DNA of 56,557 bases from Candidatus Thorarchaeota archaeon SMTZ1-45 (GCA_001563335.1 LRSL01000029.1:1-56557); one strand, 5' to 3'. Positions 1-56,557 are shown, counted from the first letter of the stretch. The notes: generated from the letters alone by a model not told the origin. Made by a program: numbers and translations.

Positions 1-1777
1 ACCAGAAACTGATCCTCTTGGTACAGAGAATGTGCTTGTAGTAGGAACTGGCCCACTTACTGGATCTCTGTTCTCACCCTCGGGACGGATGATGTTCGCC
101 GCGAAAGGTCCACTCACTGGAGTGTGGGCGGAGAGTCACGTTGGTGGATTCCTGGGTGCAGAAATCAAATATTCAGGGTTCGATTTTGTGATCTTTAATG
201 GACGTTCAGAGAAACCGGTTTATCTATCACTTCGAGATGGTACTGCTGAGCTTCTTGTTGCATCTCACCTTTGGGGCAAAGAAACCAATGTGACGACCCA
301 GATGATACGAGAGGACCATAAGGACCCTACCTTGAAGACTGGGGTCATAGGTCCTGCTGGTGAGAATGGAGTACTGTACGGTTCTATCATCGTAGACTTT
401 TATCGCGCTGCTGGAAGAGCTGGACTGGGAACAGTTCTAGGGTCCAAGAATGTCAAGGGGATTGCAGCAAGTGGAGCACAGGGTCTGGAGGTCCATGATA
501 TGGACAAGTACCTTGAGGCCAATGACATTGAGATGAAGAGGATAAAAGATCCCATCTGGGCTGAGTCCCTTTCATCATTAAGAAAGTATGGTACTACTGA
601 CCTTGTAGCGATAATCAACGAGATTGGTCGATTACCAACAAAGAATCACTGGACTGGATTCTATGAAAATGCTGATGACATTGGTCCAGAGATCATTGCT
701 GAGAAGTACAGAATAGCACAGGAAGCCTGTCATGGATGTGCGGTTGGTTGCAAGTACATCATTCGTGTCAATGAGGGTAAGTACTCGACAGGACCTATAG
801 GTGGTCCAGAGTATGAAACAATCATGGCCTTCGGTTCGAATTGCCTCAATAACGATATTGAGTCCGTATTTTATCTGGGCAAGAGATGCGACCTACTTGG
901 TATGGATACTATAAGCTGTGGCAAGACTATCAGCTTTGCTATGGACCTCTTTGAGCACGGGCTTATCACAGCCAATTATGCAGATGGTCTAGACTTAGGC
1001 TGGGGTAATGCAGAATCACAGGCTGTGCTTGTGGAGAAAATTGCTAAACGTGAAGGATTCGGAGACCTTCTTTCCAAAGGTGTGAGAAAAGCCGCTGAGC
1101 TGATTGGAGGAGAGGCCTGGAGGTATGCTGTGCATGTCAAGGGACTCGAAGCTTCTGGGCAAGACCCGAGAGCTCATCAGAGCATAGGATTGACCTATGC
1201 TACCAATGTCAGGGGAGCAGATCATCTAAGAAGCCTCTCAAGCTTGGAAGAACTAGGTTATCCAGATATTGTCATTGAACGGTTTGGGAAGGAAAAGGCT
1301 GATGCAATTCTGGACATCATGTCCCCAGAGCATAAAGGAGAGTTAGTCTGGGACATGGAAGATCTCTATGCAATTGTGGATTCCGCAGTAATCTGTAAAT
1401 ATGGAACCATGTGGCCGCCAGTATATTATTTCGATACGTTCGTGAATGTGATTCCTCCATTGACCGGGATGACAGAGTGGGCAGACCCAAAGTTTGTCAG
1501 GAGAACTGCAGAGAGAATCAGTCATCTGAGGAGGGCTTTTAATCATAGACTCGGTGTGACTAGGAAAGAGGAAACATTGCCTCCACGATTACTGCAAGAA
1601 CCAATGCCAACAGGCCCCTCAAAGGGCGGACTTCCAGACCTTGATTTTATGCTGGACGACTACTACAAGTTTAGGGGTTGTGACCGTGAAACAGGGTATC
1701 CAAAGGAGTCGAAGCTGAAGGAGTTGGACCTTGACTTCGTAATTCAAGACCTCAAGCCTCGTGGAATGACAAGATAG
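1..1777 (+). CDS. Aldehyde:ferredoxin oxidoreductase (W-pterin AOR family), 5'-truncated by the window edge
   Basis: Frame is open from base 2 (PETDPLGTEN). AOR motifs present: GRAGLGTVLGSKNVK, CHGCAVGC, GPEYET, GMDTIS, RGADHL, LDDYYKFRG. Confidence 0.93.
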   Translation, partial: PETDPLGTENVLVVGTGPLTGSLFSPSGRMMFAAKGPLTGVWAESHVGGFLGAEIKYSGFDFVIFNGRSEKPVYLSLRDGTAELLVASHLWGKETNVTTQMIREDHKDPTLKTGVIGPAGENGVLYGSIIVDFYRAAGRAGLGTVLGSKNVKGIAASGAQGLEVHDMDKYLEANDIEMKRIKDPIWAESLSSLRKYGTTDLVAIINEIGRLPTKNHWTGFYENADDIGPEIIAEKYRIAQEACHGCAVGCKYIIRVNEGKYSTGPIGGPEYETIMAFGSNCLNNDIESVFYLGKRCDLLGMDTISCGKTISFAMDLFEHGLITANYADGLDLGWGNAESQAVLVEKIAKREGFGDLLSKGVRKAAELIGGEAWRYAVHVKGLEASGQDPRAHQSIGLTYATNVRGADHLRSLSSLEELGYPDIVIERFGKEKADAILDIMSPEHKGELVWDMEDLYAIVDSAVICKYGTMWPPVYYFDTFVNVIPPLTGMTEWADPKFVRRTAERISHLRRAFNHRLGVTRKEETLPPRLLQEPMPTGPSKGGLPDLDFMLDDYYKFRGCDRETGYPKESKLKELDLDFVIQDLKPRGMTR

Positions 1778-1883
1778 TTGTATATTGAAAGCATCGACGT
1801 GCGTATCCTTAAGTGAGATATCAAAATCAAATGTTGTACCAGAAAGCAGGTATTTTTTCCATGATAGAAGGCGAGGAGAAATT

Positions 1884-3701
1884 ATGACTGGAAGGAATAC
1901 GATAGGGCAACAAGTTGGGCTTTACATGCTAGGAGCCATCATTGGCGTTATTTCAGGTATAACCTCAGTCATGTTCAAGCTGCTCATTCTCAACATGAGT
2001 AGGGTTTTCGTCATAATCCCACAGGTCATGGGTGTATTTGGATGGATTTTACTTCCAAGCCTTGGAGGTTTGCTGGTTGCCATTATTGTTACAAGATATG
2101 CACCAGAAGCGAAGGGTCATGGAGTCCCTGAAGCAATGGAAGCATATTCCCTACGTGGAGGAAACATTCGTTTTCGGGTTCCCCTTCTAAAGAGCATAGG
2201 CTCTGCTATCAGTATAAGCACTGGTGGCTCTTGTGGTCGTGAGGGACCAATTGCTCAGATTGGAGCAGGAGTCGGATCAGTGGTTGCAACTGTCCTAAAC
2301 CTTGACAAGAGAGCAAAGAAGACCCTTCTTGTTTGCGGTCTCTCGTCAGGAATTGCAGCCACCTTCAATGCTCCCTTAGGAGGCACTCTTTTTGGATTAG
2401 AGGTTCTTGCAGGAGGTGTCATCGGATATTCAATACTACCTGTAATTCTGGCATCTGTCGTAGCTACAGCAATTTCTTCGTCACTGCTTGGATCAGCGGC
2501 TTCATTCCAAGCGCCTTTGTTTGGTATAGGGCATCCGCTTGAACTCATATTCTATCTTGGTCTAGGAGCAATTCTTGGAGTCGCAAGTGTTGTTTGGATG
2601 AGGGGCTTCTATTCAATAGAGGACCTGTTTGAAAAACTCCGCACCTCCAAATATCTTCTCCCTGCGCTTGGAGGACTACTTACTGGACTATTAGGAATAG
2701 GGACAATATATCTCGAGTCGGTTTTCTCGTACTCGGGAGCATTCTTAGCAGACCAGCCCTATTACCCGGCAATAATGGGAGTAGAATATGCTTTTGTTGA
2801 TGCAGTACTGGTTGGTAATGTAGCAATTGGGGCTCTGTTCTTCTTCGGTCTGCTGAAGATTCTTGCTACCAGTTTCACTTTAGGATCAGGGGGGTCTGGT
2901 GGTGTCTTTGCACCAACCTTGTTCATTGGTGCTGGATTTGGCGGCGCTTTTGGTTTATCATGTTCAACGATTCTACCAGGGAGTGTTTTACAACCAATGG
3001 CCTTTGCGTTGGTTGGCATGGCTGCACTCTTTGCTGGAACCGGGCGAGCTCCAATCACATGCATTGTTATGATAATGGAGATGACTGCAGATTATTCTTT
3101 GATACTCCCACTAATGCTTGCAGTACCCACTTCGTATCTGATTTCTTCACTTATAGAGCCTGAGAGCATCTATACAATGAAATTGGTTAGGAGAGGAGTG
3201 TATCTAAAAACCGGGGCGCACATCGATGTCCTCCGAACAATTAGAGTTGACGAGATAATGACAATTGATCCCACAGTGCTGACAACTGAGATGACCGTTT
3301 CCGATGTCTATGCTGTGATTGATCGAACACAACACACAAAGTTTCCTGTAGTCGATAATGAGAACATTGTACTTGGTATCCTAATCGCAGAGGATTTGTT
3401 CAGGAAACCAGAGGATGAAGGACAGGAATATCGTGTGAGAGACCTCATGAATCCCAATTTCCTGCATCTCGCTCCTGAATCTACAGTGGATAGTGCACTA
3501 CAGGCCATGATTAAGCGTGATGAAGGTCATGCTGTAATTGTTAATCCAGAGAAGCCAAAACGCATGATAGGTTACATAACAAAGGCAGATGTACTCAAAG
3601 CACACGAGCTTGCAGTCATAAGGTTACAAAAGGCAGGTGTGGATGTTGAAGATCTTGACATAGAGGATACTGAGGTTAGGATGGCGAAACTAAGAGCCTA
3701 G
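1884..3701 (+). CDS. CLC chloride channel/antiporter with two CBS domains (paralog 1)
   Basis: GHGVP, GREGP, FGLE, GGVFAP and SIY motifs; C-terminal CBS pair. ATG 1884, preceded by GAGGAG, is preferred over TTG 1785. Confidence 0.93.
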   Translation: MTGRNTIGQQVGLYMLGAIIGVISGITSVMFKLLILNMSRVFVIIPQVMGVFGWILLPSLGGLLVAIIVTRYAPEAKGHGVPEAMEAYSLRGGNIRFRVPLLKSIGSAISISTGGSCGREGPIAQIGAGVGSVVATVLNLDKRAKKTLLVCGLSSGIAATFNAPLGGTLFGLEVLAGGVIGYSILPVILASVVATAISSSLLGSAASFQAPLFGIGHPLELIFYLGLGAILGVASVVWMRGFYSIEDLFEKLRTSKYLLPALGGLLTGLLGIGTIYLESVFSYSGAFLADQPYYPAIMGVEYAFVDAVLVGNVAIGALFFFGLLKILATSFTLGSGGSGGVFAPTLFIGAGFGGAFGLSCSTILPGSVLQPMAFALVGMAALFAGTGRAPITCIVMIMEMTADYSLILPLMLAVPTSYLISSLIEPESIYTMKLVRRGVYLKTGAHIDVLRTIRVDEIMTIDPTVLTTEMTVSDVYAVIDRTQHTKFPVVDNENIVLGILIAEDLFRKPEDEGQEYRVRDLMNPNFLHLAPESTVDSALQAMIKRDEGHAVIVNPEKPKRMIGYITKADVLKAHELAVIRLQKAGVDVEDLDIEDTEVRMAKLRA

Positions 3702-3864
3702 TCGAATTGGAGGGGAGTCACGTGAGTGAGTATTTGAATGCATACGAAATGCAAAGATAACCATATGGATGAGAGGTAATGGGAGTACCTTTAAGTGAGG
3801 AGTCATATCCCGACAAAATGCGGACGACATACTCACAGGGCCATACAGAAGGCGACAATCAGCG

Positions 3865-5670
3865 ATGACTCAACGGGAATCAATGAAGAGACAGGTTATT
3901 CTGTATGCATCAGGGGCTCTGATTGGTATAGTCTCGGGCTTTGCGGCAATCATCTTTAGAGTTCTGATTTTAAATTTCAGTCTAGTTTTTCTCCTCTTGC
4001 CACAAGTGATGGGTACACTGGGATGGTTGGTTGCTCCCTTCGTTGGTGGTTTAATTGTTGCATTTATCGTTGTGAAATACGCACCTGAGGCAAAAGGACA
4101 TGGAGTACCAGAAGTCATAGAGGCTTATGCACTACGTGAGGGTAGGATACGCTTTCGTGTTCCTCTTCTTAAGAGCTTGGCATCAGCAATTTGTATAGGC
4201 TCAGGTGGTTCATGTGGTCGTGAAGGACCGATTGCTCAGATTGGAGCAGGTGCGGGATCAGCTGTCGCAACTGCTCTGAAGTTTGATAAAAGAGAGAGAA
4301 GGACACTTGTGGTATGTGGGCTCTCATCAGGGATTGCTGCTACTTTCAATGCACCTTTGGGAGGGTCGCTTTTTGGAATTGAAGTCCTAGCAGGAGGAAT
4401 AATAGGATTCTCAATACTCCCGGTGATTCTAGCGTCCGTTGTTGCAACAGCACTTGCTGAACTTGTACTTGGAGGAGCGGTTTCATTTCAAGCGCCTTTC
4501 TTCGTCATGGGGCACCCAATCGAACTTCTGTTCTATCTTGTTCTGGGCATTTTATTTGGAGTAACAAGTGTCATCTGGATGAGAGGGTTCTACACAATCG
4601 AGGACGTGCTTGAAAAACTACGTGTTTCAAAATATCTCCTTCCAGCAATTGGGGGTTTACTTGTAGGGGTTCTTGCTATAGGAACTATATACCTTGAAAG
4701 CGTGTTTGCATACTCTGGGGAATTCTCAGCAACTAGACCATACTACCCTGCAATAATGGGAGTAGGCTATGCTTTCATTGATGCAACTCTTTTAGGAGGC
4801 GTGGCATTAGGAGCTCTTTTCATATTTGGCGTTTTCAAACTTCTTGCTACTGGCCTCACGCTAGGCTCTGGGGGGTCTGGTGGTGTGTTTGCACCAACCC
4901 TGTTCGTGGGAGCTGCTTTTGGTGGAGCCTTTGGATTATTCTTCTCAGTGATTACTCCATGGGCCGTTACACAACCCATGGCTTTTGCATTGGTTGGTAT
5001 GGCTGCATTATTTGCTGGAGCTGGACGTGCGCCTATAACATGCATAGTTATGTTGATGGAAATGACCGGGGATTATTCTCTGATTCTCCCCCTGATGATT
5101 GCAGTTTCAGCATCATATCTGGTGTCTTCGTTGATGGAACCTGAGAGCATTTACACTCTCAAACTATCAAGAAGGGGTGTGAAGCTACAGAGAGGCACTC
5201 ATATTGAGGTTCTTAGGACAATTCATGTTGGTGCTGTAATGACAAAAGATCCAACAACGTTGCATCCAACAATGACCACATCCCAAGTTTTTGAAATCAT
5301 TGACAAGACTCATCACACAAAATTTCCAGTCGTGGATGATTTTGGTAATATCATTGGAATAATGATTGCTGAGGATTTATTCCAAATGCCAAAAGAAAAT
5401 GGAAAAGAATACCAAGTTAGAGAGCTTATGAACCCGGAGTTTCTACATCTTGCACCAGAGTGTACAATGGATAGTGCACTTCAAGCAATGATAAAACGCG
5501 ATGAGGGGCATGCAGTCATTGTCAGTCCATCTGCGCCTACGAAAATGATTGGATACATTACAAAGGCTGATGTTCTCAAAGCATACGAGATAGCAATTAT
5601 CAATCTCCAAAAAATGGGAACTGATGTGGAGGACATAAATCCTGCAGACATTATTGATGTTGCAGACTGA
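3865..5670 (+). CDS. CLC chloride channel/antiporter with two CBS domains (paralog 2)
   Basis: Same motifs as the upstream CLC and colinear with it over its whole length, indicating tandem duplication. Confidence 0.93.
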   Translation: MTQRESMKRQVILYASGALIGIVSGFAAIIFRVLILNFSLVFLLLPQVMGTLGWLVAPFVGGLIVAFIVVKYAPEAKGHGVPEVIEAYALREGRIRFRVPLLKSLASAICIGSGGSCGREGPIAQIGAGAGSAVATALKFDKRERRTLVVCGLSSGIAATFNAPLGGSLFGIEVLAGGIIGFSILPVILASVVATALAELVLGGAVSFQAPFFVMGHPIELLFYLVLGILFGVTSVIWMRGFYTIEDVLEKLRVSKYLLPAIGGLLVGVLAIGTIYLESVFAYSGEFSATRPYYPAIMGVGYAFIDATLLGGVALGALFIFGVFKLLATGLTLGSGGSGGVFAPTLFVGAAFGGAFGLFFSVITPWAVTQPMAFALVGMAALFAGAGRAPITCIVMLMEMTGDYSLILPLMIAVSASYLVSSLMEPESIYTLKLSRRGVKLQRGTHIEVLRTIHVGAVMTKDPTTLHPTMTTSQVFEIIDKTHHTKFPVVDDFGNIIGIMIAEDLFQMPKENGKEYQVRELMNPEFLHLAPECTMDSALQAMIKRDEGHAVIVSPSAPTKMIGYITKADVLKAYEIAIINLQKMGTDVEDINPADIIDVAD

Positions 5671-5724
5671 TAACAATCAGTGAATAGTCGAACAGTTTAT
5701 GTTAGTGGTATCAAAGAGCATGAT

Positions 5725-6819
5725 ATGGCTAATATCAATACTGAGTTTGCAGGTTTGAAACTCAAGAATCCGGTTATGACAGCTGCAGGTCCTACCTCCA
5801 GGGATGGGATTACCTTGTTAAACGCGGCGGTAGGTGGTGTTGGAGGACTTGTCGCGAAAACTGTCAGTGTAAAACCTGCGGACGTTCCACGACCGAATAT
5901 GGCTGCTTTAAAAGAGGGCAGAGTAGGGTCACGAAGGGGTATTCTGAATGCTGAGCTCTGGAGTGAACTTCCAGTTGAGCGATGGCTTCAGAAAGAGTAT
6001 GCAATTGCGCTCAGTTCTGGTCTACCATTAATCGCCAGCGTTGGATATACCCCAGAAGAGGTTTCTAAGCTTGGACCAAAACTTGAGAAAGCAGGAGTGC
6101 ACGCTATTGAGTTCAGCACTCATTATGTTGAAGGTCATGCCGAAATTGCCAAAGCATTGAAGGAAGTAGTAGAAATACCAATCTTCGCAAAACTCAGTCC
6201 AAAGGTTGATGTTGCTGATGTGGCAAAATCGCTCGAGCCTCATGTCGATGGTATTGTTGGCATAAATACCTACGGTCCTTGTCTAAGAATAGATATCGAA
6301 ACAGGGAAACCAATGCTTGGAAGTGATGAGGGTTTTGGGTGGATGAGCGGAGTGGCTCTGAAACCAATTGCTGTAAGATGCATTGCAGATATTGCAAGAG
6401 CTGTGAAGGTTCCAGTCATTGGTGTTGGAGGTGTTGCATCAGGAAAGGATGTGATCGAATTCTCTATGGTTGGTGCTTCTGCAGTTGAGGTCTGTACAGC
6501 AGCAATCCTAGAAGGGAACACAGTATATGGAAAGATAGCTGATGAAACAGCGGAATGGCTAAAGGATCATGGATATGACTCGCTTGAAGATGTAAGAGGA
6601 AAGGCTCTTCGTCATATGGATGGAAGTGCCATCCTAACGCCACCACCATCAGTTGATTTGGAAAAATGTACTCTGTGCGGTCTTTGTCCCAAGTCATGTG
6701 TATATGATGCAATCACCGTGGACAAAAAGAACGAGCTGTTTGAGATTGACAAAGACCTCTGTCAAGCCTGTGGAATGTGCATCTCTGTCTGCCCGTATCA
6801 TGCCCTATATGCAGACTAG
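5725..6819 (+). CDS. Dihydroorotate/dihydropyrimidine dehydrogenase (PreA-like) FMN barrel with C-terminal 2x[4Fe-4S] domain
   Basis: GLKLKNPVMTAAGP, KTVS, AKLSP, INT, MSGVALKP and IGVGGV motifs; two CxxCxxCxxxC motifs. ATG 5725 is the likely start. Confidence 0.85.
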   Translation: MANINTEFAGLKLKNPVMTAAGPTSRDGITLLNAAVGGVGGLVAKTVSVKPADVPRPNMAALKEGRVGSRRGILNAELWSELPVERWLQKEYAIALSSGLPLIASVGYTPEEVSKLGPKLEKAGVHAIEFSTHYVEGHAEIAKALKEVVEIPIFAKLSPKVDVADVAKSLEPHVDGIVGINTYGPCLRIDIETGKPMLGSDEGFGWMSGVALKPIAVRCIADIARAVKVPVIGVGGVASGKDVIEFSMVGASAVEVCTAAILEGNTVYGKIADETAEWLKDHGYDSLEDVRGKALRHMDGSAILTPPPSVDLEKCTLCGLCPKSCVYDAITVDKKNELFEIDKDLCQACGMCISVCPYHALYAD

Positions 6820-8000
6820 ATCAAGATTATTGATTCAAGGTTTCTTGTCAGGAGTTCGGCTTTACCCTTGGTCACAAGGTAATCATTCTCAATCCTGACC
6901 CCACCAATATCCTTTAGGTAAACTCCGGGCTCCATTGTTACAACATGACCTGCAGCAAAATGGGCTTCATAATTATACAGGTCTGGTTGTTCGTGTACCT
7001 CTAATCCAATACCATGACCAAGACCATGAGTCATTCCATCCTTCGCTTCCGGATTTAATCTTCTAGAGTCAAACCCATGGTGTTTCAATTCATTGAAACA
7101 TGCGAGGTTCACATCATCAATCTTAGCATCATGAGTGAGGACATCCACAGCGGCATCAGCTCCAGCTTGTACACCCTCATACATCTCTTTCACTCTCTTA
7201 GGCAGTGGACCTCTTACTATTGTGCGTGTCACATCAGCCAGATAGCGTTCCTGCTTGAGGCGGGGGAAGACATCAAGGATTATTGGTGATTCTGCCTTTA
7301 GCTCATCCTCGGGATTGCCAAGATAGTGCCAGTCAAACGCTTTCTCACCGACAGCAAGAATCGTGTCCTCTGAACATTCTGCATTCCTATCCAACAGGAA
7401 ATGCTCTAGGGCAAGCTTCACTTTCCCCACAGTAAGTGGTACACCTTGATGCATCAGTGTCTTGTTTGCGCCAATATCTGAGTCCTTAATCAGCTCTACC
7501 ACCTTGAGGATTGCACCTACGGTTGCATCTCCAGCTCTCCTGATTTTCCTGACTTCATCAGGGGACTTCGTGGCTCTCGCATCAGGAACTAGGTTACGAA
7601 CTACCTTGACATCATATCCCAACCTCTGAAGAATAACTAGCACACTTGCAGGGATATCATCAGGAACCCCAAGTGTCTTCCCAGCGAACTCATCACGAAG
7701 CATTGGACCGATGAGCGCATCTCTGTTTTCTATGACTTGCTTGTTCTCTTTGTAGAGTTGAATAACGAACTCACTAATATCGTAGGTTCTCTTCAAAAAA
7801 CTCTCTTTCTTGACTCGATCAAGGGTGTTGAAGTGAGCCCCAATTACACCTTGCTCACCCTTGTTCCTAAGATAATAGATTCTGTCACTGGAGCGGAATC
7901 CAGTGAGCCATAGAAGATTTGGAGAATCAAACGGACTGCCATATGCGAACAGTCCATCTATTCCATACCTTACCATGAGATCATCCATGTCGTCAAGCAA
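6816..8000 (-). CDS. Xaa-Pro aminopeptidase/prolidase (M24B)
   Basis: ADVTRT, HGLGHGIGLEVHE, MEPGVY and GGVRIEND metal-site motifs. Confidence 0.92.
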   Translation of the reverse strand: MLDDMDDLMVRYGIDGLFAYGSPFDSPNLLWLTGFRSSDRIYYLRNKGEQGVIGAHFNTLDRVKKESFLKRTYDISEFVIQLYKENKQVIENRDALIGPMLRDEFAGKTLGVPDDIPASVLVILQRLGYDVKVVRNLVPDARATKSPDEVRKIRRAGDATVGAILKVVELIKDSDIGANKTLMHQGVPLTVGKVKLALEHFLLDRNAECSEDTILAVGEKAFDWHYLGNPEDELKAESPIILDVFPRLKQERYLADVTRTIVRGPLPKRVKEMYEGVQAGADAAVDVLTHDAKIDDVNLACFNELKHHGFDSRRLNPEAKDGMTHGLGHGIGLEVHEQPDLYNYEAHFAAGHVVTMEPGVYLKDIGGVRIENDYLVTKGKAELLTRNLESIILI

Positions 8001-8055
8001 ATTGGTTCCCCTGTAGTTAAAGTTCCACAGTCGAACAGATGAAAAACACTTCCAT

Positions 8056-8952
8056 TCATGCTTGAAGATACGGTCGCATCCTAGACTCTACCATCACTCT
8101 GTCAGGCATATCATACGGGCCCATTGTTTCCACATTGAACGAGGAGCAGGTAGCTGCAAAGAAACCCGCTCGCAGTACATTGACAGACCTCATATATTCA
8201 AGTAAGAAGCCAATTACATAGGTATCTCCACACCCTGTTGAGTCTACCTGTGCATCTGCGAGTATAAGAGGAATATCCACATGTCTGTTGTGAGTATAGA
8301 TTGTGGATCCTCTATAGTCACGTGTGACTATCACAATTCTAGGACCAATATCAAGAATGTGAGATACAATTGATATCTCAGACTGATCTGCACTTATGGA
8401 CTTCAACTCTGAGTCATGGAGCTTGACTACATCGACTAAACCAAAGATCTGATCACTCTCAGTCCAGCTCTGAAGAGATACAATTCCTTCATCAGATATG
8501 CTTCTCAAGTAACCCTGTACATCTAGTGAGACTAGAGCTCCTGATTCACTTACGATATCAAAGCAGGTCTTATCAATTTCATCATTTGATAAGGGTGAGA
8601 AATGAATAATGTCTGCTTCAAGATGCGCATCAGAAAAATCGGATGGTTTGATTTTTGGAGCAAGCGCTTCAACCCTTTGAGAACGTTCTCCATCTACATC
8701 ATATTCATTGACAAAACGGGTGGAGTGGTGGCCTTCATAGTGAAGCCCTGTCAGATTGAGACCTGATGAGATCAAGTCAATTTTGTAGTTTAGTTCAAAA
8801 TCTAGTCCAACCTTGGAAACAATGCCAGCACCAAAAGCTCCGATTTTGGGAGCCAACATTGCATATGCTGGAGCTCCACCAAGCATCTCTTTTCTGGTCT
8901 CAGGAGTCACTATTAAGTCCCTACTGAGATGTCCGACTACTACAATATCCAT
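8056..8952 (-). CDS. PfkB-family carbohydrate/nucleoside kinase
   Basis: N-terminal GGAPAY motif and the C-terminal DSTGCGD signature. Confidence 0.88.
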   Translation of the reverse strand: MDIVVVGHLSRDLIVTPETRKEMLGGAPAYAMLAPKIGAFGAGIVSKVGLDFELNYKIDLISSGLNLTGLHYEGHHSTRFVNEYDVDGERSQRVEALAPKIKPSDFSDAHLEADIIHFSPLSNDEIDKTCFDIVSESGALVSLDVQGYLRSISDEGIVSLQSWTESDQIFGLVDVVKLHDSELKSISADQSEISIVSHILDIGPRIVIVTRDYRGSTIYTHNRHVDIPLILADAQVDSTGCGDTYVIGFLLEYMRSVNVLRAGFFAATCSSFNVETMGPYDMPDRVMVESRMRPYLQA

Positions 8953-9020
8953 TCTTATTACGAGAGCATAGTCTGTGAATGAGTCCTATAACTTCTACGC
9001 TTAGAAGAGGGCAGAAGGCA

Positions 9021-9034
9021 ACGGTTTTAATCTC
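9021..9034 (+). promoter_or_regulatory. Putative BRE/TATA for the moaD-amidohydrolase-ferredoxin-AOR operon
   Basis: ACGGTTTTAATCTC about 35-45 nt upstream of the TTG start. Similar AACGTTT(TT)AA boxes occur at about 28875 and 53235. Confidence 0.45.
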
Positions 9035-9066
9035 TTATACCTTTTCGAAATACTAGGTGAAGTGTT

Positions 9067-9348
9067 TTGGCTCAGGTCTTGGTGAAGTTCTTTGCGACTG
9101 TCAGGGAAATTACAGGAGTCAAGAGTGTTGAACTTGAGGCAGAGAACATCAAAGAACTGCTTCAGTTACTTGTACAGACCTATGGTAGCAAGTTCAAAGA
9201 TACAGTTCTCAATAATGATACTGGAGAACTCAAGCAGTTCTTCTCGTGCATGGTCAATGGTAAGCGTATCGAGCTGCTCAGTGGATATGAAACAATTTTG
9301 AAAGATAATGATGCTGTAGCTTTATTCCCGCCAGTTGGAGGGGGATGA
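9067..9348 (+). CDS. moaD: MoaD/ThiS/SAMP ubiquitin-like sulfur carrier
   Basis: VKFFATVRE N-terminus, C-terminal FPPVGGG, GGTGA RBS, and location among AOR genes. Confidence 0.9.
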   Translation: MAQVLVKFFATVREITGVKSVELEAENIKELLQLLVQTYGSKFKDTVLNNDTGELKQFFSCMVNGKRIELLSGYETILKDNDAVALFPPVGGG

Positions 9349-10755
9349 ATGAGCAGCACCCTAACGTCAACCTTTAGAAAACAAACGAGAGGGTCAGTAG
9401 ATCTTGTAGTGAAAAACGCCAAACTTCTTCTTGAGTCCGGAATTGCTCGAGGAGGAATAGGAGTCATTGATGGGATAATTGTTGTAATTGCAGGTGATGA
9501 ACACCTCCCAGAAGCAGCTACTGTTATTGACGCAGATGGCAAGATCTTGATGCCCGGACTGATTGATGTTCATGCACACATCCATGATCCAACAATGATG
9601 GAACATGAAACCTTTACCACTGGCTCAAAAGCTGCAGTTGCAGGGGGTATCACTACCTTTGTTGATATGCCTCTTACAAATCAGGTTGACACAAGCAAGG
9701 CAGTGGAGGAAAAAATTGCTCAAGGAGAAGAAATGAGTATTGCGGATTTCACCTTTTATGCAGGGATGATGAACTCAGATAATATTGTGGCAATCCCTGC
9801 TCTTATTGAAAAAGGAATAGCTGCTTTCAAGGCTTTTACCTGTATGCCCTATCAGACAAGCAGCGGGGTCATTGTGAAGTGTCTGAGTGCAATGTCTGAA
9901 TACGGAGGTCATCTCACAGTTCATGCAGAGGACCAAGGCATATTGAATGAGTTTAGCAGAGAGATGGATGATGAATGGGATGCTCCAATCAGTCATTCTC
10001 TTGCAAGACCGAATATTGCAGAACAATTAGCAATACAAAAGTGTATCAATATCGCTGAGCAGACTGGAGGACATCTCCATATAGCTCACGTCACAACCAG
10101 GGAAGGCGTTCATGAGGTTGAGAAGGGCAGACTAAGGGGAGTCATGGTGACTACTGAGGTTTGTCCGCATCATCTTGTTTTCTATAGAGATGAAATGAAT
10201 CGTCTAGGTACAAAGAGTAAGATGAATCCACCTCTCAGGTCTAAACAGGATAGAGCAGCACTCTGGTCAGCGTTACTTCGTGGAAATATAGATGCTGTTG
10301 CTAGTGATCATGCTCCTTGTCCAATTGAAAAGAAAGATGCAGGTTCGGAGGATATCCGGAACGCGTGGTCTGGAGTTGATGGGATACAGATGATTCTTAG
10401 GGTCCTCTTATCGGAGGGAATCAATAAAGCAAGAATGACTTATTCTAGACTCTTGAGGGTATGTTCTCGAAATCCTGCAAGAATATTTGGACTCTACCCC
10501 AAGAAAGGAGTTCTTCGAATTGGGGCAGATGCAGACTTTGTGATAGTTGACCAGAATAGAGAAGAGAAGATCTCAAATGATATGATGGAGTCGAAATGCG
10601 GGTGGACACTCTATGAGGGGATGACTATGATGGGAGTACCAGTCATGACTTTTATCAGGGGTACTCTGGTCTTCAAAGAAGGCAATGTGGTAGCAAAACC
10701 AGGGTATGGAAAGTTCCAAGCTATGGGTAGTGGAAACAGACCGATTGGAGATTGA
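9349..10755 (+). CDS. Cyclic amidohydrolase (dihydroorotase/allantoinase/dihydropyrimidinase family)
   Basis: PGLIDVHAH, GGITT, AFK (carbamylated Lys), HAED, HIAH, KMNPPLR and SDHAP motifs. Confidence 0.9.
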   Translation: MSSTLTSTFRKQTRGSVDLVVKNAKLLLESGIARGGIGVIDGIIVVIAGDEHLPEAATVIDADGKILMPGLIDVHAHIHDPTMMEHETFTTGSKAAVAGGITTFVDMPLTNQVDTSKAVEEKIAQGEEMSIADFTFYAGMMNSDNIVAIPALIEKGIAAFKAFTCMPYQTSSGVIVKCLSAMSEYGGHLTVHAEDQGILNEFSREMDDEWDAPISHSLARPNIAEQLAIQKCINIAEQTGGHLHIAHVTTREGVHEVEKGRLRGVMVTTEVCPHHLVFYRDEMNRLGTKSKMNPPLRSKQDRAALWSALLRGNIDAVASDHAPCPIEKKDAGSEDIRNAWSGVDGIQMILRVLLSEGINKARMTYSRLLRVCSRNPARIFGLYPKKGVLRIGADADFVIVDQNREEKISNDMMESKCGWTLYEGMTMMGVPVMTFIRGTLVFKEGNVVAKPGYGKFQAMGSGNRPIGD

Positions 10756-10758
10756 ACC

Positions 10759-11250
10759 TTGACAGAACTCAAATTTGTGTTTGGCGATCCACGCGTTTGT
10801 TCGGGATGCATGACTTGTTCAAATACGTGCAGTATGTACTACTTCAAGGTGATAAGTCCTATACGGGCACGAAATAGAGTTGTCAGGGTTGAACCTGCTC
10901 TTGACTTTCCCCTCTTTTGCAGAAACTGTGAAGATGCACCATGTATCTCGGCCTGTCCTGAAAAGGCACTTATGCGAACATCAAAGGGCGTCGTGTTTGT
11001 AAACAATAAGAAGTGTATTGGTCACGGAGAATGTGTGAAGGCATGCCCCTATTATGCCATCCGCATACACCCTGACACGGGGAAAGCATTCAAATGTATC
11101 CAGTGTGGGCAATGTGTTGATCGGTGTCCTGCAGATGCAATCTGGATGACAACAGAGAGCGAGCTCACAGAGAGGGACAAAGATGGGAGTCTGAGGGCGC
11201 TGCATGAGCAACACAAAGAAGAGATCTACAACAAGGAGGACTTTCCATGA
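10759..11250 (+). CDS. 4x[4Fe-4S] ferredoxin-like electron-transfer subunit (DmsB/HydN type)
   Basis: Four Cys clusters, one of them with His (CIGHGEC). Stop overlaps the downstream AOR start (ATGA). Confidence 0.88.
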   Translation: MTELKFVFGDPRVCSGCMTCSNTCSMYYFKVISPIRARNRVVRVEPALDFPLFCRNCEDAPCISACPEKALMRTSKGVVFVNNKKCIGHGECVKACPYYAIRIHPDTGKAFKCIQCGQCVDRCPADAIWMTTESELTERDKDGSLRALHEQHKEEIYNKEDFP

Positions 11251-13121
11251 TTCATGGGGTTGGTGGTCAGATCCTCTGGATTAATCTTGCAAAGGGGTCC
11301 ATCGAGAAGCGACCATTGGATGAGGGAATAATCAAAGATTATCTTCTTGGAGCTGGATATCTATCTAGGGTCCTCTTTGATAATATACCAGTAGGTATCG
11401 ACCCACTTAGCGATAGGAATGTCTTGGGAATTGCAACAGGACTTCTTACAGGTTCCATGTTTCCACAGGCATCAAGACATGTTATTGCAGCTTTATCACC
11501 ATTGACAGATGTTTGGGGTGAAAGTCATGCTGCTGGATTCTGGGGTGCTGAGTTAAAGTTTGCAGGCTATGACGCCATAATATTCACAGGTGCGTCTCCG
11601 AGTCCGGTGTACCTCAATATTAGGGATGAGCAGGTGGAACTCTTAGATGCAGAAAGCGCACAGATCTGGGGTAGGAATGTCTTTGAAACTGATGAGATAT
11701 TAAAGAAAAAGCATGGCAAGAGGATCAGAACACTTTCAATAGGACAAGCTGGAGAGAATCTCGTAAGGTTCGCAGCCATCATGAATGACCGAGATCGTGC
11801 ATCTGCACGCTCTGGATTGGGAGCTGTTATGGGCGCAAAGAGGCTCAAGGCAGTTTCAGTGAGAGGGACTGGGAAACTTACTGTTGCAGACCCTAAGAAT
11901 TACTTGAAGGAGATAGATGTATTTCACAAACGAATGATGGCAAATCCATTCACACCAGGTCGTATCAAGTATGGAACCACGAGCCTTGTTGAGCTGATGC
12001 AACATATCGGGAGATTGCCCAGCTATAATATGAAGCAGGGTGTCTTTGAGGGTTTTGAGAAGATAAGTGGTGATGCCATCAATGAAAAGTATCTTGTCAA
12101 AGCAAGAGCTGATTTCTCATGCTTGCAACGTTGTGGTCGGTATACAGCTGTGAGAACGGGACCCTATGCGTATGAGGGTGGTGCTCCTGAGTTCGAAACA
12201 CAATCATCCATGGGTTCACGTTGTGGTAATGATAATCTAGAATCGGTACTGTTCGGACATCATCTGTCAAATCAATACGGAATGGACACAATTTCACTTG
12301 GTGCAACAATATCTTGGGCAATGGAGGCTTGGGATGAGGGTCTTCTGACTGCTGAAGACACAGGTGGTATTGACCTCAGTTGGGGAAATCATGAGACAGT
12401 AGTGAAACTGACTCGAATGATTGCACTGAGGGAGGGATTTGGAGATATACTTGCGGAGGGTAGTGCAAGAGCCGCCCAGAAGATTGGTAGGGGAACTGAG
12501 AAGTTCGTTATGGCTGTGAAGAAACAGGAGATTGCAGGACAGGAACCTCGAGCACAGAAATCTATGGGACTTGCTGCTGTTACAGCTGCTCGGGGTGCAG
12601 ACCATCTGTATGCGTTTCCAGTCCTTGATGAAGCAGGGTTTGACGACGAGATCAGAGAAAGATTTGGTGAGGAATATCTTCCTGAGATGGCAGACCGACT
12701 GAATCCAAAATACAAAGGAATAATGGTGAAAGAATGCGAGGATTTTATGGTCATGGTAGAGAGTGTGGGCCTATGTAAATATGGGACTCAAATCCCTCCG
12801 GAGTTTTTCTATGATGATATATCTTTGGCTCTAAAGATCCATAACGGTCTTGAACTAACAGGAAAAGAGCTTCAAGTCATCGGGGAGAGAATTGTCAACC
12901 TCAATAGGCTGTTCAACGGGCGGCTTGGAGTCACAAGGAAAGATGACTGTCTTCCAGACAGACTAACTAAGGAGAAAGCTCCTCTGGGGCCATCAGCTGG
13001 AGAGATTGTAGAGCTCGATATGATGTTAGATGAGTATTATACTGTGCGAGGATGGGACCTTAAGACAGGTTTGCCACTGAAAGATACTCTGGAACGACTT
13101 GGCCTTAGTAAAGATGCATAG
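11247..13121 (+). CDS. Aldehyde:ferredoxin oxidoreductase (W-pterin AOR family), second paralog
   Basis: RSGLGAVMGAKRLKA, PEFET, GMDTIS, RGADHL and EYYTVRGWD motifs. Confidence 0.93.
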   Translation: MIHGVGGQILWINLAKGSIEKRPLDEGIIKDYLLGAGYLSRVLFDNIPVGIDPLSDRNVLGIATGLLTGSMFPQASRHVIAALSPLTDVWGESHAAGFWGAELKFAGYDAIIFTGASPSPVYLNIRDEQVELLDAESAQIWGRNVFETDEILKKKHGKRIRTLSIGQAGENLVRFAAIMNDRDRASARSGLGAVMGAKRLKAVSVRGTGKLTVADPKNYLKEIDVFHKRMMANPFTPGRIKYGTTSLVELMQHIGRLPSYNMKQGVFEGFEKISGDAINEKYLVKARADFSCLQRCGRYTAVRTGPYAYEGGAPEFETQSSMGSRCGNDNLESVLFGHHLSNQYGMDTISLGATISWAMEAWDEGLLTAEDTGGIDLSWGNHETVVKLTRMIALREGFGDILAEGSARAAQKIGRGTEKFVMAVKKQEIAGQEPRAQKSMGLAAVTAARGADHLYAFPVLDEAGFDDEIRERFGEEYLPEMADRLNPKYKGIMVKECEDFMVMVESVGLCKYGTQIPPEFFYDDISLALKIHNGLELTGKELQVIGERIVNLNRLFNGRLGVTRKDDCLPDRLTKEKAPLGPSAGEIVELDMMLDEYYTVRGWDLKTGLPLKDTLERLGLSKDA

Positions 13122-13133
13122 TTCGGGAAAGGA

Positions 13134-13370
13134 CTACTCACAGGTTGCACAAACATTAGTAATAGTGTCTTTCACACCATCAACCTTCCGAAGCTCATTG
13201 ACTACGAAAGAACTCAATGCCTCCGGTGTTTTGAAAACACACTTGATGAGAAGGTCATATGCCCCATAAATCAGATAGGCTTCTTCTACTTGTTCGAGAT
13301 TGCGAACCGCGTCAAGAATTGCTCGCGACTTTGTCGACTCGACCTTAGCCATAATGAAGGCAATAATCAC
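13134..13370 (-). CDS. Stand-alone Lrp/AsnC ligand-binding (RAM) domain protein
   Basis: AFIMAKV...EAYLIYGAYDLLIK...LRKVDGVKDTIT pattern; no HTH domain. Confidence 0.88.
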   Translation of the reverse strand: MIIAFIMAKVESTKSRAILDAVRNLEQVEEAYLIYGAYDLLIKCVFKTPEALSSFVVNELRKVDGVKDTITNVCATCE

Positions 13371-13670
13371 TTCTATCTCACCATCAGTTAGTTGAAACTT
13401 GTTCTATCTTCTTTACCAAGCATAAAACTCTTGCTAGAAAATTGATTTCCTTATTTTGAATTCGCAATAGAGTAAATTTCTATCATGTCAGACCAAAAAG
13501 AAATGAAAAGATGAGGAATATCTAACCAAATATCTGAGGTGTATTCACTCCAAGGGGTTATCGAAACGGGTCAAGCATTGAATTTGAGCCAATAATGACA
13601 CTCGAATGATTCGAATTATTTCGATAGAACTATCTGATGGTTTTTCTTTCAGAATGGGAGAGTTAGTCTA

Positions 13671-14327
13671 ATGAGAATTGAAGAGCTTGTAGATAAGAAA
13701 CATTTTCCACTTTGGGGCATCTTGGGTGCAATTGTAGGCTTGATTTTCATTCTCACACCACAGATATTCTACGTAGGTGCGCTTGATGAACCATTCTCGA
13801 TGTTCAACCATTATGTATCAGAGCTGGGAGAACTTGGTGTTTCCGAACTGGCTTGGATGTTTAATGCCGGTATGGTCCTAGCAGGTATTCTATTCATACC
13901 ATTCATGATTGGACTGGGTTTCTATATTGATAACATCATAAGTAAAATCACAATCCTAGTCAGTGTCTTCTCTTGTGTGTCTATTGTCTTTGTTGGAATA
14001 TACCCTATGAATTATCTGACTGAGCATTCCATCTCAGCAATATCATTTTTCCTCAGTGGCATGGTCATGACTTTCCTGTGGGCCATAGCAATCTTATTTC
14101 AAAAAGAGTTCAGAATCCATAAAGGACTCTCACTAGGAGGATTCTTGAATATGACAATATTCATTCTGTTCCTGTACGGACCTTGGGAGTCAACTGGTGG
14201 AACAAGACCTGAATTCTCAATGAGCGCGACTCTTGAGTGGGCAATATATTTTGCAATAGTAGGTTATCTTCTAACTCTTGCTCTCTATGTATGGAGAAAG
14301 GAATCGAGAGTAAAGAGTGATCAGTAA
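13671..14327 (+). CDS. DUF998-like membrane protein
   Basis: YVSELG motif, FNAGM, GIYP..H, and five to six hydrophobic segments. Confidence 0.75.
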   Translation: MRIEELVDKKHFPLWGILGAIVGLIFILTPQIFYVGALDEPFSMFNHYVSELGELGVSELAWMFNAGMVLAGILFIPFMIGLGFYIDNIISKITILVSVFSCVSIVFVGIYPMNYLTEHSISAISFFLSGMVMTFLWAIAILFQKEFRIHKGLSLGGFLNMTIFILFLYGPWESTGGTRPEFSMSATLEWAIYFAIVGYLLTLALYVWRKESRVKSDQ

Positions 14328-14336
14328 GACTGCTTC

Positions 14337-17243
14337 TCATTCCAGGAATAATGAAACTCGGCCAGGTAGAGCAAATCTTGCCTTGTTCTGAGGATCGTAA
14401 TCTGGCTTTTCAGAACTATGAACAACAATGTCCATATTCACTTCTGATCCGATATATGTTGCTGAATCATTTAGGGCGGCCATCTCTTCTTTAGAACTAG
14501 GAGAGTGCTCCCATAGACCGTTCTCTTTAGCAATACGATCTACTATGGCCTTGATCTGTTTTCCATGTTCCCGAAATTCTTCATTCGACATTAGATGCTT
14601 CATGATGTCTCCAATAATGATGGGCAGATTCGCTTCCCTAATACTGTTCATAGCCTTGAACATCCATTCTGGAGCAACATAGATATGGCCAGTTGATGGC
14701 TTCTTTCCCTTTAGCAGCTTCACAATCTCTCGAATATCACTGACTGTGGATTCCACAACTTCATGAGCCATCTCAACTGAAGAGTCAATTAACTTCTTGT
14801 CAGATTTTGGCCATTCAGTCAGCGATACATATCCATGACCATTCATTTTAGCCCAGAACTCTTCGCTGATATGAGGTGTCATGGGAGCGATCAATCGAAC
14901 CCATATGTCGCATACGTATGCCATCGTTGCTTCGCGTTCCTCTTTGGGTACACTCTGTTTCAGGTATTGATTGACTGAACGAATCATCTCAGACATGACT
15001 GTAATAGCATAGTCTCTTATCCTAAAGCTCTCCAGATAGTCCGTACATTCTTGGATAATGGAGTTCACACGAGATAGAATCCATCTGGTTATCGTTGTTG
15101 GTTTGTCCTTCTTGTCATATGACTTAGGAGTCTTTTTGGAATATTTTTTCATAATCTCACTGAACTGTCGAATACGATTCCGAACAGCTGGAACATCTCG
15201 TTCGCGCCAGTCCAAGAGACTGCCTGGCTCAGCCGCTGAAACAACATAGGTCCTAAATACATCAGCCCCATACTTCTTGGGTATTTCCCCAAGAGGGATA
15301 GTGTTTCCCTTGCTCTTTGACATCTTTCCGCCCTCCATGTTCATGTGCTCATTGAGACTGATACATTGAATCCAGTGTTTCTTTGGGAATATTGCGGCAT
15401 GGTGGAAGATTGCAAAGCTCAGATGATTCGAAATGTGTGATGGAGCTGTGTGTCGCTGGTCGTTGGGATACCAGTACAAGAATTCATCACGCATAGAACT
15501 CAATAGGTCGGGTGAGATCCCTGTTTCGACTGCGATTCTCTCTAATTTTCCTCTGCCTAGAAAAACAAAATCAAAGAAATTCAGTGATAGTTGCTTTGGT
15601 TTCAGCTTGTTCTGTGCAATCTTGTGGGCGATTGTGTAGAATGCCATATAGATTGTTGAGTCTGACAGTGCTTCTATTATCCATTCAGGATCAAAAGGTA
15701 ATGGAGTGCCAATTCCTCTCTTACGCGCGCATGGTCTCTGGGCTAACCAGTCAAAGGTTGACTCGAATAGGATTCGGAAATTTCCTGGGATTATTCCCAT
15801 GGTATTCAGGGCATCCCAAGCCTTATCTTTCCACCCAGGGCTCTCATAGTCCAAGAACCACTGTCCTGCTAAAACGCCAATCTGAACATCAGTTCCGCAT
15901 TTACAGATGACTGGTCGTTCATCAGGTTCGTAAAAGATATCTCCTCGATTCTGGGACTTCAACCACGCAATTACGTCATCCTTCACCTCACTTACCTTTC
16001 GTCCTGCGAAAGGACCGCAGTTATTCATCATGACTCCTTCATAGAATTCAGCTTTGTATACTTCTTGGGTTGCCTCTTCTAGCTTCTCAAAGTCATTCTG
16101 CGAAGACACTCCGAGCTTCTCAACAGTATCCTTTGTCAGAAAATCGCTCCCGCCCTCTATTTGGATCATCATCACGATTTCGATATTGCGTACTTGGGCA
16201 GCTGATAGTCCATACCGTTCTAAATCAGACGGGTTTTGAATCAAATCACGTAATGCGATATAGTCATAGGGAGCATGACCAGGAACTGAGTAGACGACTC
16301 CAGTGGCATTATTGACATCCACGAAGTCTGCAGGGAGGATTGGAATCATTCGATTGTCGTGGACTGTTTTGAAAGTTTTTCCAATAATCTTAGAGCCAGA
16401 AAACGTTTCCAATATTTCGACTTCTTTTGCCTGTATCTTTAGTTTCTCGACAGCTTTTGCAGAAACTATCCATTTCTCTCCATTCACTTTAGCTTTGACG
16501 TACTTTTCTGTGGGATTGATCCACATGTTAGTTATACCAAAAGTTGTTTCAGGTCGCAGTGTTGCTGCAACAAGAAATCCATCTTCGAACGGATATTTGA
16601 TAGCTGTAAACTCCTTGACCTTTGCAGTGGTGCCTTCTAGTAAGTCATCCTCACCTACTGGATTTCGGCAGTTGGGACAATAGAGTAGCGGATATGATCC
16701 CTTTTTGATATAGCCAAGGTCCATGAATTTCTGATACTGCCAAGTTATAAAGCGATTATAGATATCATCTCCAGTTGTGAATTTACGCCGCCAATCAATA
16801 CTGTATCCAAGGGCTTTGAAGTCAGCTGAAATCGCATCTGCAAAGAATCTAACAGTTGTCCAGGGATCAGTGAATTTCATGACTTGTGTTTCGACTTCGT
16901 CTTCAGTGTCCAAGTATACTCGCAGGTCTCGTTTGTATTGTTCAATAGCTTCTTGGTCTCCATTCTTGACCCTGTCTACCATACCCAATATTGGTGTGCC
17001 AGTGATGTGCGATGCCATTGGATATAGAACATTATACCCTCTCATACGTTTGTATCGAGCTATTAGATCTCCGACAGTATAGGTTCTGCCATGGCCAATA
17101 TGCAGTGCCCCATTGGGATACGGATATGGGACTGTAAGAAAGAACTTCTTACGCTTAGAATCAGGATCTGCCTCAAAAACACGGTCTTTCTTCCAGCGGT
17201 TTTGCCATTTCTTCTCAATCTTTACTGAATCACTCATATCCAA
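14337..17243 (-). CDS. leuS: Leucyl-tRNA synthetase (archaeal type)
   Basis: [18 protein letters not shown]1 editing motifs ATLRPET and [15 protein letters not shown]. Start is TTG 17243 or ATG 17237. Confidence 0.97.
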
Positions 17244-17457
17244 TAGCCTCTCTTGATAATGAAGGGTTGAAAAACGCCAAGATGATGCCCTCTATAAAGC
17301 ACTCGCAAAAGGATTCTATGTCAATTATCGAGAACGCGATCCATCCTGGTTCACTCTTTCCAGGCAAGCTATAGGCATTCCCTTATTAGAGCTATGGTCA
17401 GCTTGAGTTGACCTAGAAGATGAGAGAGTAGATAAGGTGTCAAATCTAACCTAGTCT

Positions 17458-19305
17458 GTGGGAATGATGCATAGATTCCGAAGAATGTTGTTTGTGTTCT
17501 TCATAACTGTAAGTTTGTTGTTCAGCTGCATCAGTTTCAGGGTTGGAACAACGAAGGAGTTTCCGCAATCAGACCGATTATATTGCATCTCTTCTGGTTC
17601 ATCGATTGTCATCACTTCAGACGATGATTTCGTTAACCAGGGATGGCCTGGGAATGGTTCAGCATCTGCTCCATTCATTATCGAGGGGCAAACGATTACT
17701 AGCGACATGACATGCATTTCAATAAGTGGTACTTCGTCATACTTCATAATTCGGGACTGCATCCTAACTATTACTGTGAGTTACAAGAAAGCTATGAAAC
17801 TGACCAATGTTGTAAATGGTGTCATCATATCAAACACTGTTACATTCGATTTGATTGGTATGGATTTCGTTAGATGTAGTTCTTGCGTTATTGAAGGCAA
17901 CACGCTACATCGTCCTAGTCTACCATACCAACCAGATATTCATGCAATCAGAGTCTATGATTCGGATCATATGGATATCTCGAGAAATAGAATCTCAAGT
18001 GCCTCTGTTGGCCATGCCAGCAGCGCAAACAGAGGTATCTTGGTGAACACTTCTACTTATTGTACTATTAGAGAAAACAGAGTCCAACCTTTCCTAGGAA
18101 GAGGGATTTATCTTGAATCTTCAGGATATTGTGATCTAATTGATAACTTATGCAATGGCAGTAGCTCAGGTTACTATGTCAGAGCTTCAAGCAATTGCTA
18201 TCTTGAAAACAATAGAGCAATGCGCACTGGAATGGGTTTTGGTATCTGGGTAGGACAGGACCACACTCTAGTAGGAAATCGCGCTGAGAGGCTATTTGAT
18301 GATGGATTTATAATCGCCAATTCGTACAACTGCCAGTTGATTGGCAACATAGTAAGAAACATCTCAGATTGTAGAAATGGGATAGAGTTGATCTATGGAT
18401 CGGCAAACAACATTCTCTATGGCAATTTCATTTTGTTCAGCAGTGTATTTGATAATGGAACAAACAACGGTTGGGACAATGGTGCAGGTTTCGGTAATTA
18501 CTGGTCATCATATAATGGAACAGGAACATATCCGATACCTGGTACAGCGGGTAGTGTTGACCGATTCCCGCAACACTTCATCGTTCCAGTCATCAATCTT
18601 GTGTCTGTATGTGGTTTTGAATATGGGTTTGAAAATCGTTTCCTTAATTGGACGTATTCAGGTCAAGCTCCAATCAGTTACACTCTAGAGCGACTTAATG
18701 AGTCTCAGATTTATCAGATTGAGATTGCAGGTTTATGGAACGAGTTTCAAACTACACTTTCATTGTATTTAGAACCCACTGAGGTTGGAGAATACATCTA
18801 CAGATTCACTGCATTATATACTGGTGGATTTTCACTAGTAGAGGAAATGGTTGTGCACATTGTTCCTGCGAGCGGCCCTCATATTGAATATGTGTTGACC
18901 GGTTCAGAATACCCAGCGCCTGAATATGATATTGCTGTAATAGCGATTGTGAATGACATCTCAGGTGTTTCCAAAGTCACACTCTCATATAATTCCTCTA
19001 TCGACGGGCTTTGGAGTAATATCACTATGGATTGGAACGAAGCAGATTTGTGGACCGCTATGGTTCCAGGCCTGCCAAATAATACGATTCTCTACTTGAA
19101 GGTCTATGCAATTGATACTCTTGGGAATTGGGCTGTTACGGGGGTGATGAAAAAGCTAGTAACCGATTCACCACCCACATTGCCAACGATTCCTCATACA
19201 TCACCAGATCAAGAGGGGTCATTTATCACCGTACTACTAATAGGTGGCATCATGGTGGAAATCTCGGTTATAGCATACATGATACTGAATAGAAGATACA
19301 AATAG
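17458..19305 (+). CDS. Secreted, membrane-anchored parallel beta-helix (NosD/CASH-repeat) surface protein
   Basis: Signal peptide, GWPGNGSASAPFIIE, repeated GIxL..S.N..I..N units, GNYWSSY, Ig-like C-terminal domains, and a C-terminal TM segment followed by NRRYK. Confidence 0.82.
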   Translation: MGMMHRFRRMLFVFFITVSLLFSCISFRVGTTKEFPQSDRLYCISSGSSIVITSDDDFVNQGWPGNGSASAPFIIEGQTITSDMTCISISGTSSYFIIRDCILTITVSYKKAMKLTNVVNGVIISNTVTFDLIGMDFVRCSSCVIEGNTLHRPSLPYQPDIHAIRVYDSDHMDISRNRISSASVGHASSANRGILVNTSTYCTIRENRVQPFLGRGIYLESSGYCDLIDNLCNGSSSGYYVRASSNCYLENNRAMRTGMGFGIWVGQDHTLVGNRAERLFDDGFIIANSYNCQLIGNIVRNISDCRNGIELIYGSANNILYGNFILFSSVFDNGTNNGWDNGAGFGNYWSSYNGTGTYPIPGTAGSVDRFPQHFIVPVINLVSVCGFEYGFENRFLNWTYSGQAPISYTLERLNESQIYQIEIAGLWNEFQTTLSLYLEPTEVGEYIYRFTALYTGGFSLVEEMVVHIVPASGPHIEYVLTGSEYPAPEYDIAVIAIVNDISGVSKVTLSYNSSIDGLWSNITMDWNEADLWTAMVPGLPNNTILYLKVYAIDTLGNWAVTGVMKKLVTDSPPTLPTIPHTSPDQEGSFITVLLIGGIMVEISVIAYMILNRRYK

Positions 19306-19320
19306 TATCATTTCGAGGGA

Positions 19321-19965
19321 TTGGCTCTGAAAATGCCTTCAAATCATCAAGATGTCTATCAAGACATTCACGCCAAACTCCGGTCTTACTCTGAGGTCTA
19401 TAAATTCTTCACAAATCTAGAGCAGAGAGGAGATGTGAAACGGTACTGTAATGGATCAAATATTGCAGGCAGATGGTTCTTTCAGATTTTTAACAGAGAG
19501 TTTGTCGAGGAGTTAGCTCAGGTGATTAACAGAGCTTTGGGGAGGAGAAGAAAGAATCCACCGGTCCTTGAAGCAATGAGTGGTGATGGACGGCTAACTG
19601 AATTTCTTCAGCCCTTGATTAAAAGACGTTGTATTGCAACAGACAGTAAAGATGGACGGTATAATATCGGATACCCAAAATGGGTGGAAAAGCTGGATGC
19701 GATGGAGGCTATTTCGAAATATTCACCCGCATTCATAATCATTTGTTGGGAGCCATATCTTTCTACGACAGGCATAGATATCGTGAAATTGGGCACACCT
19801 ACTGCATGGATAGGAAATCCTCGGATGTGTGGACATACTGATATCTTCGAACATCCTTACATCCCTTTACAGAGCAAATATGCTCTGAGTAGACATGATT
19901 ACTTCCTTGCAAAGGAGTTCAAATCAGACATCTTCTTTTTCAACTGCAAACCAGAATGGATTTGA
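19321..19965 (+). CDS. Hypothetical protein, class I SAM-dependent methyltransferase-like
   Basis: VLEAMSGDG (motif I-like), IATD, LDAMEA, IICW. Confidence 0.55.
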   Translation: MALKMPSNHQDVYQDIHAKLRSYSEVYKFFTNLEQRGDVKRYCNGSNIAGRWFFQIFNREFVEELAQVINRALGRRRKNPPVLEAMSGDGRLTEFLQPLIKRRCIATDSKDGRYNIGYPKWVEKLDAMEAISKYSPAFIIICWEPYLSTTGIDIVKLGTPTAWIGNPRMCGHTDIFEHPYIPLQSKYALSRHDYFLAKEFKSDIFFFNCKPEWI

Positions 19966-20042
19966 GTGTGGAGCTGAGGTCTTACACTGCTTCTTATTTT
20001 AAGACCGCCTGTTAAAGCCATCAGCTGAAAGAAGGTCTTACC

Positions 20043-20984
20043 ATGGTCAAGGCGGTAGTTGATGCTGTAGACATCGACTTAAAGACTGGATCCACTCTCG
20101 GATACTATACATTTGGAGAAGAGCGTCCGAATGTATTCATCTTGGCAGCAATGAACGGACGTTCAGCCACAGATGTCTATGCAAGCTATCTCATTATGAG
20201 GCATCTTGAGGGTCTAGATAGGATTGATGGTTCAGTGACCTTTCTTCCTGTGGCAAGTCCACTAGCTTTCCGTCTTGGAGTAAAGGTTTCTCCGCTCGAT
20301 TCGAAAGACCTTGATACAGTGTTCCCTGGAAATGAGCATGGTACAGTGACCGAAAGAACCGCGTGGGAAATTTGGCGGAGGGCTTCAACAGCGGACTACA
20401 TCATAGACCTACGCACAGGCTGGCAGAACTGTACTAGCCACATCATCGCATTACATAGAGATTACATTCATGTGAGAAATCTTGCCTCGCAGATTGGACT
20501 TCCTTATGTTGTGCAGTCAACAGGAATGCGTGGAGCATTCACAACTGAAGCAGCACATGAGGGGATACCAGCGGTTACAGTTGAAATGAGAGGGGACACA
20601 GACCAAGTTGACTCACAGGCCGCTGTGGAGGTTAGAGAAGCCATTCTTAATCTCTTACGTACAAAAGATATGATAGCTGGAGAAAGAATCGAAGCCTCAA
20701 ACACACTCATGGGAAGACTGCAATATGTCAATGTGGACACAGAGGGATTCTTTGTCCCAACAATTAATCTTGGCGAAACCGTGAAGAATGGTGATGTAAT
20801 CGGACATGTTCAGGATAAAAGTGAGGTAATTTCTCCCTTTAATGGAGGAGTGATATCACTGAGTAGAATAAACTATGTCTTTGAAGGCGATATGATCGCA
20901 CGTATTGCAGCCTCGCTTGGAGACCAGTGGACTTCTAAGGCAGTTGAGCATGACGAACCGGCGCCAAAGCGTAGGAAATGGTGA
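20043..20984 (+). CDS. Succinylglutamate desuccinylase/aspartoacylase (M14) family protein with degenerate active site
   Basis: Family framework present (FLPVASP, DLDTVFPG, ADYIIDL, GIPAVTVE, barrel-sandwich C-terminal domain), but the Zn ligands are substituted. Confidence 0.8.
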   Translation: MVKAVVDAVDIDLKTGSTLGYYTFGEERPNVFILAAMNGRSATDVYASYLIMRHLEGLDRIDGSVTFLPVASPLAFRLGVKVSPLDSKDLDTVFPGNEHGTVTERTAWEIWRRASTADYIIDLRTGWQNCTSHIIALHRDYIHVRNLASQIGLPYVVQSTGMRGAFTTEAAHEGIPAVTVEMRGDTDQVDSQAAVEVREAILNLLRTKDMIAGERIEASNTLMGRLQYVNVDTEGFFVPTINLGETVKNGDVIGHVQDKSEVISPFNGGVISLSRINYVFEGDMIARIAASLGDQWTSKAVEHDEPAPKRRKW

Positions 20985-21427
20985 CAGTGGACGAAGATTG
21001 CAAGGTTTCACAACACCTTATGTGCATCAATGTTGGAGATAAGCGTTTCAAAGAGAGGAAGAGTCTGCTGCTTGTGGGGAGTTGTCTCGACAGATATCCA
21101 GATGTTGTGAGGGAAATCTGTGAGAGAAGTGGAGGCTGCTTTACACTCCATGTCTGCCTTGAAGAAACACACATGAATCAAGCAGGTTTCAAGCTTGGAT
21201 CAATTGTGAAATACTCGGATATCAAGAAAGTATCAACTCTTACAGTTGATGGAAGTCCACATTGTGTTCAGTTGCATTATATGGTGGAGGATATCAAACG
21301 TCATTTCGCGCCAGAAATTGACACAACTCATTTTGTCATTGAGAAGGGAGAGGTCCATGAGATCACAGCAGATGCTGTGAAACGTTCGAGGCATCTATTG
21401 AAGGTTGAAAAGACACTTGCTGGCTAA
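20978..21427 (+). CDS. Cys/His-containing putative Fe-S-associated protein
   Basis: LLLVGSC, HVCLEE and TVDGSPHCVQL resemble the domain usually fused to 4Fe-4S ferredoxins. Overlaps the upstream stop codon. Confidence 0.55.
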   Translation: MVTVDEDCKVSQHLMCINVGDKRFKERKSLLLVGSCLDRYPDVVREICERSGGCFTLHVCLEETHMNQAGFKLGSIVKYSDIKKVSTLTVDGSPHCVQLHYMVEDIKRHFAPEIDTTHFVIEKGEVHEITADAVKRSRHLLKVEKTLAG

Positions 21428-22005
21428 CCTATACGTGGAATGATAAAACCAGCTCTCTTCCTGTACTCAAGATACTCATCACCATAGTGTAGTACAAGTT
21501 TTCGTTCCTCAAAGTATGCACCAATCATTGTGTAAAATATCATACATAACGAGAAGACGAATACAGGTAAGAATGGATAGATGAGTGCCAAGGCTAACAA
21601 GACTAAGACTGTTGCTAAATATAGCGGATGTCTTACACGAGAGTAGATTCCACCTGTAACAAGCTCCGCTTTCCTATCAGTCCTCATGTCAGCCACTGTA
21701 CTGACAGATATTACCCTTGTAGCCATCATTGCAATGATTACGCCTATGATACCTAAGATGACTCCTGAAGTGAATAGTAAAGGCTGAATTAGAACGGGAT
21801 TCATGACAAAATATAGCCAATCCCAGAAATTCATTGATATAAATGCGATCAGAAGCGTAATCACACTCGAAGTGGTGAACAAGCGTGCATATCCTTCCTT
21901 CCCCCATCTGTCAATGATTTTCCCTTTAATTGCAAGTGCGGACATTCCAGAGTGCTGCAAACCAAACACTGTGGATGCAAGTATGATATATAGATACTCA
22001 ATCAT
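21424..22005 (-). CDS. Isoprenylcysteine carboxyl methyltransferase/PEMT-family membrane protein
   Basis: LVTGGIYSRVRHPLY and EERKL..YGDEYLEY motifs. ATG 22005 is the likely start. Confidence 0.85.
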   Translation of the reverse strand: MIEYLYIILASTVFGLQHSGMSALAIKGKIIDRWGKEGYARLFTTSSVITLLIAFISMNFWDWLYFVMNPVLIQPLLFTSGVILGIIGVIIAMMATRVISVSTVADMRTDRKAELVTGGIYSRVRHPLYLATVLVLLALALIYPFLPVFVFSLCMIFYTMIGAYFEERKLVLHYGDEYLEYRKRAGFIIPRIG

Positions 22006-22111
22006 GGCGTAAACCCTTCGTTTTGATAGCCAATTCATATTACATTAACCTTATAAGTTAACTATTGTGTATTTAACAATAGTTAATACATCCAATTTGG
22101 GTGAATGATAA

Positions 22112-22684
22112 ATGATTGAAGCTGCAAAAAATCCCTTCTCTGCAATGGAGATGTGGGATGACACAATGGTCACCATTAACGAGGGTGATGAGAAGAAGAG
22201 AGTGGATGCAAAGAGATACAGAATCCGCTACCTAGTTGGAGAGAGTGAGGACAAGAGATTTGTCGATGGTGGCAGTGATAACATCGAGGAACTTACTGAA
22301 AAGACAGTATTTCTTGCACCATCAGTCCACCGCCTTTCTGGAGACCCATTCCACTACGACCATGGGAGAGTAGAAAGTATCAGTGGGAAGACTAGAATTT
22401 CTGAGAGGACAAAGCAATTGTATCGTCATGATGTTTGTGAGGATCATAAGACAATTGAGGTCATCTTCGAGAGCCCTGGAGTTGAGTGTTGCGCAATGTC
22501 CAAGGAACAAGCAGATAAGATGCGTGTTCCACTCCAATACATGGCGGGATACATGCTCGGTAAGAGCGAGGGAATGGTGAAAATTGCTCTCTCGAAAACA
22601 GTGATTGATGATGGAACCGAGTACTATGACAACATACACATCATCCCAGAGTCAGCAATCAAACAGATGTCTTGTCTGGAGTAA
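22112..22684 (+). CDS. Hypothetical protein
   Basis: 190-aa ORF with a GGGTGA RBS and an upstream TTATAA box. Confidence 0.7.
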   Translation: MIEAAKNPFSAMEMWDDTMVTINEGDEKKRVDAKRYRIRYLVGESEDKRFVDGGSDNIEELTEKTVFLAPSVHRLSGDPFHYDHGRVESISGKTRISERTKQLYRHDVCEDHKTIEVIFESPGVECCAMSKEQADKMRVPLQYMAGYMLGKSEGMVKIALSKTVIDDGTEYYDNIHIIPESAIKQMSCLE

Positions 22685-22695
22685 TACGTATTCAA

Positions 22696-22774
22696 GAGGT
22701 TGAACGTCCGATCATCTCCTTGATCTGGCTGCCCCCACACAGCTAGACTTCCTTTCGCATCGGGCGTTCACCTC
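22696..22774 (+). ncRNA. Putative structured RNA/terminator hairpin with a central bubble
   Basis: 22696-22712 pairs with 22759-22774, and 22724-22731 pairs with 22740-22747. G-U pairs favour the + strand. A T-rich tract follows. Confidence 0.55.
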
Positions 22775-23011
22775 GCCCTTCTTTTATTTCTACCTTAGTT
22801 TCTTGCAGATTCCATACATATGTATGAGGATAATATGTTTTCTTTGAAAAAACTAGAGGAAGCTGGTGCATTAGCTCACTCATGCTTAGACTTATATACG
22901 TAAATAATAGCGCTTGGGGAAGCATCCTCGTTGGACTGTGATTTTACGTATCCTTTGGCCAAGCATATTCGCGGCCATATCTCAAGTGGATGTAAATAGG
23001 TGATTCAAAAA

Positions 23012-23956
23012 ATGGCAAGACCAGCACGACCCGCAATGAATAGTCGACAAGGAATGGTCGTTTGTTCTGTATGTGGAGGTAGTGATTTTTACCAAGACTT
23101 GACACGCGGCGAGCACATCTGTACGTCTTGTGGATGTGTGATGAACGAGAGAATCTTAGATACTGGACCTGAGTGGCGAGCATTCACTGCTGAAGAGCGT
23201 AATTCTAGAGCAAGGACAGGTTCACCAATGACATTGACAATGGCAGACAAGGGTCTTGCTACAACAATTGGCTGGAGCGACAGAGATGCTAATGGACGTG
23301 CAATTGCTGCAAACAGTCGTGCAGCAATCTATCGAATGCGAAAGTGGCAGATCAGAACTCTGGTTCATAGCTCTCAACATAGGAATCTCAGCATTGCTAT
23401 GAGTGAGATGGACAGACTCACTTCACAGCTTGGGGTTCCACAAGAAACTAAAGAAACCTCAGCTCTTATCTACCGAAAAGCTTTGAGCAGGCGTCTCGTT
23501 AGAGGTAGGAGCATTGAAGGCATGGTAGCAGCAACCATTTATCTCTCTTGTCGGATTCATAAGATCCCAAGACAACTTGATGAGATAGTAACTGAGGCAC
23601 GAGTCAATAGGAAGGAGCTTGGTCAATGTGTACGTCTAATCCTCCGCAATGTTGATGTCAAGGTGCCAATTCCATCAGCTAATGACCTAATGCCAAGAAT
23701 CTCAGCAGACCTTGGTCTTGATGGAAAAACAGTCCTGACTGCGATGGGCATCATTAATGATGCTCGGGAAAGGGGTATAACTGCAGGTAAAGACCCAGGT
23801 GGCCTTGCGGCGGCAGCACTCTATATCGCAGGCATCATCGAGGATGATCGTCGGACTCAAAGAGAGATTGCTGAGGCTTCAAATGTCACTGAGGTGACTG
23901 TTCGAAATAGGTACAAGGACCTGGCTAACAGTCTCCAGATTACAATCAAACCATAG
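23012..23956 (+). CDS. tfb: Transcription initiation factor IIB (TFB), paralog 1
   Basis: Zn ribbon CSVC..CTSC, GPEWRAF, GRSIE, GKDP..LAAAALY, TQREIA, VTEVTVRNRYK. Confidence 0.96.
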   Translation: MARPARPAMNSRQGMVVCSVCGGSDFYQDLTRGEHICTSCGCVMNERILDTGPEWRAFTAEERNSRARTGSPMTLTMADKGLATTIGWSDRDANGRAIAANSRAAIYRMRKWQIRTLVHSSQHRNLSIAMSEMDRLTSQLGVPQETKETSALIYRKALSRRLVRGRSIEGMVAATIYLSCRIHKIPRQLDEIVTEARVNRKELGQCVRLILRNVDVKVPIPSANDLMPRISADLGLDGKTVLTAMGIINDARERGITAGKDPGGLAAAALYIAGIIEDDRRTQREIAEASNVTEVTVRNRYKDLANSLQITIKP

Positions 23957-24041
23957 TAGTTGGGAATCCCAGCTACTCTCATCTTCTTTTTCGATACAGT
24001 AGATTCATTTGTCAGAATTTGTTAGCAGATTCTGAATTCCT

Positions 24042-24791
24042 ATGACTCAGTTCATTCTAGCTCTATGTGGACTCCCAGCTTCTGGTAAATCAGCTCTCGC
24101 TGACGCGATTAAAAAAGCAATGAATTCCAACATAGAGATAGTAAGAACAGACGACTGGAGAAATAACTCGTATTATAAAAACTGGAAACCTGAGAGAGAA
24201 GGTCCAGTACGCGCAGCTGCGTTGGATAAGGTGACGGAATTAGTCATACAGGGCAAGAGTGTGATTCATGATGATACAAACTATTACACAAGTATGCGTC
24301 ACGAACTCTTCAAAATAGCCCTTGAAAACAGATGCGCTTTTGGAGTCATTCATGTGACTACACCTCTAGAAGTAGCACTCAAATGGAATAGTGAGCGACC
24401 TGATTCTAGATTTCCAAATGAAGTAATTGAAAGGATAAATGCCCGTTTTGATTTACCTGGAAGACGTTATCTCTGGGATAATTCTTTGATTGAAGTGGAT
24501 ATGTCGATCAATGAGACTGATGTCAAGGTAGCCAAGATCGTAGAGGATATTCAAAACCTCGAGTGTGTAAAGGAACCAGAACAAGTGTTGACGACAAGTA
24601 GTGAATTTGAAATGCTAGATGATGAAACGCGAAAATGTATTTCGAGGTTTCTTGAGGACAATCCGAGTCTACGTGGGAATAGGGAGGTGTCAAGAATTAG
24701 ACGAGCCGTTCTCAATCGTGCTACTCAAAGTATGATGTCAGGAAACGATGTATGTGAATTACTTCTTGAAGAGCTCAGCAAGCTGTTATGA
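24042..24791 (+). CDS. pstK: O-phosphoseryl-tRNA(Sec) kinase
   Basis: P-loop CGLPASGKS, DDTNYYTSMR and WD motif; adjacent to tRNA(Sec), SepSecS and SelB. Confidence 0.9.
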   Translation: MTQFILALCGLPASGKSALADAIKKAMNSNIEIVRTDDWRNNSYYKNWKPEREGPVRAAALDKVTELVIQGKSVIHDDTNYYTSMRHELFKIALENRCAFGVIHVTTPLEVALKWNSERPDSRFPNEVIERINARFDLPGRRYLWDNSLIEVDMSINETDVKVAKIVEDIQNLECVKEPEQVLTTSSEFEMLDDETRKCISRFLEDNPSLRGNREVSRIRRAVLNRATQSMMSGNDVCELLLEELSKLL

Positions 24792-24793
24792 GA

Positions 24794-24884
24794 TGGCGGC
24801 CTCCTAAGAGAATCGAACTCTCAACGCTTGCACGTTCATGGGTTTGAAGCCCACGGAACCAGACCACCGGTCCTGTAGGAGGCC
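24794..24884 (-). tRNA. selC: tRNA-Sec (anticodon UCA)
   Basis: Minus strand reads GGCCTCCTA CA GGACCGG TGGT CTGGTTC CGTGGG CTTCAAA CCCATG AACGT GCAA GCGTT G AGAG TTCGATT CTCT TAGGAGGCC G CCA: 9-bp acceptor stem, 7-bp D-stem, 6-bp anticodon stem, long variable arm, 4-bp T-stem, G73 discriminator and encoded CCA. Confidence 0.97.
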
Positions 24885-24927
24885 AAACACTGTTAGGAAT
24901 TCAAATATGAAACAATCAGCCCTGAAT

Positions 24928-25581
24928 CTAAATGTAACGGCTGATGATGTCTTGGGTTTCTTTCTTCCACTCAATGCTCTTTTTTGCAAGCTCTGCAGCA
25001 ATATTGCCTGGTAGAGTTTCTTCCCGAGGTAGAGACTCAATTCTTGAGAGCCATCCAGATGTTGTTAAGGTCAGAGAAGGTACGTTTGCTTCTCCCTCAG
25101 TGGCTTTGATTATCATTTCACGACCATGAGCAACTTGAATGTAAACGTCGCTGAGAGGTGCCTTGTTGAGAATTTCCCGCACTGTCTTATCCCAACAAGC
25201 TTTTGCAACAAGAGCACGCTTCAACTTAGCCTTGTCATTATCAGGTAGGGATTCGTATTTCGCTAAAGCATTGTTCAATGAGCCTGCAAGACCATCAAGA
25301 AAAGCGCCTAAAGCAACCTCATCAACACCTTCTGCTTCAACCCCAATGGTCGATTTGGCTCCGTTGACAGTAATGTTTACGAAGGCTTTTTCATTAGCAA
25401 TACGGAGTGAGAATTTCGCTGCACCATCAAAGACTTGACTCTCTGCTTCGGTATGTTCTTCCAAAATCACATTGGGTTTGGAAGCGACAGAGTACCAAGC
25501 GATTCGGAAAACTGTAGCTGAATCATCGGTAGTATAATTCAGAGTACGTGAAACCTTCACCATATCTTCTGAAGCATCCAA
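24928..25581 (-). CDS. Hypothetical protein within the Sec operon
   Basis: 217-aa ORF with a GGGAGGT RBS; 30 nt after sepsecS and 43 nt before tRNA-Sec on the same strand. Confidence 0.75.
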   Translation of the reverse strand: MDASEDMVKVSRTLNYTTDDSATVFRIAWYSVASKPNVILEEHTEAESQVFDGAAKFSLRIANEKAFVNITVNGAKSTIGVEAEGVDEVALGAFLDGLAGSLNNALAKYESLPDNDKAKLKRALVAKACWDKTVREILNKAPLSDVYIQVAHGREMIIKATEGEANVPSLTLTTSGWLSRIESLPREETLPGNIAAELAKKSIEWKKETQDIISRYI

Positions 25582-25611
25582 CTGTCTGACCTCCCTCTAG
25601 GGTCTCATAGT

Positions 25612-26931
25612 TTATTTACTGACTTCCTTATAGAGTTTGGTCGTAGCTGTTTCCACATCATTTCTCGATGCTCCAATGGCCGCATTCATCACCAAGTAGC
25701 TGTGCGGATAGTTGTCACATGATGAACCATACTCCCCTTTTCCAACAGCTCGTGGACCTGTCACACGCGCATTGTATAGTTTCGCCCCTATATCTTTTGC
25801 ATCGAGTTTATCCATTGTTATGGCAAAAGCCACAGGATTCCATACCGAGAGGACTCTTTGTCCAATTTTTTCTGCAATTTCATTCATTTTCTCATATAGG
25901 AGTTGCAAGTTCTCTTTTTGCTGTCGCTGGAGGTCCTTGTAGGGATTCAGTCCAAGCGATAGAAGAGCAGCAAGAGTTTGCACAATCGGAGCTGCTGATG
26001 CACGTCCTGCATAGCTTTCCATGATTTCCTCGATGAACTCTTTTGATGGAGACACTATGATTGATGCACCTACTGGGGAAAGGAAGTTCTTGTCACTACT
26101 CTGAACAACTGCGTCAACACGTCCAGCATCCACGGCAGACCGAATCTCGTTCATGATTTTTTCTGATTGAACACCATAGGCATTGTTGATGATTAGGGGA
26201 ACATCATTGTCTGAACAGGACTTGGCAATTTCTTTCACCGGGTCGGATTCTCTTGGTGGGAAGAATGTGGTTGTGGCAAGGATAGCGCATGATTCAGATT
26301 CTTTGATTTGATTATCTAGCTTCCCTAGGTCGACTTGGACTGAGTCCCCTTCAATGGTTGTTGGAACTACAATCTCCTCAAGTCCCACAAAGGCAATCGC
26401 ACGATGAGGAGATATGTGATCAATACGGGGAAAAAGCACTCGCTTGATTCCGCATTCTCTTCGTAGTGCACTCAGAACGAGAGCAATGCTCATTCCAGTT
26501 GACATGGGGGTTACAATACCCGATTTCATGTTGCTTAGACCAAGTTTCCGAATTGCGTCTAATGCTACACTGTTAGCAACTTGCTGCATCAAAGATGCTC
26601 CGGGTGCCTTTGGTTGTGGAGCAGTTAACTGACCACTTCTTCCTATACCATGATTGAAGCCTGCAGACAATCGACCAATAAAGGGAGAAGCTACTCTGGC
26701 TTCACGTTCACCAACTCTTGCAGCTTCAGGGTCTTTGTCGGTGTCAAGTGATGAGAGAAGTTGTATCATGATTTCAAGTTGAAGATCTGTAAGACCCTTT
26801 TCGGGAAAGAGCCGTCTGTTGAGAACATCTCTGACTGGACCCAATAGTGAGTCCACTGTTATTCTGCCACGTTTCAATATATTCTCAGGGATGTTCTTCT
26901 CGAGGATGCGATCAATCTCATCATTGTCCAA
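25612..26931 (-). CDS. spcS: O-phosphoseryl-tRNA(Sec):selenium transferase (SepSecS)
   Basis: RVGEREARV, HGIGRSG, QPKAPG, INNAYG, QSSDKNF (PLP Lys) and YAGRAS motifs. Confidence 0.96.
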   Translation of the reverse strand: MDNDEIDRILEKNIPENILKRGRITVDSLLGPVRDVLNRRLFPEKGLTDLQLEIMIQLLSSLDTDKDPEAARVGEREARVASPFIGRLSAGFNHGIGRSGQLTAPQPKAPGASLMQQVANSVALDAIRKLGLSNMKSGIVTPMSTGMSIALVLSALRRECGIKRVLFPRIDHISPHRAIAFVGLEEIVVPTTIEGDSVQVDLGKLDNQIKESESCAILATTTFFPPRESDPVKEIAKSCSDNDVPLIINNAYGVQSEKIMNEIRSAVDAGRVDAVVQSSDKNFLSPVGASIIVSPSKEFIEEIMESYAGRASAAPIVQTLAALLSLGLNPYKDLQRQQKENLQLLYEKMNEIAEKIGQRVLSVWNPVAFAITMDKLDAKDIGAKLYNARVTGPRAVGKGEYGSSCDNYPHSYLVMNAAIGASRNDVETATTKLYKEVSK

Positions 26932-28315
26932 ACTTATACTCCTCCTCTGTGAGCCGCTGATATGTTACTGTATCTGACTCTTTCACTGAGCCTTTGAATT
27001 CTACTGATACAACCCCTCGAGTACCAAAAGTCTGCTTAATAACCCCAACCACTCCACTAGCTGTAGTTACTTTAGAGCCTACTAATCTTTCTGCAACTTC
27101 TTTTTTGGATGCGAGCGATTCCACAAGTGCATCTTTCTCACGAACACGTTGGACACTACCAACCCTTGTTCGAGGTCTTGAGAGAATCATCTTCCCCGGA
27201 ATATCTACAACTTCACCAGACGCAACTATTCTCATCTGTGTTGGGGGTAAATCAGTACGAAGTAGTAACACCTTGGTCCCCTTTGTGAGGGCAATCGGTT
27301 TCTGAAGAAGAAGTGCTGCATTGAACTCCAGAGTTACAATCTTGTCTTGAACAACATTTGTATTATCAATAACTATGAGAGGTAATATCTGTCCCGTAAC
27401 GACTGGCATTCCAGCTGAAACACTGACCGTCATCCTCTTTGTGATGCGACCTTTATACAAGGGATTGATTTCTAGTCGAGCAAGAAATGCAGTAGCTCGA
27501 GTCATACTCAGAGGCGCACATAGATAATCGCCCCTTGTGATTTCAGTGTCATCAATCTCTGGTATATTGACACCAACCCGATCACCAGCACTTGCTGTTT
27601 CACGATTTTCACCAAAGGTCTGTATCGATCGAACTCTGCTTGTTTTACCAAGTGGTGCAATCTCGACAATATCACCAAGGCTTATTCTCCCTCTTTGAAT
27701 AGTACCTGTCACAACTGTGCCATGACCTTTGACAGGAAATGCATGATCGATAGGAACAGACAAAGGACTCTCTTTGTTTCTCATTCGAGGTGATAGAATT
27801 CGTAATAGGGTGGATCGGAGTCTATCTATGCCTTCCTCCTTTATTGCTGAAACGCTCACAATCTCAGCATCAGCAAAGGAAGTTTCAGCTAGAATCAATC
27901 GGATTTTCTCTTCCACATTCTTGAGCTTAGAGGATGCTACAATATCAGTCTTGGTCATGGCAACAAGTATCTTTTCCACACCCATTGACTGAAGGACAAT
28001 AAGATGTTCACCAGTTTGTACCTTTGGACCTTCGTCAGCAGCCACAACTAGAATAGCTGCATCAATTATATTCGCACCCGCAACGACACTTCGAATCAAG
28101 TCAGCATGTCCAGGAGCATCCACTAATGTCACCAGATAGTTATCAAGTATGAACATTGTGAACCCAAGATCAATGGTTATGCCACGTTTCTGTGCCTGAG
28201 GGTGCTTATCCAAACCAGCAGTGGATACTTTCTCACTGAGTACTTGTGCAAGAGCTGTCTTCCCATGATCTATATGACCCATGAGACCCACGTGAACAGG
28301 CACAAGATTGTCCAT
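26921..28315 (-). CDS. selB: Selenocysteine-specific elongation factor (archaeal SelB/eEFSec type)
   Basis: GHIDHGKT, GITIDLGF, DAPGHADL, IDHAFPVKGHGTVVTGT; short C-terminal domain IV (TFGTRG) and no bacterial winged helices. Confidence 0.95.
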   Translation of the reverse strand: MDNLVPVHVGLMGHIDHGKTALAQVLSEKVSTAGLDKHPQAQKRGITIDLGFTMFILDNYLVTLVDAPGHADLIRSVVAGANIIDAAILVVAADEGPKVQTGEHLIVLQSMGVEKILVAMTKTDIVASSKLKNVEEKIRLILAETSFADAEIVSVSAIKEEGIDRLRSTLLRILSPRMRNKESPLSVPIDHAFPVKGHGTVVTGTIQRGRISLGDIVEIAPLGKTSRVRSIQTFGENRETASAGDRVGVNIPEIDDTEITRGDYLCAPLSMTRATAFLARLEINPLYKGRITKRMTVSVSAGMPVVTGQILPLIVIDNTNVVQDKIVTLEFNAALLLQKPIALTKGTKVLLLRTDLPPTQMRIVASGEVVDIPGKMILSRPRTRVGSVQRVREKDALVESLASKKEVAERLVGSKVTTASGVVGVIKQTFGTRGVVSVEFKGSVKESDTVTYQRLTEEEYKFGQ

Positions 28316-28419
28316 ATACTTGCCTCAGGTCAAGATGAATATCACTTGCATAAAACCTTAGTCACAAATAAGTAGAGATACAGAGGAGTTTATTGGGAAC
28401 CCGTACCAGACTGAAAAGT

Positions 28420-28845
28420 ATGGTGTCACGGTCTCTTGAGAAGATGATGCTTATTGCCATAGGACTATCGACAGTCGTTATTATAGGCGTGCCAGTGTTG
28501 ATGTATGCAATTGACACAATTAGCACAACAACACAGTTGCAGGAGGCTGTGTTAGTTGCAGGACAGATTCATAATGCAACCAGAGATGTAGACACAGGGG
28601 TTCTCAATACCACATCAATTACATTTTGGGTTAATCCAGGTCTCTCAGTGACAGCAAATGAGAAGACTCTGACTGTGTTGTTTATCGACAATGGAACACC
28701 AGCAAACACTTGGGCAGCCACTTATTCCCATGATATTATAATCAATGAACCAATATTGTCGCATACAGGAAGAGTCCTCTATTCTGCAGAGTTCACTTTG
28801 GTTGATGATTCTATTCACATCACATTTCTTGAGGTTCCAATTTGA
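28420..28845 (+). CDS. Small membrane-anchored protein, possibly pilin-like
   Basis: MVSRSLE followed by a long hydrophobic helix and then a beta-rich domain. ATG 28420 is the likely start. Confidence 0.55.
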   Translation: MVSRSLEKMMLIAIGLSTVVIIGVPVLMYAIDTISTTTQLQEAVLVAGQIHNATRDVDTGVLNTTSITFWVNPGLSVTANEKTLTVLFIDNGTPANTWAATYSHDIIINEPILSHTGRVLYSAEFTLVDDSIHITFLEVPI

Positions 28846-28934
28846 GATTACTAGCATTCAGGAAATAGAGCACAACGTTTTTAATCTGGACTCAGGTTCA
28901 CGCCGCAAACACCCTCGGGTGAGGACTGAAAGCA

Positions 28935-29996
28935 ATGGCGGAGGATGTCGATAGAATCGACGAAACTGGTACAGATGAGGAAGAGTCCGAACCAGAGGAT
29001 GAAATGCCAGAAGATGAACCAAAGAAAGTGGAGATTAAGGAGCCGAGGAGAATTAGCCTCAGATCAAATCCTCTTGGGCTGATTTTGAACATTAGGATGC
29101 TGCGCCGAGTCTTCCAGATTCTTGCATTCATAGGAATCAATGGGTATATTCTTCTCGCATGGTTTAGAATGCCAAATGTTCAAGCCTTTTGGCTATCAAT
29201 CTGGCAAAACTTACCAACACTACCAATTTTAGCTCCATTGGAAGCACCTTTTGGAGTTATAGCAGGCTCATTTGACACAATGATACGGGAGTTCTCAACA
29301 GGTATCTTTCCATTCTTCACTATAGGCGCGATGTTAATCATTGTTGTCATTTTTGGGAGGGCAGGCTGTGGATGGATCTGCCCGATTGGCACGATTCAGG
29401 ATTTAGTCACTCTGCCAAAACGAACAAAGACACGCCCAACCCATGGGACAGAAACAGAGCTTCGAAAGGTCAAGGCATATGTTTTTGTCGTTGTAGCATT
29501 CCTCGCTGTATGGGTTGGATTTTCAAGACTCTCAGGGACTGCTGAAACTTTGGAGAACGCATTGGGTGCATTTGTGAATGATGCGTTTGCACCTCTTAAT
29601 CCTGCATACATACTGTTTGTCCTTTTGCCAGACCAACTGTGGCCAACAAGCCTCGATACTCTGTGGTACTTCTCACAATGGGAATGGGCACTGTTGCAGA
29701 TGATATTTGTTATTTTCGTATTTTTCATTTCTTTCTGGATTCCAAGATGGTTCTGTAGGTGGCTTTGTCCTGCAGGCTGGTTCTATGGTGTCTTTTCACG
29801 AGATGCGTTGATTGGAATAGCACGGAATCCTGCGCGCTGCACCCCTGACACATGCAATGTGTGTGAAGTTGTTTGTCCAATGAATATACGAATCCGGAAA
29901 TTCCCGTACAAACATATGTACAGCCCGGACTGTATCATGTGCTTGGATTGCAAGAGTCACTGTCCAAATAATGCCATTATCTTGAAGTTCTCATAG
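28935..29996 (+). CDS. NapH/MauN-type membrane 4Fe-4S protein
   Basis: GRAGCGWICPIG, FCRWLCPAG, two C-terminal ferredoxin motifs, TM helices and an acidic N-terminal tail. Confidence 0.87.
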   Translation: MAEDVDRIDETGTDEEESEPEDEMPEDEPKKVEIKEPRRISLRSNPLGLILNIRMLRRVFQILAFIGINGYILLAWFRMPNVQAFWLSIWQNLPTLPILAPLEAPFGVIAGSFDTMIREFSTGIFPFFTIGAMLIIVVIFGRAGCGWICPIGTIQDLVTLPKRTKTRPTHGTETELRKVKAYVFVVVAFLAVWVGFSRLSGTAETLENALGAFVNDAFAPLNPAYILFVLLPDQLWPTSLDTLWYFSQWEWALLQMIFVIFVFFISFWIPRWFCRWLCPAGWFYGVFSRDALIGIARNPARCTPDTCNVCEVVCPMNIRIRKFPYKHMYSPDCIMCLDCKSHCPNNAIILKFS

Positions 29997-30350
29997 ATTC
30001 AAGTGGCTAGATGACTCGAGTATATCATTGAATGCTTTGTTGATATTAGAATATAATTCCATGAGTTTCAGACCATTCTCTGTAACTCTCGCACCACCAC
30101 CACCTTCTGTGCCACCTTTGAAGGTTTCAACCAAAGTGATACCCAGTTTTTTCTCTATCTTTTTTATAACGCCCCAAGCATAACGATAAGACATGCTGAG
30201 TTTTTTTGCACCTTTTGTGATAGTGCCTTCTTCATATACGGATTTCAGTATAGCATAGGCTCCAGGTCCAAAAATGTACTCTCCATCTCTTTCAAACCAA
30301 AGCTTGTAGTCTGGCACCAGAGTGAGACTATGTTTCTCCTTACCACACAT
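29991..30350 (-). CDS. ModE-like winged-helix regulator (N-terminal domain only)
   Basis: KLWFE...FGPG, ITKGAKKLSMSYRYAW, GGTEGGGARVT. Confidence 0.88.
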   Translation of the reverse strand: MCGKEKHSLTLVPDYKLWFERDGEYIFGPGAYAILKSVYEEGTITKGAKKLSMSYRYAWGVIKKIEKKLGITLVETFKGGTEGGGGARVTENGLKLMELYSNINKAFNDILESSSHLNL

Positions 30351-30394
30351 GTAAAACCACTCCATGCACATGATTTGAGGATCATGCTTGCGAT

Positions 30395-30619
30395 TTAATG
30401 ACCCCATCTAAGTCGTTCTGGTTTTGTTTCTTTCTTGAAGACTTTCTTCACTGTTTTCCAATGATCAGCGCACAGGTAAACTGTTCTTGATCGTGCATCT
30501 TTGACTTTGAGACTTGATTTTGCTACACTCTCAGCAATCCGATCTCTCTTCATGGATCTCTTTGAAGGTTTCCTGCAACCAACTATACTGCAAATCTTTT
30601 CCTCTGACACTTGGGACAC
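30395..30619 (-). CDS. Small basic zinc-finger protein
   Basis: CSIVGC ... YLCADH, Lys/Arg-rich. Confidence 0.7.
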   Translation of the reverse strand: MSQVSEEKICSIVGCRKPSKRSMKRDRIAESVAKSSLKVKDARSRTVYLCADHWKTVKKVFKKETKPERLRWGH

Positions 30620-30668
30620 TTCAAACCCACTACCTGTTGAATGGTATTATAACTATAGCGCATTGATA

Positions 30669-31667
30669 TCAGGTATTAACATTCTTTGGTGTGAGAAAGC
30701 CACCCTTTGAAAAGTCAAAAAATATGCGTTCATCTTTGCCAAGTGTCAATCTGACAGCTTTGGAGTCGTCAGCCTGTCCAAAGAAAGTCGTGGAAAGGCC
30801 ATGTGCCTGTGCAATCCGTTTCACGTCCGGGAGATTACTTTCAGCTGTGGCTACAAGAAAACCTAGTGAGATAAACATCCGAACCCAGTCCTCTAATGGA
30901 ATGTCAGAGGGTCGAGACGAGTCAAGGGAATCTAAGTTCAAAGTGCCACCACATCCAGAGTATTCTAACATCATACCGGCTGTCCCTATCACTCCTGCAA
31001 CAGAAACATCCTTCGCAGCTGTCAATAACTTTTCACTGGCAAGTTCATTCATTACTGAGAGTCTGCGAACAACATCCTCAGATGTTCGACCTGTGACTGA
31101 GTCCCATCCCAGTTTGTAGCTTTCACCTCTCTGGCCAACTTTGTCAAACAATAGAACCAACACATTACCTGACTCTGCTCCACCTGCAGTGAGAAGATTC
31201 GTTTTCATGACTCTGCCTGTGGCTGAGCCAACAATATACGTGGAGCTTGAACTAGGATTTGTATGCCCTCGGACAATGGGAACTCGAAATATCTGAGACC
31301 CGGTGATTAGCCCATCGAGTAATGCCTCTCCAATTTTAGGATCGGAATATGACAAAGCTACAGCAAATGAGGTTGGCGTTCCCCCTGCAGCGTAGATATC
31401 CATCATGTTAGCAAGCACAGCATTGAATCCTGCTGCTCGAGGGTAGTTTACGCAGAGGTCTTCAACAATCCCATCGGTAGTTAAGAGTACGTATTCATCA
31501 GACTCTGTTCCGATTGCAGCAGAGTCCTCGCCAAGACTGTGAGGAGTATTACCCTTGAAGGATTCTAACCGAAGCCTATCAATTATAGAAGGAAGCACGA
31601 ATTTCCGTGAGATTCCATCAAAGCTCAAAAGGAGCTTTACAATCTCATCGAGACGGTTCAAGTCCAA
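30669..31667 (-). CDS. PurM/AIR-synthase-related protein (methanogenesis-marker-2/sll0787-like); not canonical SelD
   Basis: GEDSAAI, TTDGI, NMMDIYAAGG, GHT and KDVSVAG motifs; lacks the SelD N-terminal C/U-G-x-K. Confidence 0.8.
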   Translation of the reverse strand: MDLNRLDEIVKLLLSFDGISRKFVLPSIIDRLRLESFKGNTPHSLGEDSAAIGTESDEYVLLTTDGIVEDLCVNYPRAAGFNAVLANMMDIYAAGGTPTSFAVALSYSDPKIGEALLDGLITGSQIFRVPIVRGHTNPSSSSTYIVGSATGRVMKTNLLTAGGAESGNVLVLLFDKVGQRGESYKLGWDSVTGRTSEDVVRRLSVMNELASEKLLTAAKDVSVAGVIGTAGMMLEYSGCGGTLNLDSLDSSRPSDIPLEDWVRMFISLGFLVATAESNLPDVKRIAQAHGLSTTFFGQADDSKAVRLTLGKDERIFFDFSKGGFLTPKNVNT

Positions 31668-31677
31668 TCACTCTAAA

Positions 31678-31818
31678 CTAGGGAACCGGTGTTGCTGGAC
31701 CTGGAAGCAAGCCAACAGCAAAAGCAGCTTGACCAAGTAGAATACCTATTCCTAAGAGAGATATTCCAACCATGAAGTAAATAAGAGCCCGCATCTCTGG
31801 GCGAATTTCCTCAAACAC
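31678..31818 (-). CDS. Small single-pass membrane protein (46 aa), absent from the ORF track
   Basis: GTG start after an AAGGTGA RBS: MFEEIRPEMRALIYFMVGISLLGIGILLGQAAFAVGLLPGPATPVP*. Ends 10 nt before the next gene. Confidence 0.65.
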   Translation of the reverse strand: MFEEIRPEMRALIYFMVGISLLGIGILLGQAAFAVGLLPGPATPVP

Positions 31819-31898
31819 TTCAGTTCACCTTCGCTACACAGCGAATTATGTGTCACTTATAGACGTTGCGTCATGAAGACTACTGAAAGATTGTTCCT

Positions 31899-32198
31899 TC
31901 ATCGCAGCTTGAACTTCTTCGCAATGTCTTTTGGCATCGCATCAGGATAAGGTTCATCAAGCCGTACATGCACTTCTTTTATTACTGGTTCAGTGATTTG
32001 CTTGCATTTCCCATCCTGTGTCAATTTACGTATTGCACACTTGGAATGAACACACCAGCCTTGATCACATTCTTCGTCAATCCAGGTACACCAGACTAAT
32101 TCCCTATTTCCTTGCCTCCGAATCTTAAGAGCTGGAGGCTTCTTTGTACACACAAATTTATCACACAGAGCTGTACATTCCACATTGTTGCTGACCAT
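31899..32198 (-). CDS. Cys-rich hypothetical protein (putative metal-binding)
   Basis: Eight Cys: CxxxCxxxxC...CTWIDEEC...C....C...GKC. Confidence 0.7.
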   Translation of the reverse strand: MVSNNVECTALCDKFVCTKKPPALKIRRQGNRELVWCTWIDEECDQGWCVHSKCAIRKLTQDGKCKQITEPVIKEVHVRLDEPYPDAMPKDIAKKFKLR

Positions 32199-32226
32199 TA
32201 TTGACCGCTCCAAAGTTTAATTGTGT

Positions 32227-33027
32227 TCACCTCTTCTCGGCAACCCTGAGTAGCGATATCAAACGTTTTTGGCCACCTTCTACGATCTTGATGCTTCTTT
32301 CGAGTTTTGCTTTTGATGAGTCATAGGAGTTTCGAGATATATCTCCAATCTTGAATCTGGCTTCAATCCTGCTGAGTTCCTTGTCAAGGTCCTTGAGTGT
32401 CTTTTTGGTTCCCTTCACCCATTTTTTAGCGGTTTTTATTGCATTCTTTAGATTCTCATGCAATTCTTTGATTGCGTGAAGTATCTCACGTCGCTGTTCC
32501 TTGTAGACATCCTTGTCGACAGTACTTGAGATAGCCTCAAGTTTCTCAAGTCGTTCCTCATCCCGATCTAAAGCTTCTAGTAGCCGTTCCAAGACCAATG
32601 GTGTTGAAACAGCAGCTAACTCCCTTCGACGGCTCTTAGTCTTTTCAAATTCATCACGCAGCTCTTCAGCTCTAGCAGTGAGGACATCTTTGTTTGCTTG
32701 TTGAAGTTGAAGTGCCTGTCTAGTTGCTTTGGTTCGCTCTATGATGCTGTCAAGTTCCATATCAACAACATCAAGCTCGGATCTTGACAGAAGCACAACT
32801 GCAGCCTCATTATCCATATCTTCTATTGTTATATCGAAATAAGGTAAGTCCACCCTCTCTGGTTGTATTGGAAGTGTTATGGAATCGAGCTGCTCTTCAG
32901 TCTTTGATTCAACTTCTGGAGGACTAATGGATTCCTCTACATCAAGTGGTTTTCCACATATCTTGCAGTAACGCCCTTCGGGGACTTCCAAACCACAGAA
33001 AGGACAGGTAACAAGCGTGTCTGACAT
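32227..33027 (-). CDS. Zinc-ribbon plus long coiled-coil protein (CdvA-like C-terminus)
   Basis: CPFC..CKIC ribbon, acidic linker, heptad-rich helices and the ARFKIGDISRNSY motif. Confidence 0.65.
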   Translation of the reverse strand: MSDTLVTCPFCGLEVPEGRYCKICGKPLDVEESISPPEVESKTEEQLDSITLPIQPERVDLPYFDITIEDMDNEAAVVLLSRSELDVVDMELDSIIERTKATRQALQLQQANKDVLTARAEELRDEFEKTKSRRRELAAVSTPLVLERLLEALDRDEERLEKLEAISSTVDKDVYKEQRREILHAIKELHENLKNAIKTAKKWVKGTKKTLKDLDKELSRIEARFKIGDISRNSYDSSKAKLERSIKIVEGGQKRLISLLRVAEKR

Positions 33028-33092
33028 GGCTTTACACAATCCATGATAGAATTCCTAGTCGGACTTTTATCCGACATTAGTTTCGGTCTTGT

Positions 33093-33410
33093 TCATGTTA
33101 GAGTGCCCAGTCGACTGCTCACTTCATCAAGCTGAGCTTTTGTTGTGACTATTGAATCTGCACCATATGTCGGTATTACTTTCAATTCCTCTATAAGAAG
33201 AGCTATTGCTTTATTGGAATCAATCTCCTTCTTATCAAGAGAGGCATCGGGAAAAGTAAGCGATGCTTCTATCCATTTCGTTTTTGTGTCATCAGAGGGA
33301 AATAGACAGTAGATATAGTCGTCATTGCTGCAGATAAACGAGGGAGTGTTCTCCCAAGCTTGTGCCAACAGTATGCCAAAAGCCTTTGCATTTTCAGCCT
33401 TATCAGCCAT
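33093..33410 (-). CDS. Hypothetical protein
   Basis: About 105-aa ORF with a GAGGT RBS, in a co-oriented gene string. Confidence 0.7.
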   Translation of the reverse strand: MADKAENAKAFGILLAQAWENTPSFICSNDDYIYCLFPSDDTKTKWIEASLTFPDASLDKKEIDSNKAIALLIEELKVIPTYGADSIVTTKAQLDEVSSRLGTLT

Positions 33411-33493
33411 CAAGATTACCTCGGGCCAGATGTTGTAACGGACAACGTATTTGCGAACTTAATTGTTTTGCTCATGGATTGAAGCGAAAAAAA

Positions 33494-34057
33494 CTATGGT
33501 CTATGCCAAACGAAGGAATAGTAAGCGACCTCAGCATTTTCTTTGACTGTGGCAATGATGAATTTCTTCCTCACACTTGTTGCTAATCTCCCAGCCCGAA
33601 CAATATCGAGTGGAACTACACCTTTCCTCTGGGGGATAACATGGACAAGAAAGGGTGCATGGTCTTTTCCAGGTCCAAATTCATAGACTGCAAAATCAGT
33701 ACCAAACTTTAATCCGGGACGTACAACATACCCATGTTCACGTAACTGAGAATATACAACGAAACGGTCTTTGAACTCATCAGACCATTCCGATCCTAGT
33801 TTTAGAAGATCATCAACACTTAGGATTTTATCTTCATCATGTCGGCGAACATTGAGCCGTTTTTGTTGAGTGAGATAGACACATTCAATCAACGATAACT
33901 CAAGTGGTTTGTCGAAAACTGAAGACTTCGGTTTTCTAATTCCTACAGGTTGGCCAAAGTAACCCTCTTCATAAAGTTGCATGCCATAATCAGGATCCCA
34001 AACGATTCCTCTGTCACCTACAAGTCTAGCTTCTGCAACAAAGGAAGGTTTTTCCAA
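33494..34057 (-). CDS. endA: tRNA-splicing endonuclease
   Basis: LELSLIECVYL, GLKFGTDFAVY (Tyr), DHAPFLV (His) and GRLATSVRKK (Lys). Confidence 0.93.
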   Translation of the reverse strand: MEKPSFVAEARLVGDRGIVWDPDYGMQLYEEGYFGQPVGIRKPKSSVFDKPLELSLIECVYLTQQKRLNVRRHDEDKILSVDDLLKLGSEWSDEFKDRFVVYSQLREHGYVVRPGLKFGTDFAVYEFGPGKDHAPFLVHVIPQRKGVVPLDIVRAGRLATSVRKKFIIATVKENAEVAYYSFVWHRP

Positions 34058-34075
34058 TTCATAGCACCGACTATA

Positions 34076-34747
34076 TCAAGTATTGAGTGTGAGTGAGAGC
34101 GTTCGAATCACCAGTGCTGCATCTTCGCTGAAATTCGCTATATCCTCTAGCATGTTTATGAAATCTCGGAATCGGAGCAGTACAGGAAGTGGAATATCTA
34201 AAGGATACAATAAAGTTTGAATCTTTCTTTGTACCACGTCTATTTGCTTCTCTAGTTTACAAATCTCCTCAGCACGTTTCATGGATTCTTCCATGTTAAT
34301 TGATAGAAATCGTACTGCTTCACGTTGTGCAGAGAGCTGGGAGCTCATCAGCTTTCCTAGCTCTGCTATATTCTCTTTCAACTCACCATCAGGTGTCCAA
34401 TGTTCGACAACTGCTGCTAGATGATAGCATGCAATTTCTGCACCATCTACTGATTTGTCATTGTAGAACACAAGCTTGAGAAGATCTTCACGCTGCATCA
34501 AAGAGCTGGCGTTCGCCAGTTCATTGAGTATGGTACGCTTCAAAGCATCACCTTTTTCTTCTAGAGCCGTGATTTTCTCAAGTTCATCAGTTGCAATGGA
34601 CTTTTTACCTTCAAGCCAATCGGTGATTGCATTGACTACTATCTTATTTGCTGATACTGCCACACGAAAATGCTCATCCAGCATTTGTGTGATATTTCCC
34701 AGCTCGGAGCTGATGAACCTTCCATTATCGAGAACCATGATGGACAC
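34076..34747 (-). CDS. DUF47/PhoU-like phosphate transport regulator
   Basis: LEEKGDALKR, REDLLKL, LEKQIDVV and LEDIANFSEDAA helical repeats. Confidence 0.8.
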   Translation of the reverse strand: MSIMVLDNGRFISSELGNITQMLDEHFRVAVSANKIVVNAITDWLEGKKSIATDELEKITALEEKGDALKRTILNELANASSLMQREDLLKLVFYNDKSVDGAEIACYHLAAVVEHWTPDGELKENIAELGKLMSSQLSAQREAVRFLSINMEESMKRAEEICKLEKQIDVVQRKIQTLLYPLDIPLPVLLRFRDFINMLEDIANFSEDAALVIRTLSLTLNT

Positions 34748-34820
34748 CTATATTGAGCTGAGTCGATTAGAGTAGCTTTTTAATTCTTCTGGACCTTGAG
34801 CAAAATAGGAGAAAGGAATA

Positions 34821-35621
34821 GTGGAGCTCTGGCAGCTTATCGTTGCTCTCATTCAGGGACTGGTGGAATGGCTTCCAATAAGCAGTGAAGGACAGGTTGT
34901 TCTGTTCTTGTATAATTTTTCACCCGTTTCCACAGAAGAGATCCTCTCTCTTGTGGTTTGGCTTCATCTCGGAACTACTTTAGCAGTAATAGTGAGGTAT
35001 CCAAGAGTAATTTTTGAAATATTGAGTTTCAGAGATAGGAGATTATTAAGACTCCTTCTTCTAGCTACAGGAAGTACCGCTCTTACTGCTTTACCTCTTT
35101 ACTACTTCCTGAAAAGCAGTTTGACGCCTATGCATGGTGAACTTTTGAACGTATTAGTAGGAGTACTGCTATTGGTAACAGCTATTGTCTTGTATCTTCC
35201 AACTAGACAAAGCAAGGAAAAAAATGTGGACATTGGACGAGAGGTTGAGAATACAGAGGCAGTCACAACTGGACTAGTTCAAGGTTTGGCAGTACTGCCT
35301 GGTTTAAGTAGATCAGGTGTGACCATTTCCGCGCTTCTGATACAGAAAATAGACAAAGAAACTGCAATGAAGTTCAGTTTCCTAATGAGTGCCCCTGCAG
35401 TCATCGCGATTCTTTTCTTGGAGATTTTATCAGGAACTACGATTCCATCAGGGATTAACACATTCGATTTCTTTGTGATAGAAGGAATCGTATTTGGGAC
35501 GGGGCTCATATCAATGGAGTTCCTATTGAGGTTAGCAAAAAGAGTCAGTTTCTGGAAATTATGCCTTGCTCTAGCAGTTGTGGCAATCGTGTTTGGCATC
35601 CCTACATTGATACCAATATAG
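34821..35621 (+). CDS. uppP: Undecaprenyl-diphosphate phosphatase (BacA family)
   Basis: QGLVEWLPISSEG, LHLGT, PGLSRSG and FSFLMS motifs. Confidence 0.9.
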   Translation: MELWQLIVALIQGLVEWLPISSEGQVVLFLYNFSPVSTEEILSLVVWLHLGTTLAVIVRYPRVIFEILSFRDRRLLRLLLLATGSTALTALPLYYFLKSSLTPMHGELLNVLVGVLLLVTAIVLYLPTRQSKEKNVDIGREVENTEAVTTGLVQGLAVLPGLSRSGVTISALLIQKIDKETAMKFSFLMSAPAVIAILFLEILSGTTIPSGINTFDFFVIEGIVFGTGLISMEFLLRLAKRVSFWKLCLALAVVAIVFGIPTLIPI

Positions 35622-35624
35622 AAA

Positions 35625-36344
35625 TCACTCAGACCTCTTCTGGAACATTATAGCTATTGGTGCATTGGCTTTTCGCCACTCTGCAAGCTTGCCTTCATAA
35701 TTAAGGGGGATTGGGTGTCGACCATGATTTCCTACGACAATGAATAATGTTCCTACTCTTGCCTGTTTAAGAAGCACCTTGATCCAATTATCAGTCCGAC
35801 GAACAATCTTCTCGAGTAAGGTTTTGGGAGGTGTTCTATGACCATATTGAGCATAGAGACTCTCGAAGTCTAAGAAATGGAGATATAGGAGTTCACTCTT
35901 GAAGATGTGTTTTGTTGCCTCAATATAGGTAGCCATATCGTCACGTGGGCGCACAGTATATGATGGGTCGAAGTCCCACTGGACCATATCTTCTTCACGA
36001 CAGACAACACGGGTCACCTTCCCATTGTTCTTGACATGTTGGATTAGGTGAAAGTCGGTTCTATGCCCCTTCAGGAGTCGTTTGATGAGTGGTAGCGCGT
36101 AAGGATCGTTAGTTTCAAGCAGAGCTAAAGCTTCCATGTTCTTGATGAGTGCCTCAGGCTTGTACACCACTGCTTCGAAGAGTCCAAAGTTGTCAATCAT
36201 AATTATTACTACTGCCTTTGGGTTGAACTTCTGCAATAACTCCTTATTTGGAGGAAAGAGTCCTTCTGGAATCTCTATACCTAAGAGTTTCAAGACAGTT
36301 GAAGGAAACTCCAATGCTGTAGTTCGTACCTGTGGAAACGACAT
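35625..36344 (-). CDS. Hypothetical protein, degenerate alkaline-phosphatase-superfamily fold
   Basis: IIMIDNFG and IVVGNHG resemble the AlkP core strands (D-G-L-G and T-A-D-H-G). Confidence 0.55.
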   Translation of the reverse strand: MSFPQVRTTALEFPSTVLKLLGIEIPEGLFPPNKELLQKFNPKAVVIIMIDNFGLFEAVVYKPEALIKNMEALALLETNDPYALPLIKRLLKGHRTDFHLIQHVKNNGKVTRVVCREEDMVQWDFDPSYTVRPRDDMATYIEATKHIFKSELLYLHFLDFESLYAQYGHRTPPKTLLEKIVRRTDNWIKVLLKQARVGTLFIVVGNHGRHPIPLNYEGKLAEWRKANAPIAIMFQKRSE

Positions 36345-36518
36345 TCAACATTCCTCAGTGGCTTTCCCCTATTTAAGCTTCATAAAGCTCAAGAAGCTTG
36401 TGCAGGCTTGGAGATCATCTTATGTCAATCTTCGTGTTATTCTTCTAGCTTCTTTAACCTATGGCCTATGGAAGGGTTAAAAACCTCAGTGAAAAGACTG
36501 AGCAATAGAGGTAGGTAC

Positions 36519-37481
36519 ATGACCTTAAGGGACATCATTTACAAGGACACTATCAAGTTCATTCTTTCAGGAGGAAAAGGTGGAGTTGGAAAGACTAGCT
36601 GCGCTGGAGCCATGGCAGTATTATCGGCCCGTCACGGTTTCCGGACCCTCGTGCTCTCTACAGATCCAGCTCATAGTCTCAGTGACAGCTTCGATCAAGA
36701 TCTATCAGGTGGAGATATCGTTCCAATCGAGGGGTTCGACAACCTATGGGGAATGGAAATAAGCACTGAGAAAGGAATGGAAGAATTTCAACAGGTAGTG
36801 GGGGATGGTGCTATTGGCCCAGAGGCACAAATGGCTGCAGGGCTGATGGGAGATATGACAGGAATGGCACCACCTGGATCAGACGAAGCAATGGCCTTTG
36901 GAAAAATACTCGAGTTTCTCGAAGACTCATCCTATGACCGTGTTATCTTTGACACCGCACCAACGGGCCACACCCTCAAATTACTTGAACTGCCTGACCT
37001 TTTAGACAGTTGGCTTGGTAAGATACTCACCCTAAGACAACGACTGAGTTCAATGATGGGATCACTTCGAGGACTTTTTGGTGGTGGCGACCAAGAAGAT
37101 GACTCTTGGAAAATGATCCAGCAAACAAAAGACAAGATACGTGCTGCAAGGATTGAACTCTCTGATCCTGATACCACGCAGTTCGTGGTAGTGATGATAC
37201 CTGAAGCTATGGCAGTCTTTGAAACTCAACGACTTCTCACAAGTCTGAATTCTTGGCACATACCTGCAACTCATCTGATAATTAATCAACTAGTTCCTCA
37301 AAACCCGTCATGCAGTTTTTGTTCCAAGAGACATGAGATGCAACAGTCCAATTTAAGAGACATTAGAGAACTGTACTCTGACATGGACCTTACGGAAGTC
37401 CCACTCTTCGATGAAGAAATAAGAGGTGTTGAGGGTCTCACAGAATTAGGAGAGATATTGATTGGAGGAGAGGTTGAATAG
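36519..37481 (+). CDS. GET3/TRC40/ArsA-family ATPase (single domain, GET3-like)
   Basis: GKGGVGKT, STDPAH, PGSDE, DTAPTGH, Met-rich helical insert and C-terminal CSFC. ATG 36519 has a GAGGT RBS. Confidence 0.92.
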   Translation: MTLRDIIYKDTIKFILSGGKGGVGKTSCAGAMAVLSARHGFRTLVLSTDPAHSLSDSFDQDLSGGDIVPIEGFDNLWGMEISTEKGMEEFQQVVGDGAIGPEAQMAAGLMGDMTGMAPPGSDEAMAFGKILEFLEDSSYDRVIFDTAPTGHTLKLLELPDLLDSWLGKILTLRQRLSSMMGSLRGLFGGGDQEDDSWKMIQQTKDKIRAARIELSDPDTTQFVVVMIPEAMAVFETQRLLTSLNSWHIPATHLIINQLVPQNPSCSFCSKRHEMQQSNLRDIRELYSDMDLTEVPLFDEEIRGVEGLTELGEILIGGEVE

Positions 37482-37483
37482 TA

Positions 37484-37588
37484 ATGAAACGGTCATTGAG
37501 AGTAAAAATTCTTTCAGCGTGTATGATTTTCCTGTTCCTCGCATCATTTGCAGTAGCGATATATCTCATATATAGACCATGGGGCTGA
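37484..37588 (+). CDS. 34-aa single-TM microprotein, absent from the ORF track
   Basis: MKRSLRVKILSACMIFLFLASFAVAIYLIYRPWG*. Starts 2 nt after the GET3 stop, with a GGAGAGGT RBS, and fills the gap to rpo12. Confidence 0.62.
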   Translation: MKRSLRVKILSACMIFLFLASFAVAIYLIYRPWG

Positions 37589-37600
37589 AAGTGAATCGAA

Positions 37601-37744
37601 TTAGACACCTTTGACGCGTTTAACGACTGGTGGTCGAATTTTGTATAGAATTCTTCCTCCACAGTATGGACACTTCACACCTGGGAGGGTTTTAAGACCC
37701 TCTGGGGTTACTTCTCTGTGGCATTTATGACAAACATAGACCAT
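37601..37744 (-). CDS. rpo12: RNA polymerase subunit Rpo12 (P), absent from the ORF track
   Basis: MVYVCHKCHREVTPEGLKTLPGVKCPYCGGRILYKIRPPVVKRVKGV*; GGTGA RBS. Confidence 0.95.
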   Translation of the reverse strand: MVYVCHKCHREVTPEGLKTLPGVKCPYCGGRILYKIRPPVVKRVKGV

Positions 37745-37816
37745 TCCAGTCACCAATGGTTTTCCAAGAGTAAGGCAATATGAAGCTTTTCTTAGGACAC
37801 ATTAGGAGTCTAAGGG

Positions 37817-39400
37817 TCAACTTACAACTTCTCCTTCAACAAGACCGCTGCTCAGTACACGGGTGACTCTAACAAAAAGAAAAGTGCCTGCTGAATAGCC
37901 CCCTAAAACTGTCATGAGTGGACCTTCATCTAGAGGATAAACCATTGTAAACCCGTGATGAGTCTTGGACGGTTCTGCTGCAATGCCTCGAATCAACTCC
38001 CCAAGGTACCTTTCCTTCTTTCTGCGATTAATCGTTTCAGCCTCTCTTCTAAGTATTAGACCGAATTTGTCAGTTAGTGACGATTCAGGATATTTAGCGA
38101 AGGCGGAACCTGGTAATGGTCGGAAACCATACAAGATTATTCGCTCTGCACCAGCCGCACTCACGCTGCGCATGAGCTTGACTGATTGTTCTGTTGTTTC
38201 AGCAGTTTCACCAGGGAGTCCATAAATGAAGTAGACAAAAGGTTTCATGTCATAGGTTTTGGCTACCTTGACAGCACGAATGACATCTTCTGGACTTCCA
38301 CACTTGCCGATCTGACGCATGTGATGTTCGGATCCTGTTTCTAATCCAATATTAGGAGAACTGGAAATCATGGATTTCTTCAGTATTTGAGCAACATCAT
38401 CTGTAAACAAACATGCCTTCATATTTTCAACACCAATATGAACAGACCCATCAGAAACCTGTGGTAGTGAGTTGAGTTGCATAAGTAGATCTTCAATTGC
38501 AGCTAGATTTGCAGGAGGACTACATGGGTCCGTTAGGGGCTCAGGTCCTCTCATGTAATCCAAAAACCCTGGTGCCTCCAGGATGATTCTATGCACGCCT
38601 AGGTTTACTAGCTCTCTAACTTCCTGAATGATGGAAGTTGCAGTCCTACTTCGGGGGGGGCCCCAAGTACCAGGAACGCTACAGAAACCACATCCTGGGG
38701 GAATATCTTCAGGGCATTCCATTCGTGTCAACGAATCTACTGAATCGCAATTATTGCATTCTGAGCATTTTCTACCATCTGCAAGAGGGTATTTTGTCCG
38801 CTTGAAATTTGAACACCCACGCAGTATCTCAACATAGACCTTGCAAGCTTGATAGGCTTGGTAATCAACGATTCTTGTGGTTGAGGGATGAAACCTCTCT
38901 GACAGTTCCTGTGATGAGAGTACGGTTCTTGATTTATTGACTCGAGGCTTATTATCCTCAAGAAAAGCAATGCCATGAATATCTGCGAGCGGGATTTCTT
39001 CACCTAGGAAATCCTTCTCCAATAGTTCATCAAGAGTTCCTTCACCCTCACCAATCACAAGAACATCAGGCTGAATCTGTTTGAGGATGATATCTGGGTC
39101 TGAAGCGATTGGACCTCCCAGAAGTATTCTACCCTTTGACCGGTTATACCTCCAAATTTTGGCAATCTTCTGGACTACTATTAGATCCATTGTCATAGCA
39201 CTTATGGCAAGATGATCAAACCGTTTTAGGACTCCTTTCTTTGAAAGTACTTCCTCTGCTCGACGTATTGCGCATTGAGTTCCATGATTTTCAAGCACAC
39301 CGGCGATTGTACGTGGTCCACAGCCAATTGTGTCTCTTGAACTAGTGCGCTGTCCAGAGCCTGCACTTAGAGCATCAATGATTAGCACTTGACCGGTCAT
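37817..39400 (-). CDS. B12-binding radical SAM protein with C-terminal TRAM-like domain
   Basis: LLGGP, VIGEGE, RGCSNF...GCGFC with a Cys-rich insert, GLETGS and FIYGLPGET. Confidence 0.87.
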   Translation of the reverse strand: MTGQVLIIDALSAGSGQRTSSRDTIGCGPRTIAGVLENHGTQCAIRRAEEVLSKKGVLKRFDHLAISAMTMDLIVVQKIAKIWRYNRSKGRILLGGPIASDPDIILKQIQPDVLVIGEGEGTLDELLEKDFLGEEIPLADIHGIAFLEDNKPRVNKSRTVLSSQELSERFHPSTTRIVDYQAYQACKVYVEILRGCSNFKRTKYPLADGRKCSECNNCDSVDSLTRMECPEDIPPGCGFCSVPGTWGPPRSRTATSIIQEVRELVNLGVHRIILEAPGFLDYMRGPEPLTDPCSPPANLAAIEDLLMQLNSLPQVSDGSVHIGVENMKACLFTDDVAQILKKSMISSSPNIGLETGSEHHMRQIGKCGSPEDVIRAVKVAKTYDMKPFVYFIYGLPGETAETTEQSVKLMRSVSAAGAERIILYGFRPLPGSAFAKYPESSLTDKFGLILRREAETINRRKKERYLGELIRGIAAEPSKTHHGFTMVYPLDEGPLMTVLGGYSAGTFLFVRVTRVLSSGLVEGEVVS

Positions 39401-39543
39401 TATCGATAGAGAAATAGTTCATGGCTGGCTCTTTACTGTTACCTAACCCATTTTTTGCATAGACTCATAGCACTTTTAAGGCTCTAAGACTACATCTTGT
39501 TCCGGCAGAAAAAGATAGCCAAAACTAAGGAGTATAATGCTGC

Positions 39544-39888
39544 GTGAGCGACGACGAAGGCGGAATTTGCCCGAATTGCGGACTGCCTCAGGACCTATGC
39601 GTCTGTGAAACGATAGCACAGGAAGAGGCAAGGATTACTGTAACTATTGAACGAAGAAAATGGGGTCGTTTGACAACAATTGTGGAAGGTTTTGACAAGA
39701 ACATTGACCTCAGTGATTTATCGACCAAGTTGAAGGCAAAACTTGCTTGTGGAGGTGCTGCAAAGCATGGCCATATTGAGCTTCAGGGAGACCACCGAGG
39801 GTCAATTCAAGAAGTGCTTTCCAAGCTAGGATTTCCAGAAGAAATGGTACAAGTGGACTGGTCGTTTCAGGCAACAGGAAGAAGATAG
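39544..39888 (+). CDS. sui1: Translation initiation factor aIF-1 (SUI1)
   Basis: CPNCGLPQDLCVCE, LKAKLACGG, IELQGDHR. Confidence 0.95.
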   Translation: MSDDEGGICPNCGLPQDLCVCETIAQEEARITVTIERRKWGRLTTIVEGFDKNIDLSDLSTKLKAKLACGGAAKHGHIELQGDHRGSIQEVLSKLGFPEEMVQVDWSFQATGRR

Positions 39889-39910
39889 TTGAAAGGTAGT
39901 TGTCTAGATT

Positions 39911-40879
39911 CTAACTGAGACTCATTGAATCGATTCCAAGTTTCTTAACAATTTCCTTGTATCGATTCCTAACAGTCACCTCAGTGACTCTGGCAACCTC
40001 AGCGATTTCACGTTGTGTCCTGCGTTCATCAAGCATAATAGATGCAACATAGATAGCTGCTGCCGCTAGACCTAATGGATCTCGACCAATGGTGAGACCG
40101 ATATCTCTACTTCTCTGTAGAATCTCCACAGTTCTCAATTGCACTGGACTTGACAGAGAGAGCTGAGAGGCAAAACGGGATATATAATCGATTGGATTGC
40201 TGAGAGGTATCTTGATAGCAAGACTTCGTAAGAGTAATCGATAGCATTGACCTAGTTTCTTCTTATCAACCCTTGAAGCATCAGCAACCTCATCCAAAGG
40301 ACGAGGTTTCTTTCTAATTCTGCATGCAGCATAAAGCGTTGCAGCAACCATGGCTTCAATGGAACGTCCTCTCACAAGTTTTTGAAGGATTGATTTTCGA
40401 TACAATAGCGCTGCTAATTCACGGATTGGGCTTGGAATCCCTAGCTGGGAGGATAGACGTTCGAGTTCTGACATTGCTTGCGCCAAGTTCCTATCCATGG
40501 AACTGTGAACACGCGATCGTATCTGCCATTTTCTCAGTCGATAGATTTCTGATCTTCGTGTTGGACTGAGCTTCTTTCCTGAGGTGTCTCGATCTCTCCA
40601 ATCAATCACGGTCGACAAACCCTTGTCGTGGACTGTATATCTTATTGGTGCACCTACACGGCTACGCGCATCACTCTCTTCTGAGCTGAACGCTCGCCAT
40701 TCCGCACCAGTGTCAATCCTATGATCAGATAGAACAAGCCCACATCCACCACAGACACGCTCACCTCGAGTCATGTCCTCAACAACAGATATGGAACCAC
40801 ACTCAGAACAAGCAATTGGCTCAACGGCCGCATCAGAAACGGCACCCTTTCTATCAGAAGCACCACGCGTACGGTCCAA
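39911..40879 (-). CDS. tfb: Transcription initiation factor IIB (TFB), paralog 2
   Basis: CSEC..CGGC, EWRAF, HDKGLST, GRSIE, GRDP, VTEVTVRNRYKE. Confidence 0.96.
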   Translation of the reverse strand: MDRTRGASDRKGAVSDAAVEPIACSECGSISVVEDMTRGERVCGGCGLVLSDHRIDTGAEWRAFSSEESDARSRVGAPIRYTVHDKGLSTVIDWRDRDTSGKKLSPTRRSEIYRLRKWQIRSRVHSSMDRNLAQAMSELERLSSQLGIPSPIRELAALLYRKSILQKLVRGRSIEAMVAATLYAACRIRKKPRPLDEVADASRVDKKKLGQCYRLLLRSLAIKIPLSNPIDYISRFASQLSLSSPVQLRTVEILQRSRDIGLTIGRDPLGLAAAAIYVASIMLDERRTQREIAEVARVTEVTVRNRYKEIVKKLGIDSMSLS

Positions 40880-41057
40880 TCTCTCTCCTCCGTGTTAGTT
40901 GGAACCGGAAAAACCGCCAGAATACACTGCTTGGTCATTGCTTTGAAGACAGTCTCCCGGAACCCACAATAAACCAAATGAAAAAAGAACTTTTAATGTT
41001 TCTGAATTAATAGATTAATGTTTCAAAACTTGTTTACGCATGCATAAATGGCCTAGA

Positions 41058-41987
41058 TTAGGTAGTTCTTTCGTGTCCACGCTCAGTGATTATGACTGTA
41101 TGCTCATGCTGCGATACAAACTCTCCCTTTTCTTCAGCAAGGATGTGATGTCCAAAGAGTGCCCCGTTCTTTTCAAGCTCTTTAATGGCCATCTCAAGTG
41201 AAGCAGGTGACATCTGTTCAGCAAGCCATCGTTTAGCGAATGGAAACTCTTTGTACTCCTTCCTAGCAATCCCCAGGAACTGTTTTGTCCCTTTGAATCG
41301 TACTGGAACTCTAATTGGTAGAAGTTGGTATATTAGAGGCCGTGGTAGATCAGAGATGTTTCCAGATCCTGTACTGGCGAAAGTTTCAATGGCATAAACC
41401 TCGCCCTCCTCAACAAGCACCTCAGACTTACCAGAGATACAAGGTACTTGCTTCTCAGCGTGCAGCTCGTATTCTTTGAGCTGGTGTCCTGAGAGCTGTT
41501 TTATTGGTTCAAAACCAGCAGCTTGGATTGTGTCTTCAATCAATGCACCAATTGTGTTGAGTTTAGCACCAGGGCGCATCATCTGGACAGCAACATTCGT
41601 GGCATCAACTGCCGCTTTGACAAGTTTCTCATGGTCAGGATTGAGTGCTATTGTAAATGCTGTATCTGCAATGCACCCATCAATATGAGACCCACAATCG
41701 ACTGTTACTAAATCTCCTTCCTCAATGACAGTTTCATCATTCAGTGGGGATGTATAATGTGCGGCAATATTGTTCAACGCCACATTACATGGAAATGATG
41801 TGCCCGATGAGTTCTCTCGGATATAATTCTCAACTGTGTCAATGATATCAATGACCTTTGTGCCAGGCTTCACCATTGGACGAGCTAAGTCTAGGGCATC
41901 ACGAGCAACGATGCCAGCACGACGCCATTTGTCCCAAGGATCCTCTGGTGCTTCTTCGTCTTTGTCAACGGGTCTATCATCTGCCAT
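41058..41987 (-). CDS. map: Methionine aminopeptidase type II
   Basis: AAHYT, DCGSHIDGCIADTA, LSGH, AIETF and QHEHT motifs. Confidence 0.95.
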   Translation of the reverse strand: MADDRPVDKDEEAPEDPWDKWRRAGIVARDALDLARPMVKPGTKVIDIIDTVENYIRENSSGTSFPCNVALNNIAAHYTSPLNDETVIEEGDLVTVDCGSHIDGCIADTAFTIALNPDHEKLVKAAVDATNVAVQMMRPGAKLNTIGALIEDTIQAAGFEPIKQLSGHQLKEYELHAEKQVPCISGKSEVLVEEGEVYAIETFASTGSGNISDLPRPLIYQLLPIRVPVRFKGTKQFLGIARKEYKEFPFAKRWLAEQMSPASLEMAIKELEKNGALFGHHILAEEKGEFVSQHEHTVIITERGHERTT

Positions 41988-42047
41988 GAAATCACCAACT
42001 AAGTGGCTCGTGCTGGGTTTGATAGATAAAAGTGACGGAAAGACAAT

Positions 42048-42443
42048 CTATGAAAGAACTTTCTCGATACGTTTGGCAATACGGGTCATCATAAAGAACA
42101 TGTAACCAATGTTAGCTCGTTTGGTCGTAAGGACTGCGAGGATGGCATCAGCACCAGCATCGCAAATGATGACATACCCAGTTTCACCCTCAATGAGCAT
42201 TCTCACAAGCGGACCGCGTTTGAGTTGCTTGAAGACCTTTCGTGTGGCCTCCTGTATCTGGGTGGATCTTCCTGCTATCACATCCTCATCCGGGACCAAA
42301 TTCTCATCAGTCCCTTCAGGATAATGAGAACAGATAGTAAGCCCCTGTGATTTCGAAATGACAGCACTTGCTTCTACATTTCCTTGAGATGCTCGGCTCA
42401 AGTCTAGTAGAAGCTCATTCAACATTTCGGTCTTTGAGGACAA
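42048..42443 (-). CDS. Roadblock/LC7 (MglB/LAMTOR-like) domain protein
   Basis: ASAVIS..GLTI, LKRGPL..MLIEGETGYVII..AG.DAILAVL..ANIG pattern. Confidence 0.9.
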   Translation of the reverse strand: MSSKTEMLNELLLDLSRASQGNVEASAVISKSQGLTICSHYPEGTDENLVPDEDVIAGRSTQIQEATRKVFKQLKRGPLVRMLIEGETGYVIICDAGADAILAVLTTKRANIGYMFFMMTRIAKRIEKVLS

Positions 42444-42493
42444 GGTAAGGTAATCCTCCCATGGCGTCTTTGGTCCAATGGATTGTCAAGTAT

Positions 42494-43267
42494 TTAAACT
42501 CTCTTGGCGCCTGCTTTCTTAAGTCCCTTGATAATCTTAGCTAGCTCAGCCCCCTGATCACCTTGGACATGTTTTTCAAGGTAGGTCCCCTGTACCACAA
42601 TGGATGCTCCAGCCTCAATAGCAGCCACAACTGATTTCTCGTCATTAAAGCCCCCACCGGTAATAACTGGAATGTCTATATATTTAGAAACCGTTTCAAT
42701 CATCTCAAGCGGCACTCCACCACCTTCAGCGCCACTCCCGGCTTCAAGGTATACCAACTTCATCCCTAGAAGCTCAGCAGCTATAGCATACATAGCAGGG
42801 AGTTTGGGTTTGTCTCTTGGAAAAGGCTTTGCATCTCCTACCCATGCAGCTGTCTTGCCTGGTGCAACAATAAGGTATGCCATTGGAATTGTTTCAAGCC
42901 CCATGAGCTTAATCTTTGGAGCAGCGAGAGCTTGGGCACCTATGATGTAGTAGGGATTTGTGCTGTTAAGAAGTGTCATGAAGAACATCGCATCAGCATT
43001 TTCTGTAACTCCAGTTATATTACCTGGAAATAGAATTGTTGGAATGTCTACTGCATCACAAATCTTTTCACACGCATCATCAATCACACCGAAGATTGTG
43101 CTACCCCCAATCATGATTGCATCGCTACCTGCTTTTTCAGCTAGGTGTGCTATCTCTACTATATTCTCAATTCTTGTGGACAAAGGGTCGGGATCTAGAA
43201 GTGAGAAGTGACATGCACCATCAGTTTCGAGTTTTTCCGTAATATATTTCCAGACCTTTCCGGCCAT
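42494..43267 (-). CDS. Geranylgeranylglyceryl phosphate synthase
   Basis: LLDPD, IMIGGS, ILFPG, YLEAGSGA and TGGG motifs (group II GGGPS). Confidence 0.93.
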   Translation of the reverse strand: MAGKVWKYITEKLETDGACHFSLLDPDPLSTRIENIVEIAHLAEKAGSDAIMIGGSTIFGVIDDACEKICDAVDIPTILFPGNITGVTENADAMFFMTLLNSTNPYYIIGAQALAAPKIKLMGLETIPMAYLIVAPGKTAAWVGDAKPFPRDKPKLPAMYAIAAELLGMKLVYLEAGSGAEGGGVPLEMIETVSKYIDIPVITGGGFNDEKSVVAAIEAGASIVVQGTYLEKHVQGDQGAELAKIIKGLKKAGAKRV

Positions 43268-43525
43268 TAGCTAGCCTCCCAATTGATAGTGTTTCCCACT
43301 TGCCATGCTTTTTACGCTTTTGGTAAACTCCCAGGATGCATTCATGACTTGATAAAGGGAAAAATCTAACTAGAAAGCCTCTAATGAGTTCCAGATCAAA
43401 TCAGAATGTGAAGACTGCAATCTATCTGAAATATCGTGAAGTTATCCCAGTTTCTTATTCTCAACCTTTATTACTAGTGATGAATGAAGCTGCCAAGTTG
43501 CGTTCTGCAGAACGAGGCCTAGTAA

Positions 43526-46090
43526 ATGACCACAAGTGATTCGAAAGGAAGTAGTGCAGGACCTTCGGAAATAGAGGTTGTATCAACTGGTCCTGAGCTA
43601 CGTATCGGAGTGTTTCCTTGTAAATGTGGTAAGAATATTGGTGCTGTGGTAGACATTGATGCTGTAGCTGAATATGCAAAAACACTCCCTGGGGTTGTAC
43701 ATGTTCAGGTGAATGTGTATACTTGTGCAGATCCTGGACAGAGAGAGATTCAAGAGGCAATAGCGGAGCATGGTCTCAACCGCATTGTTGTGGCGTCTTG
43801 CAGCCCAACGATGCATGAGGACACATTTAGGAAGACTGTCAAAGCTGCAGGACTCAATCCATACTTATGTATAATGGCTAATATCAGAGAGCATGTATCA
43901 TGGGTGCACCAACATAACCATGAGGCTGCAACCCAGAAAGCAAAAGACCTTGTTGCAATGGCAGTTGCCAAAGCAGCAACTCTCGAGGCACAACCCGAAT
44001 TGGATGTTCCAGTGACTCAAGCAGCTCTTGTAGTAGGAGCAGGTGTGGCTGGAATGCAGGCAGCACTTGACCTTGCCGAAGCAGGATTCAAGGTGCACTT
44101 GATTGAGAAACAGCCAACAATAGGTGGCATCATGGCGATTCTTGATAAGGTGTTTCCTCAGAATGATTGCTCTATTTGTATCCTCGGACCAAAAATGGTT
44201 GATGTTGCCAAGCATCCAAACATCAACATGATTACGATGGCGGAGGTTGAGTCAATCTCCGGATATGTTGGTAACTTTGAGGTCAGGGTGAAACAACGTC
44301 CAAGGTATGTGAATATTGATGCTTGTACATCATGTGGAGACTGTGTCGAGGTCTGTCCAGTGGATGTACCAAGCAGAACAGATCAAAGTTTGACATGGCA
44401 AAAGGCCATTCAGATTCCATTCCCTCAAGCTGTCCCCTCATCGTATTTCATAGATCCTGAAGCCTGTCTGGGAATGGACTTGATTAGATGTGGAAAGTGT
44501 ATCGACCGTTGTGAACAGGAAGCAATCGTTCCCTCAGACCGACCCAAGTATATTGATCTTGATGTTGGGGTGATTATTCTAGCCACTGGATTCAAACCAG
44601 CAGACCCAAGCAAGATTCCACGACTTGGATGGGGCCGATATCCAAACGTAATCACATCATTAGAGTTCGAGCGCCTCATTAACGCAGCTGGTCCTACTGA
44701 GGGGTCTCTTGTTAGACCCTCAGATCTTACAAAACCTACGTCAGTAGCAATCGCTCAGTGTGTTGGATCGCGAGATATAAACACGCGGTCAGGATGTTCG
44801 AACTTCTGTTGTGCTGAATCAGTGAAATGTGCCCTTCTCATCAAAGAGCACTATCCTGACACTGAAGTTTCTATCTTCTACCAAGACCTAAGGATGCATG
44901 GTAAATATTTTGAAGATCAGTATCAGAAGGCACGGGAAGAGGGTGTCAAATTCATTCGTGGTCGGGTTGGTGAGATTCAGCAGTATCCAAAGACCAAGAA
45001 CCTCCGTGTCAGCGTCGAAGATACAACTCACAATAAGCTTCTCATGGAAGACTTCGATATGGTGATTCTCTCAATGGGTGCGGAGGGAATTGCAGGTAAC
45101 TTTCCACTTCCAATCTCATGCACACATGACTCGTTCTACATCGAGTCCCATCCAAAACTAAGACCTGTCGACACCAGCTCAGCAGGTGTTTTCATCTGCG
45201 GAGGCGCTGAAAGTCCTAAGGACATTAGGGATTCTGTGATTCAGGCAAGCGCTGCTGCAGGAAGAGCGGCCATTATTCTTCAGAAGGGGAGATATCCAAT
45301 TGAAGCACTCAGTGCAAAGATATTGCAGGATCTCTGTAGCAGATGTGGCACTTGTGTTCAACGTTGTCCATATGGAGCAATCTCACAGGATGGCACAGGC
45401 AAGTTCACAGTTATGGGTGCACTTTGTCAAGCTTGTGGAACATGTGCAGGTGATTGTCCGCAAGATGCAATCTATATGCCAAACTTCACAAGTGAGCAGA
45501 TTGAATCGCAGATTGATATTGCACTTCAAGAAGACCCAGGAAACAAGATAGTTGCCTTTGCATGCGCATTTTGTTCGTATCGTGGGTCGGACCTTGCTGG
45601 AGTATCCAGAATGCAGTATCCGACAAATGCAAGGGTAATTCGTGCCATGTGTTCAGGAAGGTACTCTACCAAGTTTGCTCAGAGGGCTTTTGAGATAGGA
45701 GCGGGAGCTGTTCTATATTCAGGATGTCATCTCCCAGCAGACTGTCACTTTCAAACAGGAAACCATTGGATGGCTAAGCGAGAGCCAAGAATTAGAGGAT
45801 GGATGAAGAGGAATGGTATTGAGGATGAGAGATTCAGAGTGGAGTGGGTATCTGCTGGAGAAGGTAAGAAATGGCAGACAATCATGACTGAGCTATCAGA
45901 GGTTGTGAAGACTCCAAGAAAAGACATAGTCAAGCCAAAGAGAGCAATAGATTCCAAGTCCAAAAAATCGGTTAAAACAAAGACGGGTTCTAAGCCAAAA
46001 TCAGGATCTGAGAAGAAACAAAAACCAAAGAAGAAAGTTAGTAGCTCAAAGTCCGAAGCAGGTAAGAAAAAGCCAGCAAAGAGGAAGTGA
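43526..46090 (+). CDS. hdrA: Heterodisulfide reductase HdrA fused to an MvhD-like domain, with Lys-rich tail
   Basis: VASCSP, NIREH, GAGVAG, DCSIC, QCVGSR, CSNFCC, HPKLRPV and two ferredoxin modules; then MvhD motifs FACAFC, RAMCSGR, GCH..DCH and WVSAGEG. Confidence 0.94.
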   Translation: MTTSDSKGSSAGPSEIEVVSTGPELRIGVFPCKCGKNIGAVVDIDAVAEYAKTLPGVVHVQVNVYTCADPGQREIQEAIAEHGLNRIVVASCSPTMHEDTFRKTVKAAGLNPYLCIMANIREHVSWVHQHNHEAATQKAKDLVAMAVAKAATLEAQPELDVPVTQAALVVGAGVAGMQAALDLAEAGFKVHLIEKQPTIGGIMAILDKVFPQNDCSICILGPKMVDVAKHPNINMITMAEVESISGYVGNFEVRVKQRPRYVNIDACTSCGDCVEVCPVDVPSRTDQSLTWQKAIQIPFPQAVPSSYFIDPEACLGMDLIRCGKCIDRCEQEAIVPSDRPKYIDLDVGVIILATGFKPADPSKIPRLGWGRYPNVITSLEFERLINAAGPTEGSLVRPSDLTKPTSVAIAQCVGSRDINTRSGCSNFCCAESVKCALLIKEHYPDTEVSIFYQDLRMHGKYFEDQYQKAREEGVKFIRGRVGEIQQYPKTKNLRVSVEDTTHNKLLMEDFDMVILSMGAEGIAGNFPLPISCTHDSFYIESHPKLRPVDTSSAGVFICGGAESPKDIRDSVIQASAAAGRAAIILQKGRYPIEALSAKILQDLCSRCGTCVQRCPYGAISQDGTGKFTVMGALCQACGTCAGDCPQDAIYMPNFTSEQIESQIDIALQEDPGNKIVAFACAFCSYRGSDLAGVSRMQYPTNARVIRAMCSGRYSTKFAQRAFEIGAGAVLYSGCHLPADCHFQTGNHWMAKREPRIRGWMKRNGIEDERFRVEWVSAGEGKKWQTIMTELSEVVKTPRKDIVKPKRAIDSKSKKSVKTKTGSKPKSGSEKKQKPKKKVSSSKSEAGKKKPAKRK

Positions 46091-46095
46091 TTGGT

Positions 46096-46593
46096 ATGGG
46101 GGATAATACTCAGGACCAACTACTAAAGGATCTTAAAGAACGAGCACGACCATGCTTTCAATGTGGGATATGCACTTCCTCTTGCCCCGTCTTTAGAGTA
46201 GCACCTGAGTTGAACCCAAGATTATCAGTCGATTCGATTATCACTAGAGGGGTGGTTCCAAGAGAGGGAAATGAGTGGTTGTGTGCATATTGTCTGATGT
46301 GTGACCAGAGATGTCCCATGGGCGTGTCGCTTGCAGAGATCTTGATGGAAATAAAGAACATCTCTGCAAGAGAGGGAAAAGCACCGCCAGATGTTATCGA
46401 GGCGGCTTTATCTCTAATGCAAGATGGTTGTCTATCCCCCATCTCAAGCAGGTCTGAGAAGATACGTACAGAGTTGGGATTACCGGATTTACCTAAAGCT
46501 GAACCAGCTGATGTCTTGAAATTGTTTAAGGCTACAGGAGCGTTGGAGGTCCTTGAAACCAATAAAGCAGCACAAGAGGAGGCGTCTGAATGA
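46096..46593 (+). CDS. hdrC: Heterodisulfide reductase subunit C
   Basis: CFQCGICTSSCP and WLCAYCLMCDQRCP; lies between hdrA and hdrB. Confidence 0.9.
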   Translation: MGDNTQDQLLKDLKERARPCFQCGICTSSCPVFRVAPELNPRLSVDSIITRGVVPREGNEWLCAYCLMCDQRCPMGVSLAEILMEIKNISAREGKAPPDVIEAALSLMQDGCLSPISSRSEKIRTELGLPDLPKAEPADVLKLFKATGALEVLETNKAAQEEASE

Positions 46594-47507
46594 AATACGC
46601 ATTCTTTCCTGGCTGCACTATGGCTTATCGTCTCCAGTTCGCAGAGAAGTCAATTAGAATGGTTGTACCAAAATTTGATATTGACCTCGTTGACCTGCCA
46701 TTCACATGCTGTCCAGAACCCAATGCAGTAAGAGCTTTGTCTGATGAAACATGGTTGACCTTTGCAGCCAGAAATATTGCTCTTGCAGAAGCAGAGGGGC
46801 TCAACATCTTAACTGCATGTGCAGGATGCCATGAGTCACTCTCCATGGCAAAGCATGAGCTGGACAGAAAACCAGAGAAAAAGAACAAGGTAAATTCGAT
46901 TCTAAAAGATCTAGGTCTGGAATACAAAGGAATCTCGACAATAACCCATGTGCATCAGTTATTATTTGACGAAATAGGAATTGAAACCATTTCTTCAAAG
47001 GTGACTCGACCAGTCCCAATCAAGGTTGTGACTCACACAGGTTGTCACCTCCTTAGACCAGAGAGAGTTCTACATGTTGATAATGCAGAGGTTCCTGTGA
47101 AGCTTGATTTATTGTGTGAGGCTCTGGGAATGGAGCCATTGGATTATATGGACAAGACCATGTGTTGTGGAGCTGGCGTCCGAAAGACAAACTCAGTCAC
47201 TTCATACGCAGTTTTACGTGAGAAGATGACAAGCATGGAAATGGTAGAGCCCGATGCAGTCGTAGTCTTCTGTCCAACATGTTTCGTGACCTTTGAGTCT
47301 GGACAGAAGGTTGCGAATAGAATATTTGGCACTGACTTCAAGTTCCCAGTCTTTTATTACACAGAACTGTTGGCGATTGCAATGGATATTCCAGAAACGG
47401 ATCTATTACTTGCAGAGCATAGGGTCAAGCTTGACCTCCCGAAGAGAGATGAAACTAAGAAGGAAGCAGAAATGGATATGGGCGACTCGATTGCTTCAAG
47501 TCCATAG
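46590..47507 (+). CDS. hdrB: Heterodisulfide reductase subunit B
   Basis: FFPGC, TCCP, ARNIA, CAGC, HTGCHLLRP, CCGAG and CPTC (two CCG domains). Confidence 0.92.
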   Translation: MKYAFFPGCTMAYRLQFAEKSIRMVVPKFDIDLVDLPFTCCPEPNAVRALSDETWLTFAARNIALAEAEGLNILTACAGCHESLSMAKHELDRKPEKKNKVNSILKDLGLEYKGISTITHVHQLLFDEIGIETISSKVTRPVPIKVVTHTGCHLLRPERVLHVDNAEVPVKLDLLCEALGMEPLDYMDKTMCCGAGVRKTNSVTSYAVLREKMTSMEMVEPDAVVVFCPTCFVTFESGQKVANRIFGTDFKFPVFYYTELLAIAMDIPETDLLLAEHRVKLDLPKRDETKKEAEMDMGDSIASSP

Positions 47508-47623
47508 ACAGCTCATTCTCGAAACACTTTATTAATACCAATTAATGCGCGTGATGTCCAGCAGATGATGAGGTAGACTTACCTCAACTTGTACCGTTGG
47601 TGCAATTGGGGCGAAAAGGAATC

Positions 47624-48253
47624 ATGGAAGAAGTGACTGTAGCGATTCTGGCAGGAGGGACATCCAGAAGATTTGGATCTGAGAAAGCTTTGGCCGATTA
47701 CCAAGGTAAACCGCTCATTTCGCACATGATCAAAATAGCTCGAAAGCTAACATCTGAGATTATTGTTGTTGTGTCAGATGAAAAACAAAAGGCTAAGCTT
47801 AGTGCAATTGCAAGAGATGTTCGAGTAGTTGTTGATCCTCCTGGTGAAACTAGGTGCGCACTTACAGGTGCTCTAACAGCTTTCGAATATACTCTCACAA
47901 AACACACTTTACTCCTTCCAGTTGATACACCACTTGCCAATGTTGAGTTATTAAAAGTGATAATTAGCATGGGTCCTGGGCACGGAGCAGTTGTACCAGC
48001 ATGGCCATCAGGGTATATTGAACCACTTCATTCAGTCTATTTGGCTGAGCATGCATACTATCAGGGTCTCAAAGTCATGAACAAGGGGTTCTGCAAAATG
48101 AGTGATATGCTAGATGCCCTTCAAAATGTGCTCTTTGTATCGACTGAAACTCTAAGGCAGTTCGATCCAAATTTGGATACTTTTGAGAACTTCAATACGC
48201 TGAAGGACCTAAAGAGAGCTGAGAGAAAGCGTTCCAAGAAGCGGGGGCATTAG
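47624..48253 (+). CDS. mobA: Molybdenum cofactor guanylyltransferase
   Basis: ILAGGTSRRFGSEKA, PVDTP, EPLHSVY and NFNT motifs. Confidence 0.88.
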   Translation: MEEVTVAILAGGTSRRFGSEKALADYQGKPLISHMIKIARKLTSEIIVVVSDEKQKAKLSAIARDVRVVVDPPGETRCALTGALTAFEYTLTKHTLLLPVDTPLANVELLKVIISMGPGHGAVVPAWPSGYIEPLHSVYLAEHAYYQGLKVMNKGFCKMSDMLDALQNVLFVSTETLRQFDPNLDTFENFNTLKDLKRAERKRSKKRGH

Positions 48254-49329
48254 ACCAGTGTATATTCATGTCTGATACGACAAGTCCCCTCATGTCCGAC
48301 CATACATGGACCATATGGATTCTCAGGAGTGCATCGATTTCCAAAGAGAGTACAATCAATAGGGTCAGCCATTCCTAGAATTATTTCATGACATCTGCAA
48401 CCGGGCATAATATCCACAGATTCAAACTCAGGAAATTCAAAACGAAGCTGGGCGTCATGTTCAGCATATCCATCGCGAATGTAATAGCCAGACTTCTTTA
48501 TGATTCCAAGACCTCTCCAAGGTGCATCATCCAGACGAAAAACGTCAGATAGAACCTTTTGTGCGGCGCGGTTTCCATCCGGTTTTACAACTCGCGTATA
48601 CTCATTTTCTGATTCTGCGCGACCTTCTTCGATTTGTTTGAGAATCATGCGTATTGATTCCAGAACATCCAGAGGTTCAAAACCAGCCACAACACATGGA
48701 ACCCGATTTTTCTTTGCAAATTCTTGGAAGGCGTTTGATCCAATTATGGTTGAAACATGGCCAGGAGTGATGAAACCGTCTACCTCAAAACCTTCAATCG
48801 TGACAAGTAGCTCCATAGCGGGAGGAATCACTTTGAGTGATGTCAATATTGAGAAGTTCTCTGGAGGGTTTCCAAGAATCTCTATAGCAATAGTAGGAGC
48901 AGTTGTTTCAAAACCAACACCAACAAAGACTATTTCCTTGTCAGGATTATCACGGGCAATTGCCACAGCCTCACCAGCACCATAGACAACTCGAACATCT
49001 GCACCAGTAGCACGTTCCTTTGCTAATGATGAATCGGTTGAGGGGACATGTATCATATCGCCGAAGGTTGTAATTATGTGTCCTTGACGAGCAAGTTCGA
49101 TTGCCCTATCAACATCTTCAGCAGCGCAAACACAAACTGGACAACCTGGTCCAGCTACAAGCCGAAGGGAAGATGGAAGGAGAGAACGAATACCATGCGA
49201 ACTTATTGTGTCCTCGTGGGTCCCACATACGTGCACAATCCTAGTTTCACGTTCTTTATTCAGAGATACAATCTCTCTTGTAATAGCTTGGGCATATCTA
49301 GCATTACGGAATCCTGTGCTCTCGCTCAT
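48250..49329 (-). CDS. hypD: [NiFe]-hydrogenase maturation protein HypD
   Basis: VCGTHE, GPGCPVC, GFETT, PGHVS and GPCMV..EGTC motifs. Confidence 0.96.
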   Translation of the reverse strand: MSESTGFRNARYAQAITREIVSLNKERETRIVHVCGTHEDTISSHGIRSLLPSSLRLVAGPGCPVCVCAAEDVDRAIELARQGHIITTFGDMIHVPSTDSSLAKERATGADVRVVYGAGEAVAIARDNPDKEIVFVGVGFETTAPTIAIEILGNPPENFSILTSLKVIPPAMELLVTIEGFEVDGFITPGHVSTIIGSNAFQEFAKKNRVPCVVAGFEPLDVLESIRMILKQIEEGRAESENEYTRVVKPDGNRAAQKVLSDVFRLDDAPWRGLGIIKKSGYYIRDGYAEHDAQLRFEFPEFESVDIMPGCRCHEIILGMADPIDCTLFGNRCTPENPYGPCMVGHEGTCRIRHEYTLV

Positions 49330-49396
49330 TGGAGGTCAATCCAGTCTCACTCAGCTTAGATTCGCATAAAAGTGCAGATGTGTGTACGTCAGAGAA

Positions 49397-49714
49397 TTAC
49401 TCAGTTTCATGTCCATCAAGGATAGCTAGAGCTTCTCCCAATGTGATGGACAGCTTGCTTGCTAATTCTCTAGCAGTAATATTCGGATTCTCTGGTAGAA
49501 TGTAGTTCTGGGCATATCCTGCGTTGCCTGCAAAGAGTGGATTACTCTTGGCAGTTTCGATGAGAAGCGAGTATAGTGGATGGCCCTTGAAATCTGCAAC
49601 ATTGATATCAATGATACGACCTGATTCCTTCTTGGATGATTTGATCTTTCGTGGTTTCTTTTTGGAATCAGTTATTGTTTCCTTGTTTAGTCTTGTCAGT
49701 CGCTCTTGCTTCAA
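49397..49714 (-). CDS. Hypothetical protein (basic N-terminus, HTH-like C-terminus)
   Basis: NPNITARELASKLSITLGEA resembles an HTH; the start codon is uncertain. Confidence 0.55.
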   Translation of the reverse strand: MKQERLTRLNKETITDSKKKPRKIKSSKKESGRIIDINVADFKGHPLYSLLIETAKSNPLFAGNAGYAQNYILPENPNITARELASKLSITLGEALAILDGHETE

Positions 49715-49951
49715 GGCAGCGTCCCTACCTTATTTTCCCGGCGAGACCTACAAAAGTAAGTAGGCTCTTGAAAGAAATCTCGTATAGGTGATATAAGCCT
49801 TGGGGAGCTGATAAAAAAGCATAGTATCATGGAGTCTGCCACGCAGAACGTCATGGAAAGTTTTCCTGAAGATGGCGCGCTTCCCACGTAGTAAGGTTTA
49901 ACAAGGTTTAACAAGAAGACACGCAGGAAGAATATGGCCAAAAGGTCTTGA

Positions 49952-50263
49952 ATGGGGAATGAATTATTGCCTCATGGCATACGAAGAATGGTTCTTGATG
50001 TGTTAAAACCTCACAGCCCGAGACTTACTGACCTTGCCTTAATGCTTTCGCGCAATGACCGTGTCACAGGGCTGAACATTACACTAAAAGAGGTTGATCA
50101 GAATACCGAGAGTATAACAATAACATTAGAGGGTGATGATCTCGTTTATGATTCGATTAAGGAGATCCTTGAGCAGGCGGGTGCCGTAATTCACTCAATA
50201 GACCAAGTTGTCGCAGGTAGACGGTTTGTTGAAGAAGTCACATTGCAACCAGAGAACTCCTAG
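49952..50263 (+). CDS. DUF211 family protein
   Basis: IRRMVLDVLKPH and GAVIHSIDQVVAG motifs. Confidence 0.88.
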   Translation: MGNELLPHGIRRMVLDVLKPHSPRLTDLALMLSRNDRVTGLNITLKEVDQNTESITITLEGDDLVYDSIKEILEQAGAVIHSIDQVVAGRRFVEEVTLQPENS

Positions 50264-50268
50264 GAAAG

Positions 50269-50886
50269 TCATTCACGTCGAGAGAGCTGATCACTCAGTT
50301 TCTTGCTCTCTTCCTCAATCTTACGTCGTACAAGATTATGGACATCTTGTTCGAAAATAGTTGGTACAATCTTCACAACATTGCATAGTCTATCAACGAT
50401 ACTATCAGCAAGTTTAGTATATGATGCAGGACTACCAGAAACAATTCCTCGAACAACCACTTCACCTACACTAGAACTAACAACAGAGTTGACAACACTT
50501 GCTATGATTCCTTGAGGGTCCATAAAGAAGGGGAGATGTGCATTATCATGAAGAGTTGTGAATCCTAGTTTTTCAACAATACTGTCAGTGTACCACTCGA
50601 GGCTGGATTCTTTCATCCGCAATTTACTTGCGAACTCTGTTTTGGTGAGTGGATTGGGATAACTCCATGGATGTCTAGTCACCATGTACAATGCGGCTCC
50701 AAAGAAGGGGTCAACCTCTCTAGGGACACCTTCCTTTGATACAAATCGGCGTACAAGATCGAGTGCCATGGTTTCATAACGTTCATCGATTTTGTTTTCC
50801 ATGAAGAACTCATGAGCGTCACGTACAACTCTGACGATTATTTGTGGACTCACCGCCAAATGTTCATCGTCAAAGTGTGTAACCAT
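50269..50886 (-). CDS. Hypothetical protein with a single TFB-like cyclin repeat
   Basis: ATG 50886 with a GGAGG RBS. The segment ALDLVRR...GAALY...TKTEFA...IVEKLG aligns by eye with the TFB C-terminal repeat. Confidence 0.65.
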   Translation of the reverse strand: MVTHFDDEHLAVSPQIIVRVVRDAHEFFMENKIDERYETMALDLVRRFVSKEGVPREVDPFFGAALYMVTRHPWSYPNPLTKTEFASKLRMKESSLEWYTDSIVEKLGFTTLHDNAHLPFFMDPQGIIASVVNSVVSSSVGEVVVRGIVSGSPASYTKLADSIVDRLCNVVKIVPTIFEQDVHNLVRRKIEEESKKLSDQLSRRE

Positions 50887-51006
50887 TGCCTCCGCTCCAA
50901 AATTTCTCCTGAACAAAGCGTAGCTTAAAGTCCTTTGGTTATCTCGCAGTATTTGACTCTTTTGCAATAGAAGACGAGGTCAGTTCTGTCCGCGCCAATT
51001 TTCGCA

Positions 51007-51591
51007 TTATCTTGCTCGGTAGATTTTTTCCAGTGTCCATCTGAGAGTGCGCTGTATCTCTCCTAGTCTGGATTCATCACCAAAGTTCGTGATAATAATC
51101 TCATCAAGAATCTTATCTTCTGATTTCACTTCAAAATCAAAAGCATCATCCCATTCAATCTCTTTATTCTCGACACGATGACGATCTTCCTGCTGGAACT
51201 TGCCAAGAATGTCCTGAACAAAGAATCTGGCAAAGGCACCACGGGTGATATTATATACTGCATGATCTGCAGGGATAATTCTAAGACTGTTTTCAATAAC
51301 CTCAATGGTTGCAAGTTCCAGATCGCCAGGTTTATTCAACACAATAATATTACGGGGCTCACCTGTTGCAGCTAAAGTTTCTGTGGGAGTCATCTCAGGA
51401 GCAATAACAGATGCTTCCATAGCTACGTCCGCAGTGGCAAAACTGCCTTTTCCAATTGTTGAGTCCAATGCTTGAATGAACTCTTCAAGTTGCTCAACTC
51501 TCTCTCTTAATCGGTCCAGTTCTTCTCCAAGCTGAGTTCGTAATTCTAGCAAGACACGAATTTGGGGGTCTGACACTACATACACCAACAT
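51007..51591 (-). CDS. Hypothetical protein with N-terminal coiled coil
   Basis: Likely start is ATG 51591 or GTG 51576; heptad-rich N-terminus; ends LRWTLEK. Confidence 0.7.
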   Translation of the reverse strand: MLVYVVSDPQIRVLLELRTQLGEELDRLRERVEQLEEFIQALDSTIGKGSFATADVAMEASVIAPEMTPTETLAATGEPRNIIVLNKPGDLELATIEVIENSLRIIPADHAVYNITRGAFARFFVQDILGKFQQEDRHRVENKEIEWDDAFDFEVKSEDKILDEIIITNFGDESRLGEIQRTLRWTLEKIYRAR

Positions 51592-51709
51592 ATCATGCGG
51601 ACACTCTGAAGAGGAGTCCACTAGTATATGTTTGATTGTATTATTAGAACTCCTAGAAGTAAGGTTCTCTCGGAGTTGTTGAGTGACCAAGATGAGTTGA
51701 AAGAAGAAA

Positions 51710-51934
51710 CTAATCTTCAATCTCAGCTACTGAAATGGCAAAATCAGGACATTCCAGTTCGCACAATTTACAGAGTTTACAAGCCTCAATATCCACAATT
51801 TTTGGGAGAAAGAAGCCTCGATTGTCAACCACTTCTGATTTCTTCAAGACTCCATGTGGACAAACGGAGATGCAAATGTGGCAGCCCTTGCACAGCTTTG
51901 GGTCGACAATGATTGCTTTTGCTGTCTTTGTCAC
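51710..51934 (-). CDS. 2x[4Fe-4S] ferredoxin (KorD/delta-subunit-like)
   Basis: CKGCHICISVCP and CKLCKLCELECPDFAI. GTG 51934 is the likely start. Confidence 0.88.
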   Translation of the reverse strand: MTKTAKAIIVDPKLCKGCHICISVCPHGVLKKSEVVDNRGFFLPKIVDIEACKLCKLCELECPDFAISVAEIED

Positions 51935-52052
51935 AGTGTAATTCTCCGAATTCACCCGCATTCTAATAGTCATATAACGATATTCATCAGAACCCATAGA
52001 GCGAGCATTATATACAGTCGGACATGACTCTTTTGTAGTAGGTGAATGCTGA

Positions 52053-52766
52053 TTGAAACCATTCTTAGTGTTCATGTGTTCAAAGTGCCGCAATTTTACA
52101 AATGCTCCAGTAGGTCAGAAACACAGGAGATGTAGCTATTGTGGGACTATCATTGACATTGCAAAAGCATCTTCTGCTCTCTTCGACTCGCCTGAAATGG
52201 CATCAAAGGCAGTAAAGGAGTTCAATGCATCAAGGGGGGGAGATGAATTTGAGAAGGCAGTTGAGAGATCTAGGGAACGGGTATTAGCACTCCTCCCAAA
52301 AGAAAGGCTGAGTGTTGAAGCGCTTTCAAGCAAGAGCGAAATATCTAAACTACCAGGAAAGCAAAAGCGACTGATGCAACTCCTCCACAAAGAGGCAAGG
52401 TCAAAACCAAGTTCTTTGAGTCGAATAGAGGAGCTATGTCAGGACTATGAACTAGAGTGGAGTTGGGTACAGAGCCAACTTGAGAAACTGGCAAATAACG
52501 GAATACTAATCTTCCCCAGACCTTGGTCAGTCCAACTTGTAGTCAAGGAAGATATACCAAAGCCTGAACAAACCACAAGCAGAGATGTCACAAATGAGAT
52601 TCTTGTACTTCTTCAAGGAGCTGAGAAGATGCTGAGAGTTATTGACATCATTAATAGCTTGAAAAACAAAGGAGTGTCTGAGAAGGTCATAGAAACCTCA
52701 CTTGAGAAATTAATGCAAAGAGGAGAGATATTTGAACCTAAGAGTGGTTATATCAGCATGGTATGA
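52053..52766 (+). CDS. Zinc-ribbon (DUF1922-like) protein with C-terminal winged helices
   Basis: CSKC...CSYC, followed by two wHTH-like ends (LEKLANNGILIFP and LEKLMQRGEIFEP). Confidence 0.65.
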   Translation: MKPFLVFMCSKCRNFTNAPVGQKHRRCSYCGTIIDIAKASSALFDSPEMASKAVKEFNASRGGDEFEKAVERSRERVLALLPKERLSVEALSSKSEISKLPGKQKRLMQLLHKEARSKPSSLSRIEELCQDYELEWSWVQSQLEKLANNGILIFPRPWSVQLVVKEDIPKPEQTTSRDVTNEILVLLQGAEKMLRVIDIINSLKNKGVSEKVIETSLEKLMQRGEIFEPKSGYISMV

Positions 52767-52806
52767 GGGTTTCGATTAGTTGAATAGTGCTTAGGCCTAT
52801 AGGAAT

Positions 52807-53205
52807 ATGAGAATAATGCCAATCGTGGAGCTAGTGGCTAAAAAGACATTGGAGCGTAATCCAGACATAGGTCTCGATGTAGTGGACCTCATAGTTCTAC
52901 TCTGGATGTATTCGAATCCCTATGATAATAACCGCCGTCAGCTTAGCTCTATGCGAACGGTTCTCAGAATGTCAGAAACTCTCCAAATTCCTGGTGGTGG
53001 ACTTGATGTCACTGAGGATGAGCTTACACAGATAGTACTTGGTAGTCTTCAAAAGCTCAAGAACAAAGGACTTGTCTATATTCGTTCAGCGGGAGTTCAT
53101 TTCGTGAAAGGAACTTTAACTGACACAGGGGTTAATCTCGTGAAGAGGCTAGTTAAGACGCCAGTCTTGAGACGCGTCACTGCAGAATTCGGAAACAATC
53201 CCTAG
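52807..53205 (+). CDS. Hypothetical protein, winged-helix-like
   Basis: LQKLKNKGLV...LTDTG wing motif. Confidence 0.6.
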   Translation: MRIMPIVELVAKKTLERNPDIGLDVVDLIVLLWMYSNPYDNNRRQLSSMRTVLRMSETLQIPGGGLDVTEDELTQIVLGSLQKLKNKGLVYIRSAGVHFVKGTLTDTGVNLVKRLVKTPVLRRVTAEFGNNP

Positions 53206-53234
53206 TTTTTTGTGAGTAAATTCGGACAAGTGAC

Positions 53235-53246
53235 AACGTTTAAATG
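53235..53246 (+). promoter_or_regulatory. Putative BRE/TATA of the ribosomal protein operon
   Basis: AACGTTTAAATG, downstream of a T-tract terminator at 53207-53212 and about 205 nt upstream of rpl22. Confidence 0.5.
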
Positions 53247-53449
53247 CAAAACTATTCCGAAACCGAATTGCTGCTCATGGAGACAGCTGTTTCAGAACCA
53301 ATGGAAGCAGTGCAGACAACTAGTTCTGCTCGCGAGAACAGTCTGCAGACGTGTGCCAGTAGGGTCTGGAGTGGCTTGTAGAGCACAATGAAGACTTTGC
53401 AGCTTACAATGTAGGCTAGATGAAGTCCATATAGCGGAAGTGAGGCATT

Positions 53450-53914
53450 ATGCCATCATATGGATACTCAGTCATAGGCATTGACCCGGATAGGACGGCT
53501 ATAGCTAGTGGAAGAAATATGCGGGTTTCACCAAAACAATGCAGAGAAGTCTGCAATCATATTCAAGGAATGATGCTAGACAAGGCAATCGATTTACTGG
53601 AATTAGTAATCGAAGAAAAAGCTTGGATTCCATATAGGCGCCATAGGAAAAAGCGTGGACATCATCCTGGTATGAAGAAGTGGCCTGCTGGAGGGCATCC
53701 TGTGAAAGCCTCGGAACACATTTTGAAGGTCTTGAAAAATGCAGAGGCAAATGCAGACAGCAAAGGGCTTGATATCGACCGTCTAAGGATTTCTCATGCT
53801 GCAACACAGCAAGGTCGAACCTACAAGAAGTACATAGAACGAGCATTTGGTCGAAGTACACCGTACTTTGAGAAGACCTCTCATGTAGAGATCATATTGG
53901 AAGAGGTGGGTTAA
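53450..53914 (+). CDS. rpl22: 50S ribosomal protein uL22
   Basis: VSPKQCREVC, NAEANA, RAFGRS, SHVEIIL. Confidence 0.96.
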   Translation: MPSYGYSVIGIDPDRTAIASGRNMRVSPKQCREVCNHIQGMMLDKAIDLLELVIEEKAWIPYRRHRKKRGHHPGMKKWPAGGHPVKASEHILKVLKNAEANADSKGLDIDRLRISHAATQQGRTYKKYIERAFGRSTPYFEKTSHVEIILEEVG

Positions 53915-54829
53915 ATGTCAGCTGTCAAATACTTCATAGAACAGAACTCCCGTAGACTGGCTATTGATGAGTTCCTTTCCAATGAACTCAATGCTGCAGG
54001 GTATGGGGGAGTAGAGATTCGAAAGATGCCAATGAAATCAGAGGTTGTCATTCACGCCTCTAGACCTGGTGTGGTCATTGGTCGTCGTGGTGCAAAGATA
54101 AGAGAACTGACCTATATTCTAGAGAATGAGTTTGGTATAGAGAATGTCCAGCTTGAAGTGAGTGAGATTGAGAATCCGTGGCTGGATGCAGCGGTGATGG
54201 CATCGCGATTAGCTAGGCAACTAGAGAGAGGTGTCCGCTTTAGAAGAATGGCGTATTGGATTCTTAGACGTGTGATGAGAGCTGGAGCGTTGGGCTGTGA
54301 GATAATTGTCAAAGGGAAGCTTTCAAGTCGAAGGGCACGATATCAAAAGTTCAAGCAGGGGAATATTGCTAAGACAGGAGAACCAGCTGATGCCTTTGTT
54401 GACCATGCTAACGATATGGCAGTTCTGAAACCAGGTGTTATTGGCATAACTGTCCGTATCATGAAACCAGAGTCAAAAGTTCCAGGTGTCATTCATATTA
54501 AACCTCCAAAGCCTAAGAAGAAGGAAGAGATTGAGCTATTAAAGAAGCCTGAAGAAGAAGAGTTGGTTGAGCAGGTAGAGGTGGTTGAGGAAGCCCTTGA
54601 AGGAATCACTGACATTGATGAATTGCGTGAATTAGAGGAGCTTGATGGACTCGAGTTAGTAGATGAACCTCTTGAAGCTGAGAAAATGGCTGAACCTGAA
54701 CCAGAAGAAGAAGTGGAATCAAAAGAAGAGGAAACTGAGTCAGAGGATATAGCTGAAGAGGTTGATGGAGAAAAGATTCTGGAAGATCTCAAGGAATTGG
54801 ATTCTCTAGATGAGGGAGGTGCGGAGTAA
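53915..54829 (+). CDS. rps3: 30S ribosomal protein uS3 with long acidic tail
   Basis: RPGVVIGRRG KH domain, GCEIIVKGKL, KPGVIGI. Confidence 0.96.
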   Translation: MSAVKYFIEQNSRRLAIDEFLSNELNAAGYGGVEIRKMPMKSEVVIHASRPGVVIGRRGAKIRELTYILENEFGIENVQLEVSEIENPWLDAAVMASRLARQLERGVRFRRMAYWILRRVMRAGALGCEIIVKGKLSSRRARYQKFKQGNIAKTGEPADAFVDHANDMAVLKPGVIGITVRIMKPESKVPGVIHIKPPKPKKKEEIELLKKPEEEELVEQVEVVEEALEGITDIDELRELEELDGLELVDEPLEAEKMAEPEPEEEVESKEEETESEDIAEEVDGEKILEDLKELDSLDEGGAE

Positions 54830-55041
54830 TGCCAGGACTTAATGCAAAAGAGATTAGAAAATTGACTCCTGCAGAACGTCAGAAGAAGTTGGAGGAGCTA
54901 TATAATGAGATGTCCACCATTAGAATCGAGTCAGCTACTGGCGGAGGCACTGAGAATCCATATAGGATTCGCAACGTGAGGAAAGCAATCGCCCGCATTC
55001 TCACTATTCAACATGAAGAGGAGCTGAATTCAACAGAATGA
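54829..55041 (+). CDS. rpl29: 50S ribosomal protein uL29
   Basis: ENPYRIRNVRKAIARILT. Confidence 0.95.
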   Translation: MPGLNAKEIRKLTPAERQKKLEELYNEMSTIRIESATGGGTENPYRIRNVRKAIARILTIQHEEELNSTE

Positions 55042-55322
55042 CAATCACTCCTCAGAATATCCTAAGGCATGAGCTTGTGGGTCTACCAACACATATTGTT
55101 GAATCGAAGGACCCCAGCCATGTGTGCAAAGAGGGAATCATTCTATCTGAATCAAAAGAGATGATTCGAATTGGCACAGCTCGGGGTACAATTTCGATTC
55201 CTAAGGGAATCTGTGTCTTTGATTTGACTCTTCCTGATAGTGTGGTAGTCCGAATTAATGGAGAACTACTCAGAGGAAGACCGGAGGACAGGATAAAGAA
55301 ACGTTTCAATAGGAGTTGGTGA
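55038..55322 (+). CDS. rnp1: Ribonuclease P protein component 1 (Rpp29)
   Basis: NILRHELVGL, IPK and RPEDRIK motifs; conserved operon position. Confidence 0.93.
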   Translation: MTITPQNILRHELVGLPTHIVESKDPSHVCKEGIILSESKEMIRIGTARGTISIPKGICVFDLTLPDSVVVRINGELLRGRPEDRIKKRFNRSW

Positions 55323-55324
55323 TT

Positions 55325-55693
55325 ATGGCTGCAACCAAGAATAAAGTTCGTAACATTGGTATTCCAAATGTGGAGCCTCCTGAGAAGATCTGTGATGATA
55401 GAAACTGTCCATTTCATGGTAATCTTTCAGTCAGAGGTCGTGTCATGGAGGGAACTGTCACAAGTACTAGAATGCACAAAGCAATCGTCTTTCAAACTGA
55501 TTATCTCAGTCTAATCAAAAAGTACGCACGATATGAGCGTCGTAGATCGAAGAAATTAGCGCACCTACCTCCTTGTATTGAAGCAAACGTGGGAGACACA
55601 GTAAAAGTTGTGGAATGCCGCCCACTGAGCAAGAATATTGCAAGTGTGGTTGTAGCAGTCACGCCAGCAGAAGAAGGAGCAAAGGAGGAATAG
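55325..55693 (+). CDS. rps17: 30S ribosomal protein uS17
   Basis: CDDRNCPFHG, KYARYERRRS, ECRPLSK. Confidence 0.96.
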   Translation: MAATKNKVRNIGIPNVEPPEKICDDRNCPFHGNLSVRGRVMEGTVTSTRMHKAIVFQTDYLSLIKKYARYERRRSKKLAHLPPCIEANVGDTVKVVECRPLSKNIASVVVAVTPAEEGAKEE

Positions 55694-55696
55694 TTT

Positions 55697-56119
55697 GTGT
55701 CAAGAAAAGTTGGAAGAGGAATAAGAAAATTCATCCCTCGTATTGCTAGAGGACTCCCAATCGGTGCTAGGCTTTTGTGCACTGATAATTCTGGAGCTAA
55801 AGAACTGCAACTGATCACTGTCTACGGTTACAAAGGCAAATTGCGAAAGCTCGGTAAGGCTGGAATTGGTGACATGGTAAATGTGTCTGTCACAAAGGGC
55901 AAACAAGAATTGCGTAAACAGGTGCTTCAAGCAATCATTGTGCGTCAGAGAAAACCATACAGGAGACCAGATGGCACTTGGATGCAGTTCGAGGATAACG
56001 CAGCAGTCCTGGTAAAACCAGGAGGTGAACCACAGGGATCCGAACTTAGAGGGCCTATGGCAAGAGAGGTCACTCTGAAATGGCCAAGAGTCGCTGCTAT
56101 CGCGTCAAAGATTGTGTGA
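55697..56119 (+). CDS. rpl14: 50S ribosomal protein uL14
   Basis: DNSGAK, IVRQRKPYRRPDG, FEDNAAV. Confidence 0.97.
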   Translation: MSRKVGRGIRKFIPRIARGLPIGARLLCTDNSGAKELQLITVYGYKGKLRKLGKAGIGDMVNVSVTKGKQELRKQVLQAIIVRQRKPYRRPDGTWMQFEDNAAVLVKPGGEPQGSELRGPMAREVTLKWPRVAAIASKIV

Positions 56120-56130
56120 AGGTGTGTGTG

Positions 56131-56520
56131 ATGGTAAAGAAACCTGTATCAAGATCTCCAAGGAAACAACGCAGGCGTGTACAGACTGCGTCTTTGCACG
56201 AGCGTAAGAACATGCTCAAGTGTAGGCTTGATGAGTTCCTTCAGGAGGAGTATGGCCTACGTTCGCTAGTTGTGAAGAAAGGAGATCTTGTCAAAATCAT
56301 GAGGGGTCAGTTTCGCGACACTGAAGGCAAGGTCACCAGTGTTAGCTACAAGAGAGGTGTAGTCTTTCTTGACAATACAACAATCACAAAGGCAGATGGA
56401 AAGGAATCAGCTGTTCCAATGCATGCATCGAACCTTATGCTTGTGAAGTTGGAGTTAGATGATGAGAGGAAGGCGCTGATAGAGAGAAAAATGATGAAAA
56501 TCGTGGAGAGTGAGGAATAA
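56131..56520 (+). CDS. rpl24: 50S ribosomal protein uL24
   Basis: PRKQR, KGDLVKIMRG (KOW) and HASN motifs; ATG 56131. Confidence 0.95.
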   Translation: MVKKPVSRSPRKQRRRVQTASLHERKNMLKCRLDEFLQEEYGLRSLVVKKGDLVKIMRGQFRDTEGKVTSVSYKRGVVFLDNTTITKADGKESAVPMHASNLMLVKLELDDERKALIERKMMKIVESEE

Positions 56521-56557
56521 TGGCGAGAAGAGGTCAAAAGAAACACTTGAAACGACT
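56520..56557 (+). CDS. rps4e: 30S ribosomal protein eS4, N-terminal fragment at the window edge
   Basis: MARRGQKKHLKR overlaps the rpl24 stop (TAATG); expected operon position. Confidence 0.9.
   Translation, partial: MARRGQKKHLKR

Follow-up and report, generated by a model that had tools for sequence, protein, structure and literature searches.

The question of how eukaryote-like SECIS elements are read in Asgard archaea, which lack SBP2, bears on the origin of the eukaryotic selenocysteine (Sec) system. The gene analysed here, referred to as X, is the sole conserved uncharacterised gene inside Asgard Sec clusters, which makes it an obvious candidate in this respect, and it has been flagged by others already. 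It is located in a stretch of DNA from Candidatus Thorarchaeota archaeon SMTZ1-45 (GCA_001563335.1, LRSL01000029.1:1-56557), which was analysed at its full length of 56,557 nucleotides and is called the window in the following. An earlier note, made from the sequence of the window, had stated that an equivalent of SBP2 is not established for archaea, and the reviews consulted concur. The note had put X forward as a candidate for a missing component of the Sec system, e.g. a SECIS or tRNA-Sec binding adaptor, a partner of SepSecS or a selenium carrier. It had also named three findings that would speak against such a role, namely homologues that are common in Sec-negative genomes, homologues that are unlinked to Sec genes in relatives, and a fold that matches an unrelated known family. 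The questions raised by this locus are what kind of protein X encodes, and how closely its function is tied to the synthesis and decoding of Sec.

The X gene, its operon and its protein family

The description of X given by the earlier note, an open reading frame (ORF) of 217 amino acids with a strong ribosome-binding site that starts 30 nt after the SepSecS gene (end of the SepSecS ORF at 25612) and stops 43 nt before tRNA-Sec on the same strand, was confirmed; the strand, which had been left unstated, is the minus strand (Table 1). An in-frame ATG at codon 7 of X would give rise to a form of 211 amino acids, as found in some database relatives. The gene order in the window is selB, SepSecS, X and tRNA-Sec. 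Taken together, the overlap of 11 nt between the selB and SepSecS ORFs, the short gap between SepSecS and X and the GGAGG motif in front of X indicate a single operon. The A/T-rich box TTTCATATTT is possibly the tRNA-Sec gene's own archaeal TATA-like promoter element, as judged from its sequence. The gene for a PSTK-like kinase is convergent with tRNA-Sec and ends 2 nt from the 3' end of the latter. An AIRS-family gene at positions 30672-31667 was considered as a SelD partnering X and was rejected, as this gene is not SelD; in five Sec-negative genomes that carry X, the AIRS-family gene is absent from three and unlinked in the other two.

Table 1. Features of the X locus, with positions counted from the first letter of the window
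Feature	Position	Strand	Description
Gene X	24928..25581	minus	217 amino acids, TTG start, TAG stop; member of NCBIfam NF045535 (Sel_Asgard); from ORF list and translation
X, N-terminal alpha/beta domain (residues 8-111)	25249..25560	minus	TBP-like or helix-grip fold, as in the adaptin appendage platform
X, C-terminal four-helix bundle (residues 112-217)	24931..25248	minus	Vps28 C-terminal-domain-like; carries invariant D131, R154, E155 and K206
Shine-Dalgarno-like GGAGG	25590..25594	minus	8 nt upstream of the TTG start of X; read from the sequence
SepSecS (O-phosphoseryl-tRNA(Sec) selenium transferase)	25612..26931	minus	directly upstream of X; PF05889 E 1.9e-120, TIGR03531 468.8 bits
SelB (EFSec), archaeal/eukaryote-type	26921..28315	minus	TIGR00475 303 bits; PF21440 aSelB_III and PF21131 eEFSec_4th
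tRNA-Sec, anticodon TCA	24794..24884	minus	ARAGORN; downstream of X
A/T-rich box TTTCATATTT	24903..24912	minus	19-28 nt upstream of the 5' end of tRNA-Sec; read from the sequence
PSTK-like kinase	24042..24791	plus	TIGR03574 E 2.3e-37, 128.8 bits (below the cut-off of 290.5); PF08433 KTI12 E 1.1e-34

X is a genuine gene and did not arise as an ORF by chance, since 291 database proteins match it at E <= 1e-3 (best E 1e-125) and matches were found in 281 out of 400 genomes of the phylum. The columns F25, D131, R154, E155 and K206 are invariant in the alignment of the family. The window's protein contains a single Cys, which is not conserved across the family.

X belongs to the NCBIfam family NF045535, "Sel_Asgard, putative selenocysteine system protein". 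Its residues 19-214 were aligned to positions 3-195 of the 195 profile positions with 215.8 bits and an E value of 5.1e-64, far above the curated cut-off of 132 bits. Nothing distinguishes X from this family, and the Sec-gene neighbourhood is common to both. Relatives with 61-77% identity are named "putative selenocysteine system protein" in NCBI and carry Thorarchaeota labels. The name of NF045535 rests solely on gene neighbourhood. Members of the family also occur in Sec-negative genomes, where they are not located beside Sec machinery. In Pfam, no family was detected in X at E <= 1. Thus, the statement of the earlier note that X contains no recognisable motif stands for Pfam, but not for NCBIfam.

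Likewise, X cannot be called uncharacterised in the sense of being uncatalogued. Besides the membership in NF045535 and the named relatives, one sentence in the accessible part of PMC11227280 (ISME J 2024) mentions an Asgard-exclusive hypothetical protein, exemplified by MBD3157761.1, that is often encoded near secS, efSec and pstk. This description, as far as that part of the paper goes, fits X exactly, and MBD3157761.1 is putatively a member of the same family; it was not among the cluster members that were looked up. The gene and its linkage to Sec are thus already known. At E <= 1e-3 the family comprises 59 representative clusters among 1.84 billion proteins. It is restricted to Asgard archaea, with matches in none of 14 control genomes and with an Asgard label for every source name seen.

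Linkage of X to SepSecS and its distribution in the phylum

Genomes of the phylum are assigned in the following to families that are coded f1, f2 etc. Of 34 X-centred loci from the families f1, f22, f21, f16 and f4, 32 have a SepSecS ORF adjoining X. One of the two exceptions is located at a contig end, and at the other one SepSecS is missing from the surrounding 1.5 kb. The two genes are neighbours in f17 as well. In the window's family, 14 of the 17 loci scanned have tRNA-Sec after X. The order is tRNA-Sec, SepSecS, X in f22, where selB is found elsewhere in a non-adjacent position, and selB, SepSecS, X in both f16 and f4. Between f1 and f22 the identity amounts to 14-18% for X, as compared to 47-49% for SepSecS. 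The SepSecS-X pair is thus kept where other Sec genes have moved, which argues for a functional coupling of the two genes.

Exceptions to this linkage were found in a minority of the families. In f15, X is located 2.3 kb away from SepSecS on the opposite strand, and in f18 and f19, which have SepSecS, X is reduced to a bundle-only protein of 130-144 amino acids that is unlinked to SepSecS. In f30, SepSecS is present in 5/5 genomes and X in 0/5; two of these genomes are 100% complete, and one was re-searched for X at E <= 0.01. The lack of linkage in relatives that the earlier note had considered is therefore confined to f15, f18, f19 and f30, where X is unlinked or missing, against adjacency in six families. 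Synteny and phylogenetic profiling support the proposal of the note to the extent that X is conserved and Asgard-restricted and that, in many of the Sec-positive lineages, it is in tight linkage with SepSecS.

The 281 genomes with X compare to 243 with SepSecS among the same 400 genomes. Both genes are present in eight families (f1, f4, f15, f16, f17, f21, f22 and f23) and neither of them in about sixteen; kinship confounds such co-occurrence at the level of families, so no statistics were drawn from these counts. Five further families have X without SepSecS, namely f14 (X in 19/19 genomes, SepSecS in 0/19), f29 (4/4 and 0/4), f6 (3/4 and 0/4), f28 (2/3 and 0/3) and f2 (1/1 and 0/1). One genome from each of these X-only families was searched for other parts of the Sec machinery (five genomes, 91-98% complete). 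No PSTK was detected in the five genomes, the best score being 47.6 bits as compared to the 128.8 bits of the window's kinase. Furthermore, domain III of aSelB was found in 0/5, and none of the five contained a credible tRNA-Sec. A match to the tRNA-Sec model above threshold in the Sec-negative genome G299 was discarded, since ARAGORN identified it as a tRNA-Leu.

In a tree of 45 rows, the X copies from Sec-negative genomes are orthologues that are interspersed among the Sec-positive ones. The f2 copy is sister to f1 (support 100/99), f14 groups with f1 and f2 (87/91), and f28, f6 and f29 group with f4, f21 and f22 (89/86); modules of the multidomain proteins described below form the outgroup (97/94). 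The f2 copy is also syntenic: its neighbours are TFIIB, an AstE-like gene and a gene for a small membrane protein, and the Sec genes are missing there. The five invariant residues of X are retained in the Sec-negative copies. Homologues of X are thus common in Sec-negative genomes, which is the first of the three findings that the earlier note had named. The presence of X in Sec-negative families and its absence from f30 imply that X has a function independent of Sec, and that Sec can be used without X.

Fold of X and its remote relatives

A structural model of X was built with AlphaFold2 from a 20-sequence alignment and is of high confidence (pLDDT 93.6, pTM 0.89). The model consists of two domains, a beta-alpha-beta4-alpha domain followed by a helical bundle. 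Strands were predicted for residues 8-15, 39-47, 51-61, 64-73 and 78-85, and helices for residues 21-33 as well as, further on, 88-111, 114-138, 143-160, 169-182 and 192-214. The beta-rich N-terminal half and the helical C-terminal half that had been anticipated from the sequence are borne out by this model.

For the N-terminal domain, VIA returned the AP-2 beta2 appendage 3h1z with a Z score of 9.5, and Bet v1-like and other helix-grip proteins match this domain equally well or better than the appendages (1vjh, Z 11.2). With Foldseek, the AP-4 beta appendage 2mj7 was matched with a probability of 1.00 over 98 columns and an E value of 2.9e-2, which is weaker than the tool's line of E <= 0.001. 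The bundle was superimposed on the C-terminal domain of yeast Vps28 (2j9u_A) over 93 of 94 residues with an rmsd of 2.2 and a Z score of 11.2, a value that is tied with those of unrelated bundles and lies within the tool's common range for helical proteins. A sequence search of the PDB with the X profile yielded only designed proteins at E >= 0.05, and a feature search of the protein atlas gave scores of 0.77-0.78 only, under the tool's bar. A resemblance to the NRD-HEPN part of RnlA (Foldseek E 3e-3) was rejected, with a low TM score of 0.25 and an alignment without the conserved R-x4-6-H motif.

Relatives of X were also found inside larger proteins. Searched against 1.84 billion proteins, the X profile matched the last ~200 residues of proteins of 576-806 amino acids (P0164, E 3.7e-10; P0170, E 1.6e-7; P0177, E 2.4e-4), and NF045535 matches the same C-terminal regions. 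The Pfam family VPS28 (PF03997, gathering score 24.5 bits) was detected above threshold in P0164 with 29.4 bits and in the stand-alone protein P0165 with 26.6 bits, in each case in the region equivalent to residues ~117-213 of X. PF03997 was not found in X at E <= 1, and 25 of the 26 family representatives were without any Pfam family, P0165 being the sole exception. Among the matches to the P0164 region that were listed, at least 52 of 120 homologues carry a precomputed PF03997 match (hand count). When 20 Asgard Vps28 proteins were compared by hhalign, a probability of 94.6% (E 6.8e-8) was obtained for the multidomain modules, 75% (E 2.5e-5) for X plus the modules, and 54-68% (E 1.3e-4 to 4.9e-5) for X alone; between X and Vps28, the last two to three helices align in register at both C-termini. 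Through the sequences of these bridging relatives, the predicted relation of X to Vps28 is more than one of shape, while a direct relation of X itself to Vps28-C is weak.

The model of P0164 (pLDDT 84.7) contains Zn ribbons, five winged helices and an Ig-like sandwich, followed by a beta-alpha-beta4-alpha domain and a bundle. With Foldseek, it matched UFL1-DDRGK1 (E 6e-11) as well as the appendages of beta2-adaptin, alpha-adaptin and COPI-gamma (1e42, 1w80 and 1pzd; E 1.6e-9 to 6e-9). Asgard proteins that join Vps28-C with an adaptin appendage (Ig plus TBP), Ig-like and HTH/PCI domains are described in the accessible part of PMC10936438, and proteins of the P0164 type are this multidomain class as it appears there. 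X is homologous to the last ~200 residues of these Asgard "PCI domain-containing" proteins of ~790 amino acids, which are composed of Zn ribbons, five UFL1/DDRGK1-like winged helices, an appendage-like Ig plus TBP unit and Vps28-C. Judged by this homology, X is probably a stand-alone TBP-plus-Vps28-C module. In contrast to the multidomain proteins, X stands alone, has no Zn ribbons, winged helices or Ig-like domain, and is linked to SepSecS; in the tree, it forms a clade of its own apart from the multidomain modules (support 91/79).

In the model, the four-helix bundle of X agrees in size and topology with Vps28-C (the C-terminal half of PF03997; 2j9u), to which it is putatively homologous. 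However, the N-terminal part of Vps28 is the steadiness-box (SB) helical hairpin of the ESCRT-I headpiece, whereas in X this half has the beta-alpha-beta4-alpha fold. X is not a Vps28 orthologue, because it has no steadiness box and no direct Pfam match, and because a separate Vps28-like SB protein is encoded in the ESCRT cluster on another contig. The possibility that the ESCRT system in the window's genome lacks a Vps28-C which X provides is not supported by location, as the ESCRT cluster (SB+EAP30, Vps25, Vps4 and Snf7) is located on that other contig, C13. The same genome encodes a separate coiled-coil protein of 297 amino acids with a related bundle on contig C107. Appendages of adaptins and COPI consist of an Ig-like beta-sandwich and a TBP-like platform; the sandwich is missing from X, whereas P0164 has both parts. 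As to the third finding named by the earlier note, the fold and the remote homology of X do point to a known kind of domain, with an appendage-type TBP domain and the C-terminal bundle of Vps28.

Relative to the literature searched, the link between the X family and the appendage/Vps28-C module is new, although the supplementary tables of PMC10936438 may list the family. The word selenocysteine is absent from the accessible text of this ESCRT paper, and the phrase "selenocysteine system protein" was not found in the literature searched.

Possible functions of X

The explanation that we prefer, with a probability of roughly 0.45, is that X is an accessory protein-protein adaptor that is coupled to SepSecS and has a Sec-independent role in addition, rather than a SECIS-binding factor. 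X would be a vertically inherited, Asgard-specific protein composed of a TBP-like (helix-grip) domain and a Vps28-C-related four-helix bundle, both of which would act as protein-protein interaction modules. In Sec-using lineages, it would be translated from one operon with SepSecS and would dock SepSecS, or an assembly containing SepSecS, onto another partner in the manner of an accessory scaffold. X itself would neither bind SECIS or tRNA-Sec nor carry selenium. A second role independent of Sec would lead to the retention of X after the loss of Sec, and Sec decoding would be workable without X.

The gene, its family and fold, the remote homology, the linkage and the phyletic pattern are results of the analysis, and the contact of X with SepSecS, together with the scaffold role, is what we infer. 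Against this coupling, the retention of X in five Sec-negative families could mean that X has no Sec role at all and that its adjacency to SepSecS is inherited operon structure, and a linked full-length X is missing from the Sec-positive families f30, f18, f19 and f15. The adaptor fold is affected by the weak relation of X to Vps28-C, for which the missing PF03997 match, the hhalign probabilities for X alone and a Z score that is common for bundles have been given above. The suggestion of the earlier note that X is a partner of SepSecS is nevertheless plausible in view of the linkage. In a more far-reaching variant, which we consider quite unlikely, the SepSecS-bound adaptor, built from the appendage-platform plus Vps28-C module that is also used in ESCRT-associated proteins of Asgards, would be the missing link that couples Sec-tRNA synthesis to SelB or another machine. 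It would achieve through protein contacts what factors of the SBP2/SECp43 type achieve in eukaryotes, and the Sec-negative copies would keep a second, older role.

It is also possible, if somewhat unlikely in our view, that X is an ESCRT- or trafficking-type adaptor without any role in Sec. Its place after SepSecS would then be an ancestral order that was kept through dependence on the operon promoter. The homology to the Vps28-C/appendage module of the Asgard multidomain proteins is in line with this explanation, as are the intact orthologues in Sec-negative families and a wider gene order (UppP, DUF47, EndA, a 106-aa gene ... X) that is common to the window and the Sec-negative genomes G100 and G304. 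In f22, moreover, the contig with X also carries a canonical Vps28 gene at a distance of 6-17 kb (mostly 6-11 kb), and among about 20 genomes there is a single one in which the two genes do not share a strand. However, six unrelated genes lie between X and Vps28 in f22, and the ESCRT cluster of the window's genome is on a different contig from X. In addition, the adjacency of SepSecS and X has survived both the rearrangement of the cluster and the divergence of X between f1 and f22, which is unusual for neutral synteny.

The position of X between SepSecS and tRNA-Sec, its confinement to a phylum with eukaryote-like SECIS elements and without SBP2, and the broad co-occurrence at the family level would all suit a core component of Sec decoding, i.e. 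an adaptor that binds SECIS or tRNA-Sec and brings in SelB, in functional analogy to SBP2 or SECp43. We regard such a role as improbable. The likeness of X to SBP2, the eukaryotic SECIS-binding protein with an L7Ae-type domain, lies in the hypothesised role only. As compared to SBP2 and other kink-turn binders of the L7Ae type, X has no L7Ae-type domain according to Pfam and NCBIfam and a different fold. SECp43 carries RRM domains, and neither an RRM nor an L7Ae or any other RNA-binding family was detected in X with Pfam at E <= 1. In the window's family X is acidic, with a pI of 5.1-5.9 (4.8-9.3 elsewhere), and both of its domains have protein-interaction folds. X is furthermore dispensable in some Sec-positive families, as it is absent from f30 and reduced and unlinked in f18 and f19, and it is present in the five SepSecS-negative families. 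The SECIS or tRNA-Sec binder proposed by the earlier note is therefore not supported. A selenium carrier, which the note had proposed as well and which would deliver to SepSecS or SelD, is disfavoured and appears extremely improbable. Only the position beside SepSecS speaks for it, whereas none of the invariant residues of X is a Cys, no rhodanese, NifS or SelD-like family was detected in X with Pfam or NCBIfam, and X is present in Sec-negative lineages.

A functional analogy may be drawn to SepCysE, which in the accessible part of PMC9499178 is the bridging subunit of the SepRS-SepCysS transsulfursome in methanogens. Like X, SepCysE, as it is described there, is a small protein, in its case a scaffold, whose gene neighbours that of a tRNA-dependent PLP enzyme. 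With Pfam and NCBIfam, the two were not found to be related in sequence or family, and X does not track SepCysS, which was found in 0/85 genomes of f1 and 0/19 of f14. The idea that X follows Sep-tRNA-dependent pathways generally was rejected, since all 19 genomes of f14 have X and none of them has SepSecS or SepCysS.

Overall, the Asgard-restricted linkage to SepSecS upholds X as a candidate component of the Sec system, as proposed in the earlier note, while the strong form of this proposal, a core factor, is weakened by two of the three findings that the note had named. X appears to be a protein-binding adaptor with an ancestry among ESCRT adaptors, and it is neither essential for the use of Sec nor exclusive to it. 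The adaptor reading shifts the focus from RNA binding to the protein partners of X.

Vps28-related genes and the location of SepSecS and X

Matches to the Pfam VPS28 model are present in all 33 genomes of family f22 of the window's phylum, whereas none of the 34 genomes of the window's own family has such a match. About 20 of the f22 genomes were read around the Sec genes. Here, a canonical Vps28 gene lies on the same contig at a distance of 6-17 kb (mostly 6-11 kb) from SepSecS and X (the counterpart of the 217-aa gene between SepSecS and tRNA-Sec in the window), and is co-oriented with them in all but one genome (G161). In the f22 locus listed in the table, Vps28 and X are separated by six unrelated genes, including those for an RNA cyclase, a SAM hydroxide adenosyltransferase and a NUDIX fusion protein.

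In the genome of the window, the Vps28-like steadiness-box region forms a single protein with a winged-helix part of the EAP30/Vps22 type, and the gene for this fusion adjoins Vps25, Vps4 and Snf7. Furthermore, the X profile matches the C-terminal bundle (residues 170-296, E 4e-5) of a 297-aa coiled-coil protein, which by its sequence is a further, predicted Vps28-C-like paralogue. The gene adjoining it encodes a D-aminoacyl-tRNA deacylase.

Multidomain and reduced relatives of X

In two f21/f22 genomes checked, the second, weak match to NF045535, the NCBIfam model of X, was found to be a multidomain protein, and the same probably holds for the second match in most other genomes of these two families. 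These Asgard proteins (P0164, P0177 and P0170) of about 580-810 aa contain Zn ribbons and five winged helices, followed by an adaptin/COPI-like appendage and then a Vps28-C bundle. The part with the Zn ribbons and winged helices resembles the human UFL1-DDRGK1 scaffold of ribosome UFMylation (Foldseek E 6e-11).

In families f18 and f19, the X family is left only as proteins of 130-144 aa spanning the C-terminal bundle. The genomes of these families possess SepSecS, yet the bundle-only proteins are unlinked to it.

Coordinates of the features discussed (C, contig; L, extracted locus; G000, genome of the window)
Feature	Location	Strand	Remarks
Vps28 (f22)	L079 5032-5757	-	
X (f22)	L079 12144-12821	-	
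P0164-type protein	G189:C1:1457717-1458295 (L046)		
P0164-type protein	G143:C1:842941-843267 (L047)		
Bundle-only X relative (f18/f19)	L086 2779-3168	-	
Bundle-only X relative (f18/f19)	L087 3254-3685	-	
Bundle-only X relative (f18/f19)	G128:C6:155513-155833		
Steadiness-box/EAP30 fusion	G000 C13:8478-9242 (L084 6479-7243)	+	
297-aa coiled-coil protein	G000 C107:26733-27623 (L083 7734-8624)	-	X-profile match
AIR-synthase-family gene	window 30672-31667	-	TIGR04049 212 bits; TIGR03267 208 bits
Counterpart in f16	L080 10674-11666		374 bits (cut-off 365)
Counterpart in f4	L081 7604-8596		371 bits
selD	G000 C75:33576-34385 (L088)	-	TIGR00476 211 bits
TFIIB	window 23000-23956	+	
TFIIB	window 39914-40879	-	
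UppP to 106-aa gene run	window 33096-35618		

An AIR-synthase-family gene near the Sec cluster and the selD gene

The product of the AIR-synthase-family gene in the window scores under the cut-offs of both TIGR04049 (sll0787 family) and TIGR03267 (methanogenesis marker 2). An identity as SelD was rejected, the selD model giving only 37.7 bits. In f16, the counterpart of this gene lies directly 3' of X, and in f4 it follows X and an intervening 105-aa gene. It is a second uncharacterised gene, besides X, that recurs next to Sec genes. In all five Sec-negative genomes with X that were searched, a gene of this type is missing or unlinked. The selD gene of the window's genome is located on a different contig from the Sec cluster and contains one in-frame TGA; SelD is itself probably a selenoprotein, as judged from the gene.

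The old neighbourhood of X

The PSTK-like gene (+) and the 3' end of tRNA-Sec (-) converge very tightly, with 2 nt between them (24791-24794). One of the two TFIIB paralogues of the window adjoins the cluster; TFIIB also adjoins X in the Sec-negative genome G311 and, in f4, is no more than 4 kb away from X. In the window, a run of genes for UppP, DUF47, a tRNA-splicing endonuclease and a 106-aa protein is found no more than about 8 kb from X; in the Sec-negative genomes G100 and G304 (L037, L039), its distance from X is at most about 4 kb. Therefore, the Sec genes lie in, or were lost from, an old conserved neighbourhood.
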